Shown here piece by piece: positions 1-64,000 of a DNA stretch of 64,000 bases (positions are counted from its first letter, which is position 1; the number at the start of each line of letters is the position of its first letter). Source of the DNA: Acidobacteriota bacterium (GTDB lineage: Bacteria; Acidobacteriota; Thermoanaerobaculia; Multivoradales; Multivoraceae); the NCBI GenBank assembly GCA_028877275.1, contig JAPPFP010000030.1, positions 19,402-83,401 of the forward strand. Direction: 5' to 3'. A program made the position numbers and the translations under genes. A model generated the notes under the pieces. That model had not been told where the DNA came from. It did no database searches and was given only the letters and a program-made list of their open reading frames with translations.

Positions 1-174
1 GGGATCGCGAAGGTCCTCGTGTCGCAGAAACTCGGCCCAAGCGCCGTCGGGCGTATCGCTCAGGTACTGCACCGGCCCTTCACCTTCCGCGTGCCACCGG
101 GCGGCCGGTTGCGAGCCCACGCCCTCCTCCCACAGGAATGGGTGGCGGGGGTCGGCGTTGCGCCAGGCGATCAC
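1..174 (-). CDS. RES-domain toxin, N-terminal fragment (gene continues past window start)
   Basis: Hand translation of the minus strand from GTG at 174 gives VIAWRNADPRHPFLWEEGVGSQPAARWHAEGEGPVQYLSDTPDGAWAEFLRHEDLRDP. The RWH..G.PV.YLS....A..E..RH pattern resembles RES toxin N-termini. The GTGA start/stop overlap with the upstream DUF2384 antitoxin is the usual TA layout. Confidence 0.6.
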   Translation of the reverse strand, partial: MIAWRNADPRHPFLWEEGVGSQPAARWHAEGEGPVQYLSDTPDGAWAEFLRHEDLRDP

Positions 175-791
175 GTGGCAGGCGACCAGACCAGGGCCCC
201 GGCCAGGTCGCGGACCCGCCGCGGACCCGGATCCTCCGGCTTCCATTCGGCCTCGAGGAGTTCCGCCGGGCTCCGGCCGTCCAGCAGCGTGCGCGGTCGA
301 TCGAACCAGCGCCGTACGCCGATGTCGTTGTAGGCCCCTGCAAGATCGCCCGCGACCAGCGCCAGGAAGTGCAGACGCGCGGCAACCGCATCAGGCACAG
401 TCCTTTCGCCGACCAGGTAGCGCCGCAGGCTCACGGCGGAAACCTGCAGCAGTCTCGCAAGGAGTTCACGCCCCAGCAGGCTGTCGAGCCGAGGTCCCTC
501 CGCCGCCGGAACCGGCGAAGCCTCCAGTGCGTCGCTCAGTTGCTGAAGTTGACGGACGAACTCCTCACGCGCGCCCTCGCTCTGCGGGACGATTGCCGGT
601 AGGTGGCGTCCCACACCGGCACGCCGTAGCCGGGCGAGCACGTTTTCCCAAACTGACGCGTCCAGCCTGTCGATGGCGCCCTTGCCCAGGATCCCCATCG
701 CTTCCGCCCGGGTCAGCACCTGGATTCCCAGGGGCAGCGACTGGCGGTCATCGAACGGATCGCCAACGGATCGGATGCGGATATCACTCAC
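171..791 (-). CDS. Xre-like antitoxin with C-terminal DUF2384 (MbcA/ParS-type) toxin-binding domain
   Basis: 206-aa ORF. An HTH-like segment LARLLQVSAVSLRRYLVGERTVP is followed by the RRWFDRPRTLLDGRSPAELL motif typical of DUF2384. The stop overlaps the RES ORF start. The true start is uncertain because of a ~100-aa N-terminal extension. Confidence 0.7.
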   Translation of the reverse strand: MSDIRIRSVGDPFDDRQSLPLGIQVLTRAEAMGILGKGAIDRLDASVWENVLARLRRAGVGRHLPAIVPQSEGAREEFVRQLQQLSDALEASPVPAAEGPRLDSLLGRELLARLLQVSAVSLRRYLVGERTVPDAVAARLHFLALVAGDLAGAYNDIGVRRWFDRPRTLLDGRSPAELLEAEWKPEDPGPRRVRDLAGALVWSPAT

Positions 792-880
792 TGATCCGAA
801 CGGTATCCGAGTCCGCGCCAGGGCGTCAACGGCGACTCACCCAAGGAGAGAGTCGCCGGCCGGTGGCCTGCTCCCCATCG

Positions 881-2275
<1,395 letters not shown>

Positions 2276-2339
2276 CCTAGCCGGGCAACGCCGTGATCGT
2301 GGCAATGGCGGTCGCCGCTTCGCGGCGGCGAGTTTCCTG

Positions 2340-2380
2340 GCCGCCTTCGGCGGCAAGCGGGTCAGAAGACCCGCGCACCC
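2340..2380 (+). repeat. REP-like two-hairpin intergenic element (copy 1)
   Basis: GCCGCC-UUC-GGCGGC (2340-2354), then GCGGGUC-AGAA-GACCCGC (2357-2374), then tail GCACC. Near-identical to the copies at 9296-9339 and 11841-11884. Confidence 0.85.
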
Positions 2381-3090
2381 AGCATTGCTTCGAGCATCTC
2401 CGTCACCGCAGCCGGCATGCCGATCAGGACCGCTCGCGACACGATCGAGTGGCCGATGTTCAGCTCGCGGACGCCGGGAAGGGCGGCCACGCGGCCGACG
2501 TTGGCGACTGTCAGGCCGTGTCCGGCGTACGCCTCGCGGCCCGCGGCGAGGCCGCGCTCGGCGGCCGCCTCGATCTTCGCGAACTCGGCGTCCGCGGCGC
2601 TGCCCAAGGCACGCGTGTAGGCATCCGTGTTCAGCTCGAAGCCGGTGACGTCGTCCTGGTCGTCGAGCGCCGCGAGCTGTTCCAGGTCGGGGTCGACGAA
2701 GACGGCGACGCGGATGCCGGCGCCGGTCAGGCGGCTGGCGGCGCGGCGCACCTGCTCGCCGCGTCCGATCAGGTCGAGGCCGCCTTCCGTGGTCACCTCG
2801 TCCGGACGCTCGGGAACCAGGGTCACCTGGTCGGGCCGGACCCGCTCCGCGAACTGGAGCATCGGCTCCTCGGCGGCGATCTCGAGGTTGAGCCGGCCCT
2901 TGACCGTCTCGCGGAGGTCGACGACGTCCTGGTCCTGAATGTGGCGGCGGTCCTGGCGCAGATGCACGGTGATGCCGAAGGCGCCGGCCTCTTCGGCGAG
3001 CCGGGCCGCTTCCAGCGGACTCGGGTAGCCGGCAAGCCGCGCCTGCCGCAGGGTCGCGACGTGGTCGACGTTGACGGAGAGATGGGTCAT
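2362..3090 (-). CDS. pdxJ: pyridoxine 5'-phosphate synthase
   Basis: 242 aa. MTHLSVNVDHVATLRQAR, ITVHLRQDRRHI and the overall length match PdxJ. Confidence 0.93.
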   Translation of the reverse strand: MTHLSVNVDHVATLRQARLAGYPSPLEAARLAEEAGAFGITVHLRQDRRHIQDQDVVDLRETVKGRLNLEIAAEEPMLQFAERVRPDQVTLVPERPDEVTTEGGLDLIGRGEQVRRAASRLTGAGIRVAVFVDPDLEQLAALDDQDDVTGFELNTDAYTRALGSAADAEFAKIEAAAERGLAAGREAYAGHGLTVANVGRVAALPGVRELNIGHSIVSRAVLIGMPAAVTEMLEAMLGARVF

Positions 3091-3099
3091 GGGTTGATC

Positions 3100-4431
3100 C
3101 TAGTAGCCGAGTTCGGCTTCGAGGATGCTGGTGATGCTGCCGCAGAGTTCTTCGATGCGGCCCTGGTCGGGGCCTTCGATCATCACTCGCGCGAGGGCTT
3201 CGGTGCCGCTGTAGCGGAGCAGGACGCGGCCTGAGGTTCCGAGTTCGCGCTCGACGGAGGCGACGGCTTCGCTCAGGCCGGGGACGCTCTCGAGCGGCTG
3301 CTTCTCGCACACCCTGACGTTGCGCAGGGTCTGCGGGAAACGCTGGAACCCGGCGGCCAGGTCCGCCAGCGAGCGGCCGGACGCGGCGACGATCGCGGCG
3401 ACGGCGGCGGCGGTGAGGAGGCCGTCGCCGGTCGTGCCGAGCTCGAGGTCGACCAGGTGGCCGGACTGCTCGCCGCCGAGGCGGACGCCTTCGCGCCGCA
3501 TGAGTTCCACGACTTCGCGGTCGCCGACGCCGCAGCGGACCACGTCGACGTCGCGGGCCTCGAGCGCCTTCTCCAGGCCCATGTTCGACATCGTCGTGGC
3601 GACGATGCGGCGGCCGGGGAGTTCGCCACGCGCCGCGAGGTGCGACGCCCAGGCGTAGAGCAGGACGTCGCCGTCGCAGATGCGGCCCTGGTGATCGCTG
3701 AGCAGGGCCCGGTCGGCGTCGCCGTCGAGGGCGACGCCGAGGTCGCTTTCCGTGGAGCGGGTGAAGGCCGCGATGCGCCCGGTGCAGGTGGAGCCGCAGT
3801 CGAGGTTGATGTTCCGGCCGTCCGGCCGGTCGCAGGTGACGGCGCAGTCGGCGCCCAGACCGGTGAAGAGCCGCTCGGCGTACGGAGCGCCGGCGCCGTT
3901 CGCGGCGTCGACGGCGATCCGCAGGCCGGCCAGGGGGCGGTTCGGCGGCAGCGAGGCGGCCAGGTGTTCCAGATAGCGGTCGGCGAGTTCGGGTTCGTCC
4001 TCGAGGACGCCGTCCCGCTCGGCGTCGACGGTCCCATGCCCGGCCACGCGGCTCTCAATGGAATCCTCCACGGAGGGATCGACCTTGAAGCCGTCCGCTC
4101 CGATCAGCTTGACGCCGTTGTCCGTGTACGGGTTGTGGCTGGCCGAGACGACGATGCCCCCGGCGGCGCCCAACTCGGTGACGAGCCAGGCCACCGCCGG
4201 CGTGGGCACGACGCCGGCCGAGCGCACCTCGCAGCCCGCGGCGCGGATGGCCGCGGCGAGCCAGCCGGCGATCTCGGCGCGGCTGGAGCGGGTGTCGCCG
4301 CCGAGGATCAACGCTCCGTTGCCGCACAGTCTGGCGAACCAGTAGCCGACTGCCTGGACGGTCCGCCGGTCGAGCGGCGGCGTACCGAAGACGGCGCGCA
4401 TGCCGTCCGTGCCGAACAGTCTTCGCGTCAA
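3100..4431 (-). CDS. glmM: phosphoglucosamine mutase
   Basis: 443 aa. LFGTDGMRAVFG N-terminus, phosphoserine loop SASHNPYTDNGVK, GGEQSGH. Confidence 0.95.
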   Translation of the reverse strand: MTRRLFGTDGMRAVFGTPPLDRRTVQAVGYWFARLCGNGALILGGDTRSSRAEIAGWLAAAIRAAGCEVRSAGVVPTPAVAWLVTELGAAGGIVVSASHNPYTDNGVKLIGADGFKVDPSVEDSIESRVAGHGTVDAERDGVLEDEPELADRYLEHLAASLPPNRPLAGLRIAVDAANGAGAPYAERLFTGLGADCAVTCDRPDGRNINLDCGSTCTGRIAAFTRSTESDLGVALDGDADRALLSDHQGRICDGDVLLYAWASHLAARGELPGRRIVATTMSNMGLEKALEARDVDVVRCGVGDREVVELMRREGVRLGGEQSGHLVDLELGTTGDGLLTAAAVAAIVAASGRSLADLAAGFQRFPQTLRNVRVCEKQPLESVPGLSEAVASVERELGTSGRVLLRYSGTEALARVMIEGPDQGRIEELCGSITSILEAELGY

Positions 4432-5153
4432 TTGGCCGCGCCGGAAGATTGGGGCAGCCTGGAGATCATCGGCACGAAGACGTCGACGATGGTCGGGAAC
4501 TCGACCTGGACGTGTTCGCTGTCGAACCGCACCCGCACCTGCCTGGCCGTGAAGTCGAGACCGCGTCCCGTGAGATCGATGGGGCCGGCCAGCGCGAACT
4601 CCAGCTTGTTGATCTCCGAGCGCGCCCCCTGCACGGTGACCGACTCCGGCTCGATCCGGACGTTCTCGTCGTCGACGCTGATGCCGCCGATCGGCTCGCC
4701 GACCCAGTCGACCTGGACCGGCACCGCGACCGAGATCTCCTCGTCGACGTTCAGGACGAGCCGATCGGGCGTCACCGACACGACCTGGACCTGGTCGTCG
4801 GGCAGCACGACGTCCTCGGCGGCCAGCACGACCTCGACTTCCCGCGGGCCGCTGTAGGGACCGCCGGTGGACACGTCGTCGGGCAAGGGCACCTGGACGC
4901 GGACCTGATCGAGTTCCAGGGAGTCGATCAGCTCGTCGTTGCCCCGAATGCGGACCTCGACCTCTTCGGGCTCGATGCTCAGCACCCTCAGGCGCTCGTG
5001 ATCGGGGATCGTCAGCCGTCCCGCCACGTTCGTCTCGATCGGCGTCGTCGTTATGTCGCGCAGGCGCGGGCAGAACGACGCGGGAAGCCAGATGCCGATC
5101 GCGATCACGACCGCGAGGGCCCTGAACGTCCAGCGATTGCCGCTCTCGCTCAT
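4428..5153 (-). CDS. cdaR: YbbR-domain protein (CdaA regulator CdaR-like)
   Basis: 241 aa with an N-terminal TM segment and repetitive beta-rich modules. It sits between cdaA and glmM with 4-nt overlaps, the conserved cdaA-cdaR-glmM arrangement. Confidence 0.7.
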   Translation of the reverse strand: MSESGNRWTFRALAVVIAIGIWLPASFCPRLRDITTTPIETNVAGRLTIPDHERLRVLSIEPEEVEVRIRGNDELIDSLELDQVRVQVPLPDDVSTGGPYSGPREVEVVLAAEDVVLPDDQVQVVSVTPDRLVLNVDEEISVAVPVQVDWVGEPIGGISVDDENVRIEPESVTVQGARSEINKLEFALAGPIDLTGRGLDFTARQVRVRFDSEHVQVEFPTIVDVFVPMISRLPQSSGAAN

Positions 5154-5923
5154 CCGGAAGACCTGCTCGTGCCGGGCGCCAGCAACAGCTCGAAGAGCTC
5201 GTTGCGCAACTCGCGCAGGGTGAGGTCGCCGGTCAGCCGACCCTCGTGCGCGATCGAGATCCTACCGCTCTCCTCCGAGACGACGACCACCACCGCGTCC
5301 GTCTCCTCGGTGATGCCGATCGCCGCGCGGTGCCGGGTGCCGAGTTCGAACTTCTCGGTGGGTTTGGCCTCGGGGCGGTTCCGGGCGCCCTGTTCGACGG
5401 CGACCCCGACGCTGGTGGTCAGCGGCAGAAAGCAGGCGGCGGCCGCGATCCGGTCCCTCTGGACGATCACGGCGCCGTCGTGGAGCGGCGTGCCGCGGGA
5501 GAAGATCGTCAGCAGCAGGTCGTAGGAGACGGCCGCGTCGAGGGCGATGCCGTTCTCCGCGTAGTCGCGCAGACCGTCGACCCGTTCGATCACGACCAGC
5601 GCTCCGAGGCGCCGGAGAGACAGGGCCTGCGCCGCGATCACGATCTCGTGAATCCCGGACTCGCCCGTCTGGTCCGTCGTCAGGCGCAGCAGGGGGTTGC
5701 GGCCGACGCGGGCCAGCGCTCTCCGGATCTGGTTCTGGAACAGGACGACGATGACGACCGGCAGGGCCGGCAACAGGTAGTTCAGCGAGGCCTGCAGGGT
5801 GTCCAGGCGGAGCAGCGCCGCGATCCACGCCGCCCCTGCCAGCACCAGGATGCCGACCAGGATGCGAACGCCCCCGGTGCCGCGGATCAGGAGCAGAAGG
5901 TTGTAGACGACGAGGCCGACCAC
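5150..5923 (-). CDS. cdaA: diadenylate cyclase CdaA (c-di-AMP synthase)
   Basis: DAC-domain motifs GTPLHDGAVIV and LGTRHRAAIGITEETDAVVVVVSEESGRISIA, with N-terminal TM helices. The first ATG/GTG/TTG is GTG 5923, but CdaA-like sequence continues upstream, so the 5' end is probably under-called. Confidence 0.9.
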   Translation of the reverse strand: MVGLVVYNLLLLIRGTGGVRILVGILVLAGAAWIAALLRLDTLQASLNYLLPALPVVIVVLFQNQIRRALARVGRNPLLRLTTDQTGESGIHEIVIAAQALSLRRLGALVVIERVDGLRDYAENGIALDAAVSYDLLLTIFSRGTPLHDGAVIVQRDRIAAAACFLPLTTSVGVAVEQGARNRPEAKPTEKFELGTRHRAAIGITEETDAVVVVVSEESGRISIAHEGRLTGDLTLRELRNELFELLLAPGTSRSSG

Positions 5924-5985
5924 CAGGAGGTCGACCAGATCCCTCCAACCGAGAAGTCCGAGCGGCTGCGCCAGGTCCGGCGTCG

Positions 5986-7989
<2,004 letters not shown>

Positions 7990-8079
7990 GTTTCTGAAGG
8001 GGGTCTCACCCGCGGGGACAACGGTCCTGAAGCCCGCAGGATTCCGTAACCACTGTACGAGCGGGTCCCCGGAAGGTTG

Positions 8080-9126
8080 TCATTCCAGCCCCCCGACTTC
8101 AAGGGATCCAATCCCTTGATTCTCTCGCGGAGGCGGACGGAGCACCCGAAGCCGGTCGCGGCTCTGCTCCCAGCGCCAGCCGCCGCCACAGTCGCAACCG
8201 ACGGACCGTCCCCTGGACTTCCGCCGCCCGAGCTGCCGCTCCAGCTCCCGGCGGGCGTTCCGCGTCGGTGGATAGGTCGCGCCCGCCAGCCGGTGCAACC
8301 GGGCCAGCGCCGCCGGCCACAGCGACGCGGGCAGGCGCGCGAGCGCCTCGACCTCGACCTCGCAGGACTGGTCGCCGGGCCGCGGCGCCAGCGCCTCGTC
8401 GAGCAGCCGGCGCACGGTGGGCTCGGCCCTCCGCGCGGCCCGCGCCAGACGGACGAGGCGGTCGCCGAGATCAGGCGTCTCCGCCGCCAGAACCGGCAAC
8501 AGGCGGCGACGCACGAAGTTCCGCCGCGGCCCGGAGGCGCGGTTCGTCGGATCGTCGACGGGCTCGATGCCGCTCAGGGCCGCGTAGTCCCGCAGAGCGC
8601 CGGGTTCCAGGTCCAGCAGCGGCCGGAGCAGCGGCAGTCCGAGACGGTTCGAGACCGGCCGCATCGCTCCGAGACCGGCGGTGCCGCTGCCGAAGAGGAT
8701 GCGGAGAAGAACCGTCTCGGCCTGGTCGAGACGGTGGTGAGCGGTCAGGATCGTCGCCGCGCGAGCCGAACGAGCCGCCGCCACGAGCAGCCGGTAGCGC
8801 TCGGCGCGCGCCCACTCCTCCAGGCTCCGGCCCGGCGGCAGGGACCTGGCGACGTGGACCTGGAAGGGGACTCCGAGGCGCTCGGCGATCCGGCCGGCCG
8901 CGCGGGCCCGCTGAGCGGAGCCGTCGTCCAGCCGGTGGTCGACGTGGACCGCCACGGGTCTCCAGCCGAACCGGGACGCGCCGACCCGCATGGCGCGCAG
9001 CAGCGCCGTCGAGTCGGGGCCGCCGGAGAAGGCGACGGCCAGGGGAGCGTCGCGGCCGGCCCGGGTGAGTTCCGGGCGCCCGGCGAAGAAACCGGCCACC
9101 GCGGCATCGACCGCTCGACTGGTCAT
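8080..9126 (-). CDS. tilS: tRNA(Ile)-lysidine synthase
   Basis: PP-loop AFSGGPDSTALL close to the N-terminus. Start set at ATG 9126 (MTSRAV) because the longer ORF (to 9192) overlaps the tRNA gene. Confidence 0.85.
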   Translation of the reverse strand: MTSRAVDAAVAGFFAGRPELTRAGRDAPLAVAFSGGPDSTALLRAMRVGASRFGWRPVAVHVDHRLDDGSAQRARAAGRIAERLGVPFQVHVARSLPPGRSLEEWARAERYRLLVAAARSARAATILTAHHRLDQAETVLLRILFGSGTAGLGAMRPVSNRLGLPLLRPLLDLEPGALRDYAALSGIEPVDDPTNRASGPRRNFVRRRLLPVLAAETPDLGDRLVRLARAARRAEPTVRRLLDEALAPRPGDQSCEVEVEALARLPASLWPAALARLHRLAGATYPPTRNARRELERQLGRRKSRGRSVGCDCGGGWRWEQSRDRLRVLRPPPRENQGIGSLEVGGLE

Positions 9127-9159
9127 CGTCGCACCGCGAGAGCCCGCGGCGGGGTGAAG

Positions 9160-9236
9160 TGGTGGCGGTGGAGGGACTCGAACCCCCGACACAGCGGATA
9201 TGAGCCGCTTGCTCTAACCGGCTGAGCTACACCGCC
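9160..9236 (-). tRNA. tRNA with CAT anticodon (elongator Met or Ile2/lysidine type; not initiator)
   Basis: Minus-strand read GGCGGTGTAGCTCAGCCGGTTAGAGCAAGCGGCTCATATCCGCTGTGTCGGGGGTTCGAGTCCCTCCACCGCCACCA. It folds as a cloverleaf with anticodon loop CUCAUAU, a G1:C72 pair and no GGG/CCC anticodon stem. Confidence 0.9.
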
Positions 9237-9267
9237 GGGTGGACGCGGAACCCTACCGCGAAAAGGA

Positions 9268-9339
9268 GCCGGCCTAGCGGCCGGCGCGTCCTCCGGCCGC
9301 CTTCGGCGGCAGCGGGTCAGAAGACCCGCGCACCGACAG
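9268..9339 (+). repeat. REP-like elements (copy 2 plus an adjacent GCCGGCC-type hairpin)
   Basis: GCCGGCC-UAGC-GGCCGGC (9268-9285), then the 44-nt unit GGCCGCCTTCGGCGGCAGCGGGTCAGAAGACCCGCGCACCGACA (9296-9339), identical to 11841-11884. Confidence 0.9.
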
Positions 9340-9343
9340 TTAG

Positions 9344-9715
9344 TCAGGGGCCGGGCTTGCGCAGCGAGTCCTGGCAGCTCCGGAACTGACCGAAGAAGCT
9401 GCGCATCGACTCGGACAGCGCCTCGTCGTTCAAGCGGTAGATCACGTTCTGGCCGCGCCTCTGGTCGATCACCAGGTCGGCTTCCTTGAGCACGGACAGA
9501 TGGCGCGAGATGGTCGGCTGGGAGAGATCGAACTCGCCAACGATGTCGCCGACGCAACGCTGCTCGTCTTCCAGCAGCCGGAGTATGTTCTGCCGGGTCG
9601 AATCGGACAGCGCCTTGAAGACCTTCGTCATGTGGCGGGAGCGCCGGTCGCGAGGCTCCAGGCCGCTCAGCGAGCCGCCCAGGCGTACAGGCCGATGTTC
9701 TGTCTTCTGGTCCAC
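9344..9715 (-). CDS. ArsR/SmtB-family transcriptional regulator
   Basis: FKALSDSTRQNILRLLEDEQRCVGDIVGEFDLSQPTISRHLSVLKEADLV is a classic ArsR wHTH. The start is either GTG 9715 or ATG 9631. Confidence 0.8.
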   Translation of the reverse strand: MDQKTEHRPVRLGGSLSGLEPRDRRSRHMTKVFKALSDSTRQNILRLLEDEQRCVGDIVGEFDLSQPTISRHLSVLKEADLVIDQRRGQNVIYRLNDEALSESMRSFFGQFRSCQDSLRKPGP

Positions 9716-9782
9716 GATCAGAGGTCTCCAAGGAATGAAGAGAGTTAGCCATTATGCCATAACTTCCGCCCGACGTGGGGCT

Positions 9783-10484
9783 TCAGGCGCCCGACGTGAG
9801 CCGTGCGGGCATGAGGAGACCCCGGCGCCTGAGCTCCCGGCGCATGCGGCTGAGCACCGTCGCCACGGTGGCCGGCGCCAGTTGGACCACGTGCGCCGCC
9901 TCGCGGGAGTTCCACCCATCGACCACCATGCGCTCCGTGATCCAGATGTCTCGCCGGGCCGTGCCGCCGGGCCTGGCGACGAACCCGCACTCGCGACGGA
10001 AGCGGCGACGGAGTTCCCGCGCGTAGATCAGGTCGAGCGGGCTGGAGGCCCGGCTCGGGACGTCGAAGCCGTGCACGTCCCCGGCCAGCACATCCAGGGC
10101 GTCGATGCTGAGTTCGATGGCCGGACCGCGCTTGAGCGCCCGGCGGGCGCGCAACCAGTCGATCAGGGTGCTCCGGGCGACCCGGCGCAGGTAGGACAGG
10201 ATGGTCGTTTCGGATTGTCCGCGGCAGCCGCGCAACACCCTGCGATCGTTCTGAAGCAGGCGAACGTAGGTCTCCTGGATCACCTCGTCGAGGAGATCCC
10301 GGTTCAGGTACACGCCGTAGCTCCGCCCCAGGCCGGCGAGGGTGCTCCGCAGCATCGGGTCGACACGCCGAACCAGGGATGCCCAATCCGTATCGCGGGC
10401 GACGCACTGGCGCCAGAGCGCCGGAAAGTCGTACGGCTCCTTGCTCTGCTGGTGGTAAGTCTGTGGGGTCATCTTCCGCTCCAT
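9783..10484 (-). CDS. ECF-type RNA polymerase sigma factor
   Basis: 233 aa. Region-2-like DEVIQETYVRLL ... YLRRVARSTLIDWLR and a region-4 HTH (WNSREAAHVVQLAPATVATVLSRMRRELRRRG). Confidence 0.8.
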   Translation of the reverse strand: MERKMTPQTYHQQSKEPYDFPALWRQCVARDTDWASLVRRVDPMLRSTLAGLGRSYGVYLNRDLLDEVIQETYVRLLQNDRRVLRGCRGQSETTILSYLRRVARSTLIDWLRARRALKRGPAIELSIDALDVLAGDVHGFDVPSRASSPLDLIYARELRRRFRRECGFVARPGGTARRDIWITERMVVDGWNSREAAHVVQLAPATVATVLSRMRRELRRRGLLMPARLTSGA

Positions 10485-10585
10485 GAAAGTGGAGCGGAGG
10501 CGCCCGGGCCGGCCTACTCAGGGTTTGGCAAGGGCGGGAGAGCGTAGCACTCCCGGAGCGGTCGTGGGGGTTACCGCATCTTCTC

Positions 10586-10726
10586 TTAGACGAACTCGAC
10601 GTGGCGGCGGATCTTCGGGTCGTACTTATTCAGCTTCAGCTTCTCCTGGCTGAGCTTCTTGTTCTTCGTCGTCGTGTAGAAGTACCCGGTACCGGCACTC
10701 GATACGAGCTTGATCTTTTCTCTCAC
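10586..10726 (-). CDS. rpmG: 50S ribosomal protein L33
   Basis: Absent from the ORF track (46 aa). Hand translation gives [53 protein letters not shown] lies 6 nt upstream of the GTG start. Confidence 0.85.
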
Positions 10727-10773
10727 GTCGTCACCTCCGATGCGACCGGCGGCTTCAAGGGCTGGGAGCGGAA

Positions 10774-10850
10774 TGGCGGGGCCGACGGGACTCGAACCCG
10801 CGACCTCCGGCGTGACAGGCCGGCATTCTAACCAGCTGAACTACGACCCC
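10774..10850 (-). tRNA. tRNA-Asp (GTC)
   Basis: Minus-strand GGGGTCGTAGTTCAGCTGGTTAGAATGCCGGCCTGTCACGCCGGAGGTCGCGGGTTCGAGTCCCGTCGGCCCCGCCA, anticodon loop CUGUCAC. Confidence 0.93.
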
Positions 10851-10913
10851 GTGCGTCCGTCCTCGTCGTCTCTCCCTCGATGCTTCGTCGTCGCGCGTAC
10901 TCCGGAACCTCCG

Positions 10914-10989
10914 TGGTGGGAGGTGGGGGATTCGAACCCGCGACCCCCTGCGTGTAAAGCAGGTGCTCTACCCCTGAGCTAACCTCCCC
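10914..10989 (-). tRNA. tRNA-Val (TAC)
   Basis: Minus-strand GGGGAGGTTAGCTCAGGGGTAGAGCACCTGCTTTACACGCAGGGGGTCGCGGGTTCGAATCCCCCACCTCCCACCA, anticodon loop UUUACAC. Confidence 0.93.
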
Positions 10990-11136
10990 GGCGGCGACCC
11001 TTCGGCCGTCCGGTGGACATCGCAGGCCGCGGAATCTTAGGGCAGGCGGGGGGCATCGTCAACGAGCGACCCGGCAGCCTCACTCCGTGGCACAATCGCG
11101 GCGGCAGAAACACCTTCCCCTGAGGAGCACTCACTC

Positions 11137-11736
<600 letters not shown>

Positions 11737-11743
11737 AAAACTG

Positions 11744-11766
11744 GGTGCGCGGGTCTTCTGACCCGC
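11744..11766 (-). repeat. REP-like hairpin, inverted orientation (copy 3)
   Basis: GGTGCGCGGGTCTTCTGACCCGC is the exact reverse complement of the GCGGGTCAGAAGACCCGCGCACC core. It lies 8 nt after the sodA stop. Confidence 0.9.
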
Positions 11767-11810
11767 CCACCGGGTGGAGCCGCAGAGCGGCGTAGCCCGG
11801 ACAATAAGGC

Positions 11811-11829
11811 CGCCGGCCAGAGGCCGGCG
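11811..11829. repeat. REP-like GCCGGCC-type hairpin (copy 4)
   Basis: CGCCGGCC-AGA-GGCCGGCG, an 8-bp stem related to the copies at 50221 and 53271. Confidence 0.8.
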
Positions 11830-11840
11830 ACGATTCTGTC

Positions 11841-11884
11841 GGCCGCCTTCGGCGGCAGCGGGTCAGAAGACCCGCGCACCGACA
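11841..11884 (+). repeat. REP-like two-hairpin element (copy 5)
   Basis: 44/44 identical to 9296-9339. It lies just 3' of the convergent S41 protease gene. Confidence 0.9.
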
Positions 11885-11899
11885 CCGGCACCGGCGCCG

Positions 11900-13594
11900 T
11901 TAGTTGGCGACGAAGCCGGTACTGCGGTTGCGGCCGCGAGTCTGGCGGTCCTGCCGCATGCGGCGCTCGAGTAGCTCCTCCGCCTCGTCGAGGAGTTCGA
12001 GCGCCCGGGCGAGCTGGTTGTCGAGTTGCCGTTCGGCCTTGAACCCCTCGGTCAGGCCGAACGCGGTGTTGAAGATCTCGTAGCGGAGCCGCACGCGGGC
12101 GTGGACCTCGACGGCGGGATCCTCCAGCGCCTCTTCCAGTTCCTCGGCGGAGACGAGCTCCTCCTCGACGATCCAGTTCCAGAAGCGCTCCAGGTAGCCG
12201 TCGGGCACCTGCCAGTCGGTGGAGCCGACGCCCTCGGGCACCCCCTTCTCGAAGGGGAAGCGGTGGAAGCCGCTCCGCGTCCGCAGGCGGAAGATGATGG
12301 GCGGATCGTCTTCCAGTTCGACCACGTAGTCGGGGGTCACCCCGCCGCCGCCGTAGACCTCGCGGCCGAGATCGGTGTGGAAGACCGGACGTTCCTCCTC
12401 GTCCCGCGGATCGAGCGGCGGCGCCGACTCCACGGGCCCAGGCTCTTCCTCGTCTTCGTCACCCTCGTCGCCCTCGTCGCCCTCGTCGCCGTTCGCGTCG
12501 TACCCGGTGTAGTAGTCCCAGTACGAGGAATAGTCCCGCTGGATCAGCCGGCCCGCCGGCGTGTAGTAGCGCGCCGTCGTCAGGGCGAGACCGGCGCCGT
12601 AGGACAGCTCGTAGACCGTCTGCACGAGGCCCTTGCCCCAGGTCGACTCTCCGACGACCAGGCCCACGTCGTGATCCTGGATGGCGCCCGAGACGATCTC
12701 GGAGGCGGATGCGGAGCCACCGTTCACCAGCACGACGACCGGCAGCCCGAGCGGCTCGTGGCGGCCCGTGGAACGGTACGACTGGTGGGAACTCTCGATC
12801 CGGCCCCGGGTCTCGACGATCGTCGTTCCCGGAGGCACGAACTGGTCGGAGACGGCGATCGCCTGGTCGAGCAGGCCGCCGCCGTTGCCCCGGAGGTCGA
12901 GAATTAGCCGCCGCATCCCCTGTTCCCTGAGATCGGCCAAGGCGCGCGCGACCTCGCCGCCGGTGGAACGGGAGAAGTCCGTGATCCAGAGGAAGCCGGT
13001 GTCCGGCGTCAGCATGTGGGCGTGGCGAACGGTCTCCTGCGGGATCTCGGCCCGGGTCACCGTAACCTCCAGGGGCTCGTCCAGACCAGGGCGCAGGAGC
13101 GTCACCGTGACGTCCGTTCCCTTCGGCCCCTTGAGGTTCCGGATCGCCTCGTTCGGGCTCATCTCCTCCGTCGGTTCGCCGTTGATCAGGTGGATGATGT
13201 CGCCGGCCCGGATGCCCTTCTCGTAGCCCGGCGTGCCCTCGATCGGCGAGATCACGGTCAGACGGCCGTTGCGCGTTCCGACGTAGATGCCGAGGCCGTA
13301 GAAGGAACTCTGCTGGCGCTCGCGCATCGTGTCGTAGGCCACGGGCGGCAGGAAGCTCGTGTGCGGGTCGAGGTTGCGCAGCATGCCCCCGATCGAGGCG
13401 TAGACGAGATCCCGATAGGTGACGTCGTCGACCGCGTAGTTCGCGTGGGCCGTCTCGATCAACTCCGTGAAGAAACGGACGTGGGCCACCTCTTCCGCGT
13501 CGAGGATCGCCAGCAGATTGCCGCCCGCGAGCCCGCCGAGGACCACCACCGCGGCAAAGAGAAGAAGTGCCAGATTGCGCCAGGGTTGCTTCAC
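11900..13594 (-). CDS. S41-family carboxy-terminal processing protease
   Basis: 564 aa with a signal/TM segment, a PDZ region (GLGIYVGTRNGRLTVISPIEGTPGYEKGIRAGDIIHLINGEP), LILDLRGNGGGLL and VVLVNGGSASASEI catalytic-region motifs. Confidence 0.9.
   Translation of the reverse strand: MKQPWRNLALLLFAAVVVLGGLAGGNLLAILDAEEVAHVRFFTELIETAHANYAVDDVTYRDLVYASIGGMLRNLDPHTSFLPPVAYDTMRERQQSSFYGLGIYVGTRNGRLTVISPIEGTPGYEKGIRAGDIIHLINGEPTEEMSPNEAIRNLKGPKGTDVTVTLLRPGLDEPLEVTVTRAEIPQETVRHAHMLTPDTGFLWITDFSRSTGGEVARALADLREQGMRRLILDLRGNGGGLLDQAIAVSDQFVPPGTTIVETRGRIESSHQSYRSTGRHEPLGLPVVVLVNGGSASASEIVSGAIQDHDVGLVVGESTWGKGLVQTVYELSYGAGLALTTARYYTPAGRLIQRDYSSYWDYYTGYDANGDEGDEGDEGDEDEEEPGPVESAPPLDPRDEEERPVFHTDLGREVYGGGGVTPDYVVELEDDPPIIFRLRTRSGFHRFPFEKGVPEGVGSTDWQVPDGYLERFWNWIVEEELVSAEELEEALEDPAVEVHARVRLRYEIFNTAFGLTEGFKAERQLDNQLARALELLDEAEELLERRMRQDRQTRGRNRSTGFVAN
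12462..12488. repeat. 3 x 9-nt perfect tandem repeat inside the S41 protease gene
   Basis: CCCTCGTCG x3 on the plus strand, encoding GDEGDEGDE within an acidic insert (DANGDEGDEGDEGDEDEEE). Confidence 0.9.
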
Positions 13595-13696
13595 GGCAAC
13601 CCGGGAGTGTACCAGCGCGCTTGCAGGGCGTCGCTGGAGCGGCGGCGGTGGCGTGGCGACGGCGGCGTGGCGGCGGTGGAGGCACCCGCCCGTCTT

Positions 13697-13856
13697 GGGG
13701 CAGGAGGGGTCGGCGCCCAGGTGACGCGCGCGCTTGAGAGGAGATGGGGAGGGTTGCGCTTGCTCCGCTTCACTCGCTTCGGTTGGGCGTCGGTTGGTGC
13801 AGCGTCGTCGGCAGTCGCTCGTTCAGAGGCACCTGGGCGCCGACCCCTCCTGCCCC
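13697..13856. repeat. perfect 27-bp inverted repeat flanking a 106-nt spacer
   Basis: GGGGCAGGAGGGGTCGGCGCCCAGGTG (13697-13723) is the exact reverse complement of CACCTGGGCGCCGACCCCTCCTGCCCC (13830-13856), checked base by base. Confidence 0.95.
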
Positions 13857-13931
13857 GACTGGGCTGGTCGTCTTTGCTGCCCGGGGCCTTGGGCGTCGTT
13901 GGGTGCGCGGTGTCGGTGCGCCGGCCTGTTG

Positions 13932-13953
13932 CCGCGGGTCTTATGACCCGCGG
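13932..13953 (-). repeat. REP-like hairpin variant (copy 6)
   Basis: CCGCGGGTC-TTAT-GACCCGCGG, a 9-bp stem. The core differs from the inverted copy at 11749-11766 by one loop base. Confidence 0.8.
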
Positions 13954-13988
13954 AGAAAAGCGCGCTGCCATGAAGCGGCGCGCGCGAG

Positions 13989-14843
13989 TCAGTCTCCTTC
14001 CTCCTCCTCGATCCTCTTCCTCCGCCGCTGGACCAGCGCCGACGCGCCGACGCCGACGAGGTAGAGCAGCACAGTGGGCCCCGCCACGATCGTCATGTTC
14101 ACCGCGTCCGGCGTCGGCGTGATGATCGCGGAGACGACGATGATGATGAGCACCGCCCAGCGGAAGTGTCGCATCAGGAACCGCGGCGTCACCACCCCGA
14201 GCTGCGACAGCATGAAGATGACGATGGGAAGCTGGAACATGACCGCCAGACCGAGCAGCACGTTGACCGCGAAGCTGAAGTAGCGCTCGATCCGGATGTC
14301 GGCGTCCCAGTTGGCGTTGAGGCCCATGTTGACCAGGAACTCGGTCGCGAAGGGCAGGGCGACGAAGTAGCCGAAGGCGCCGCCGCCAATGAAGAAGAGG
14401 GAACCGAAGAAGATGAAGGGGATCGCGTAGCGCTTCTCGCGGCGGTAGAGGCCGGGCGCGACGAAACCCCAGAGCTGGGCGACGAGATAGGGCGAGGTGA
14501 CGAAGACGGCGGCCAGCAGCGCCACCTTCACCTGCACGATGAACGGATCCGCGACACCGTCGAAGACGAGCTGATCGACGTGGGGCTCGATCGGTTTCGC
14601 CAGCAGGTTGTAGATCTGCTCGGCGAACGCGAAGCAGCCGAAGAACGCGACCACGACGACGATCAGCGTGCGCAGGATGCGGCGGCGCAGCTCGTCGAGG
14701 TGCTCGAGCAGCGTCATCCTCGGAAGCTCTTCTTCCTCCTCCTCGTCGAGCTTGCGCTTGCCCAGCCTCGTCTCGGGCAACCGCTCCGGTTCCGGCGCTT
14801 CGGGCGGCTGGACCGGACCGTCGTCCTCAGACTGCGGGGTCAC
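13989..14843 (-). CDS. tatC: twin-arginine translocase subunit TatC
   Basis: [19 protein letters not shown] followed by six hydrophobic segments. The start is either 14843 (acidic N-extension, overlaps tatA) or ATG 14717. Confidence 0.9.
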
Positions 14844-15123
14844 TCGGGGCCCCGGCGCCCGATTCGCGCGGTTTCTTCGAGCTGCCCAGGTCCGAGCCGC
14901 TGGCGCTTCTCCTGGGAGTGTCGATGCGGCGCGCCGGCGCGGGTCGCTTCTCCTCGTCGAGTTCGACGTCGATCGACCGCTTCAGGTCGCTCGTGGCGCG
15001 CCGGAACTCGGCCATGCCGCGGCCGAGCGTGCGGCCAAGCTCGGGCAGCTTCCTGGGACCGAAGATGAGGAGAGCCGCCGCCATGATGAACAACATCTCC
15101 TGCATGCCGATCGGGCCGAACAT
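14827..15123 (-). CDS. tatA: twin-arginine translocase subunit TatA/E
   Basis: [43 protein letters not shown] is the canonical TatA TM helix plus amphipathic helix. Start at ATG 15123 inside the longer ORF. Confidence 0.9.
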
Positions 15124-15288
15124 GGCTCGGCATGATACGCCAACCCGCGCCCCTGGCAGATCGAGGAGGAGCAAGAAGACTGTCCCTGCCCTCAGCCGGC
15201 AACGACGCCCAAGGCCCCCGTCGGCAACGACGTCCTGCCCCAAGACGGGCGGGTGCCGCCACCGCCGCCACGCGGCCGGCGCCGCGAG

Positions 15289-15783
15289 CTACGAGACGGG
15301 GCCGAGGGCGTCGATGATGCGGTCGACGAGTTCGCGGGCGGCGCCGCGGCCGCCGGGGGCATCGAGCACGAGGTCGACGTTGTCGCGCACTTCCTGCACG
15401 GCGTCGGCCGGCGCCGCGGACAGGCCGGCGGCGCGCAGCACGGGCAGGTCGACCAGGTCGTCGCCGACGTAGGCGACCTCGGACGCTTCGAGTCCGCGGC
15501 GCTCCAGCAGGTCGGCGAAGGCCGAGGCCTTGTCGCGGCAGCCCAGGAGGACCTCGTCGAAGCCGAGATCGGCGGCGCGGCGCTCGACGGCGGGAGAGTC
15601 TCTTCTGGCGCTCAGAAGACCGATCCCGAGGCCGGCCTCGCGCGCGCGCCGCACGGCCAGGCCGTCCCGGGTGTCGAACGCCACCGCCACCTCGTCACCG
15701 AGGTAGTACAGCCGGCCGTCGGTGAGGACGCCGTCGACGTCGAAGAGCAGGAAGCGGAGGCGGAGGACAACGGACGAGAGCAT
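15289..15783 (-). CDS. kdsC: KDO 8-phosphate phosphatase (HAD family)
   Basis: 164 aa. LLLFDVDGVLTDGRLYY ... AYVGDDLVDLPVL, in kds gene context. Confidence 0.85.
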   Translation of the reverse strand: MLSSVVLRLRFLLFDVDGVLTDGRLYYLGDEVAVAFDTRDGLAVRRAREAGLGIGLLSARRDSPAVERRAADLGFDEVLLGCRDKASAFADLLERRGLEASEVAYVGDDLVDLPVLRAAGLSAAPADAVQEVRDNVDLVLDAPGGRGAARELVDRIIDALGPVS

Positions 15784-15799
15784 GGGAGGTTCCGCGGGG

Positions 15800-16828
15800 C
15801 TACTTCCGGCGCAGGCCCCAGAGGTCGTGAATGTGCACCAGGCCCTCGAGACGGCCGTCGGCCTGACAGATGAACAGGGACGTGATGCGGTGCCGCTCCA
15901 TCGCCTCCAGGGCGACGGTGACCAGGGCGTCCGCGGGGATCGTCTTCGGATCGGGCGTCATGTAGTGGCGAACCGAGCGGTCGAGGAAGGCGCCGCCTAC
16001 CGCGACGACCGCCGGCTCCGTGTTCAGCAGCCGCCGCAGATCGCCGTCCGAGATCACGCCACAGAGACCGTCCGTGTCGTCCAGGACCGCCGTGATGCCG
16101 AACGACTTCTCGGTCATCTCGAACAGAGCCTCGCGCAGGGACGCCTCGAGGCCTACGCGGGGCAGGGAGTCGCCGCGGTGCATGACCTGCTCCACCGTCA
16201 TCAGGCGGCGGCCGAGCTCGCCGCCCGGATGAAGCGTCGCGAAGTCCTCCAGCGTGAAGCCGCGAGCCTCGAGCAGGGCCATCGCCAGCGCGTCGCCCAG
16301 TGCCAGGGTGGCGGTGGTCGAGGCCGTGGGGGCCATGTTCAGGGGGCAGGCCTCCTGGTCGATCGCGGCGGAGAGGTGCAGGTCGGCCCGCTCGGCGATC
16401 GTGCTCCGCGAGGCGCCGGTGATCGCGATCAGGGGAACGCCGCGGCGATGCAGCACGTCGATCATCTTGAGCAGCTCTTCCGTGCCGCCGGACGACGACG
16501 CGGCCAGGACGACATCGCCCGGCACGATCATGCCGAGGTCGCCGTGGATCGCCTCGGCCGGGTGGATGAAGAGGGCGGGCGTTCCGGTCGAGGACAGGGT
16601 CGCCGCCACCTTCTTCATCACGTGGCCGCTCTTGCCCATCCCGGTGCAGACCACGCGCCCCCGGCAGTCGCGCATCCGCCGCACCGCCTCCGCGAAATCG
16701 TCGCCGAGCTGATCGATCAGGCCTTCGATGGCCGCCGCCTCGATCTCCAGCACCTTGCGGGCGATCTCCAGGCTGCGGTTCCCGTCGACCGCGGCCGGGA
16801 CCCGTTCGGCCACCTTCGACCCGGTCAA
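15800..16828 (-). CDS. kdsD: arabinose-5-phosphate isomerase (KpsF/GutQ family; SIS + CBS domains)
   Basis: 342 aa. SIS motif VVCTGMGKSGHV, C-terminal CBS pair, overlaps the kdsA stop. Confidence 0.9.
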   Translation of the reverse strand: MTGSKVAERVPAAVDGNRSLEIARKVLEIEAAAIEGLIDQLGDDFAEAVRRMRDCRGRVVCTGMGKSGHVMKKVAATLSSTGTPALFIHPAEAIHGDLGMIVPGDVVLAASSSGGTEELLKMIDVLHRRGVPLIAITGASRSTIAERADLHLSAAIDQEACPLNMAPTASTTATLALGDALAMALLEARGFTLEDFATLHPGGELGRRLMTVEQVMHRGDSLPRVGLEASLREALFEMTEKSFGITAVLDDTDGLCGVISDGDLRRLLNTEPAVVAVGGAFLDRSVRHYMTPDPKTIPADALVTVALEAMERHRITSLFICQADGRLEGLVHIHDLWGLRRK

Positions 16829-17661
16829 ACCCAGGGACCCTCCGCCGCCCGCGAACGGTGGATCTCGAGCGCGGACAGGAGCAGCTTCTCGGCTCGCTGG
16901 AGCGGCAACTGCGTCTCACGGTCGCAGCGCGCACTGTCCGGATCGGGGTGCACCTCCAGGTAGAGGCCGGCGGCGCCGGCGGCGATGGCGGCCCGGGTCA
17001 GGGGTTCGGCGAAGCGGCGGTCGCCGCCGCTCTCCTTCTCCCGCGCCCCGGGCAGTTGCAGCGAGTGGGTCACGTCGTAGAGAACGGCGATCCCGTGCTC
17101 GGCCAGGATCCGGAAGCTCCGCATGTCGACGACCAGGTTGTGGTAGCCGAAGGAGCTGCCGCGCTCGGTGACGGCGACCCGGGCGTTCCCGGTCGCCCGC
17201 GCCTTGTCGACCGTTCTCGCCATGTCGGCGGGCGCCATGAACTGCCCCTTCTTGACCAGGAGGGCTCTGCCGGTCGCGGCCGCCTCGATCACCAGGTCGG
17301 TCTGCCGGCAGAGGAAGGCCGGGATCTGGAGCACGTCGCACACTTCGGCGGCGGCGCCGCACTGGTGCGGCTCGTGAACGTCGGTCAGCACGGGCAGGCC
17401 GGTGACCGCCTTGACCTCCTCGAGCGCCTTGAGCCCCTCCGCCAGTCCGGGACCGCGGAAGCTGTCGCCCGAGCTGCGGTTCGCCTTGTCGAAAGAGGAC
17501 TTGAAGATCAGCGGCAGACCCAGACGATGGCTCATCGCCTGCAGTTCCTGGCCGAAGCCGACCAGCCAGTCGCGGCCCTCGATCACGCAGGGACCGGCGA
17601 TCACCGGCAGCGCGCCGCCGCCGAGCGCGACCCCCGGCGCGAGCTCGAAGCCGTCTGCCAA
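16825..17661 (-). CDS. kdsA: 2-dehydro-3-deoxyphosphooctonate aldolase (KDO8P synthase)
   Basis: 278 aa. IAGPCVIE ... FKSSFDKANRSS ... DVTHSLQLPG. Confidence 0.93.
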   Translation of the reverse strand: MADGFELAPGVALGGGALPVIAGPCVIEGRDWLVGFGQELQAMSHRLGLPLIFKSSFDKANRSSGDSFRGPGLAEGLKALEEVKAVTGLPVLTDVHEPHQCGAAAEVCDVLQIPAFLCRQTDLVIEAAATGRALLVKKGQFMAPADMARTVDKARATGNARVAVTERGSSFGYHNLVVDMRSFRILAEHGIAVLYDVTHSLQLPGAREKESGGDRRFAEPLTRAAIAAGAAGLYLEVHPDPDSARCDRETQLPLQRAEKLLLSALEIHRSRAAEGPWV

Positions 17662-17668
17662 GACGTCC

Positions 17669-20160
<2,492 letters not shown>

Positions 20161-20208
20161 TAACCGCGCGCCGCGCCGGGGGTCAAACGACGCCTGTAGG
20201 CTCGCGGC

Positions 20209-21126
20209 GTGAAGAACGCGCCTCGATCCGCGGCGGCACGAACGGCGCTTGGCGTCGCGTTGCTGGCCGTCGGGCTGGCGCAGTCGAGCTGCGTCGGCGC
20301 GCCGGCGCCGACCGGCGCCGCGGCGTGGATCTGGGCCGACGGTCCCGGCGCGGATCCGGGCCGGCCGGCGTCCTATGTACTACTGCGCGACTTCGATTTG
20401 CCGGCGGCGCCGGAGGAGGCGGCGCGGCTGTTCGTCGCCGCCGATCGCGAGTACGCGGTGCACCTGAACGGACACCAGATCGCCCGGGGCGCGTTCCGGC
20501 GGGGCGAACCGATCGACGAGTTTCAGGTCGCCCACCTGCTGCACGAGGGTTCCAACCGCCTGACGATCGAAGCACGGACGCCACACGGCGACGGCGGCGT
20601 CCTCGCCGGCATCGAACTCGACGACGGCTCGATGCCGGTGGTGACGGACGGCGAGTGGCGGTTCACCGAAGCCTGGGATCCCCGCCTGGTCAAGGGAGAA
20701 CTCCCGCTCGCCGACGCCGCCCCGGCGCTCCGACCGGTCCGGGTCTGGGGACGGCCGCCGGTCGGCAGGTGGGGCCGGGTTAGCCGCGGCGACCTGCGGA
20801 AACCCGATCAGATCTGGCGCTCCGCCGGCCCCTGGCGCATCGTTCGCGTGACTGCGTCACCCGGCCTCGAGATCCGGCCCTGGATGCGGTCCTCGCACCG
20901 GGTGGACTTCGGCCGGGAGGTCACCGGCGTGCTCGAGCTCGAGTTCAGACCCGGCCGCGCCGACGCCCACCGGGAACTGCGCATCTGTCTGGACGGCGAC
21001 TGCGAGCGTCGGCCGCTGGTGCTGACGTCCGGCAGGCCGGCGTGGCGCGATTCGGACCGCCGCAGCTTCGACACGGTCATCGTTACCGGCGTGCCGGGGC
21101 TGCGGATGGTTCGGGCACGACGGTAG
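20209..21126 (+). CDS. hypothetical lipoprotein with galactose-binding-like (rhamnosidase-N-like) domain
   Basis: 305 aa. Signal peptide ends in a Cys (LAQSSC). AAWIWADG ... LFVAADREYAVHLNGHQIARG ... EGSNRLTIE resembles sugar-binding jelly-roll domains. Function unknown. Confidence 0.5.
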   Translation: MKNAPRSAAARTALGVALLAVGLAQSSCVGAPAPTGAAAWIWADGPGADPGRPASYVLLRDFDLPAAPEEAARLFVAADREYAVHLNGHQIARGAFRRGEPIDEFQVAHLLHEGSNRLTIEARTPHGDGGVLAGIELDDGSMPVVTDGEWRFTEAWDPRLVKGELPLADAAPALRPVRVWGRPPVGRWGRVSRGDLRKPDQIWRSAGPWRIVRVTASPGLEIRPWMRSSHRVDFGREVTGVLELEFRPGRADAHRELRICLDGDCERRPLVLTSGRPAWRDSDRRSFDTVIVTGVPGLRMVRARR

Positions 21127-21147
21127 GTCGCCGCTTCGCGACGCCGG

Positions 21148-21794
21148 CTACGGTTCCTCCCATTGGATGCCTGGCGGTGGTTCGAAGCGGCCGGGCGGCG
21201 CGCCGGACCGGTAGTCGCCGAGCAGGAACCGGTTTTCGTTGCCCTGGGCGTCGTAGTAGGTCAGTTCCCGCAATCGCTGGTCCCCGGCGTCGATCACGAC
21301 CTGCACTTCCACCACGTCCTCGCTCGGTTCGAGCGGCCGCAGAACGAGGCGAAGGCGGCTCCCCTCGGCCGCGTCCAGCTCGGCCTCGTAGCGATCCCGC
21401 AGGTCGGTCGTCGTGAGCAGGAAGAAGTCGAGCCCGGGCGCGGGCTGTTCCGAGAGGTCGTAACGCTGTCCGACCGTCTCGCCGGGATTCCAGTGGTGGA
21501 CCGCGCGACCGCAGAGCAGGAACGCCTTCTCGAACGGCGGGGAGTAGTCCCAGCGCAGGCAGCCCGGAAGGTCGATGGCGAGGCTGCCGCGCTCGGTCTC
21601 ACCGTCCTCGGGAGCGAAGCCGAAGGGGACGAAGGTCTGGACGAAACCCGCCGACAGTGGCCCTGAATTCTCCAGCTCTCGCCGGAAGTCGTCGAGCACC
21701 TGCCACGGTTCGTCGGCGGCCGGCGCCGGCGCCGCGCCAAAGCCGAACGCCGAGGCGACCACCGCCGCCAGGGCCGCCGCCCGGACGGGTGACA

Positions 21795-21795
<1 letters not shown>
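21148..21795 (-). CDS. lolA: LolA-like outer-membrane lipoprotein carrier protein
   Basis: 215 aa from ATG 21795 (ATGA overlap with the purH stop). Signal peptide, FVQTF ... LPGCLRWDYSPPFEKAFLLCGRAVHHWNPGE matches the LolA pattern. Confidence 0.6.
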
Positions 21796-23366
<1,571 letters not shown>

Positions 23367-23471
23367 CGGCGTCGGCGCAGCGTAGCACGCAGGACCGCCT
23401 CGCCCGTTGCGTTTCTACGGCGCAAACTGCTAGAAACCTCCCCTGCCGTGCGATGCGTCACGCGCGACCCT

Positions 23472-23547
23472 GCCCAGGTAGCTCAGTTGGTAGAGCACCT
23501 GACTGAAAATCAGGGTGTCGGTGGTTCGAATCCGCCCCTGGGCACCA
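23472..23547 (+). tRNA. tRNA-Phe (GAA)
   Basis: GCCCAGGTAGCTCAGTTGGTAGAGCACCTGACTGAAAATCAGGGTGTCGGTGGTTCGAATCCGCCCCTGGGCACCA, anticodon loop CUGAAAA. Confidence 0.95.
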
Positions 23548-23732
23548 TCTGCGCGAGCCCCGTTACCGCGGTCATTCCAGGCCGCCGCTACGGCGAGCCT
23601 GGAGAATCCGCAGCAATTCCGCAGTGGCTTCCAGAACTTCCCCACCGGCGCCTGAAACCTGTAACTGACGGCAACGAAGCCAGTTACGACCGGCCCGGCA
23701 GTTCCGTCCCGCTACCGGCCGAAAATCCCGCC

Positions 23733-23762
23733 TTGACACACCCTTCACGCGGCCTGTACGTT
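23733..23762 (+). promoter_or_regulatory. sigma70-like promoter candidate for the large ncRNA
   Basis: TTGACA (23733-38), 18-nt spacer, TACGTT (23757-62). The predicted TSS near 23768-23770 coincides with the start of the 5' strand of the closing helix. Confidence 0.45.
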
Positions 23763-23767
23763 GTTTC

Positions 23768-24552
23768 GCGGATAGGGACTGTGACCAAGAATCGCATCCT
23801 GATCCACCGGTCCTGAGACGCGACCTTCGGATCGGAGCCTGAGAAGGGCGAAAGTCACGTTCGCGTGGTGGGCGCCCCTTGAAGGCGAAGGTTGGAGGGT
23901 CACGACTCGGAAGCCGGGCTCGGCGGCAGGAGCCGCTTGGAGTTCGGGGGACTCGGAGGCGCAAGCCGAAGGGAAACCAGGTTCCGAACAGCTCCAGTCA
24001 TCGAGTGGCTCCCGTGGCCGACAGTCTTCCCGGGAGCGGCGCCGAAGGGCGAAAGCCGGACGGAGGCGCAACTGGGAAGGCGGCTTCAGGGAAGCGGACG
24101 ACCGGAAGTTGCCCGGCAGCAACGGAAAGTCGACCGGTAACTGAAGTGCTTCCGTCGGTAGACCCTACGGGGGCTTCGTCGTGAGACCCGACCAGTCGAG
24201 CGACGGAGTGCCCCGCAGGCGTCAGGTCGGCAGAGGCCAGGCTTCGCGAGTCCCCGCGGCGGCGAGCCGCAGGGCGGCAGGCTCGGAGGCGCAAGCCAAG
24301 GAGTCGGTTGCCTGAGGCAAGACGCTGCGGACCGTTCGGCCGTCAAAGCCGAAGGGGCAACCGCAAGAGCGCAAGCTTGAGCGGAAGACCCGGAGGGGGA
24401 GACGAGCGAAAGGGAGACCCGGCTGGTGGCGCGCTCGCGCTCCAAGACCCATGCCCGCCAAGCTGTAGTGGTCCAGGAGATGCGAACGGAAGGGTGAGAG
24501 GCTGAGGTCGATTCGGGTGAAACTCCTGAAGCGGTCCCTATCCTCTTTTTTG
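23768..24552 (+). ncRNA. candidate large (~0.78 kb) highly structured non-coding RNA, family unknown
   Basis: No credible ORF. Own promoter. A 10-bp closing helix 23770-79/24534-43 is followed by a U-run. Multiple plus-strand GNRA and UNCG tetraloop hairpins, triplicated sequence modules and purine-rich composition. Boundaries are approximate. Confidence 0.6.
24534..24551 (+). terminator. 3' strand of the closing helix plus U-tract (possible intrinsic-type terminator of the ncRNA)
   Basis: GUCCCUAUCC followed by UCUUUUUU. The partner strand lies ~760 nt upstream, so this is not a classical local hairpin. Confidence 0.4.
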
Positions 24553-24832
24553 GCCCGCCGGAACCCTAGCACGGCGCGCCCGTAAGTGCAACTCCACCAG
24601 TAACTTACGGCGGCCGCTCGGGCACGCCGAGGCCTCCCGGCCCCGCGAACGGGCGCCTACCGGAACCCCGTCGCCGGCGACGGACGTCCGCCTGCCGGGC
24701 GCGCATCTCCGTGGTCAGAGAGCGGTCAGCCAAACGTCACGCATCGTCCGGAATGCTCCGAGCGTAGTGTTCCTTTAGAGTTATCGAAAACTCGGGAACC
24801 TCCGCCCCACGCAGTAGTCGAGAAGCCAGCCC

Positions 24833-25825
24833 ATGCAGCCCGGTAACGGCACGCCGCAAGACGCAGCGCCCAGGCGCGGCAGCGGCCGGGGCACCGCCAG
24901 CCGCCTGTCTCGCCGCCTGCGCTTCGGCGACTTCGAGTTCGACCCCCAGACACTCGAGCTGCACAACGACCGGGAGACGATCCGGCTCCAGCCCCAGCCC
25001 GCCAGGCTGCTTCACCTGCTGCTCGCCAGCCGCGGCGCCGTCGTATCGCGCGAGGCGGTTCGGCGTCACCTCTGGACCGACGAGATCCACGTCGAGTTCG
25101 ATCAGAGCATGAACTCCTGCGTCAAACGCATTCGAGCGGCGCTCGGGGACAGCGCGGAGGCTCCGCGCTACATCGAGACGCTGCCGCGAATCGGCTATCG
25201 ATTCCTGCAGCCCGTGATCGAGGTCCCGGACAGTGATCCGCCGCTCCAGGCACCGCGGCCCGCGCCGCCGGCCCCGAAACCCCTCCCGCGATCGCGACGA
25301 GTAGCGGCCGCGGTGCTCGCGGCCGTGGGCGCGGCTGTCGGGATCATCCTCACGGTCCTGGTCTGGCATTCACTGGATTCCCGGCCCGGCACCGCCGACG
25401 AGCCGCCGCGCCACGTACTGGCGATCCTGCCCTTCGCCGCCCTCGAGAACTCGGCGGGCGCCGAGCCCTTCCGCCAGGCCCTCGCCCAGGAGCTCATCAC
25501 GTCCCTCGCCCGCCACGGCTCGCAGAACCTCGCGGTCGTGGCCCAGAACGCCGGGCCCGACGTGGAGACCGGCGTGTCGGTGCCCGGCGTCCATGCCGAC
25601 TTCGTCCTCGACGGCCGCGTTCAGCGGGAACAGGGCCGGCTCCGGGTGTGGGCGCGGCTCCTGCTCGCGAAGGATGGCACCGTGCTGTGGACCGAGGCCT
25701 ACGATGGCGCCGAAGAGGAGATCCTGGTCTTCCAGACCGAGGTGAGCACGCGGATCGGCGACGCCGTCCTGGGCCGACTGGCGCAGCTCGTCGAGGAATC
25801 TCCGGCTCCGCACCGCCAGAGCTAG
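24833..25825 (+). CDS. ToxR/CadC-like membrane-anchored transcriptional regulator (OmpR-type winged helix + TM + periplasmic domain)
   Basis: 330 aa. LRFGDFEFDPQTLELHNDRETIRLQPQPARLLHLLL ... IETLPRIGYRF is the wHTH. One TM segment (VAAAVLAAVGAAVGIILTVLVW), then a C-terminal ILPFAALEN... domain. Confidence 0.75.
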   Translation: MQPGNGTPQDAAPRRGSGRGTASRLSRRLRFGDFEFDPQTLELHNDRETIRLQPQPARLLHLLLASRGAVVSREAVRRHLWTDEIHVEFDQSMNSCVKRIRAALGDSAEAPRYIETLPRIGYRFLQPVIEVPDSDPPLQAPRPAPPAPKPLPRSRRVAAAVLAAVGAAVGIILTVLVWHSLDSRPGTADEPPRHVLAILPFAALENSAGAEPFRQALAQELITSLARHGSQNLAVVAQNAGPDVETGVSVPGVHADFVLDGRVQREQGRLRVWARLLLAKDGTVLWTEAYDGAEEEILVFQTEVSTRIGDAVLGRLAQLVEESPAPHRQS

Positions 25826-26520
25826 GAATCCCGCCAGGAACCGGAGCGGCCCGGCAGGTCGACGGCGGCCGCCAGTTCACCGAGGAAACGCGTCCGCGGG
25901 ACTTCTTCGGCTCCAAGTCGCAGGAGGTGCTCGGTGACCTGCTGGCAATCGATGAACGCGAAACCCCAGCTCCGCAGACGGTCGACAAGGTGAACCAGGG
26001 CGACCTTGGAGGCGTTCGAATGCCGCGCGAACATCGACTCGCCGAAGAACACGCCGCCGACGGCGACCCCGTAGAGACCGCCGGCCAGCTCGCCATCCGC
26101 GAGACACTCGACCGAGTGAGCGAATCCCCGGCGGTGCAGGCGATCGAACGCATCGATCAGGGGCCGGGTGATCCAGGTGCCCGGCCTGCCCGGACGGTCC
26201 TCGGCGCAGGCGGTCATGACGTCCCGGAAACGCGCGTCGACCGTGACCTCGAAGCGGCCGTGCCGCAACTCCTTGCGAAGGCTCCGCGAAACCCGAAACC
26301 GCTCCGGATAGAGCACCAGACGCGGATCCGGCGAAAACCAGAGCATGGGCCCGTCGACGCCCAGGAGCGGCCAGGGGAAGATGCCCGCCCGGTAGGCGGC
26401 CAGCAGGCGCTCCGCTTCGAGGTCGCCGCCCACCGCCAGCAGGCCGCTCGGATCCGCGAGCTCCGGAGGCGGAAAGTCCACGCTCCGCTCGTCGAGCAGG
26501 AAGGGGCCCCGCCGGTTCAC
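25822..26520 (-). CDS. aat: leucyl/phenylalanyl-tRNA--protein transferase
   Basis: 232 aa. GLLAVGGDLEAERLLAAYRAGIFPW, WFSPDPRLVL, GGLYGVAVGGVFFGESMF ... NASKVAL. Confidence 0.88.
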   Translation of the reverse strand: MNRRGPFLLDERSVDFPPPELADPSGLLAVGGDLEAERLLAAYRAGIFPWPLLGVDGPMLWFSPDPRLVLYPERFRVSRSLRKELRHGRFEVTVDARFRDVMTACAEDRPGRPGTWITRPLIDAFDRLHRRGFAHSVECLADGELAGGLYGVAVGGVFFGESMFARHSNASKVALVHLVDRLRSWGFAFIDCQQVTEHLLRLGAEEVPRTRFLGELAAAVDLPGRSGSWRDS

Positions 26521-26530
26521 TGCCGGCAGG

Positions 26531-27595
26531 CTACACGTTGAAGCGGAAGTGAACGACCTCGCCGTCGCGCACCGGGTATCCCCGGCCCTCCAGGCGCAGC
26601 GTTCCGCGGTCCCGGCAGGCCGCCAGCGAGCCGGTGTCGATCAGCTCCCGCCAGTCGACGACTTCGGCGCGGATGAAGCCCCGCTCGATGTCCGAGTGAA
26701 CGGCCCCCGCCGCGGTTCCGGCCGTGTCGCCACGGCGAATGGTCCAGGCACGCACCTCGTCCTCGCCGACGGTGAAGAAGGAGATCAGCCCCAGGAGGCG
26801 GTAGCCCGCCCTCACCACCCGGACAGCGCTGGGCTCGTCCAGGCCCGCTTCGGCCAGGAAGGCGCCGCGGTCCTCCGGTTCGAGGCGCGAGATCTCTTCT
26901 TCAAGGGCGGCGCTGACGGCCAACACGTCGGCGCCCGGCGGAAGCTCGAGGCCGGCGGCTGCATCCCGGTCGCCCGCGACCTCTTCGTCGACGTTCAGCA
27001 CGATCAGCATCGGTTTCAGCGACAGCAGTCCATAGCCTCGCAACTGCTTCTCCTCCTCGTCGCCGAACTCCATCGACCGCAGGGACGTCTCCGCTTCGAG
27101 CGCGGGAAGAACACGCTCCGAGAGCAGGGCGCGCTCGCGCTTCTCCTGGTCGGTGAGGCCCCGCTTCTGGGCCTGGACCAGCCGTTCGAGCCTGCGCTCG
27201 ACCAGTTCGTAGTCCGCGAGGATCAGCTCCAGGTCGACCGCGGCGACATCACGGGCCGGGTCGACGCCGCCGGCCGGATGGACGAGTTCCGGATCCTCGA
27301 ATGCGCGCACGACGTGAACGAGCGCGTCCATCATTCGCAGCTCCGCCAGATCGAGGGTCTCGCCCCGGCCGCGGTCGATACCGGGGACGTCCACGAACCG
27401 CACCTGCGCCGGCACGCAGCGCCGCGGGCTGTAGAGCTCGCGGAGCCGCTCGAGGCGCGGGTCGTCGACGTGCGCGACGCCGAGGTTCGTCGTCCTGGAC
27501 GCCTTGAACTTGCCGGTTTCCTGGCGCGAAGCCGTCAGCGCGTTGAAGAGCGCCGTCTTGCCCGCCTTCGGCAGGCCGAGGATGCCGAGCTGCAT
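26531..27595 (-). CDS. ychF: redox-regulated ribosome-binding ATPase YchF
   Basis: 354 aa. MQLGILGLPKAGKTALFNALT, with a C-terminal TGS-like domain ending VVHFRFNV. Confidence 0.95.
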   Translation of the reverse strand: MQLGILGLPKAGKTALFNALTASRQETGKFKASRTTNLGVAHVDDPRLERLRELYSPRRCVPAQVRFVDVPGIDRGRGETLDLAELRMMDALVHVVRAFEDPELVHPAGGVDPARDVAAVDLELILADYELVERRLERLVQAQKRGLTDQEKRERALLSERVLPALEAETSLRSMEFGDEEEKQLRGYGLLSLKPMLIVLNVDEEVAGDRDAAAGLELPPGADVLAVSAALEEEISRLEPEDRGAFLAEAGLDEPSAVRVVRAGYRLLGLISFFTVGEDEVRAWTIRRGDTAGTAAGAVHSDIERGFIRAEVVDWRELIDTGSLAACRDRGTLRLEGRGYPVRDGEVVHFRFNV

Positions 27596-27607
27596 CCGCG
27601 GCGTCCT

Positions 27608-28786
27608 TCAGACGCCGGCGCCGAAGTTGGCGGCGAGAATGGCCAGGTCCTCGCCGTCGACCTCACCGCTGCCGTCGACATCGGCGTCGGCGTCGTAGCG
27701 CCGCGACCTCGCGCCGGCGCCGAACGCCAGGCCGAGGCGGACCAGATCCGAGCCGGCTACCCGTCCGTCGCCGTCCACGTCGCCCGGCGGCACGACCGCG
27801 CCGTAGACCGTGAAGCGCCCGAGCAGCCGGTTGTAGACGTTGCCGTTCAGGTCCCACGCGCGAAGGGTCATCGTGACCACGCCGCTCAAGGGGACGGGCG
27901 GCTTGTAGCTCCAGCGCAGGCGTCGTCCTTCCTCGTCCACGACAGGGGCCGGCGCGGGCGCGCCGCCGACCACGAGCCTCGCCGAACCTTCCACGATGTC
28001 GCTGCCGAAGTCCCTCATCTCCACTTCCACCGTGACTTCGGCCGGAACCTGACTCGCGCCGTGCGCCGGTGAGAGTCGAGTCGGAACGGGCGGCACGGTA
28101 TCCGTCGCCAGCAGGGCGTCGGCGAAGACCCTCGCCAGCAGGTCGTAGCCCGGTCCGTTCGGGTGACCCACAGGATCCTCCTCGCCGGCGTAGTAGTACT
28201 CCCGGAACAGCCGCGCCCGGGTACTGAACACCTCGAAAGGATCGACCAGATCGCGGCCGTGTTGGGCGGCCAGCCGACGGATCGCCTGCGCGAGGTCCTG
28301 GTTCCGCACGTTGTTCGGGTCGAACCGGGCATTCAGCAGGCGGGGAATCAACGTCGCGTGGTAGGGCGTCCGGCCGGCGTCCGCCGCCCGGGAGGCCATC
28401 CGGTCCAGGTTGAACAGGGTCGTCTCGGGCGAGATTCCGCGGCTGATGTCGTTCGTGCCTTCCATCAGCAGCAGGCAGTCGCCGGGCTCGGCGAGCACTC
28501 CGTCGATGCGCGCCAGTCCTTCCGGCGTCCGTTCGGCGCCGACGCCGCGGTTGTCGACGACCAGCCCGGGAACCAGTTCCTCCAGGCGCGGCGGGTAGCC
28601 GGGCGCCTCCCGCTCCGGATCGTCGCCCACGCCCGCCGTGATGCTGTCGCCGAACGCCTTGCAGCGGGTCGGCGTCTGTGCCGTTGCGCCCGCGGCGAGG
28701 ACGACCGCGATGGCAGTCGTTGCGGCGGCGAGCCGGAGCGCCCGCGGGGCGCTGCCAGGGGGCCCGATGAGGTAGTTACCGGCCAA
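27608..28786 (-). CDS. secreted SGNH/GDSL hydrolase with Ig-like middle region and C-terminal dockerin-type repeats
   Basis: 392 aa. Signal peptide, block I FGDSITAGVG, block III MEGTNDI. C-terminal DVDGDGRVAGSDLVRLGLAFG ... DVDGSGEVDGEDLAILAANFG forms paired Ca-binding dockerin-like repeats. Confidence 0.75.
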   Translation of the reverse strand: MAGNYLIGPPGSAPRALRLAAATTAIAVVLAAGATAQTPTRCKAFGDSITAGVGDDPEREAPGYPPRLEELVPGLVVDNRGVGAERTPEGLARIDGVLAEPGDCLLLMEGTNDISRGISPETTLFNLDRMASRAADAGRTPYHATLIPRLLNARFDPNNVRNQDLAQAIRRLAAQHGRDLVDPFEVFSTRARLFREYYYAGEEDPVGHPNGPGYDLLARVFADALLATDTVPPVPTRLSPAHGASQVPAEVTVEVEMRDFGSDIVEGSARLVVGGAPAPAPVVDEEGRRLRWSYKPPVPLSGVVTMTLRAWDLNGNVYNRLLGRFTVYGAVVPPGDVDGDGRVAGSDLVRLGLAFGAGARSRRYDADADVDGSGEVDGEDLAILAANFGAGV

Positions 28787-28871
28787 TGGGCGGCCATCCT
28801 ACAAGCGTCGGTTCGGACCGTTCGACGGGTTCCTTCCCCCTCTTATATGTGCTATTCTGCATGTTTTAATC

Positions 28872-30248
28872 ATGAGGCAAACCTTCGGTCTGGTTCTCGC
28901 CGCGGCGGTCGGAGTTCCCGCCGCTCTTTCGGCACAGGGCACGTCATACGTCCTGATCGGCGACAGCGACGCCTCCAGAGAGGTTCTGCTCAGCGTTCAC
29001 AACCCGACCGACCAGGCCCAGAGCTTCGACAGCCTCCCGATCGAGGCGGGAACCAACGGCGTCCATCGCTCGGCTGCTGCGACGCGCATCGACGTACCGG
29101 CCGGCCGCACGATGGTCTACTCCGATCTCGCCGGCGGCGGACCCGCCATGATCGAGCTGACGGCTCACGGGGAACTCACCTTCCAGGCCTATCTGATGCC
29201 CCTGGACTGGATGAGCAGTCGGGTCGGTCTGCGCCAGCAGATCCCGATCGTCGACTCGGAGAGCCTCATCCGCGGCGGTAACTGGGCCTACGTGAGCGGG
29301 CTGCGCCGCGACGTCAACGATCGCTCCGACTACGCGATCCTGAACCTCTCCCACTCGACGAACAGATGCGAGCACCGCGTCCGCAGCCACGAGGGCTACT
29401 GGACCCGGGAATCGAGCGTCCTGGATCACCCGCCCCTGTCGCTGACGTACGTGGCCGACGTGCTCGCGGTGGTCGGCGTGGAGCTCGGCGACCGCTACAC
29501 CATCTCGACCAACTGCGGCGACAGCTTCTACGTGGCGGCGCTTGTCTCGGACGACAGCGACGACAGGCTGACGGTGCTGGAACCGTCGCAGAGCGGCGTA
29601 TCCAGTCTGAGGCCGCCCGGATACGGCGAGCCGCCGGCGACACCCGACCCCGGGACGCCGGATCCGCCCCCTTCCGGCTGCACCCAGGGATGGGTCTGTG
29701 TCGACCTGAAGGGGACCTTCCACCGCGCCACAAACGCCCGGCCCAGCTACGAGACCAGGCTGAACACCCCGGCCGGCACGTACGGTCGCGTGGTCTTTCG
29801 CTTCAAGGTCCACCACGGCGGCTGGAACCGCGTGTCGTCCCGCAACCAGAACCTGTTCTGGCTGGCTCGCGAGAAACACGTCGACCTGTTCGGCTTCGGA
29901 GTCGCCAAGGGCCCCGGCGGCCCCCCCCAGGTCTTCTACCGCACGGACTGGGGCATCAATCACGTGAACAAGCAGCGGGTGGTGAAGCACTACCTGATGA
30001 AAGCCGGCCAGACCTACGACGTGAGGTACGACTTCGACGCCGCCGGCGGGCGCATCACGCTGACCCTGACCGACGCGAACGGTAACGAGGTCATGAGGTC
30101 GGAAGGGCAACCGAACATCTCCGAGATCCCGTTCGCCGAGGGCCAGCGGATCGCCGTCGGTTTCGGCTTCCGCGGCGAGCACGACAACGAGCCCGCGCAG
30201 CCCGGCTGGCGCTGGTCCGATCTGCACATCGAACTGCTGCCCAGGTAG
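28872..30248 (+). CDS. secreted hypothetical protein (two domains joined by a Pro-rich linker)
   Basis: 458 aa. Signal peptide (AALSAQG), linker PPGYGEPPATPDPGTPDPPPSG, beta-rich C-terminal domain. No family recognised. Confidence 0.6.
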   Translation: MRQTFGLVLAAAVGVPAALSAQGTSYVLIGDSDASREVLLSVHNPTDQAQSFDSLPIEAGTNGVHRSAAATRIDVPAGRTMVYSDLAGGGPAMIELTAHGELTFQAYLMPLDWMSSRVGLRQQIPIVDSESLIRGGNWAYVSGLRRDVNDRSDYAILNLSHSTNRCEHRVRSHEGYWTRESSVLDHPPLSLTYVADVLAVVGVELGDRYTISTNCGDSFYVAALVSDDSDDRLTVLEPSQSGVSSLRPPGYGEPPATPDPGTPDPPPSGCTQGWVCVDLKGTFHRATNARPSYETRLNTPAGTYGRVVFRFKVHHGGWNRVSSRNQNLFWLAREKHVDLFGFGVAKGPGGPPQVFYRTDWGINHVNKQRVVKHYLMKAGQTYDVRYDFDAAGGRITLTLTDANGNEVMRSEGQPNISEIPFAEGQRIAVGFGFRGEHDNEPAQPGWRWSDLHIELLPR

Positions 30249-30280
30249 CGCCGCCGCGGGGCCGCCATAAGGTTGCCGGC

Positions 30281-31753
30281 ATGAGGCGACGGTCGGCGGC
30301 CGGAAAGCGACTGGCGGCGGCGATCCTCGTGGCGGCCCTGTGGGCAGGCTGCGCCGAGGCGCCGCCGGTGCACCGCGGACCCATCGTGCTGATCACGATC
30401 GACGCGTTGCGCGCCGACCTCGTCGGCACCGGCCTGCTGCCGAACCTGGATGCTCTCGCGGCCGAAGCGGACTGGGCCGGCGCGGCGATCACGACGTCGA
30501 GCTGGACGGTGCCGTCCATGGCATCCCTGTTCACGGGCCGCCAGCCCTGGCGTCACGGCAGTTGGCACAGCGCCCGCGCCCACCTGCGCGACGACCTGCC
30601 GACCCTGCCCGAGCTCCTCCGTGAGCTCGGTTACGAGAACGCGGCCTTCCGTTCGAACAGTTGGCTCACCCAGACCTTCGGCTACGTCCGCGGCTTCGAC
30701 CGCTTCGGCCCGGTGAGCCGGATGGAACGGGTCGCGGAGGTCCTGGCGGCGCTCGACGGGGGACAGCAGTTCGTGTGGATGCACCTGCTGCCGCCGCACG
30801 CGCCCTACCTCCGTCACGCCCGCTACCTCGACCGCCTGGACGCGCCGCGCGACGACCTGCCGCAGCGACTCACGCCACTCGACATGCGGCCGTTCGCGGA
30901 CCCGGACCGGCCCCTCGATCCGGATCAGCGGGAAAGGGCCTGGCAGCTCTATCAACTGACCGCCGCCCACGCGGACAGCGAGGTCGGCCGGATGCTGGAC
31001 GCGCTGCGCGACAGCGGGCACTTCGACGAGGCCCTGATTGCCGTGACCTCCGACCACGGCGAGGAGTTCGGCGAGAACGGCCAGGTCCTGCACGGCAACA
31101 GCCTGCACCGCGTGCTGATCGAGGTGCCGCTGATCGTCAAGCTGCCGGCGGACTGGCCCCGCCCGATCGAACCCGGCGTGACGGTGGCCAACCACCGCCT
31201 GTTCTCCACGCTGATCGAGGCCGCCGGCGGCACGCCGCCGCCCGGCAGTCCGCCGAGCCTGTTCGAGCCAAGCGCGGACGGCGCCCTGTCCGAGCTCTAC
31301 CTGGGCAATGGCGTGAACCGGATGTCCCTGGTCGAAGGGGACAGCCAGCTCCTGTGGACCAGCCGCTTCGCGCCCGCGGAGGAGCGCTACTACGACGCGA
31401 TGCTGGCGCTCGCGGGCGGTGAGCCTCCGTCGCCGCTGCCGGAGGCGCCGGAGGAGCTGACGGCTCGCCTCGAGCGGGAGTTCGAGGACGCGCCGCCGCT
31501 CATGGGGGCGCCCGGAACGCGGCCCGGGCTCAACGCCTTCGAGTGGGGCGCCGACGGCACGGTCGAGCCGGGCGCCGTGGAAGACGACTTCGCGCGCCGG
31601 TTGCAGGATCGCTGGCAGGCGGAGAACGGTTCCGACCTGGCAGCCCGGCTCGCCGAGCGCGGCGAGCCGGAGATCAGTCCGGAAGAGATGGAACGACTCC
31701 GCGCGCTGGGCTACGTCGTGACGTCACGCAAGCCGGCGCCGGACGGCGAGTAG
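30281..31753 (+). CDS. lipoprotein of the sulfatase/alkaline-phosphatase superfamily (Thr at the nucleophile position)
   Basis: 490 aa. LWAGC lipobox-like signal, VLITIDALRADL, SSWTVPSMASLFTG (T where sulfatases carry C/S), VTSDHGEEFGENG. Confidence 0.75.
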   Translation: MRRRSAAGKRLAAAILVAALWAGCAEAPPVHRGPIVLITIDALRADLVGTGLLPNLDALAAEADWAGAAITTSSWTVPSMASLFTGRQPWRHGSWHSARAHLRDDLPTLPELLRELGYENAAFRSNSWLTQTFGYVRGFDRFGPVSRMERVAEVLAALDGGQQFVWMHLLPPHAPYLRHARYLDRLDAPRDDLPQRLTPLDMRPFADPDRPLDPDQRERAWQLYQLTAAHADSEVGRMLDALRDSGHFDEALIAVTSDHGEEFGENGQVLHGNSLHRVLIEVPLIVKLPADWPRPIEPGVTVANHRLFSTLIEAAGGTPPPGSPPSLFEPSADGALSELYLGNGVNRMSLVEGDSQLLWTSRFAPAEERYYDAMLALAGGEPPSPLPEAPEELTARLEREFEDAPPLMGAPGTRPGLNAFEWGADGTVEPGAVEDDFARRLQDRWQAENGSDLAARLAERGEPEISPEEMERLRALGYVVTSRKPAPDGE

Positions 31754-31757
31754 GGCG

Positions 31758-32489
31758 CTACAACCGCGGCTTGCTCGCGGGCCGGAGCCGCAGGTCGTAG
31801 ACCTCTGCCGACGGCGGCAGCGCGGCGGCGTCGATGATCGCGGTCGCGACGTCCGCGGGGTCAAGGAAGCGCTCGGCGTCGTAGTGCTGGCCGAGACTGC
31901 GGCAGACCTCCCGTTGCATCCGGCCGCGGGTCCTTCCGGGGTAGACGCTCAGCACCCGGACACCGTCGGCGTTCACTTCGGCGCGCAGGCCGTCGGCGAC
32001 CGCCCGCAGCGCGTGCTTGCTCGCGGCGTAGGCGGCGCTGCCGGCGCCCGCCCCGAGGCCTGCCGTCGAGTTGATGAACACGACCAGGCCACGGCGGGCA
32101 CGGAGCGCCGGCAACAGTCGCTGGGTGAGGAGGTACGGAGCCCGGACGTTGACGGCGAGCTGGAGATCGAGGTCCTCCGCCGGCGCCGATTCGACCGGGC
32201 CCGCGCGGAACGCACCGGCGGCGTGGACGAGCAGGTCGACGCCGTCGCCCAACGACTCCGCGGCCGCGCCGGCCTGCGCGACCGCCGAGGCGCCAGTGAG
32301 GTCTCCGGCGACGGTCCGAACGGCGCCGCCTCCCGTCTCGAGTTCCGCGCCGATCTCCCGCAGCCGCGCCTCGTCCCGGCCCAGGAGCAGCAGCGACGCC
32401 CCTTCCCCGGCGAGAGCCCGGGCGACCGCCCCGCCGATCGCTCCGGTGGCCCCGGCCACGACCGCAACTCGATCGGCAAACCTCGACAC
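31758..32489 (-). CDS. short-chain dehydrogenase/reductase (SDR)
   Basis: 243 aa. VAVVAGATGAIGGAVARAL (TGxxxGxG), NSTAG, YAASKHAL (YxxxK). Confidence 0.88.
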   Translation of the reverse strand: MSRFADRVAVVAGATGAIGGAVARALAGEGASLLLLGRDEARLREIGAELETGGGAVRTVAGDLTGASAVAQAGAAAESLGDGVDLLVHAAGAFRAGPVESAPAEDLDLQLAVNVRAPYLLTQRLLPALRARRGLVVFINSTAGLGAGAGSAAYAASKHALRAVADGLRAEVNADGVRVLSVYPGRTRGRMQREVCRSLGQHYDAERFLDPADVATAIIDAAALPPSAEVYDLRLRPASKPRL

Positions 32490-32522
32490 GCGCGGAGCTT
32501 ACCGGCCGGTAAGCTGCGGTTG

Positions 32523-33587
32523 ATGCCGAGGTCGCTTCGCCTGACGCTGACGATCCTCGCCTTGGCCGCCGCATCCCCCGCGGGAATCGCCGCCGATGGG
32601 CTCACCGCCTACCGCGGATCGGCCTGGGCGCACCTGCAGGCGACCTCCGAACCGCCCATCCTGTGGCTGGGAACCGAACGCTCCGTGGAGTTGCCCGCGG
32701 CCGGCGCGACGGTCGCTTCTCACTACGACGACCTGGTTCTGCTCGACCCACAACCTGGCGGCCCGCAACCTGACGGAGGGGCGGAGTGGGCGGTCGCAGG
32801 CGTGGCCCGGGGCGCGAACGGGCCGCGCTTCCTGCTCTACGCGGGTCGCGATGGGGAAGTGACCGCCCTGCCGGCGCCGGAACGGACGCGGCCGGAGAAC
32901 CGGCTCGTCTCGGCCCAGTGGCTCGCGGCGGGCGGCCCCGAGCCCCTGCACGGCCTTGCCTGGCTTGAAGCGAGCCGTCCCCGCGGCCAGGAGGTCTGGC
33001 TGGCGCCCTGGCGCGACGGCGCCTTCGAGCCTGCCGTGCGCCTGGTCGCGGACGGCCCCGGCTCCCAGACCGCTCTGGACGCAGCGGTGCTCACCGACGG
33101 TTCCTGGCTGCTCGTGTGGTGCGCCTTCGACGGCGAGGACGACGAGCTCGTCTGGCGGCACCGGCAACCTGCCGGAGACTGGGTGGGCGGCCGCGTCTCA
33201 CCCGACAACGGCGTGCCCGACATCACGCCGCGGCTCCTCGTCACCCGGGACGGCGCCGCCGTCGCCTGGAGCCGTTACGACGGCAGCGTCTACCGGGTGC
33301 GAACGGCGCGCTTCGAGGACGGACGCTGGAGCGACGAAGACTGGGCGGGTCCCCCCGACTCGCTCTATCCCGAGTGGGCCGGCGCCGACGACACGCTGCT
33401 CTACCTCGAAGGCGCGACCCGGACCTGGACCGCGGCCGGGCCGGCGTCGACGCTGCGGTTCGAGGCGGCGACGTCGACGACGCCCGTTCTCGACCGGGAC
33501 CCCGCGTCGGGCCTCCTGCGCGCGCTCTGGCCCGGGACGTCCGGCTGGCGCGCCGAACCCGGACGGCCTGCCGGGGCACGGCCGTGA
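32523..33587 (+). CDS. secreted hypothetical protein (Trp/Gly-rich repeats, possibly beta-propeller-like)
   Basis: 354 aa from ATG 32523 (MPRSLRLTLTILALAAASPAGIAADG signal). The longer ORF-track start is antisense to the SDR gene. The stop overlaps the GTG of the next gene (GTGA). Confidence 0.6.
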   Translation: MPRSLRLTLTILALAAASPAGIAADGLTAYRGSAWAHLQATSEPPILWLGTERSVELPAAGATVASHYDDLVLLDPQPGGPQPDGGAEWAVAGVARGANGPRFLLYAGRDGEVTALPAPERTRPENRLVSAQWLAAGGPEPLHGLAWLEASRPRGQEVWLAPWRDGAFEPAVRLVADGPGSQTALDAAVLTDGSWLLVWCAFDGEDDELVWRHRQPAGDWVGGRVSPDNGVPDITPRLLVTRDGAAVAWSRYDGSVYRVRTARFEDGRWSDEDWAGPPDSLYPEWAGADDTLLYLEGATRTWTAAGPASTLRFEAATSTTPVLDRDPASGLLRALWPGTSGWRAEPGRPAGARP

Positions 33588-35917
33588 GGGCCGCCATCCG
33601 GGCACTGGCCGCGCGTGCCCAGGCCCAACTCCGGAACCGCGAAGGACTGTTCGCGAGCCGCACCGCGACCGTGACGCTGGCGGCCCTGAGCTGCTTCCTG
33701 CTGGCAGTGCCGCTGACTACGGCCAAGCCGGGCCAGCCGGCGACGCTCAAGGCGGACGAATCGGCGTACTACCTGATGGCTCTCAGCCTGGCCCGCGACT
33801 TCGACCTGAGCTACGAGCCGGCCGACGGCGACCGGCTGCTCGAGGAGTTCCCGTTCAGTTCGACCGGCAACCTGATCCTGATGACCTCGGACGACTGGCG
33901 GACCGTCCACTACGGCAAGCCGCTGGCCTACCCGCTGTTCGGGGCGCCCTTCGCCGCCCTGTGGGGAGCGAACGGGCTGCTGTTCCTCAACATGGCGCTG
34001 TTCGTCGCCATGCTGTGGCTGGCCGCGGTGTTCCTGGCGCGTCGCGCCTCGCCCGCCGTCGCCGCCACCTTCGCCTGCGGCCTGCTCCTGCTCTCGGCCT
34101 GCTCGCGCTACGTGTTCTGGCTCCAGCCAGAGGTGTTCAACATGTTCGGGGTCTTCGGCGCCCTCTACTGGGGCTTCGAGAACCGCCGGCGCGCCTGGTG
34201 GCTGACGGTCCTCTCCGGCGTGCTGCTGGCGCTGCCCGCCTACAACAAGCCGATGTTCGCCGCGATCGCCTTGCCGCTCGCCGGCGCCTATCTGCTGCGA
34301 CGGCAGTGGCGCACGGCCGCCCTCTGGATCGCCGGCTTCGCGGCCACGCTGGCGCTGCTCTCGGCGATGTCGCTCGGCTGGACGGGCCAGCTCCTGCCCT
34401 ACCTGGGCTCCGACGTGCGCGCGGCGGTGCGCGTGTGCGAGCCGGGCGGCTGGCCGCCGGAGATCGTCGAGGCGCGCCGGATCGCGGCCGGAGCGGCGCC
34501 GACGACCGGCGAAGCGGCCGCCGCGGTGACCATCCCGGACTCGCCGACCGGCAACACGTTCTCCTGGCTCTTCCGCGTTCCCCGCCAGTCGTTCGGCGAA
34601 GTGATCGAGAACGTCGGCTACTTCCTGGTCGGCCGCCACGCCGGGTTGCTGCCCTACCACCCGTTCGCGGTCATCGCCTTCGGCCTGTTCCTGTTCAGCG
34701 GCCGCCGCGACCGGGACCGCTGGCTGCTCGTCCTGGCGCTGGCCGTGATCGCGGGATACTTCCTGCTCTTCATCGGCTGGAACTGGCAGGGCGGCGGCGG
34801 CTTCATCGGCAACCGCTACTTCGTCAGCGTGATGCCCGCGTTTCTCTTCCTCGTGCCGGGCCGGATCCCGCCGTGGACGCTGCCGGCCGGCTTCCTGGCC
34901 GCCGGCCTGTTCGTCGGCGCGATGGTGCTCGCGCCCTTCGGCGTCACCGTGCCCGCGCCGACGCTGCAGGCGCACACCCGCAACGCGCCGCTCCGCTACC
35001 TTCCCTTCGAGTTCTCGCTGCGCAACGTGCCCGGCTACGAGCGGAGAAGCATCGCCGGCATGACGATCCTGGGCCGGGCCGACCGGGTGCTGGAACGCGG
35101 CGGCTCCTGGTGGGTCGCGGCCCGCGGTCCGAGCGAGCTCTTCATCGAGTCCCGGCACCGGTTCGACAGCCTGACGCTCTTCGTCACTTCGCCCGTGGCG
35201 CCGAATCACGTCCGGCTGAGGCTCGACGGAGGTCCGGCGGTCGATGTGGAGTTCGCCGAGGCCGGCCGGCGCCAGCGGGTGACTCTCGCTTCATCCAGGC
35301 CGCACAAGACGCGTAGGCGCGACGGCCACCGCAGCTACGTCCACCGCTTGCGCGTCGAGACGGACGGCGGCGCGCCGACCATCTGGACCAGGGTGCGGCC
35401 GCCGGCCCCGTGCGCCGTCTACGCCTGGAACCGCGAAACCGACGAGACCTTCTACCTCGGCGCCGAACTGCGCTTCCTCGGCAGCGAGGAGCACATGAAC
35501 GCGGAGGTCTTCGCGGCGCGAATCGGCACCGTCGGCCTGATGCCGGCCACGCTTCCGGCCGGGGCGGAGGTGGAACTCCCGGTCGGTGTGACGAACGAGT
35601 CCCAGGTCACCTGGCGGCGCCAGGGCTACGTCGGCGTGAACCTCGCCTCCCGCTGGCGGCAGGGCACCGCCGGGCCCGAAGACGACGGCTCGGAACGAGG
35701 CCCCCAGGTCGGCCCGGAAGGCCGCCGCAGCCTGCTGCCGGAGCTGGGTCCGGGCGGCTTCGAGACGGTGATGCTGCCGGTCCGCGCACCGGACGAGCCG
35801 GGCGACTACACCCTGGAGATCGACCTCGTGTACGAACACGTCGCCTGGTTCGAGCAGCGCGGCGGCGTACCGCTACGGCTGCCGGTCCGGGTGGAGGCGC
35901 CCGGCACGCCCGAGTAA
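33584..35917 (+). CDS. GT-C-fold (ArnT/PMT-like) integral-membrane glycosyltransferase with ~300-aa C-terminal soluble domain
   Basis: 777 aa from GTG 33584. An early periplasmic-loop DESAYY motif, then about 10 or more hydrophobic segments and a C-terminal Ig-like region. The 933-aa ORF-track form overlaps the upstream gene. Confidence 0.7.
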   Translation: MRAAIRALAARAQAQLRNREGLFASRTATVTLAALSCFLLAVPLTTAKPGQPATLKADESAYYLMALSLARDFDLSYEPADGDRLLEEFPFSSTGNLILMTSDDWRTVHYGKPLAYPLFGAPFAALWGANGLLFLNMALFVAMLWLAAVFLARRASPAVAATFACGLLLLSACSRYVFWLQPEVFNMFGVFGALYWGFENRRRAWWLTVLSGVLLALPAYNKPMFAAIALPLAGAYLLRRQWRTAALWIAGFAATLALLSAMSLGWTGQLLPYLGSDVRAAVRVCEPGGWPPEIVEARRIAAGAAPTTGEAAAAVTIPDSPTGNTFSWLFRVPRQSFGEVIENVGYFLVGRHAGLLPYHPFAVIAFGLFLFSGRRDRDRWLLVLALAVIAGYFLLFIGWNWQGGGGFIGNRYFVSVMPAFLFLVPGRIPPWTLPAGFLAAGLFVGAMVLAPFGVTVPAPTLQAHTRNAPLRYLPFEFSLRNVPGYERRSIAGMTILGRADRVLERGGSWWVAARGPSELFIESRHRFDSLTLFVTSPVAPNHVRLRLDGGPAVDVEFAEAGRRQRVTLASSRPHKTRRRDGHRSYVHRLRVETDGGAPTIWTRVRPPAPCAVYAWNRETDETFYLGAELRFLGSEEHMNAEVFAARIGTVGLMPATLPAGAEVELPVGVTNESQVTWRRQGYVGVNLASRWRQGTAGPEDDGSERGPQVGPEGRRSLLPELGPGGFETVMLPVRAPDEPGDYTLEIDLVYEHVAWFEQRGGVPLRLPVRVEAPGTPE

Positions 35918-35924
35918 GGCTCCC

Positions 35925-37301
35925 TCAGGCCAGCTCTTCGAGCAGTCCGGCCTCGCGCAACGCGTCGGCCGCCTCGCCGACGACGCCTGGCGGCAGGCCG
36001 GAGCGCTCCGCGATGTCGTCCAGGGAGTGCTCGCCGTCGCTCTGGTTGAGCACCCAAAGCATGGCGATCTCGAAGTCCTTGCGGCCGGCGCCGCCGAGGC
36101 CGCCGTAGAGGCCGCGGCGGCCGAGCTGGGGTTCGCCGAAGGGCTCGAGGTTGCGGTAGCGGCGGCCGCCGGCGCTCTTCCGGCCGCGCTTGGCGGCAGC
36201 CGGTGGGGGCGCCGGCTCACCCTGTCTCTCCTCCAGCGCGGCGGCGGTCGCCAGGTACGCGGCGAGCGAGCCGGCGAGGGCTTCCGCGCTGATGAACGAG
36301 AGGTCGTCGGCGGAGGTGTGGTACTCGGGGTAGCGACCCCAGGGTGTACGGGTCAGGACGCCGACGGGCAGGTCGAAGCCCGGGGAGCAATACTGGCGCT
36401 CGTCGTAGCCGAAGGGGAAGAAGTCCTCGGTGACGAGGTCCTCGCCGAGACCGGCCAGGGCGGCGACCACGGCGCGGTCGATCTCGTGGTCGCCGTAGCG
36501 ACTCCTCTTGTAGTGAAAACCGCCCCCGTCGCCGAGGTTGGCCGCGATCAGGCCGTGGCGAAAGCTGGCCAGGCGGTCGCGGTTCCGGGCCAGCCAGGCG
36601 ATCGCGCCGATGGCGCCCGGGGCGAACAGGAAACGGTAGCTGTAGCGGCGTTCGGGCACGGCGGCCACCGCTTCGGCCAGGTGGACCGCGACCGCGATCC
36701 CCGAGAGGTTGTCGTTGGCGAGCTGCGGGTGGCAGACGTGGCTCGAGATGAGCACCTCTTCGGCGCTCGACCCGGGGAGCAGGCACTCGCCCCAGGTCAT
36801 CGAGCCGTCCTCCAGCGAGGCGTCGACGAAGACCTCGTACGCGCCGTCCGGCAGCGATTCCAGGAGACGATGAGGCAGGCAGAAGCCCCAGGTTTCCTCG
36901 TAGTAGGAGGTGCGGTAGGGGATCAGGTCCGGCTGTTCGGACAGGCTGTGGAGGTGCGGCCGCAGCTCGTCGAGCCTCATCGTGCGATGCACGGGGACGC
37001 TGTAGCCGACGAGGTGAAGGTTGTGGTCGGCGAAGTCGACGACGCGGCGGCCCGAGGGACCGCGAATCCACGCCTGACGCGGGTTCCACTCCCGCGGCAC
37101 GGTCCAGTCGAGGACCTGCGTGCCGGTGGGGAGTTCGTGGACCTGCAGCGGGATGCGGCGGGCGATCCGGTCGAGCGTGGCACGGACGCCGTCGCCGGTG
37201 AGGCTGCGGCGAATGGGGTAGAGCCCGGCGGCGAGGTCCATCATCGACCGGCCGGCCGCGTCGCGGTCGAGGGCGGTGAGCGCCTGCCGGATGGTGGACA
37301 T
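35925..37301 (-). CDS. DUF4910/DUF2172 aminopeptidase-like (M28-like) protein with C-terminal winged helix
   Basis: 458 aa from ATG 37301. LYPIRRSLTGDGVRATLDRI ... VLDWTVPREWN ... SHVCHPQLANDNLSGIAV are hallmark strings of this family as I recall them. Confidence 0.7.
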   Translation of the reverse strand: MSTIRQALTALDRDAAGRSMMDLAAGLYPIRRSLTGDGVRATLDRIARRIPLQVHELPTGTQVLDWTVPREWNPRQAWIRGPSGRRVVDFADHNLHLVGYSVPVHRTMRLDELRPHLHSLSEQPDLIPYRTSYYEETWGFCLPHRLLESLPDGAYEVFVDASLEDGSMTWGECLLPGSSAEEVLISSHVCHPQLANDNLSGIAVAVHLAEAVAAVPERRYSYRFLFAPGAIGAIAWLARNRDRLASFRHGLIAANLGDGGGFHYKRSRYGDHEIDRAVVAALAGLGEDLVTEDFFPFGYDERQYCSPGFDLPVGVLTRTPWGRYPEYHTSADDLSFISAEALAGSLAAYLATAAALEERQGEPAPPPAAAKRGRKSAGGRRYRNLEPFGEPQLGRRGLYGGLGGAGRKDFEIAMLWVLNQSDGEHSLDDIAERSGLPPGVVGEAADALREAGLLEELA

Positions 37302-37417
37302 GGACCTATTCTGCGCGAAGCCTGAATGGAGCCGGCCTGGCGGCCGGCGCGCGTCACTGGCCGCCTGCGGCGGCAGCCGGCGGGGACGCCGGCGCACCCA
37401 GTGTGCGGCAGCGCCGG

Positions 37418-39241
37418 TTACAAGTACCCCATCGCCTTCAGCCGTTCGATCTCCTGCCGCGTCCGCTCGACGTCGGTGCCGCCTACCGTGTCGACCGGCT
37501 GCCAGGCGTCACGGTAGGTCGCAACCCGCCGCGCCGAGCCAGCGTCCAGCGGCATCTGGAACGCCCCCTCCAGCACCCTGCCCTCGGCATCCTCCGGCAG
37601 AGGCAGACCCAGCAGCGCCAGCATGGTCGGAAAGACATCGAGCACATGGCTTTCCTCCAGCCGGTGGCCGCGGCGGATGCCGGGGCCGTACATCAGCAGG
37701 ACGCCGTCCGGGCCGTGCCGGTGCTGGGTGTACAGCCGGTGGACGAAGGTCGGCGACTGGCCGTGGTCCGAGGCGACGACGAAGACCGTCTCCGGACCCA
37801 GGGCCCGGCGCAACTCGCCGACCAGGCCGTCGATCTGCCGGTAGACGTAGGCCACCGCTTCCCCGTGCTCTTCGATGCCCGCCCGAGAGACGAACGGGAA
37901 GAACTCCGGCTCGGCCCATCGCCAGCGCTGGTGCGAGACGGTGTCCGGCTCATGGGTGTAGAGGTTGAGGAAACGCGGCGGCGGCTCGCCCTGCGCGGAG
38001 CGGTGCTCCAGCAGGGCGATCACGGCCCGGTGCTGCCAGTCGAGGTCCGGCCGGCCGGCGGCCGCGTCCATGACCTCCTGGGGCAACTCCGGCGGCTGGG
38101 CGAACCACTCGAGCGTCGTGTCCACGGTGCCGGACGCCGCCAGCGTGTCGTTCAGGCCGTAGCCGAGAAGCCGGCTCGACGGATCGAACATCCGCTGAGC
38201 CGGAAACGAGTAGAAGTAGCCGTCGACGACGACGGTCGGCAGCCCGGCCCGATCCGCGATCTCCCAGATCGGCGGCGACGCCAGATCGAGCCGGTTGACG
38301 AAGCGCCGCGAGATCCCTGGCACCCGGGCCACCAGGTCGATCAGCTCCTTGAAGCTCGTACGGTGAACCGGAAACAGGCCGGCGCCCGAACCGGGAAAGC
38401 GAATCCGGTAGAAGTCGTGGACGCCGTGCCGCCGGGGCGTCTCGCCGGTGTAGATCGACGCCCAGATCACCGCGGAGTTGGCGTCGCTGATCGTCCCGAG
38501 CCGGCTCGACGTGCCCTCGCGGACGAACTCCGCCAGGTTCGGCAGCTCGCCGTCGTCGATCAGGTCCTGGAGCATGTCAGGGTCCACCCCGTCGAAGCCC
38601 AGCAGGGCCACCGGCGGCCCGTCGCCGGCGACCAGCGCCGTCGGGTCGAAAGACGCCGCCTTCTCTTCCGGAACGAGCCGAAACGCGATCGGCAGCACGA
38701 TGTGGACCGCGACCAGGGCCAGCGCCAGCGCGCCCACGAGCCGCGGCAGTCGACCGGCGCCGGCGAGACGGGCAACCCGAGCCGCCAGCATCCGGGTGAC
38801 GATCCAGATGGCGGCGGCCGCCAGACCGGCGGCCACGGCAAGGAACAGCGCCATGCTCCGGAAGCTGGCGGGCGTGAACCACGGGACCTGCCCGTAGGTC
38901 AGGCCGTAGAACAGGACGAGTTCGAGGAAGACGAGGTTGAACAGGCAGGCGGCCAGGACGGCCGGATTACCCGCGGGCCGGCCGCGCAGTCGGGCGAGCG
39001 TCCGCCACAGCAGTCCCAGGCCGCCGAATGCGGCGCCGGCCCAGATCCCGTAGAGCAACGCAAAGAGCAGAAGCGCGGCGATGCCCGCGACGGCGCTGTC
39101 CGTCCGGTTGTGCACCAGGTGCAACAGCGAGATCGGGCCGCCGAACAGCAGCGCGCCGAACAGCAGGCCCGCGCTCAGGTCGCGGCCGCAGGCGACCAGC
39201 AGTCCCCGAACGAAGGAAGCGGCGCCAGCACGTTCGGCCAC
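37418..39241 (-). CDS. membrane-anchored type I phosphodiesterase/nucleotide pyrophosphatase-family (alkaline phosphatase superfamily) protein
   Basis: 607 aa. About 5 N-terminal TM segments, then LLGFDGVDPDMLQDLIDDGELPNLAEF ... VVASDHGQ. Confidence 0.7.
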   Translation of the reverse strand: MAERAGAASFVRGLLVACGRDLSAGLLFGALLFGGPISLLHLVHNRTDSAVAGIAALLLFALLYGIWAGAAFGGLGLLWRTLARLRGRPAGNPAVLAACLFNLVFLELVLFYGLTYGQVPWFTPASFRSMALFLAVAAGLAAAAIWIVTRMLAARVARLAGAGRLPRLVGALALALVAVHIVLPIAFRLVPEEKAASFDPTALVAGDGPPVALLGFDGVDPDMLQDLIDDGELPNLAEFVREGTSSRLGTISDANSAVIWASIYTGETPRRHGVHDFYRIRFPGSGAGLFPVHRTSFKELIDLVARVPGISRRFVNRLDLASPPIWEIADRAGLPTVVVDGYFYSFPAQRMFDPSSRLLGYGLNDTLAASGTVDTTLEWFAQPPELPQEVMDAAAGRPDLDWQHRAVIALLEHRSAQGEPPPRFLNLYTHEPDTVSHQRWRWAEPEFFPFVSRAGIEEHGEAVAYVYRQIDGLVGELRRALGPETVFVVASDHGQSPTFVHRLYTQHRHGPDGVLLMYGPGIRRGHRLEESHVLDVFPTMLALLGLPLPEDAEGRVLEGAFQMPLDAGSARRVATYRDAWQPVDTVGGTDVERTRQEIERLKAMGYL

Positions 39242-39336
39242 GGCCGGGATGATAAGGGACTGCCGCGCTGCTAGGGTCGCGCTCCCCGCGTCGGCGCGAT
39301 GCGGGCCGAACCGCGAGTTGCCTGAAGGAACCGGAC

Positions 39337-40683
39337 ATGGCGAACGTAGCCGTCGTCGGCATGCAGTGGGGCGACGAGGGCAAGGGGAAGATCATCGATC
39401 TCCTCTGCCCCGCCTTCGATGCCGTGGTCCGCTTCCAGGGCGGCAACAACGCCGGCCATACGGTGAAGTTCGGCAGCGGCGAGGGCGACGAGCACTTCGC
39501 GCTGCACCTGATTCCCTCCGGCATCCTGCACGAGGGAGTGGCCTGCTACCTGGGCAACGGCATGGTGATCAACCCGGACGCCTTTCTCGCCGAGGTCGCC
39601 CAACTGGAGCGACGGGGCATCGAAACGGCCGGCCGGCTGCGGCTCTCCGACCGGGCGCATGCCCTGACGCCGGTCCACGTGGCGCTCGACATCGTCCGCG
39701 AGGAGGCGCGGGGCGCCGACCGCATCGGCACGACGGCCAAGGGCATCGGCCCGGCCTACGAGAGCAAGATCGGCCGCACCGGCATCCGCCTGGCGGAACT
39801 CGTCGCAGGCGGCGAGGCGATGAGGAACCGGCAGATCGTGCGGGTCGCGGACTTCGAGCGCCCTGCCGCCGAAGGCGCCGAACTGGACCCCGAAGCCGCC
39901 GCCGAAGACTTCACCCGCTGGGCCGAACGCCTGTCTCCCTACCTCTGCGACCTCTCGGTCGAGCTCGACGGTCTGATCCGGAACGGGCGCACCGTGCTCT
40001 TCGAGGGCGCGCAGGGCGCCCTGCTCGACGTTGACCACGGGACCTATCCCTACGTGACGAGCTCGAACTCGACGACCGGCGGCGCCGCGACCGGCAGCGG
40101 CGTGCCGCCGACGGCGATCGACGGCGCGATCGGCGTGGTCAAGGCGTACACGACCCGGGTGGGCGAAGGACCGATGCCGACCGAGCTGGTCGACGACGTC
40201 GGCCTGCACCTGCGGGACCGCGGACACGAGTTCGGCACGACGACCGGCCGGCCCCGGCGCTGCGGCTGGCTCGACCTGGTCGTCCTGCGCCACGCGAGCC
40301 GCGTCAATGGAGCGCGCTGCCTGGCGCTGACCAAGATCGACGTGCTCGACGAACTCGAAGAACTCCGGGTCTGCGTCGCCTACCGCATCGGCGGCGAGGT
40401 CGTGCGCAACCTGCCGGCGGTGACCGACCGGCTGGAGGCCGCCGAGCCCATCTACCGCACGTTCCCGGGCTGGAAGCAGGACACGCGCGGCGTGCTCGAC
40501 CGGAGCGACCTGCCACAGGCCGCCCTCGACTACATCGACTTCCTGGAGCAGGAACTCGAGGCGAGCGCGGATCTGATCTCGTCGGGGCCGAGGCGCGAGG
40601 AAACCGTCGTGAGCGGCGGCGGCGCGCTCGGGGAGTGGTTGGGCGATCGTTTCGGGACGGTGCAGGCGGCCGTCGGCGGGTAA
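39337..40683 (+). CDS. purA: adenylosuccinate synthase
   Basis: 448 aa. VVGMQWGDEGKGKIIDLL, GTTAKGIGPAYESK, TTGRPRRCGWLD. Confidence 0.97.
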   Translation: MANVAVVGMQWGDEGKGKIIDLLCPAFDAVVRFQGGNNAGHTVKFGSGEGDEHFALHLIPSGILHEGVACYLGNGMVINPDAFLAEVAQLERRGIETAGRLRLSDRAHALTPVHVALDIVREEARGADRIGTTAKGIGPAYESKIGRTGIRLAELVAGGEAMRNRQIVRVADFERPAAEGAELDPEAAAEDFTRWAERLSPYLCDLSVELDGLIRNGRTVLFEGAQGALLDVDHGTYPYVTSSNSTTGGAATGSGVPPTAIDGAIGVVKAYTTRVGEGPMPTELVDDVGLHLRDRGHEFGTTTGRPRRCGWLDLVVLRHASRVNGARCLALTKIDVLDELEELRVCVAYRIGGEVVRNLPAVTDRLEAAEPIYRTFPGWKQDTRGVLDRSDLPQAALDYIDFLEQELEASADLISSGPRREETVVSGGGALGEWLGDRFGTVQAAVGG

Positions 40684-40692
40684 CCAAGAGGA

Positions 40693-40743
40693 ATCCGCCT
40701 GCGGCGGATGCCGTTCAACCGCGGGCCAGAAGGCCCGCGCCAC
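40693..40743 (+). repeat. REP-like two-hairpin element, stem variant (copy 7)
   Basis: AUCCGCC-UGC-GGCGGAU (40693-40709), then GCGGGCC-AGAA-GGCCCGC (40721-40738), then GCCAC. Confidence 0.8.
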
Positions 40744-40754
40744 TATACTGCGCC

Positions 40755-40830
40755 GGGCCGTTAGCTCAGTTGGTAGAGCAGTGGACTTTTAATCCAAGGG
40801 TCGGGGGTTCGATCCCCTCACGGCCCACCA
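40755..40830 (+). tRNA. tRNA-Lys (TTT)
   Basis: GGGCCGTTAGCTCAGTTGGTAGAGCAGTGGACTTTTAATCCAAGGGTCGGGGGTTCGATCCCCTCACGGCCCACCA, anticodon loop CUUUUAA. Confidence 0.93.
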
Positions 40831-40840
40831 GAGCGAACGC

Positions 40841-42913
40841 TCATCGGGGCGCGTAGTACCAGATCGGCGACGACCAGGCCCGCTCCTGGATCGTCGCCGG
40901 AACGCCGGCTCGCGGCTCGACGCCGGCCCGCAGCGCGTCCCAGGTGGTCCAGCGGCAGGTCGGGTTCTCGAGCACGCGGACGTAGTAGACGGCGTCGGTG
41001 CCCGGGTCGAAGTCCGGGTCCTCCCAGACCGCGGCCAGTTCGCCCGCGCCGACGTCCTCGCTGAACGAGCAGTCGGACAGATCGACGGCCGCGCCGTTGT
41101 CGGGACAGCGATGGGTTTCCGGATCGACCGTGCCGCCGTCCGAACAGGCCACGTCGTAGACCTGCTCGCGGGTTTCCTTGCGGTAACCGCTGTCGTACCA
41201 GCCCTTGACCACCTGGAGCCGCTGCAGCGGGGCGCTGAGCCTGTCCTGCTGGGCCCAGACCAGGAAGCGGGGCGCCGCGTCGCTGTCGGCGACCAGGTCG
41301 CCGCCCATCGGCACGCCGCCGGCGTAGGCCTGTTCGATCAGGTCCGGGCTCGCCGGATCGAGGCCGTCGTAGTCGAAGCCGCCGAAGAAGCGCAGCCGGA
41401 TGCGGGTGCCGGAGGTCGCGTAGGTCTCCTTGCGGCGCATCCCCTGGAAGATGGCGTCCCGGGTGTTCTCCTCGGCCCACACCGCGGCGAGGCCGGAGGC
41501 CGAGAACTGCGCGCTCCGCATGCCGAAGTAGGGGCCGAGCTCGTCGTCGACGACGGCGCCGCGCGCCCGCGCGGCGGGCGGCAGGCCGGCGATGTAGTCC
41601 AGCCGCTCCTCCGAGACCGGCACCGCGCCCCGGTTCTCGGGACTCACCGAGGTCGGCGCGGAGCCGAAGTAGTTCGACTCGTCGAAAGAGGGCGCGCCGT
41701 TGTGGGTGTCGCTCGAACCGACGAAACCGATCTTGAACGGGTTGCCGCGACCTTCCTGCTCGAGGGCCAGACCGTTGGCCAGGGCCTGCCGCGCGTAGCT
41801 GCCGTCCGGATTGCTATGGGCGGTGATCCTGCCTTTGCGGGTGTTCAGGATCTCGAAGTTGGCCCACTCGTCGTCCGGCGAGAGCCTGGGGTGGGTCTCC
41901 GACGTGCCCTTGACCTGGGTCAGTTCGACCAGCGGCTCGTTCCGCATGCGCTGCTCGGCGAAGGCCTGGTCGACGGCGCGGCCGTCGGAGTACTTGAGCC
42001 GGAACACCTGGCCGTGGGACTGGTTGGAGTTGTGCGGGATCGCCAGGCTGTCGACGCCCTGCTCCCGCAGCCGGTCCATCCAGCTCCAGAGCTGTTCCGG
42101 CTCGTGCGAATCGATGCGGGTGAACGGCCGGGCCGGCGCCCTGGACCCAGCGAAGATGACGTTACGGTGGTACGCCGCCGACTCCGGCGCCGGCGTCGAC
42201 GAGGTCCACTCGTAGGCGATGAACGTAGTGAAGTTGCCCGGGTCGTTGTGGCGCTCGGCGGCGAGGATCGAGTCCTCCCAAGCCGAGCGGTGGGCGCCGT
42301 CGTCGAAGGACGCGTACTGCATCTGCGGATGATTCGCCATTCGCGCCCGCTGGCGCCGCAGGAAGCCGCCGTCGGTCCGCATCTGCCGGCCGAAGCGCTC
42401 GCGAAAGAGGACCGAGCGCGTCTGCACCGAGTAGGGGTGCAGGTTGTCGCCCTCGTTCACGCCGTGAAACTCCTCCGCGCCGGGAAGCTGGCCCACGCGG
42501 GTCGACGGATCGGCCCACTGGGGCACCATGCCGAGAAAGAACCCGTGGTCCGAGACAGCGAAGAAGTCGAGGGGCTCGCGGAGCTTCATCTCGTTGCCGA
42601 AGGAGCTCTCGATCGCCTCGCCCCTGGCGAACCGGTAGCTCTCGTCGGGCGTCACCTCGGTACCGAGGAGGTAGGCGTCGAAGGAGTAGCGGGTGTGGAC
42701 GTGGACGTCGCCGAAGTAGACGTTGCGCTGCTCGTTGTAGCCCTCCGTCCGCGAGGCCGGCGCGGGCGCCTCGGCGTAGTCGTCGATCGACAGGGACGTG
42801 TCCGTGCAGGCCAGGACGGCGAGGCTTAGGCCCGCCGCCAGGAACGGTCCGGCCAGGAGCCGGCCGCGGTCAGGGAACTTCGGAGAGGTCGTTCGACGCT
42901 TTGAAATGGGCAT
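40841..42913 (-). CDS. DUF3604-family (PHP-like metal-dependent) protein, lipoprotein-type signal
   Basis: 690 aa from ATG 42913 (alternative 42934). LAVLACTD signal, YFGDVHVHTRYSFDAY, as in DUF3604 proteins. The 1069-aa ORF-track form is antisense read-through into the next gene. Confidence 0.75.
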   Translation of the reverse strand: MPISKRRTTSPKFPDRGRLLAGPFLAAGLSLAVLACTDTSLSIDDYAEAPAPASRTEGYNEQRNVYFGDVHVHTRYSFDAYLLGTEVTPDESYRFARGEAIESSFGNEMKLREPLDFFAVSDHGFFLGMVPQWADPSTRVGQLPGAEEFHGVNEGDNLHPYSVQTRSVLFRERFGRQMRTDGGFLRRQRARMANHPQMQYASFDDGAHRSAWEDSILAAERHNDPGNFTTFIAYEWTSSTPAPESAAYHRNVIFAGSRAPARPFTRIDSHEPEQLWSWMDRLREQGVDSLAIPHNSNQSHGQVFRLKYSDGRAVDQAFAEQRMRNEPLVELTQVKGTSETHPRLSPDDEWANFEILNTRKGRITAHSNPDGSYARQALANGLALEQEGRGNPFKIGFVGSSDTHNGAPSFDESNYFGSAPTSVSPENRGAVPVSEERLDYIAGLPPAARARGAVVDDELGPYFGMRSAQFSASGLAAVWAEENTRDAIFQGMRRKETYATSGTRIRLRFFGGFDYDGLDPASPDLIEQAYAGGVPMGGDLVADSDAAPRFLVWAQQDRLSAPLQRLQVVKGWYDSGYRKETREQVYDVACSDGGTVDPETHRCPDNGAAVDLSDCSFSEDVGAGELAAVWEDPDFDPGTDAVYYVRVLENPTCRWTTWDALRAGVEPRAGVPATIQERAWSSPIWYYAPR

Positions 42914-42946
42914 CTCCACAGGGTAGCGCGCCATAGGATCGCGTCC

Positions 42947-44323
42947 ATGCGAATCCCATCGATGGCCCGGTTCATCCTCCTCGCCACGTTGGCGGCCACG
43001 CTCGCTCCGGCGGCGGCCGGCGCCGACGACCGCGGCGCCCTGCTCGAACGAATCGACGGACTCGTTTCCGAGTCGATGGAGGCCACGCAGACGCCCGGCA
43101 TCTCGGTCGCCGTGCAGCATCGCGGCGAGCTGGTCCTGGCCCGCGGCTACGGCCTCGCCGACGTCGAGAACCGGGTGCCCGCGACGGAGCACACGGTCTA
43201 CCGCATCGGTTCCGTCACCAAGCAGTTCACCGCGGCGGCAGTGATGAAGCTCGTCCTGGACGGGAAGGTCGCCCTCGACGACCCGATGACGAAGCACTTC
43301 CCCGACTACCCGGTCGGCCCGTTCCACATCACGGTAGGCCAGTTGCTCGATCACACCAGCGGCATCAAGGGCTACACCGAGATGCCGGCCTTCTGGGAGC
43401 AGGGCCGCCTCGACCTCGCGCACGAGCAGATGATCGAGCTCTTCTCGACCGTGCCGTACGAGTTCGAGCCGGGCGACCGCTACCAGTACAACAACTCGGG
43501 CTACTACCTCGCGGGCCTGCTGATCGAGAAGGCGAGCGGCAAGAGCTACGCCGAGTACCTCGAGGAGGCCTTCTTCCGGCCGCTCGGGATGCGGGAGTCG
43601 CACTATCTCTACAACGACCCGATCGTGGCCAACCGCGCCGAGGGCTACCGGGTCGAGGACGGCGTCCTGCTGAACGACGAACCCCTGTCCATGCACCTGC
43701 CGTTCGCAGCGGGAGCACTGGGCTCCAGCGTCCTCGACCTGGTGCGCTGGATCGTGGCGCTCGGCGCGGGCGACGTGGTGGAACTGGACGGGCTCGAGGC
43801 GATGACGACCCGGCGGCGCCTGCCCGGCGGGGACGAGATCGGCTACGGCCTCGGCCTGTTCGTCGGCGAGATGGCCGGCCGGCCGAAGATCGAGCACGGC
43901 GGCGGCATCAACGGTTTCCTGAGCCAGCTCTCCTGGTATCCGGACGACGACCTGATCGTCACGGTTCTCGCCAACTGCACCTGCGCCGAACCCGGCCCGC
44001 TGGAGGCCCGCATCGCGAGGGCCGTGCTCGGCGTGGCGGAGCCGGACCACGCTCCGGTCGCGCTGGACGAGGAGGAGCTGAAGCGCTACGCCGGCATCTA
44101 CGACTTCGGGCGGAGTCCGCTACCCGTCGCGGTGAAGGACGGCAAGCTGCTGATCGCCGGGCGAGAGACCGTGCCGATCGGCGAGCACCGCTTCGGCGGC
44201 ACACGCGACAAGGAGCAGATCGCGATCTTCGAGATGGACGATGCGACGGGGCGGGCCAGCCACCTCCGCCTCGAGCGCTGGGGTCAGGTGCAGCGCGGCA
44301 AACGCGCCGGCGCGGAGCCGTAG
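42947..44323 (+). CDS. beta-lactamase-fold serine hydrolase (class C / esterase-like)
   Basis: 458 aa. Signal peptide, S-x-x-K motif in YRIGSVTKQFTAAAVMKL, YNNSGY (YxN-like). Confidence 0.85.
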   Translation: MRIPSMARFILLATLAATLAPAAAGADDRGALLERIDGLVSESMEATQTPGISVAVQHRGELVLARGYGLADVENRVPATEHTVYRIGSVTKQFTAAAVMKLVLDGKVALDDPMTKHFPDYPVGPFHITVGQLLDHTSGIKGYTEMPAFWEQGRLDLAHEQMIELFSTVPYEFEPGDRYQYNNSGYYLAGLLIEKASGKSYAEYLEEAFFRPLGMRESHYLYNDPIVANRAEGYRVEDGVLLNDEPLSMHLPFAAGALGSSVLDLVRWIVALGAGDVVELDGLEAMTTRRRLPGGDEIGYGLGLFVGEMAGRPKIEHGGGINGFLSQLSWYPDDDLIVTVLANCTCAEPGPLEARIARAVLGVAEPDHAPVALDEEELKRYAGIYDFGRSPLPVAVKDGKLLIAGRETVPIGEHRFGGTRDKEQIAIFEMDDATGRASHLRLERWGQVQRGKRAGAEP

Positions 44324-44328
44324 CAGCC

Positions 44329-45729
44329 TCAGATGTGCCACTCGATCGTGTCGCCGTTGTAGGTCGTCGTCGCGCGCCGCGAAGGTGGCGAGACGCGGCC
44401 GTCCTGCATCTCCTCGTTCCAGCGCGCGAACGCCTCCTTCATCTTCGCGACGACGTCCGGGTTGACGGCGGACAGGTCCTCGGACTCGCCGGGATCCTCG
44501 TCGACGTCGTACAGGCGAATCCGGTCGCCCGCCATCAGCAGCTTCCAGGAGCCGTGACGGACGGCCGCGTTGGGCCCGGAGCGCCAGAACAGGTAGTCGT
44601 GCGGCGCGCCTTCCATCTCGCCTGACAGGTAGGGGATGAGGTCGACTCCGTCGAGACGGTAGCTCTCGACGTCCGGGACGCCCGCCAGGCTCGCAGACGT
44701 GGCGAAGAGATCGAGTGAGCTGATCGGGTGTTCGTAGACGGTGCCGGCCGGGATGCGGCCGGGGAAGCGCATCAGGAACGGAACGCGGATGCCGCCCTCG
44801 TACAGGTTCCGCTTGTGGCCGATCAGGGGCCTGTTGTGGATGCGCTCCGTGTCCTGCGTGGACATGGCCCCATTGTCGGAGGTGAAGATGACGAGGGTGT
44901 TGTCGGCGAGGCCGTGCTCCTCGAGCTTCGCCAGCACCATGCCGACCGCGTCGTCGAGGGCACTGACCATCCCGGCGTAGACGCGACGATACGGGTCGTC
45001 GAAGTCCGGGAACCGCTCGTAGTGCTCGTCCATCACCTGCATCGGGGCGTGGACCGCGTAGAAGGCGAGATAGAGGAAGAAGGGCTCGTCCCTGTTGCGA
45101 TCGATGAACTCGATCCCTTCGCGGGCGAGTTGCGTGGTCTGGTACTCCTTCAACTCGTCCTCCTGGCGGCCCTTGAACATGGCCACGATGCGGTCCGGGT
45201 TGCCGCGAGTCACCGGCTTCATCTCCAGCGCGTGCGCGCCCGGCCAGTTCGGGTCCACGTAGTTCATGCCGGACGGCATGCCGTAGAAGGTGTCGAAGCC
45301 GCGGTCGAGGGGATGCAGGAGCCGCCGCATGCCGAGCTGCCACTTGCCGATCGCCGCGTTCGTGTAGCCGGCGGTCTTCAGTGCGTCGGCGATCGTGCGG
45401 TGATGGATGCCGAGCGTCCCCCGGGCGGCGCCGATCGGCGGCACGGTCTGCGAGTTCAGCTCCTTGCCCCAGCGCTGCTGGTAGCGGCCGGTGATCAGGC
45501 CGTTGCGCGACGGGTTGCACACCGGCGCGGTCATGTAGCCCGAGACGAAGCGGACTCCCTGCTCACCGATCGAGTCGATGTGCGGGGTCGGGATGCTGGC
45601 GCCGCCGTAGGCCGAGACGGCGCCGTAGCCGAGGTCGTCGGCGAACAGGAGGACGATGTTCGGCGGATCCTCGGCGATGGCAGGCAACGCCAGCAGGAAG
45701 GTCAGGAGGACGGGAGTGAGCCTCTTCAT
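44329..45729 (-). CDS. arylsulfatase (formylglycine-dependent sulfatase family)
   Basis: 466 aa. Signal peptide, NIVLLFADDLGYG, C-x-P-x-R motif in TAPVCNPSRNGLITG, FTSDNG. Confidence 0.9.
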   Translation of the reverse strand: MKRLTPVLLTFLLALPAIAEDPPNIVLLFADDLGYGAVSAYGGASIPTPHIDSIGEQGVRFVSGYMTAPVCNPSRNGLITGRYQQRWGKELNSQTVPPIGAARGTLGIHHRTIADALKTAGYTNAAIGKWQLGMRRLLHPLDRGFDTFYGMPSGMNYVDPNWPGAHALEMKPVTRGNPDRIVAMFKGRQEDELKEYQTTQLAREGIEFIDRNRDEPFFLYLAFYAVHAPMQVMDEHYERFPDFDDPYRRVYAGMVSALDDAVGMVLAKLEEHGLADNTLVIFTSDNGAMSTQDTERIHNRPLIGHKRNLYEGGIRVPFLMRFPGRIPAGTVYEHPISSLDLFATSASLAGVPDVESYRLDGVDLIPYLSGEMEGAPHDYLFWRSGPNAAVRHGSWKLLMAGDRIRLYDVDEDPGESEDLSAVNPDVVAKMKEAFARWNEEMQDGRVSPPSRRATTTYNGDTIEWHI

Positions 45730-45822
45730 CGGATCGTTCCCCTTTCAAACCGCGTTTGAATCTGGTTCGCTCAGGATACATGCGACTCCGCCGAGGAACG
45801 AGTCTCCGACGAGCAAGTACGA

Positions 45823-47868
45823 TTGCCCGCCATGCGATCCACCAGACCTTCCCCGGCCCTGACCGCGCCCCTGGCGGTGGCGCTGCTGACCGCGGCCTGC
45901 GGTCCCACCGACGAAGACTGGCCCGTCTACCTCGGCGACTCGGGCCGCCAGCACTACAGCTCGCTAACCGAGATCGACCGGGACAACGTCAGTCAGCTCG
46001 AGGTCGCGTGGGTCTACGACGCGGGGGAACCGCGCGGCCCCGGCGCCACGATGTACACGAGCCCCCTGGTCATCGACGGCGTGCTCTACGCGCTGTCGCC
46101 GAAGCTCGACGCGTTCGCCCTGAACGCCGCGACGGGCGAGGAACTCTGGCGCTCCGACCTGGAGCTTCCCGGAAACGCCCAGCGGGGACTCATGTGGTGG
46201 GAGGACGGCGCCGACCGCCGCCTCTTCTACACGCACGGCAAGGACCTGATCGCGCTCGACGCCGCCGACGGCAGCCTGGTCGACAGCTTCGGCGACGGCG
46301 GCCTGGTCGACCTGACGCCGGACGTCGACCGCGCCGGCGTCATCTTCGTCACCGTGCCGGGCCTCGTCTTCGAAGACAAGCTGATCCTGGGTTTCTCGAC
46401 GAACGAGGACGCGAACGCGTACCCGGGTTCGATCCGGGCCTTCAGCGCGGTGGACGGCAGCCTGGTCTGGCAGTTCGACACGATTCCGAAGCCCGGCGAC
46501 ACCGGCGCCGAGACCTGGGCCGAAGGCTCGCTCGAGCGCGCGGGCGGCGCCAACGTCTGGACCGGCATGGCCCTGGACGAAGAGCGCGGCATCGTGTTCG
46601 CGCCCACCGGGTCGGCGACTCCCGACTTCTACGGCGCGAGCCGTCTCGGCGACAACCTGTTCTCCGACGCCCTGGTCGCGGTGGACGCGCGCACGGGCGA
46701 ACTCAAGTGGCACTTCCAGGTCGTCCGCCACGACCTGTGGGACAAGGACAATCCGTCGCCGCCGACCCTGGTCCGGCTCGAGCGCGACGGCCGCACGATC
46801 GACGCGGTAGCGATCACGACGAAGACGGGGCAACTCTACGTTTTCGACCGGGAGACCGGCGAGTCGATGTACCCGATCCACGAGATCGAAACGCCGATCC
46901 CGAGCACCCTGCCGGGCGAGGTGACGTCGCCGACCCAGCCGATGTCGGCTGTCGTGATCAGCCGGCAGGACTTCGAGATCACGAACCGCACTCCGGAAGC
47001 GCGCGCGTTCGTCGAGGAGCGGATCAAGGACTGGGACCTCCGGCCCTGGGCGCCGCCGAAGGTCGGCACCGTCCTCTTCATGCCGTGGTACGACGGCGGC
47101 GGCGAGTGGGGCGGCTCGGCGTTCGATCCGGCCAGCAACCACCTGATCGTCAACGCGAACGACGTCGCCGGCATCCTCGAACTGACCGAGGTGCCGGTCG
47201 GCTTCAGCCGCTACGGCACCTACGCGCTTCACTGCGGCCGTTGCCACGGGCAGAAGCTCGAGGGCACCGACATGGGCGGCCCCCTGCTCGGCGTCGGCGA
47301 CCGCCTGTCCCGAGGCGAGATGCGCCGGATCATCCGCGAGGGCAGCGGCCGGATGGAGGGTTTCGCGCACCTCAACCGGATCGAGCTGGGCGCGATCGAG
47401 GCCTACATCCTGTCGCCGGAGCCCGAGGAAGACGAGCCAAGAGGGGAGCTCGCCTACGCGCTCGGCGGCTACGTCTATCTCCGCGACCACGAGAACCTAC
47501 CCGGCAACTCGCCACCCTGGGGAACGCTCAACTCGATCGACCTGGCGACCGGCGAGATCGCCTGGAAGGTGCCGTTCGGCGACTACCCAACGCACCCCGG
47601 CCTCGGCTTCGGCGCGGTGAACTACGGCGGCCCCGTGGTGACGGCGTCGGGCCTCATCTTCATCGGAGCGACGCCGGACGAGATGTTCCGCGCCTACGAC
47701 ACGCGGAACGGCGAGATTCTCTGGGAGACGAAGCTGTCAGCCGCGGGCTACGCGACGCCGGCCGTCTACAGCGTGGACGGCAAGCAGTACGTCGTGATCG
47801 CCGCCGGCGGTGGCCGGACGGGCGGACCCTCGGGGGGCGAGTACATCGCGTTCAGCCTGCCGGAGTGA
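45823..47868 (+). CDS. PQQ-dependent dehydrogenase (beta-propeller quinoprotein) with an internal CXXCH heme-c motif
   Basis: 681 aa. Lipoprotein-like signal LLTAACG, DWPVYLGDSGRQHYSSL ... VAWVY, as in PQQ glucose/alcohol dehydrogenases. HCGRCHG at about residue 470. Confidence 0.85.
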   Translation: MPAMRSTRPSPALTAPLAVALLTAACGPTDEDWPVYLGDSGRQHYSSLTEIDRDNVSQLEVAWVYDAGEPRGPGATMYTSPLVIDGVLYALSPKLDAFALNAATGEELWRSDLELPGNAQRGLMWWEDGADRRLFYTHGKDLIALDAADGSLVDSFGDGGLVDLTPDVDRAGVIFVTVPGLVFEDKLILGFSTNEDANAYPGSIRAFSAVDGSLVWQFDTIPKPGDTGAETWAEGSLERAGGANVWTGMALDEERGIVFAPTGSATPDFYGASRLGDNLFSDALVAVDARTGELKWHFQVVRHDLWDKDNPSPPTLVRLERDGRTIDAVAITTKTGQLYVFDRETGESMYPIHEIETPIPSTLPGEVTSPTQPMSAVVISRQDFEITNRTPEARAFVEERIKDWDLRPWAPPKVGTVLFMPWYDGGGEWGGSAFDPASNHLIVNANDVAGILELTEVPVGFSRYGTYALHCGRCHGQKLEGTDMGGPLLGVGDRLSRGEMRRIIREGSGRMEGFAHLNRIELGAIEAYILSPEPEEDEPRGELAYALGGYVYLRDHENLPGNSPPWGTLNSIDLATGEIAWKVPFGDYPTHPGLGFGAVNYGGPVVTASGLIFIGATPDEMFRAYDTRNGEILWETKLSAAGYATPAVYSVDGKQYVVIAAGGGRTGGPSGGEYIAFSLPE

Positions 47869-47922
47869 TCGCCGCCAGACGGTGCGCCGGCACCTCTGGC
47901 CACTTTCCTCGGCAGAAATCTA

Positions 47923-47951
47923 TTGCATCCGGGGAAAAATACGGCTATTTT
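47923..47951 (+). promoter_or_regulatory. sigma70-like promoter predicting a leaderless mRNA for the AAA+ ATPase gene
   Basis: TTGCAT (47923-28), 17 nt, TATTTT (47946-51), then 6 nt to ATG 47958. No SD sequence. Locally AT-rich. Confidence 0.45.
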
Positions 47952-47957
47952 ACCCGC

Positions 47958-49115
47958 ATGTACGACCGACTGCTGGCTCCGGTTCTGCGCTCATCGCAGC
48001 GCAGCGCCCTTGTTCTCGGCCCCCGCCAGGTTGGCAAGTCGACCCTGCTGGCCACGCTCGAGCCGGACCTGGTCGTGAACCTGGCCGACCCGGGAGCATT
48101 TCGCGACTACGTAGCCCGGCCCGAGCGCCTCTCTCGGGAACTCGCCTCTGCGCCTGAGGACACGACGACGGTGTTCCTGGACGAGGTGCAGCGCGTCCCG
48201 GCTTTGCTCGATGCCGTCCAGGTGCTGCTCGACCAGAAGCCGCCACGTTTCCGGTTCCTCCTGTCCGGATCGAGCGCCCGCAGGCTACGCCGCGGACAGG
48301 CCAACCTGCTGCCGGGCCGGATCCACGTTCACTACATGCATCCGTTGCTTGTCACGGAACTCGGTTCAGACTTCGGCCTCGACCGCGTGCTGGCCCACGG
48401 CAGTCTGCCGGGCATCTACTCGGAGACGGACGACGCGACCCGTGCGCTCGATCTCCGGAGCTATGTCGACACCTACCTGCGCGCCGAGATCCAGGCCGAG
48501 GCCCTGGTGCGCGACGTCGGCGGTTTCGCCCGTCTGCTTGACCTGGCGGCGGCCGCTTCGGGCCGCATCCTGAACCTGAACTCGCTGTGCAAGGACGCCG
48601 GCATCTCCTACGAGACCGCGCGGCGATACCTGGACGTCCTCGAGGACACACTGGTTGCCTTCCGCGTCCCGGCCTGGAGCGGCTCAGACCGATCTTCGCT
48701 GGTCCGCCACGGCAAGCTCTTCCTGTTCGATCTCGGCGTACGGAACGCCCTTCTGCGCCGGCCCCTGGATCGTCCGCTCGACGACGAGCGCGGCCTGCTG
48801 CTCGAGCACCTCGTCGCCTACGAGCTGCAACGCCGGCTCGGCACGCTATGGCCGGAGGCCGCCCTCTACCACTACCGAACCCGCCACGGCGCCGAGGTCG
48901 ACTTCGTGCTGGAGGTGGGCCGCGAGGTCTGGGGGGTCGAAGTCAAGGCGAGCCGCCGTGCGGATCGCTCCGTGCTTCGCGGCTTCCGCTCTCTGGCGCA
49001 GAGGACCGACCGCCTGAGGCGCCGGATCGTCGTCTACCTGGGGGATCGACCGCAACGGATCGAGGGCGTGGAGGTGCTGCCGTTCGAAGAGTTCGCGGCG
49101 CAACTGCCGGCGTAG
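47958..49115 (+). CDS. AAA+ ATPase (AAA_14 N-domain + DUF4143-like C-domain)
   Basis: 385 aa from ATG 47958. Walker A GPRQVGKSTLL, Walker B VFLDEVQ. The C-terminal AEVDFVLE ... WGVEVKAS is restriction-endonuclease-like, as in DUF4143 proteins. Confidence 0.8.
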   Translation: MYDRLLAPVLRSSQRSALVLGPRQVGKSTLLATLEPDLVVNLADPGAFRDYVARPERLSRELASAPEDTTTVFLDEVQRVPALLDAVQVLLDQKPPRFRFLLSGSSARRLRRGQANLLPGRIHVHYMHPLLVTELGSDFGLDRVLAHGSLPGIYSETDDATRALDLRSYVDTYLRAEIQAEALVRDVGGFARLLDLAAAASGRILNLNSLCKDAGISYETARRYLDVLEDTLVAFRVPAWSGSDRSSLVRHGKLFLFDLGVRNALLRRPLDRPLDDERGLLLEHLVAYELQRRLGTLWPEAALYHYRTRHGAEVDFVLEVGREVWGVEVKASRRADRSVLRGFRSLAQRTDRLRRRIVVYLGDRPQRIEGVEVLPFEEFAAQLPA

Positions 49116-49123
49116 CGAGCCGG

Positions 49124-50191
49124 CTAGGGCGCCAGACCGTGGCGGCGCAGGAAGGAGAGCAGCAGCTCGACGGTCGCATCGCCTTCCTTCGCCATGTTCG
49201 GCCGGATCGAGTTGTGCGTGCGGTCGACCAGCCACTCGAACTCGACTTCGGCGCCCGCGGCCTTCATCGCTTCGAACATGTCGACGTTCTGCTGCCGGCG
49301 GTTCTCGGTGTCGCCGTCGGCGACGGTGATCAGCATGGGCGGCAGACCGGAAGCGACGTAGCGGATCGGCGAGGCTTCCCGGACGAGTTCCGGGTCGGCA
49401 CGCCAGGTCAGCAGGTGGCGTTCGCGGCCGGCGCGCTCGGCGTTCATCAGGCCGGTGATCGGCAGCGACACGCGAATGTCGCCGAGATCCAGATCGTGGG
49501 CGCGGAGGTAGCGCTCGTCGACCGAGAGCAGCGCCGCGATGTGGCCGCCGGCGGAGCCGCCGGTGACGGCGATGCGGTCCCGGTCGCCACCGGAGTTCCC
49601 GATGTGGTCCCAGACCCAGCGGAACGCCGCGGCCGCGTCCTCGATGTAGGCAGGGTAGGCGTACTCGGGCGACAGCCGGTAGTTCGGCGCCGCCACGAGA
49701 TAGCCGAGCGACGCGAACCGCGGTCCCAGGTCGGCGAGGCTGTACTTGTCTCCGTTGTAGAGCCCGCCTCCGTGGAAGAAGACGATGACGGGGTGCGGGC
49801 CATCGCCGGCCGGAATGTAGAGGTCGAGCTTCCCGCGGCCGCCGGCGTACTCGGGGCCCTCGGCGTACTCGAGGTTGCGGACGATCCGGATTCCGTTCGT
49901 GGTGTCCTCGGCGAAGTCCCAATTATCGGGGCCGCGCCGGGTCTTCCGGCCGCGGCCGGCGCCGCCCTTCCCGATCGCGTTGAGTTCCTCGGCTGAGAGG
50001 ATGCCGTCGTCGTCGGCGTCGAGCGCGAAGAGGAGGACGCGCCTGGCCTGGGCGGGGAGTTCGGACGCCGTCAGGGTGCCGTCCGCGTCGGCGTCCAGGG
50101 CGGCGACGAGTGCCGCCGGGCTGTCGGTCTGCGCCGGGCTCGGCGCCGGCAGGAGGGCCAAGGTCAGAACGAAGGTGAACGCACGGATCAT
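49124..50191 (-). CDS. secreted alpha/beta-hydrolase (carboxylesterase/lipase type) with N-terminal EF-hand-like pair
   Basis: 355 aa from ATG 50191. Signal peptide, DADADGTLTASEL and DADDDGILSAEEL loops, oxyanion HGGG (FFHGGGL), nucleophile elbow GGSAGG. Confidence 0.8.
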   Translation of the reverse strand: MIRAFTFVLTLALLPAPSPAQTDSPAALVAALDADADGTLTASELPAQARRVLLFALDADDDGILSAEELNAIGKGGAGRGRKTRRGPDNWDFAEDTTNGIRIVRNLEYAEGPEYAGGRGKLDLYIPAGDGPHPVIVFFHGGGLYNGDKYSLADLGPRFASLGYLVAAPNYRLSPEYAYPAYIEDAAAAFRWVWDHIGNSGGDRDRIAVTGGSAGGHIAALLSVDERYLRAHDLDLGDIRVSLPITGLMNAERAGRERHLLTWRADPELVREASPIRYVASGLPPMLITVADGDTENRRQQNVDMFEAMKAAGAEVEFEWLVDRTHNSIRPNMAKEGDATVELLLSFLRRHGLAP

Positions 50192-50220
50192 CTGGACTTG
50201 ATGGTAGCGCCACCCAGAGA

Positions 50221-50260
50221 GCCGGCCAGAAGGCCGGCGCACCGACATTCGCACCGACAG
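50221..50260 (+). repeat. REP-like hairpin, GCCGGCC stem variant (copy 8)
   Basis: GCCGGCC-AGAA-GGCCGGC (50221-50238), then a duplicated tail GCACCGACA-TTC-GCACCGACA. Confidence 0.85.
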
Positions 50261-50270
50261 TGGGCGACGA

Positions 50271-52313
50271 TCAGCCGGCGAGCAGGCGACGGGCGCGTTC
50301 GGCAATCGCCGCGGCGTTGATGCCGAGGTTCTCGACCAGAGCCCCGTACGGGGCGGAGGCGCCGAAGCGGTCGAGGCCGAGGACGTCGCCTTCCGAGCCG
50401 GTCCAGCGCTCCCAGCCCAGGGTCGCCGCGGCTTCGACGGCGAGCCGGCGGCGGACGCCGGGCGGCAGCACGTGGTCGCGGACCTCCCGCGGCTGCGCGG
50501 CGAACGCCTCCCAGGAGGGCATGCTGACGACGCGGACGGCGTGGCCTTCGGCGGTGAGCTCGGACGCCGCGTCGAGAGCGGGAGCGACCTCGGAGCCTGT
50601 GGCGATCAGGACCAGGTCGGGATCACCGGCGCTGTCGCTCACGATGTAGGCGCCGCGGGCGACGCCCTCGAGCGCTCCGTCTACTGTCGACTCCAGCACC
50701 GGCAGCTTCTGGCGGGTGAGGACGAGAGCGCAGGGGCCCGGCGTGTCGAGCGCCAGCGCCCAGGCGGCGGCGGTCTCGTTCGCGTCCGCGGGCCGAACGA
50801 CGACCAGGCCCGGCACCGCGCGCAGGTGCGCCAGGTGCTCGATCGGCTGGTGGGTCGGCCCGTCCTCGCCGAGGAAGACGGAGTCGTGGGTGAAGACGTA
50901 GATCGCCCGGAGCTCCATCAGGGCGGCCAGCCGCAGGCTCGGCTTGAGATAGTCGAGGAAGCAGAGGAAGGTGCCCCCGTACGGACGGAACAGGCCGGAC
51001 AGGGCCAGGCCGTTCATCGCCGCGGCCATCGCGTGCTCGCGCACGCCGAAACGGAAGTGCCGCGTCGGCGCGCCGGCTGCGTAGTCGCCCTCGCCCTCGA
51101 GCAGTGTGTTGTTCGAGCCGGTCAGATCGGCCGAGCCGCCGGCGAGTTCGGGCACCAGGTCCTTCAGCGCGTTCAGGGTGACCCCGGACGCGGAACGGGT
51201 GGCGACCGGGCCGGCCGCCGGGTCGAAGCGGGGCAGTGCGTCGCGCCAGCCGTCCGGCAGGCCGACGGCCAGACGGCGGTCCAGCTCGGCCGCAGCCTCC
51301 GGGTACTCGCGGCGGTAGGACTCGAGCAACCGGGCCCACTCGGCCGCCGCCTCGGACCCGAAGTCCGCGGCCGGCGCGAACGCCGCGCGGGCCGCGTCGG
51401 GCACCAGGAACTCGGGCTCGAGCGGCCAGCCCAGGGCTTCCTTGGTCGCCACCACCTCGTCACCGCCGAGTGGCGCTCCGTGCGAGGCGGCGCTGTCCTG
51501 CTTGTTCGGACTGCCGTAGCCGATGTGGGTGCGAACCTGGATCAGGCTCGGCCGGCCGGTTTCGGCCAGCGCCGCTTCGAAGGCCGCGTCGAGAGCTTCG
51601 ATGTCGTTGCCGTCCTCAACCGACAGCGTGTGCCAGCCGTACGCCTTGTAGCGACCGAGCACGTCCTCGCTGAAGCTCAGGTCCGTCGGACCGTCGATCG
51701 TGATCCGGTTCGCGTCGTAGAGCACGTTCAGCTTGCCGAGACCGAGGTGGCCAGCCATCGAGCAGGCCTCGGAGGCGACGCCTTCCATCAGGTCGCCGTC
51801 GGAGGCGAGTACCCAGGTGCGGTGGTTGAACAGGACGTGGCCCGGACGGTTGAAGCGCGCCGCGAGGAGTTGCTCGGCGATCGCCATGCCGACGGCGGCC
51901 GAGATGCCCTGGCCGAGCGGGCCGGTCGTGACCTCGACGCCCGGTGTCAGGCCGTGTTCGGGGTGGCCCGGGGTGAGCGAGCCGTACTGGCGGAAGTTCC
52001 GGATCTCGTCCAGGCTCAGGTCGTAGCCGGCCAGGTGCAGCAGGCCGTAGATCAGCGCCGACGCGTGGCCGCAGGAAAGGACAAAGCGGTCCCGGTTCGG
52101 CCACTGGGGATCCCCGGGGGCGAACCGCAGGTACTTCGTCCACAGCAGCGCCGCCATCGCCGCCTGGCCCATCGGCGCGCCGGGATGGCCGCTGTTCGCC
52201 CGCTCGACCATGTCGACGGCGAGGAAGCGCAGCGTGTCCGTCGCCACATCCAGCGGCTGACGCTGCGGCGGCCCGCCGGTCTCGGGCGTTCCGGCGGCCT
52301 CGACCTGACTCAT
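50271..52313 (-). CDS. tkt: transketolase
   Basis: 680 aa from ATG 52313. [23 protein letters not shown]-like [21 protein letters not shown]. Confidence 0.96.
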
Positions 52314-52401
52314 CGACGCGTGGTTCCTGTGAGTCGTGGGCGCGGCGGACGAAGGCGTAACGAAGGGCCGGTCAAGCGGCGCCAAGCATATACGTCGCGG
52401 C

Positions 52402-53223
52402 TCAGGGCTCCTGAAAGCTGGAAAAGCTACGAGAGCACGGGTTCTCCAGGTCGAACTGGGCGAGTTCGACCGCGCGAGCCACGGCCTCCTTCAGTGCATC
52501 GGGGGTAGCAGGATCGTCGGCATCGAACCCCACGAGGTCGGTCAAATCGATACCCATCGTTTCGATGTGCAGGCTGAACAGGGCTTCCCCGCGCAGGATG
52601 CGCTGCAGTCCCACGTTCACATCCGTGATCGCCCCGACAAGGCGCGGGTAGGCCTCAAGGTGGGGGAGCAGATTGCCCTCGTCATCGTAGTAGCGACGGT
52701 CGCCGTCTCGCTCCATCGGCGCCAGAGTCGCGGTCATGAACACGTTCAGGCGGTCGACGTACTGTCCGAGGGACAGGAGCAGGACTCTGCCCCTCACGAC
52801 GGCCTGTACCAGGAAGCTGTCCAGCGACTCGAAGTTCTGGCTGTCGAAAGCGGCATGGAGGACCCGATCGTCGTGCTGGTAGTAGAACTCGCCCAACGGA
52901 ATGTCCGGTTCCAGGCCCTCCTCGATCTGCCGGACGACCTGTCTGTGCGGCCGCAGATCCTCCAGTTGGTCGTGCAGGAACGAGACGAGCATCTCGAAGT
53001 CGCAGATGAGGACTTCGCGGTACTTCAGCGCGACTTCCTGTTCGCGCGCCGCTTCCTGACGGTTCCCAAGGAGGAAGGCCAGGTAGACGCCGACGAAGAC
53101 GACCAGGAGTTCGATGGCGAAGAACGGCAGGTTCCTGCGCAACCTGGTGCCGAACCCCGGAAGAGTCGACGGTGTCTCAGCCATCTCGTCTTCCTGGACG
53201 CGTCGCAACCGGTTCCAGAACAT
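52402..53223 (-). CDS. hypothetical single-pass membrane protein (loosely DUF6090-like N-terminus)
   Basis: 273 aa. One TM segment ([19 protein letters not shown]) followed by NRQE. Lower GC than the neighbours. No functional motif recognised. Confidence 0.55.
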
Positions 53224-53270
53224 CGCTGAAGTGAGTACGGCGAGCTAGTGAACTGAGATTCGCTCCGGAT

Positions 53271-53297
53271 GCCGGCCAGAAGGCCGGCGCACCGGCA
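53271..53297 (+). repeat. REP-like hairpin, GCCGGCC stem variant (copy 9)
   Basis: GCCGGCC-AGAA-GGCCGGC (53271-53288), then tail GCACCGGCA. Confidence 0.85.
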
Positions 53298-53330
53298 CTC
53301 GGCCAGCCCGGCAACGACCGCTCCGATTCC

Positions 53331-53843
53331 TCAGGGCCTTGAATCAAGGTAGCGGTCGACGGCCTTCTCCAACGCGGCGCTTCGCAGTCCGTTCTCCTTC
53401 GCGCGGCTGCGGGCCTCTTCCCGGTCCACGCCCTTTCGGGCGACCAGATAAGCGTAGTAGAGGGCGCCGACCCGATTGCCCGAGGCGCAGTGGACGAGCA
53501 CCGGGCCGTCCACCTTGTCCATCGCTTCGATGAAGCGCTCGAAGGTCTCGGGTTGTTCGAGGCGTTCCGCGTCCACCGGCACGTTCAGGTAGGGCACGTC
53601 CAGGCTCCGGAGCGCCGCGGGCTCGTCGAAGCCCCGGTTCTCGCCCTCGGCGCGCAGGTCCAGAACGAAGGACAGGCCGTCGGCCGCCATCGACTTGAGC
53701 TGGTTCTCGGTCGGCTGCCCGCCGAAGAGGACGCCCGGTTCCGGGTGCTTCGCGCCCCTCAGACCGTGGTCCTTCTGTTCGGCTGCCCCGACAGGGGCGG
53801 CGAGGACCAGGACCAGGGCGGTCGTAACGGGTAGGTTGCGCAT
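53331..53843 (-). CDS. exported DUF442/dual-specificity-phosphatase-like protein (HCX5R motif)
   Basis: 170 aa. Signal peptide, VLVHCASGNRVG (CX5R P-loop). Start ATG 53843 overlaps the sufT stop (ATGA). Confidence 0.7.
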   Translation of the reverse strand: MRNLPVTTALVLVLAAPVGAAEQKDHGLRGAKHPEPGVLFGGQPTENQLKSMAADGLSFVLDLRAEGENRGFDEPAALRSLDVPYLNVPVDAERLEQPETFERFIEAMDKVDGPVLVHCASGNRVGALYYAYLVARKGVDREEARSRAKENGLRSAALEKAVDRYLDSRP

Positions 53844-54184
53844 CAGAAGAACCCCAGTTCCAGTTTCGCGGCCTCGCTCATCATCGCCGGGTTCCAGGTC
53901 GGGTCCCAGACCACCTCGACTTCGGCGCCTTCGACGCCCTCGACGTCGCGAACCGTCCGTTCCACGTCGCCGGGCAGCGACTCGGCGACCGGGCAGTGCG
54001 GCGAGGTCAGGGTCATCTGCAACTTGACGTGCGCTTCCTCATCGATCCGCACGTCGTAGATCAGGCCGAGTTCGTAGACGTCGACCGGAATCTCCGGGTC
54101 GTAGACGGTCTTGAGCGCCTCGACGATGCGGGCCTCCAGGGCCGCCATGTCCACCGGCACTCCGGTCGCGGCGGTGTCGTCCAT
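53843..54184 (-). CDS. sufT: SUF-associated DUF59/MIP18 Fe-S assembly protein
   Basis: 113 aa. VYDPEIPVDVYELGLIY ... MTLTSPHCPVAESL. Confidence 0.8.
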   Translation of the reverse strand: MDDTAATGVPVDMAALEARIVEALKTVYDPEIPVDVYELGLIYDVRIDEEAHVKLQMTLTSPHCPVAESLPGDVERTVRDVEGVEGAEVEVVWDPTWNPAMMSEAAKLELGFF

Positions 54185-54214
54185 ATCTCAGTTTCCTCCT
54201 GTCGCCGTTCCAGC

Positions 54215-54667
54215 CTACTCGGTGGTCACGGCCTCCGAGTCCCCGCCCTCGAGCGCGGCCCGCAAAGCGTGCCAGGCGAGCGTCGCGCATTTGATCCGCA
54301 CCGGATAGTCCTTGACGCCGCTCAGCACCTCCAGCTTGCCGAGATCGACCTCCGCCGCGCCGTCTCCGTCGCCGGTCATCAGCTTCAGGAAGGAAGCGAT
54401 CAGCGCCTCCGCCTGCGGCCGTTCGAGGCCGCGGACCGCCTCGGTCATCAGCGACGCAGAGGCGGTCGAGATCGCGCAACCGACACCCTCGAAGGTCAGG
54501 CCCTCGACAAGGTCGCCGTCGGTGCGCAGGTAGACCTTGACCTGGTCGCCGCAGAGCGGGTTGTAGCCCTCCGCGCAGGCGGACACGGGCTCGAGAGCGC
54601 CGAAGTTCCGGGGCGCCCGGTAGTGGTCGAGGATGACCTGCTGGTAGAGATCGCGGAGATCGGACAT
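54215..54667 (-). CDS. sufU: SUF-system NifU/IscU-like sulfur acceptor SufU
   Basis: 150 aa. LYQQVILDHYRAPRNFG, NPLCGDQVKVYL, GCAISTASASLMTE, KCATLAWHAL. Confidence 0.88.
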   Translation of the reverse strand: MSDLRDLYQQVILDHYRAPRNFGALEPVSACAEGYNPLCGDQVKVYLRTDGDLVEGLTFEGVGCAISTASASLMTEAVRGLERPQAEALIASFLKLMTGDGDGAAEVDLGKLEVLSGVKDYPVRIKCATLAWHALRAALEGGDSEAVTTE

Positions 54668-54693
54668 CGCGTGCGCTGCGTAGCCTACGCCGA

Positions 54694-55932
54694 TCAGCCG
54701 AAGATCCGCCGCACTTCGTGCAGGCCGGAGACGAGCAGATCGACTTCCTCGTGGGTGTTGTACAGCCCGAACGAGGCCCGCACGGTGGCCGGGACGCCGA
54801 GCCGTTCCATCAGCGGTTGCGCGCAGTGGTGGCCGGCGCGGATCGCGATCCCCTGCTCGTCGAGAATCGTTGCCACATCGTGGGGGTGAGCGCCGTCGAT
54901 CACGAGGGATACGACGGCGGCCCGGGGCGAACCGGCTTCCGTGGCCTGCCCCGGCACACGAACCCAGGGGAGATCGTTCAGGACTTCCACAGTATGGGAT
55001 AGCAGCTCGTGTTCGTGCCGCTCGATCCGATCCAGACCGACCGACTCCAGGAACTCGACCGCGACGCCCAGACCGATCGCCGGCGCGATAGCAGGCGTTC
55101 CCGCCTCGAAACGCTGCGGCGGCGCCGCGTAGTCGCTGCGCTCGAAGGTGACCCGAGTGATCATCGCCCCGCCGCCATGGTACGGGGGCATGGCGGCGAG
55201 CAGGTCGCGCCGGCCCCAGAGCACGCCGATACCGCCGGGGCCGTACATCTTGTGGCCTGAGAAGGCATAGAAGTCGCAGCCGAGCGCGGCCACGTCGACG
55301 GCCATGTGCGGCACCGCCTGCGCACCGTCGACCACCACGGCCGCCTCCGAGCGGGCGCGGGTCAGCTCGACCACGGCCGGGATGTCGTTCACCGTGCCGA
55401 GCGCGTTCGAGACGTGGGTCACCGCCACCACCCGGGTGCGCTCGTTGAGCATGCCGGCAAAGGCCTCCAGATCGAGCTCGCCGTCGTCCGTGATCGGCGC
55501 CGCGCGCACGCGGGCGCCGGTCTGCTCGCAGACGAGCTGCCAGGGGACGATGTTCGAGTGGTGCTCCATCTCGGTCAGCAGCACTTCGTCGCCGGGCTCG
55601 AGAAGCGGCCGGCCGTAGCTCTGGGCAACCAGGTTCAGGCTCTCGGTCGTGCCGCGCGTGAAGACCACTTCATGGCTGTCCGGAGCGCCGATGAAGCGCG
55701 CGACCTTGCCGCGCGCCGCTTCGTACGCGTCGGTCGACTGCTCGGACAGCGCGTGGACGCCGCGGTGGGCGTTGGCGTAGTAGGTGCGGTAGCAGTCGTT
55801 GACCGCGTCGATCACGACCTCCGGGCGCTGCGCGCTGGCGGCGTTGTCGAGGTAGACCAGCCGGTGTCCGTGAACCTCCCGGGCGAGGATCGGGAACGAG
55901 GCGCGCAGCCGCTCGACATCGAGCGCCGTCAT
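54694..55932 (-). CDS. sufS: cysteine desulfurase SufS (class V aminotransferase, group II)
   Basis: 412 aa. YLDNAASAQRP, FSGHKMYGPGGIGVL (PLP Lys), RAGHHCAQPL (catalytic Cys). Confidence 0.93.
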   Translation of the reverse strand: MTALDVERLRASFPILAREVHGHRLVYLDNAASAQRPEVVIDAVNDCYRTYYANAHRGVHALSEQSTDAYEAARGKVARFIGAPDSHEVVFTRGTTESLNLVAQSYGRPLLEPGDEVLLTEMEHHSNIVPWQLVCEQTGARVRAAPITDDGELDLEAFAGMLNERTRVVAVTHVSNALGTVNDIPAVVELTRARSEAAVVVDGAQAVPHMAVDVAALGCDFYAFSGHKMYGPGGIGVLWGRRDLLAAMPPYHGGGAMITRVTFERSDYAAPPQRFEAGTPAIAPAIGLGVAVEFLESVGLDRIERHEHELLSHTVEVLNDLPWVRVPGQATEAGSPRAAVVSLVIDGAHPHDVATILDEQGIAIRAGHHCAQPLMERLGVPATVRASFGLYNTHEEVDLLVSGLHEVRRIFG

Positions 55933-55936
55933 CTGC

Positions 55937-57298
55937 CTACCGCGGTCCGCCGCCGTTGAGGCTCGCGAGCAACCGCCTCTCCAGGTCCTGCCGGAGCGGC
56001 TCGTGGGACGCCTTCTCGACCAGCTCCCGGGCGAAGGCGTAGACCAGCATCGCGTGGGCCTGTTCGCGATCGATGCCGCGGGAGCGCAGGTAGAAGAGCG
56101 CTTCCTCGTCGAGACGGCCGATGGTCGAACCGTGCGTGCAACGCACGTCGTCGGCGAAGATCTCGAGCTGTGGATTGCTGTTGGCGAGCGCCGACTTCGA
56201 CAGGAGCAGGTTGCGGTTCGTCTGCTTGGCGTCCGTCTTCTGCGCCGCCTGGTGCACGTAGATGCGGCCGTTGAACACCGAGCGCGCCCGGCCGCCGAGG
56301 ACGCCCTTGTAGAGCTGGTGGCTGGTCGTGTGCGGCTGCCGGTGCTCGACCCGCATGTGGTTGTCCACGAACTGGGAACCGTCGACGACGTAGAGGCCGT
56401 CGAGCGTGCAGTGGGAGCCCTCGCCGTCGAGCAGCCCCACCGTGTCGTTGCGCACCAGGCCGCCTCCGAACGCCAGGGACGAGGAGTCGAAGGACGCGGA
56501 GCGCTCGAGCTGCGCGTGCTGAAAGCCGAGGTGGAACGCGTCGGTCGCGTCGGCCTGAAGCCGGGTGTGGTGGAGCACCGAGCCCGCGCCGCAAACGAAC
56601 TCGGACACCGGGCAGACGAAGTAGCCGCCGGCCTTCGGGTCGACAGCGGCGAAGGTCTCGATCACCGAAGCCTGGCTGTTCTCGCCGGCGATGACGAGCA
56701 GGCGCGGAAAGCTGACCTCGACGGCGGGCGTTTCGTCGCCGGACTCCGCGGCGCGCGCCGCGGGAGCGTTGAGCCAGAGCACTTGCAACGGCTGCTCGAC
56801 GACGGCTCCATCCGGAATCACGATCGCCGCGCCGTCCTCGAACAGGCCGGTGTTGAGGGCCGCGAACGGATGCACGCCCGCGTCGGCGCTGCACGAGGCG
56901 CGGCCGGAGGCGTAGGCGCCGAGATGCTCAAGGACCGGTTCCGTGTCGCCGCCGGCGCCGAGTTCCGCCAGAGCCACCGCGGTGACCTGCCTCGGCGGCG
57001 ACGAGACCTCCGGCGCGTAGCTGCCGTTCATGAATACCATCCGGGGACAGTCCGGGTAGAGAAAGCGGGCGGCCTCGCCGCCCTGGAGCGGGCGCCGCGA
57101 AGCCGCTGCCGGCGCCGCGCGCAGCAGCGAACCGAGGTTCGTCTGCCGCCACTCCTCGTCGCGGGCGGTCGGGAAGCCGGCGGCCTCGAAGCGCTCGATC
57201 GCCTCCTGGCGCCGCGCACGCAGAACCTCCGGCTCGCCGCCGCGGCGAGCGTAGAGATCCAGGTATGGCGCGGTGGAGCGGCCGCTGACGACGGTCAC
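55937..57298 (-). CDS. sufD: Fe-S cluster assembly protein SufD
   Basis: 453 aa. C-terminal [48 protein letters not shown]. Confidence 0.88.
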   Translation of the reverse strand: [453 protein letters not shown]

Positions 57299-57302
57299 TG
57301 GC

Positions 57303-58058
57303 TCAGCCTCCGGACGAACCGTTGGTCAGGCCGGTGTAGCCCTTCTCCTCGAGTTCGAGCGCCAGCTCGCTGCCGCCGGAGCGGACGATCCGCCCATCCA
57401 GGAGCACGTGGACGTGGTCGGGCACGATGTAGTTCAGCAGTCGCTGGTAGTGGGTGATGACGACGAACGCCCGGTCCTCGCTCCTGAGCGCGTTGACCCC
57501 GGCCGCCACCGTCTTCAGCGCGTCGATGTCCAGCCCGGAGTCCGTCTCGTCGAGGACGGCCAGCCGGGGTTCGAGCACCGCCATCTGGAGGATCTCGTTC
57601 CGCTTCTTCTCGCCGCCCGAGAAGCCCTCGTTGACGGGGCGCCTGAGCAGCGCCTCGTCCACGTCGACGAGTTCCGCGCGCTTGCGCAGCAACTGCAGAA
57701 AGTCCATCGCGTCGAGTTCGTCCTCGCCCCTGGCCTTCCGGATCGCGTTGAGCGCGGCCTTGAGGAAGTAGCTGTTGCCGACGCCCGGGATCTCGACCGG
57801 GTACTGGAAGGCGAGGAAGAGGCCGGCATGGGCTCGCTCTTCAGGCGCCATCTCCTGCAGGTCGTCGCCATCCAGTTCCAGCGAGCCGGCCGTGACGTCG
57901 TACTCCTCCCGGCCCGCGAGCACCTGGGCCAGCGTGCTCTTGCCCGAGCCGTTCGGTCCCATCACCGCGTGGACCTCGCCGGCGTTCACCTCGAGATCCA
58001 CACCCTTCAGGATTTCCTGTTCTTCGACCTTCGCGTGAAGGTCACTCACCCTCAGCAT
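57303..58058 (-). CDS. sufC: Fe-S cluster assembly ATPase SufC
   Basis: 251 aa from ATG 58058 (MLRVSDLHAKV). Walker A GPNGSGKST, signature FSGGEKKRNEI, Walker B AVLDETDSGLD. Confidence 0.95.
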   Translation of the reverse strand: MLRVSDLHAKVEEQEILKGVDLEVNAGEVHAVMGPNGSGKSTLAQVLAGREEYDVTAGSLELDGDDLQEMAPEERAHAGLFLAFQYPVEIPGVGNSYFLKAALNAIRKARGEDELDAMDFLQLLRKRAELVDVDEALLRRPVNEGFSGGEKKRNEILQMAVLEPRLAVLDETDSGLDIDALKTVAAGVNALRSEDRAFVVITHYQRLLNYIVPDHVHVLLDGRIVRSGGSELALELEEKGYTGLTNGSSGG

Positions 58059-58127
58059 TGCTGTATCTCTCCGTGCGGCGTCTTTCCGGCCGCTTGCGGT
58101 CCTGGCCAACCCCGGCCCCCCGAAGGG

Positions 58128-59575
<1,448 letters not shown>

Positions 59576-59576
<1 letters not shown>

Positions 59577-60031
59577 CAGGTGCCGCTCCCCAGCGGAATC
59601 AGGGTAGAGGCGGCGGTCCGGCCGCCGAGGAAGTCCGGGCGCGCCATGTCCTCGATCGTGACTCCTTCGAGAGCTCCGCGAACGGCCCGGTCGATCCGCT
59701 GCCAGTTCTCCCGTACGCGGCAGAACGCCTCGTAGGAACATTCGTTGTCCGAGTGCTCGCTGCACTGGGTCAGGGCGATCGGGCCCTCGAGCGCGAAGAT
59801 CACGTGCGCGACGCTGATCTCCGCCGCCGGACGCGCGAGTTCATAGCCGCCGTGCACGCCGCGGTGAGAAACCAGCAGGCCGGCCCTCGCGAGCATCTTG
59901 AGGATCTTGCTCACCATCGCGGGCGGCAGGTGCGTCTGCAGCGCCAGCTCAGCCGCCGCAGTCTGGCCGGTCAGAGCCAGTTGGCTCATCAGGACGATCC
60001 CGTAGTCGGCTTGCTTGGTCAGACGGATCAT
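59576..60031 (-). CDS. Rrf2-family transcriptional regulator (IscR/SufR-like, Cys-containing)
   Basis: 151 aa from ATG 60031. [19 protein letters not shown] ... [27 protein letters not shown]. Cys cluster [15 protein letters not shown]. Confidence 0.88.
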
Positions 60032-60043
60032 GGCGGCGAAACG

Positions 60044-60067
60044 GGGACCCGAATAGTCCCGATTCGG
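60044..60067. promoter_or_regulatory. interleaved inverted repeats, candidate Rrf2 operator
   Basis: GGGAC-N7-GTCCC (60044-48/60056-60) interleaved with CCGAAT-N7-ATTCGG (60049-54/60062-67). Located 13-36 nt upstream of the regulator start, in the 79-nt divergent intergenic region. Confidence 0.25.
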
Positions 60068-60110
60068 AGAGTAGCAGCTTGCGCCTTGGAGCGCTACCGT
60101 GTGAGTCGCC

Positions 60111-60884
60111 GTGACGAGTTCGGCCATTCCCGTCTACTTCGATGTCTTCGGCGCGATCGTCATGATCTGGTGCGCGCTGACCGTGCCGGTGCTGGTCTAC
60201 GGCCTGGTGGGCAAGGACAGGACCGGGCGGGTAGGCGGCAGGACCTGGGGACCGAACGTCGACCCGCGCTGGGGTTGGCTCCTCATGGAGATCTCGGCCC
60301 TGGTTGTCTTCCCCGTCGTCTACCTCGCGGCCGGGGAGCGTCACCGGGTCGGCGACCTCCTGGTCGGTCTCTGGCTTGCCCACTACGTTCACCGCACCCT
60401 CGTGTGGCCGTGGATCGTCCAGCGCCAGGCCCGTCCCTTCCCCGCCGTCACCGCCGTCTCGGGCTTCGCGTTCAACCTCGTCAACGGTGCGCTCCTCGGC
60501 TGGTTCATGGCCCGGGTCGCCGACTATCCGGGGGACTGGTTCTCCGACCCGCGCTTCCTGGCCGGGGCGACCCTGTTCATCGCCGGGGCCGCCCTGAACA
60601 TCTCCTCCGACTACCGCCTGTCGGCGCTGCGAGCCAGGGCCTCGGGAGGCGCGATCCTGCCTCGCGGCGGCGGTTTCGACTACGTCTCGTGCCCCAACCT
60701 GACGGGCGAGATCGTCGAGTGGATCGGTTTCGGGCTGATGAGCTGGTCGCTCCCGGGCCTGGCGTTCGCGTTGTGGACGGCAGCGAATCTGATCCCGCGG
60801 GCGCTCTGGCGGCACCGCTGGTATCGCGAGAGATTCCCCGACTACCCCTCGAACCGCCGGGCGCTCTTCCCCGGCCTGCTGTGA
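60111..60884 (+). CDS. 3-oxo-5-alpha-steroid 4-dehydrogenase (steroid 5-alpha-reductase)-family membrane protein
   Basis: 257 aa, polytopic. C-terminal GGGFDYVSCPNLTGEIVEWIGFGL ... HRWYRERFPDYP is typical of the family. Confidence 0.75.
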   Translation: MTSSAIPVYFDVFGAIVMIWCALTVPVLVYGLVGKDRTGRVGGRTWGPNVDPRWGWLLMEISALVVFPVVYLAAGERHRVGDLLVGLWLAHYVHRTLVWPWIVQRQARPFPAVTAVSGFAFNLVNGALLGWFMARVADYPGDWFSDPRFLAGATLFIAGAALNISSDYRLSALRARASGGAILPRGGGFDYVSCPNLTGEIVEWIGFGLMSWSLPGLAFALWTAANLIPRALWRHRWYRERFPDYPSNRRALFPGLL

Positions 60885-60891
60885 GGCCGGG

Positions 60892-62034
60892 TTAGGGAAC
60901 GAGCGTCCGCGCCACGCGAAAGCCGATGTTCAGGCCGCGCTCGCCGACACCCACGCCGTTCCGGCCCGCGGCCCGGAGAAGGGCCGGCCGGTTATTCCAG
61001 GAACCTCCACGCACGATGCGCCGGGAGCAGTCCCCTTCCGTCAAGGCGCTGCCGTCGGTGGGCGAACCCTCGTAGTTTTCGTTCCAGCAGTCCTCGACCC
61101 ATTCCCACACGTTGCCGTGCATGTCGTGAAGGCCCCAGGGGTTCGGTGCGTAGCTACCGACGTCGGCCGTCTCGAGCGCGACCCGGTCAGAGCACAGCGT
61201 GTTTCGCCACTCGAGGCGCTCGGGAACGCTCACATCCGCGTGGTTCCCGTAGCGGCAAAGCTCCATGGGGTGATCGCCGAAGTGGAACTGGGTCGTCGAT
61301 CCCGCACGCGCCGCGTACTCCCACTCCGCCTCCGTCAACAACCGGTAGGCGCCGCCGGTCTCCCGCGACAGCCAGGCCACGTACTCCTGCGCGTCGGACC
61401 AGGAGACGTTCACCGCCGGGCGCCGACCCCGGTCCCAGCCCCCGTCGTCCACCAGCGGACGTCCCGTCGCAGCCGTGTAGCGGTCGACCTCGTCCAGCGT
61501 GACTTCGTGCAGCGACACCGCGAACGGGTTGGCGAAGGACACGTCGCGGATCGGCCGCTCGCGGCTGCTGCAGCCCATGCCCGACACGCAACCCATGTAG
61601 TACCGGCCGGAGGGAAGGACGATCATCTCCGGCCCGCGGCCACCCGAGGCGAGAGCGTCCGAGAACCTCGCTCCCACCCGCCACGACGAAGCCGACACGG
61701 GCTCCGGCCCGCTACGGGGTGGTTCCGCATCCTCGGCGGGCACGACGGCCGGCGGCACGCTTGGCGCCGGGACCGCGGCCGAAGCCTTCGCCATCGCCGC
61801 CAGGACGTCCGCGTGGACCCCCGCCTGGGCGAGAGCCACGAGCTGTTCCACGCCGGTATCGAACGCCGTGGCGGTCGTTTCGATCTTGGCCACGATGACC
61901 TCGGCAGGGAGGCCCGCTTCGGTGAGATTGACGATGTCCTCGTTGTCGAGCACTTCGGTCTGCCCGACGGAGGCGGTCGGAAGCGACAGCACGACGAGAA
62001 GGACGACACCGAGGCCCGGGTCGATCGACTTCAC
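60892..62034 (-). CDS. formylglycine-generating-enzyme (SUMF1/FGE-sulfatase) family protein with N-terminal extra domain
   Basis: 380 aa, GTG start. Signal peptide, NPWGLHDMHGNVWEWVEDCW and RGGSWNNRPALLRAAGRN ... GFRVAR. Confidence 0.85.
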   Translation of the reverse strand: MKSIDPGLGVVLLVVLSLPTASVGQTEVLDNEDIVNLTEAGLPAEVIVAKIETTATAFDTGVEQLVALAQAGVHADVLAAMAKASAAVPAPSVPPAVVPAEDAEPPRSGPEPVSASSWRVGARFSDALASGGRGPEMIVLPSGRYYMGCVSGMGCSSRERPIRDVSFANPFAVSLHEVTLDEVDRYTAATGRPLVDDGGWDRGRRPAVNVSWSDAQEYVAWLSRETGGAYRLLTEAEWEYAARAGSTTQFHFGDHPMELCRYGNHADVSVPERLEWRNTLCSDRVALETADVGSYAPNPWGLHDMHGNVWEWVEDCWNENYEGSPTDGSALTEGDCSRRIVRGGSWNNRPALLRAAGRNGVGVGERGLNIGFRVARTLVP

Positions 62035-63134
62035 TCCTCTTCACCCCCGCCGGCCGCCGGCGCCAGACGCTCCGCCTCCCGGCTGTCGCCGAGCAGCACG
62101 GCCACCCAGCGGAACTCCTCCGTGTTCTCGAGCAGGATCTTGACCACCATCGTCAGCGGCACCGACAGCAGCATCCCGACCGGTCCCCACACCCAGCCCC
62201 AGAAGACGAGGGACAGGACGACCACCAGGGCGGAGAGGCCGAGCCGCCGCCCCAGGAGCGGCGGTTCGATGAAGTTGCCGATCACCATGTTGACGACCAG
62301 GTAGCCCAGGGCGACGAGCAACGCGCGGCCGACGCCGATCTGGACCATGGCCAGGAGCGTCGTCGGCACCGCCGCGATGATCGAACCGAGGTTCGGGATG
62401 AAGTTGAGGACGAAGGCCACCAGACCCCAGAAGACCGCGAACTCAACGCCCAGCACGCCGACCCAGATGCCGATCAACAGGCCCGTGGCCAGGCTGATCA
62501 CCGTCTTGATCCCCATGTAGTGCTGGATATCGTGCATGGCGCGGGCGAAGCGCGCCTCGGCGCCGGCGCTGCCGAAGGCCGCGCGGACCTTGGGGCCGAA
62601 GGTCGCCGCCTCGAAGAGGGTGAAGATGACGATCAGCGAGATGACGAGGAACGAAGACAGGGCGGCCGTCGTCGCCCGCAGCGTGCGGTTCACGAAGTCG
62701 ACCAGGAAGCCCGGCTCGAAACGCGAGAACAACGCAAGCGGCAGGGAGTCGTCGCCCGCCAGCCCGCTGGCGACGGGCACTCCCCGGGCCTCCAGCCACT
62801 CGCCGCCGTCTTCGATCCACTCCGTGAGCGTGGACTGGATCTCGCCCATCTCGCCCGCGACCTGGTTCGCGGTGGAACCGACCAGATAGCCGACCAGGGC
62901 GAGCACCAAGAGGTCCATCAGGATCGTGCCGAGAACGGCGACGATCATCGGCAGGCGCTGCTGCAGCCAGGTCAGGACGGGCAGGCTGATCGCGGCGATG
63001 AAGACCGCGACCAGGAAAGGGATCATGATCGACGACGCGGCTCGCAGCCCGGCGACCAGGACGACGACGCAGGCCGCGACCAGCAGCAGGCGCATCGGCG
63101 TTCCGATGTCTCTTCGCTGGTCGTCCTGAGTCAT
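62031..63134 (-). CDS. AI-2E family transporter (PerM/UPF0118)
   Basis: 367 aa with about 8 TM segments. FIPNLGSIIAAVPT and NFIEPPLLGRRLGLSALVVVLSLVFWGWVWGPVGMLLSVPLT. Confidence 0.85.
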   Translation of the reverse strand: MTQDDQRRDIGTPMRLLLVAACVVVLVAGLRAASSIMIPFLVAVFIAAISLPVLTWLQQRLPMIVAVLGTILMDLLVLALVGYLVGSTANQVAGEMGEIQSTLTEWIEDGGEWLEARGVPVASGLAGDDSLPLALFSRFEPGFLVDFVNRTLRATTAALSSFLVISLIVIFTLFEAATFGPKVRAAFGSAGAEARFARAMHDIQHYMGIKTVISLATGLLIGIWVGVLGVEFAVFWGLVAFVLNFIPNLGSIIAAVPTTLLAMVQIGVGRALLVALGYLVVNMVIGNFIEPPLLGRRLGLSALVVVLSLVFWGWVWGPVGMLLSVPLTMVVKILLENTEEFRWVAVLLGDSREAERLAPAAGGGEEE

Positions 63135-63137
63135 GGT

Positions 63138-64000
<863 letters not shown>

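Follow-up and report, generated by a model that had tools for sequence, protein, structure and literature searches.

A predicted large structured non-coding RNA gene upstream of a ToxR-like regulator gene in sponge-associated Acidobacteriota

To our knowledge, very few bacterial non-coding RNAs exceed about 500 nt when rRNA and introns are set aside (OLE, GOLLD, ROOL and some others), and each of these known giants is structurally unprecedented. GOLLD is located in phages and prophages, often beside tRNA arrays. Many sRNA genes adjoin a transcription factor gene, and the RNAs of the OxyS/OxyR, GcvB/GcvA and SgrS/SgrR pairs are base-pairing sRNAs of 100-250 nt, usually divergent from the regulator. 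According to PMC12286853, ROOL, GOLLD and OLE form homo-oligomeric RNA-only assemblies, which for GOLLD and ROOL are multimeric cages. OLE is generally known, and described in PMC12054373 and PMC12286853, as a multi-domain RNA of ~600-800 nt with many invariant nucleotides, encoded as a single chromosomal copy amid housekeeping genes, in one lineage and with apparently vertical inheritance.

The locus described here was found in a 64,000-nt stretch of an Acidobacteriota genome (the window). The initial annotation had proposed a discrete plus-strand structured ncRNA of ~0.78 kb that is read from a promoter of its own and finishes in a terminator-like signal, a reading that conservation and covariation now support. 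All sequence features quoted in it were found at the positions where it had placed them. Positions 23768-24551 very probably contain a real structured ncRNA gene, as judged from the comparison of homologues.

Genomic setting, homologues and distribution

A tRNA search of the window placed tRNA-Phe at 23472-23547, and the next CDS (330 aa) starts at 24833. The 1.29-kb gap was said to hold no credible ORF; in agreement, the identical public contig has no gene call between the two. The neighbourhood of the ncRNA comprises purH, tRNA-Phe, a ToxR-like regulator, aat and ychF. The downstream regulator carries a Trans_reg_C DNA-binding domain (wHTH, residues ~30-130), and its nearest solved structures are ToxR, PhoB and CadC.

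Homologues, whose collection the initial annotation had recommended, were sought by purH synteny in GTDB genomes and then with the regulator protein, which was the better handle. By the first route, L002 was the sole close relative with the ncRNA. By nhmmer, full-length homologues were found in every locus fetched via five other regulator clusters (86-55% identity), in two of three regulator clusters at 69-73% identity, and also in L002 and sponge-metagenome contigs. Of the copies recovered, 15 are distinct and full-length (700-868 nt), equivalent to about 6-8 independent lineages; others are partial. They derive from relatives within Thermoanaerobaculia / Ca. Multivoraceae, sponge metagenomes included; Aplysina aerophoba and Sarcotragus foetidus are among the sponges that carry Ca. 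Multivoraceae. The ncRNA is missing in L209, in L003-L008 and in other Thermoanaerobaculia orders. In L003, L004 and L006 (59-65% purH identity, tRNA-Phe nearby), other sequence lies downstream of tRNA-Phe, and toxin-antitoxin genes occupy this slot in L003 and L006. A metagenome scan with TTCGTCGTGANACCCGACCAGT yielded three contigs only, so the family is uncommon unless the pattern is overly strict. The family appears to be restricted to a sponge-associated Thermoanaerobaculia clade (Ca. Multivoraceae).

The conserved block starts exactly at the -35 box and stops at the U-tract: identity to L002 rises from 58% upstream to 97% at the promoter, is 91% in the ncRNA and is 44% downstream. Since third codon positions of purH are 82% identical to L002, below the ncRNA, this transcript-sized block is under purifying selection. 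It is hardly conceivable that the region is coding or a decaying pseudogene, with its structure a by-product of high G+C. Long stop-free frames do occur, mostly on the pyrimidine-rich minus strand and up to 288 codons in L211, where a public gene caller annotated a 381-aa gene over the ncRNA. However, the open frames shift position and phase among homologues, the indels are almost all of 1-2 nt (the larger ones being 17, 49, 60 and 81-87 nt), and the variable columns by phase (90/96/100) lack 3-nt periodicity. Conservation above the purH synonymous sites and the far worse folding of dinucleotide-preserving shuffles also argue against it. Pfam gave no match for any frame of the ncRNA region; with the frame-breaking indels and the absent periodicity, this bears out the earlier non-coding claim. 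Since public gene callers sometimes put a spurious protein gene over the ncRNA, as in L211, the host genomes would be better annotated with a family model at hand.

The ncRNA lies upstream of the regulator gene, in matching orientation, in all 15 distinct full-length homologues, and the housekeeping synteny (purH...ychF) is kept across regulator identities of 55-100%. In L210 an IS110 intervenes between tRNA-Phe and the ncRNA, and in L216 tRNA-Phe is elsewhere and the ncRNA is still upstream of the regulator gene. Adjacency to tRNA-Phe is therefore incidental and no property of the ncRNA, and its earlier use as a feature pointing to an RNA class was abandoned. In L209, the TCCGCAG repeats described below, the promoter, the ncRNA and the post-U-tract element are all missing as a block, and the regulator is retained along with the repeats upstream of its gene.

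Part of this evidence would suit a mobile element or prophage (GOLLD-, ROOL- or HEARO-like) integrated at tRNA-Phe: the position downstream of a tRNA gene, the variable slot after tRNA-Phe in other Thermoanaerobaculia with its toxin-antitoxin genes, the blockwise absence in L209 and the similar short inverted repeats on both flanks of the ncRNA gene. Such an origin is nevertheless very improbable. The neighbourhood is conserved without integrase, phage or transposon genes, the housekeeping synteny is identical over the whole range of regulator identities, the ncRNA is single-copy within the 64-kb window, the empty site of L209 has no copy of the flanking repeat, and the Rfam models of GOLLD, ROOL and HEARO gave no match. 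Scans of 2.9 million viral contigs with two or three family-specific patterns detected no ncRNA homologue; with two generic motifs, 119 and 15 chance matches came up in viral contigs, which nhmmer rejected. Similarly, blastn against phage and plasmid collections found no ncRNA homologue. The ncRNA thus appears to be chromosomal, syntenic and vertically inherited, and not phage-borne.

Promoter, transcript ends and flanking elements

The predicted sigma-70-type promoter (23733..23762, plus strand) consists of the -35 box TTGACA (23733-38) and the -10 box TACGTT (23757-62) with an 18-nt spacer, as read in the initial annotation. TTGACA and TAnnTT are invariant in the homologues; over 12 loci, CTTGACA and TA..TTG do not vary, and the spacer around the hexamers diverges. 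TACGTT agrees with the consensus at 3/6 positions, and a simple promoter/terminator scanner flagged neither a promoter nor a terminator at the ncRNA. What supports both signals is that they do not vary among homologues.

The predicted transcript (~784 nt, 23768..24551, plus strand) would begin at 23768-23770 and end within the U-tract. The proposed pairing of its ends was found, with GGAUAGGGAC (23770-79) perfectly complementary to GUCCCUAUCC (24534-43), followed by UCUUUUUU (24544-51). The full closing helix P1 has 13 bp (23770..23782 with 24531-24543) and is complementary in 15/15 sequences; since it is almost invariant, it gives no covariation for or against pairing. The P1 3' strand (24531-43) and the U-tract form a terminator-like end (24531..24551) that is near-invariant in the 15 sequences: GGUCCCUAUCC and CUUUU are essentially invariant, with one intervening substitution in L217. 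Here the G+C-rich helix has its 5' strand ~750 nt upstream, whereas the scanner requires a 3-8-nt loop. P1 and the U-tract may act as a terminator. A U-tract after a long-range helix, and not after a local hairpin, is unusual for an intrinsic terminator. From the sequences, we infer the existence of the ncRNA and the location of both its ends.

Conservation extends ~55 nt beyond the U-tract, so a longer isoform of the ncRNA is possible. This post-U-tract element (24552..24608, plus strand; ..CTAGCAC-N13-GTAAGTGCAAC..CAGTAACTTAC) is conserved in 11/12 loci, the exception being L216, with 86% identity to L002 vs 44% further downstream. RNAalifold yielded only a 4-bp GCAC/GUGC pairing in it and no convincing consensus structure. 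The element might act at the DNA level as a site, or might extend the RNA on read-through. A minus-strand promoter considered within it (TTGCAC-17-TAGGGT) agreed with the consensus at only 6/12 positions and was dropped.

Upstream of the promoter, the direct repeat TCCGCAG-N4-TCCGCAG (23607..23624, plus strand) has an 11-bp period and is a candidate site for a winged-helix factor. Between its two 7-bp units there is a 4-bp A/T-rich spacer, and the distance to the predicted start is about 145-162 bp. In 12/12 aligned loci, including L210 (IS110 upstream) and L216 (no adjacent tRNA), the second repeat does not vary and the first hardly does. The repeats are Pho-box-like and may be bound by a protein of the OmpR/PhoB/ToxR type. 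Between them and the promoter there is an inverted repeat or hairpin, GUAACUG-N13-CAGUUAC (23661..23687, plus strand). Its arms differ by a compensatory change between L002 (AAGUG/CACUU) and the window (AACUG/CAGUU), and it is not kept in every lineage.

The invariable position of the ncRNA upstream of and co-oriented with the regulator gene (15 distinct full-length homologues), its terminator-like end and the conserved sequence beyond the U-tract would also be expected of a giant cis-acting leader of the regulator gene, riboswitch- or attenuator-like, in which P1 and the U-tract would terminate conditionally and the regulator mRNA would arise by read-through. We consider this quite improbable. 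A poorly conserved, length-variable spacer of 280-480 nt precedes the regulator gene, which has its own conserved upstream block of three 11-bp-spaced repeats, kept in the ncRNA-less L209. P1 has no evident anti-terminator alternative, its strands being about 750 nt apart. Moreover, the adjacency of ncRNA and regulator is by itself weak evidence because the whole purH...ychF neighbourhood is syntenic.

Fold, covariation and domain architecture

The plus strand of the ncRNA folds with a minimum free energy of -403.6 kcal/mol, compared with -351.6 ± 5.7 kcal/mol for dinucleotide-preserving shuffles (z = -9.2), and the minus strand with -342.9 kcal/mol (z = -3.3). In each homologue, the plus-strand fold is 44-76 kcal/mol better than the minus. 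In the 15-sequence alignment, 98.1% of the cells of the consensus model are paired; since 337/2862 paired cells are G-U, pairing drops to 86.3% in the minus-strand reading. Compensatory changes were found at 30/194 pairs, against 9.6 ± 2.1 in shuffles (0/500) and 3-12 in slid controls, and a fuller RIBOSUM-scored alifold model gave 46/260 compensatory pairs vs 17.4 ± 3.2 in shuffles. This helix test on the homologue alignment, with compensatory changes exceeding both the shuffled and the slid controls, sustains the claim of a structured RNA. The criteria of an exhaustive all-helix covariation search were too permissive and its output too noisy for use.

The strand assignment was also argued earlier from composition and hairpins. 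The count of 43/60 A+G in one line was exact; the ncRNA is 58.7% A+G and lies within the most purine-rich 784-nt stretch of the 64 kb, and its homologues contain 56-61% purines. GNRA-capped 3-bp hairpins number 7 on the plus strand and 0 on the minus, as expected from tetraloop hairpins reported for the plus sense only, and GGC-GCAA-GCC (23958-67 and 24288-97), GGC-GAAA-GCC (24048-57) and CACG-UUCG-CGUG (23856-67) are all present. The internal helices first listed fared less well, about half being superseded by covariation-supported alternatives. The homologue alignment gives no support to GUGACC/GGUCAC, UGGAGUU/AGCUCCA, GCGGC/GCCGC, CAGGAG/CUCCUG or the CCC-UACG-GGG hairpin, and leaves GCUCCCG/CGGGAGC and CCGACC/GGUCGG undecided. 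For GGUUGCC/GGCAACC, three wobble changes in L002 are consistent with pairing, but the same register fits poorly in distant homologues. As a pseudoknot between a loop and downstream sequence, CCGACC/GGUCGG (24188-93 with 24225-30) is not supported, because its 3' partner varies uncompensated in several lineages; a 4-bp core is mostly retained among homologues.

In overall layout, a central stack P1-P2-P3-P4 carries radiating arms. P2 is irregular (23783-23800 with 24491-24509) and is followed by P3 (CCACCG, 23804-09, with UGGUGG, 24424-29), both 5' strands (23783..23809, plus strand) being predicted by alifold and MFE. P3 reaches 10 bp (CCACCGGUCC/GGAUCGGUGG) in insert-bearing homologues, and an A-to-G change in L216 retains a G-U pair. 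P4 (GCCGGG, 23913..23918, plus strand) pairs with CCCGGC (24418-23), closes the central region and is 100% paired in 14 sequences. An insert of ~81-85 nt in 8 homologues falls exactly between the P4 and P3 3' strands, marking a junction. P1, P3 and P4 are invariant, and their pairing is thus suggested by complementarity and indel placement, not by covariation. In the fold models, CCGGU/GCCGG (23807-11 with 23913-17) may compete with CCACCG/UGGUGG and GCCGGG/CCCGGC.

All arms are read on the plus strand. Domain 1 (23811..23911) is a long arm with internal loops and a UUCG cap (23860-63), predicted from compensatory changes in columns 52-65/133-146 and 74-77/121-124, where one pair is C-G in 7 and U-A in 7 sequences. 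Domain 2 (23919..24005) has the GGC-GCAA-GCC cap at 23958-67 and 4 compensatory pairs in columns 156-171/249-264. Its distal half (about 23938-23990) is dispensable, being deleted in L224 and carrying a 17-nt insertion in L002. Domain 3 (24007..24268), the most conserved core, also shows compensatory changes (columns 283-289/336-342 and 356-363/393-400) and consists of three arms: 24024-24081 with a GAAA cap, 24082-24149 with the loop CCGGCA (24113-18) and 24165-24218 with the loop CCGACCA (24188-94). Both of these loops are invariant across homologues, and a near-invariant stretch of ~40 nt starts at 24169. The closing helix (24007-18 with 24256-68) shows wobble-consistent changes and a G-G to G-C change in L216; in the models, a rival pairing, 24254-63/24321-30, may compete with it.

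Domain 4 (24274..24312) is a hairpin with the GGC-GCAA-GCC cap at 24288-97 and a 3x3 purine internal loop GGA/AAG, with 3 compensatory pairs (columns 549-553/570-574); its internal-loop-and-cap module recurs at 23953-72 and 24040-63. Domain 5 (24332..24417), the variable periphery, contains three small hairpins, one of them GAGC-GCAA-GCUU, with columns 642-644/649-651 covarying, and is wholly absent in L201 (87-nt deletion) and largely so in L216. Domain 6 (24430..24490), the 3' arm, has a large loop with invariant AUGCCCGCCAAGCUG and covarying columns 808-811/834-837. Directly before the P1 3' strand, the 3' hairpin UUCGGG-N7-CCUGAA (24512..24530) consists of six pairs; two show one-sided variation with pairing kept. 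At least five arms are GNRA-capped, several sharing the 3x3 purine internal loop. The modular indels (17, 49, 60 and 81-87 nt) correspond to whole arms or to the junction, so that peripheral hairpin domains are gained and lost as units between lineages and the ~40-nt core and the two loops stay constant. A conserved core with dispensable arms is a natural guide to minimal constructs.

Possible function and comparison with known RNAs

As a whole, an independent gene for a stable, trans-acting structured ncRNA of a new family restricted to Ca. Multivoraceae is the explanation we favour and consider probable. P1 and the U-tract would end transcription, and the primary transcript, its ends protected, would therefore already be the mature RNA. 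Tertiary contacts, possibly intermolecular, would be formed by the GNRA caps and the invariant loops; the loop CCGGCA (24113-18) contains the self-complementary palindrome CCGG. With such contacts the RNA would be a compact scaffold, acting within a ribonucleoprotein or an assembly of RNA alone, and not through short antisense pairing. For a role in trans as scaffold or RNP, the chances seem about even.

Transcription would be controlled by an OmpR/PhoB/ToxR-type winged-helix protein at the Pho-box-like TCCGCAG repeats, and the membrane-anchored ToxR/CadC-like regulator encoded directly downstream is a candidate controller. Control by this neighbour is only a tentative proposal: the link is weak because the repeats upstream of the regulator gene itself (GGTCAG x2 and CGTCAC, with the GTCAG repeats within 24705-24745) differ from the TCCGCAG repeats and because L209 keeps the regulator without the ncRNA.

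The purine-richness, the many GGA/GGAGG-type motifs, the repeated hairpin modules and the independent transcription unit beside a transcription factor might instead indicate a protein sponge or base-pairing regulator (CsrB/6S-like or a long sRNA), in which short motifs and not the global fold would be functional. This is rather improbable. Sponge RNAs keep only short motifs, so that invariance over long stretches, long-range helices, conservation of junctions and covariation in arms would be unexpected; GGAGG is not enriched (n = 5 vs ~3.4 predicted from base composition), and the repeated motif is in an internal loop beside GNRA caps and not in hairpin loops.

A bolder version of the favoured trans-acting RNA is unlikely: Acidobacteriota would here yield their first class of large ornate RNA, and the ncRNA would itself be active, as a self-assembling nanostructure made only of RNA or as a new ribozyme or the core of an RNP, switched on in the sponge symbionts by the membrane-anchored ToxR/CadC-like sensor. 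As a nanostructure of the ROOL/GOLLD/OLE type, it would use the CCGG loop and the GNRA/internal-loop modules as inter-subunit contacts; as a ribozyme or RNP core, it would use an RNase-P-like P2/P3/P4-type junction.

The initial annotation could not place the RNA in any family and suggested an Rfam search. With Rfam 15, no ncRNA match was obtained in the whole window at the gathering score or in 23400-24950 at E ≤ 10, and in six homologue loci at E ≤ 5 only tRNAs were found. The models of GOLLD, ROOL, OLE, HEARO/omega RNA, group I/II introns, T-box and riboswitches were all unmatched. The reported absence of RNase P, tmRNA and group II signatures agrees with the lack of an Rfam match and with ARAGORN, which finds only tRNAs. 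Literature searches found no published description of the ncRNA, which appears to belong to a family not described before. It would add a new case to the rare very large RNAs of bacteria and has clean gene boundaries. Genetics would be hard since the hosts are uncultured sponge symbionts.

Bacterial RNase P RNA (types A/B) has the conserved regions CR-I to CR-V and a P4 pseudoknot, which the Rfam models detect, and is universal within a lineage. It is similar in architecture only: the two ends of the molecule meet in a terminal helix, and an arm lies between two long-range helices with contiguous 3' strands (CCCGGC-UGGUGG in the ncRNA). The strings GGAAGCCGGGCUC and AGACCCGGCU are similar to the flanks of P4 in RNase P RNA. 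A relation was examined and rejected, as the top-scoring local match with E. coli rnpB was no better than 5/300 shuffles and the best-matching segment is not conserved within the ncRNA family; BLAST of the ncRNA against E. coli genomes, rnpB included, gave no match. The ncRNA cannot be the housekeeping RNase P, because it is absent from L209 and other Thermoanaerobaculia orders.

Like OxyS/OxyR, GcvB/GcvA and SgrS/SgrR, the locus has an own-transcribed RNA gene beside a regulator, here with a candidate 7+4+7 operator. Unlike OxyS, GcvB and SgrS, the ncRNA has a global fold and ~4-8 times their length, and its gene precedes that of the regulator in tandem.

With OLE, the ncRNA shares its size, multi-domain build, invariant nucleotides, single-copy chromosomal housekeeping setting, confinement to one lineage and apparently vertical inheritance; in both, function is not evident from context and a membrane protein gene is immediately downstream. 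It differs from OLE, which belongs to Bacillota, in its Acidobacteriota host, its own promoter with a terminator-like end clamping 5' to 3', and its neighbour, a ToxR/CadC-like regulator and not OapA-type proteins.

The size class, the many GNRA-capped arms, the variable peripheral domains and, in the window, the nearby tRNA gene are likenesses to GOLLD and ROOL, and the self-complementary invariant CCGG loop might mediate self-association. The earlier suggestion of a GOLLD/ROOL-type RNA did not hold, since the biology differs: the ncRNA is single-copy, chromosomal, syntenic and vertical, with no homologue found in the viral contigs or the phage and plasmid collections. Unlike GOLLD and ROOL, whose Rfam models it does not match, it is not found in phages or prophages and has a narrow vertical distribution. 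Its setting is thus unlike that of the phage-borne giants: chromosomal, vertically inherited and beside a membrane sensor-regulator.

Distribution and boundaries of the RNA gene

The host is a high-G+C Acidobacteriota of the class Thermoanaerobaculia, with a purH protein 96% identical to its counterpart in a 'Candidatus Multivorans thiocomprendens' MAG. Genes kdsA, pyrG, kdsB, a LolA-like gene and purH lie on the minus strand before tRNA-Phe (23472-23547, plus strand). A gap of 1285 nt holds the candidate RNA (23768-24551, plus strand), followed by the 330-aa CDS of a ToxR/CadC-like protein, referred to as the regulator (24833-25825, plus strand), and then by aat, ychF and a GDSL lipase gene on the minus strand. 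In an identical public contig the gap has no gene calls.

A purH-based scan with one genome per GTDB species recovered the RNA solely from a close relative (L002). Homologues of the regulator formed a graded series from 86% down to 55% identity; contigs encoding ten of them were retrieved and searched by nhmmer, and all but one of these loci proved to have the RNA upstream of the regulator gene. Scanning metagenomes with a core pattern of 22 nt gave three further contigs, of which two derive from sponges, namely Aplysina aerophoba (MKWU01) and Sarcotragus foetidus (LXNI01) (PMC5099237). The homologue search proposed in the initial annotation thus yielded 15 full-length sequences, all distinct and 700-868 nt long, from about 6-8 independent lineages. 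Four short Logan contigs from different runs (L202-L204 and L215; SRR10694902-07) carry two RNA variants and share one start position inside the RNA, near the onset of a ~40-nt invariant core; the probable cause is the presence of several related strains in these samples, with the assembler breaking at shared sequence.

Identity to L002 was 58% in the spacer after tRNA-Phe, 97% in the promoter, 91% in the RNA (48 substitutions and a few indels), 86% in the 57 nt past the U-tract and 44% farther downstream. Since third codon positions of purH are 82% identical between the window and L002, the RNA is under purifying selection. CTTGACA, the -10 element TA..TT and the two RNA termini (5', CGGAUAGGGACUGUGACC; 3', GGUCCCUAUCC) are invariant in all loci, and the U-tract CUUUU directly 3' of the latter is conserved across them.

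The adjacency to tRNA-Phe pointed out in the initial annotation holds in the window but is incidental, since an IS110 transposase gene separates the two in one homologous locus (L210) and tRNA-Phe is displaced in another (L216), where it lies upstream of a rearranged purH and the RNA is still upstream of the regulator gene. The L210 gene (1374-2432; DEDD_Tnp_IS110 and Transposase_20 domains) leaves the TCCGCAG repeats and promoter intact. In L209, where the regulator is 72% identical, only 465 nt separate tRNA-Phe from the regulator gene. The RNA, its promoter, the upstream direct repeat and the conserved post-terminator element (24552-24608) are absent all together, and the regulator's own upstream block is kept; therefore, the RNA cassette spans about 23605-24610. 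Three other Thermoanaerobaculia loci (L003, L004 and L006; 59-65% purH identity) have tRNA-Phe near purH and other sequence downstream of it, with a HicA toxin in L006 (1285-1860, minus strand; E = 6e-11) and a Rv0623/VapB-like antitoxin-type ORF, slightly under the Pfam cut-off, in L003 (2300-3000, minus strand). These small toxin-antitoxin-type genes point to a variable hot spot beside tRNA-Phe.

Strand, fold and coding potential

The plus strand of 23768-24552 folded at -403.6 kcal/mol compared with -351.6±5.7 kcal/mol in dinucleotide shuffles (z = -9.2), and the minus strand at -342.9 kcal/mol (z = -3.3). In every homologue the plus-strand fold was better by 44-76 kcal/mol, with 56-61% purine in all. 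The RNA segment is 58.7% purine and lies inside the most purine-rich 784-nt stretch of the 64 kb; the earlier hand count of 43/60 purines was exact, as were the positions of all strings quoted with it. The plus strand has seven GNRA-capped hairpins, the minus strand none; two modules, one of 23 nt (…CUCGGAGGCGCAAGCC) and one of 12 nt (GAAGGGCGAAAG), are each present twice.

The RNAalifold consensus of all 15 sequences has 194 pairs, with standard pairs in 98.1% of cells. Since G-U pairs make up 337 of 2862 paired cells, the same pairs on the minus strand were just 86.3% canonical. Compensatory changes, for which the initial annotation had proposed to look, occurred on both sides of 30 of the 194 pairs, versus 9.6±2.1 in shuffles (0/500) and 3-12 with partners slid by 1-3 columns. 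At 0.147, the score for covariation exceeded those of shuffles (0.115) and slid controls (0.035-0.053), and a RIBOSUM-scored model had 46/260 pairs compensated versus 17.4±3.2.

Helix support is best in the long 5' arm (23811-23911), the second arm (23919-24005), the three-armed core (24007-24268) and a GCAA hairpin (24274-24312). One pair of the 5' arm alternates between C-G and U-A, with seven sequences each. Of the helices first proposed, the closing helix (now 13 bp, invariant across sequences) held up, and so did the hairpins with GNRA and UUCG caps and, at 24361-84, the nested GCAA hairpin; GCUCCCG/CGGGAGC and CCGACC/GGUCGG may form. Two were replaced by covarying partners: 23898-903 of GUGACC/GGUCAC pairs with 23822-28, and GCUCC of UGGAGUU/AGCUCCA pairs with GGAGC (23929-33). 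GCGGC/GCCGC, CAGGAG/CUCCUG and the CCC-UACG-GGG hairpin were not recovered, while GGUUGCC/GGCAACC is compatible with L002, where three wobble changes keep it, but has no clean same-register fit in more distant homologues.

Whole arms were gained or lost between lineages. Segment 23938-23990 is missing in L224, and L002 has 17 extra nt in the arm containing it; L201 lacks 24332-24417, and L216 even more. In eight sequences there is an insert of 81-85 nt, comprising two GNRA hairpins and a covarying stem of its own. Since it falls exactly between CCCGGC (24418-23) and UGGUGG (24424-29), a putative junction of CCACCG/UGGUGG and GCCGGG/CCCGGC around the first arm is favoured. Pairing of CCGGU with GCCGG instead stays in play as an alternative topology, because all strands involved are invariant; this is one of two regions where the fold is ambiguous.

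The region was found to be non-coding, as initially proposed. Relative to the window sequence, almost every indel is 1-2 nt long, variable columns are spread over the three phases (90/96/100), stop-free frames differ among homologues, and no frame of the RNA region has a Pfam match. A public 381-aa gene call antisense over the RNA (L211, 2558-3703, minus strand), with no Pfam matches, is an artefact that arises because the minus strand is rich in pyrimidines and poor in stops, and genomes of the RNA-bearing clade are probably mis-annotated at this gene. A 719-codon open frame (21657-23816, plus strand), which runs antisense to purH, crosses tRNA-Phe and enters the RNA, illustrates the long spurious ORFs to which this 70% G+C genome gives rise.

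Flanking repeats and the regulator

Upstream of the RNA, the direct repeat TCCGCAG-N4-TCCGCAG (23607-24) is invariant or nearly so in 12/12 aligned loci and shows the 7+4+7 arrangement seen in a Pho box. The regulator, annotated as wHTH/TolB-like in some sources, has an N-terminal Trans_reg_C domain, and its nearest solved structures are ToxR, PhoB and CadC. It is a candidate controller of the RNA, a link that we infer with reserve, since its own upstream repeats differ from TCCGCAG. These direct repeats (GGTCAG, GGTCAG and CGTCAC; 24713-24740), at an exact 11-bp spacing and ~100 bp upstream of the regulator gene, precede a conserved block (…CGGAATGCTCCG.GCGTAG…) and are kept in all 12 aligned loci, and also in the RNA-less L209. 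They resemble a winged-helix regulator's operator, which might serve autoregulation.

GTAACTG…CAGTTAC (23661-23687), upstream of the promoter, resembles GTAAGTG…CAGTAACTTAC (24582-24608), past the U-tract, so similar short palindromes bracket the RNA gene. They may be protein sites, hairpins or insertion relics; the empty site of L209 has no copy.

Comparison with known RNAs

With Rfam 15, the whole window gave five tRNAs and nothing else at gathering scores, the gap matched no family at E <= 10, an outcome that the initial annotation would take as support for novelty, and six homologous loci gave no matches at E <= 5. No matches were obtained by blastn against phage, plasmid and E. coli collections, and literature searches turned up no earlier description. 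Comparison with E. coli rnpB gave no support for homology behind a resemblance to the P2/P3/P4 junction of RNase P. Segment 24394-24415 (GGGGGAGACGAGCGAAAGGGAG) agrees with E. coli rnpB 41-63 at 19/22 positions; since the RNA family does not conserve it and its score was equalled in 5/300 shuffles, the match is taken as a chance resemblance of purine-rich sequences.

Judging from these sequence features, the RNA is most likely independently transcribed, stable and globally folded, and would act in trans. Its features are unlike those of sponge or antisense RNAs. Taken together, its clamped ends, its GNRA caps and the purine internal loop that recurs with them, its invariant loops and its long invariant core recall scaffold or catalytic RNAs such as OLE, GOLLD/ROOL and RNase P. 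It is a member of none of these families, and OLE is the nearest to it in distribution and genetics.
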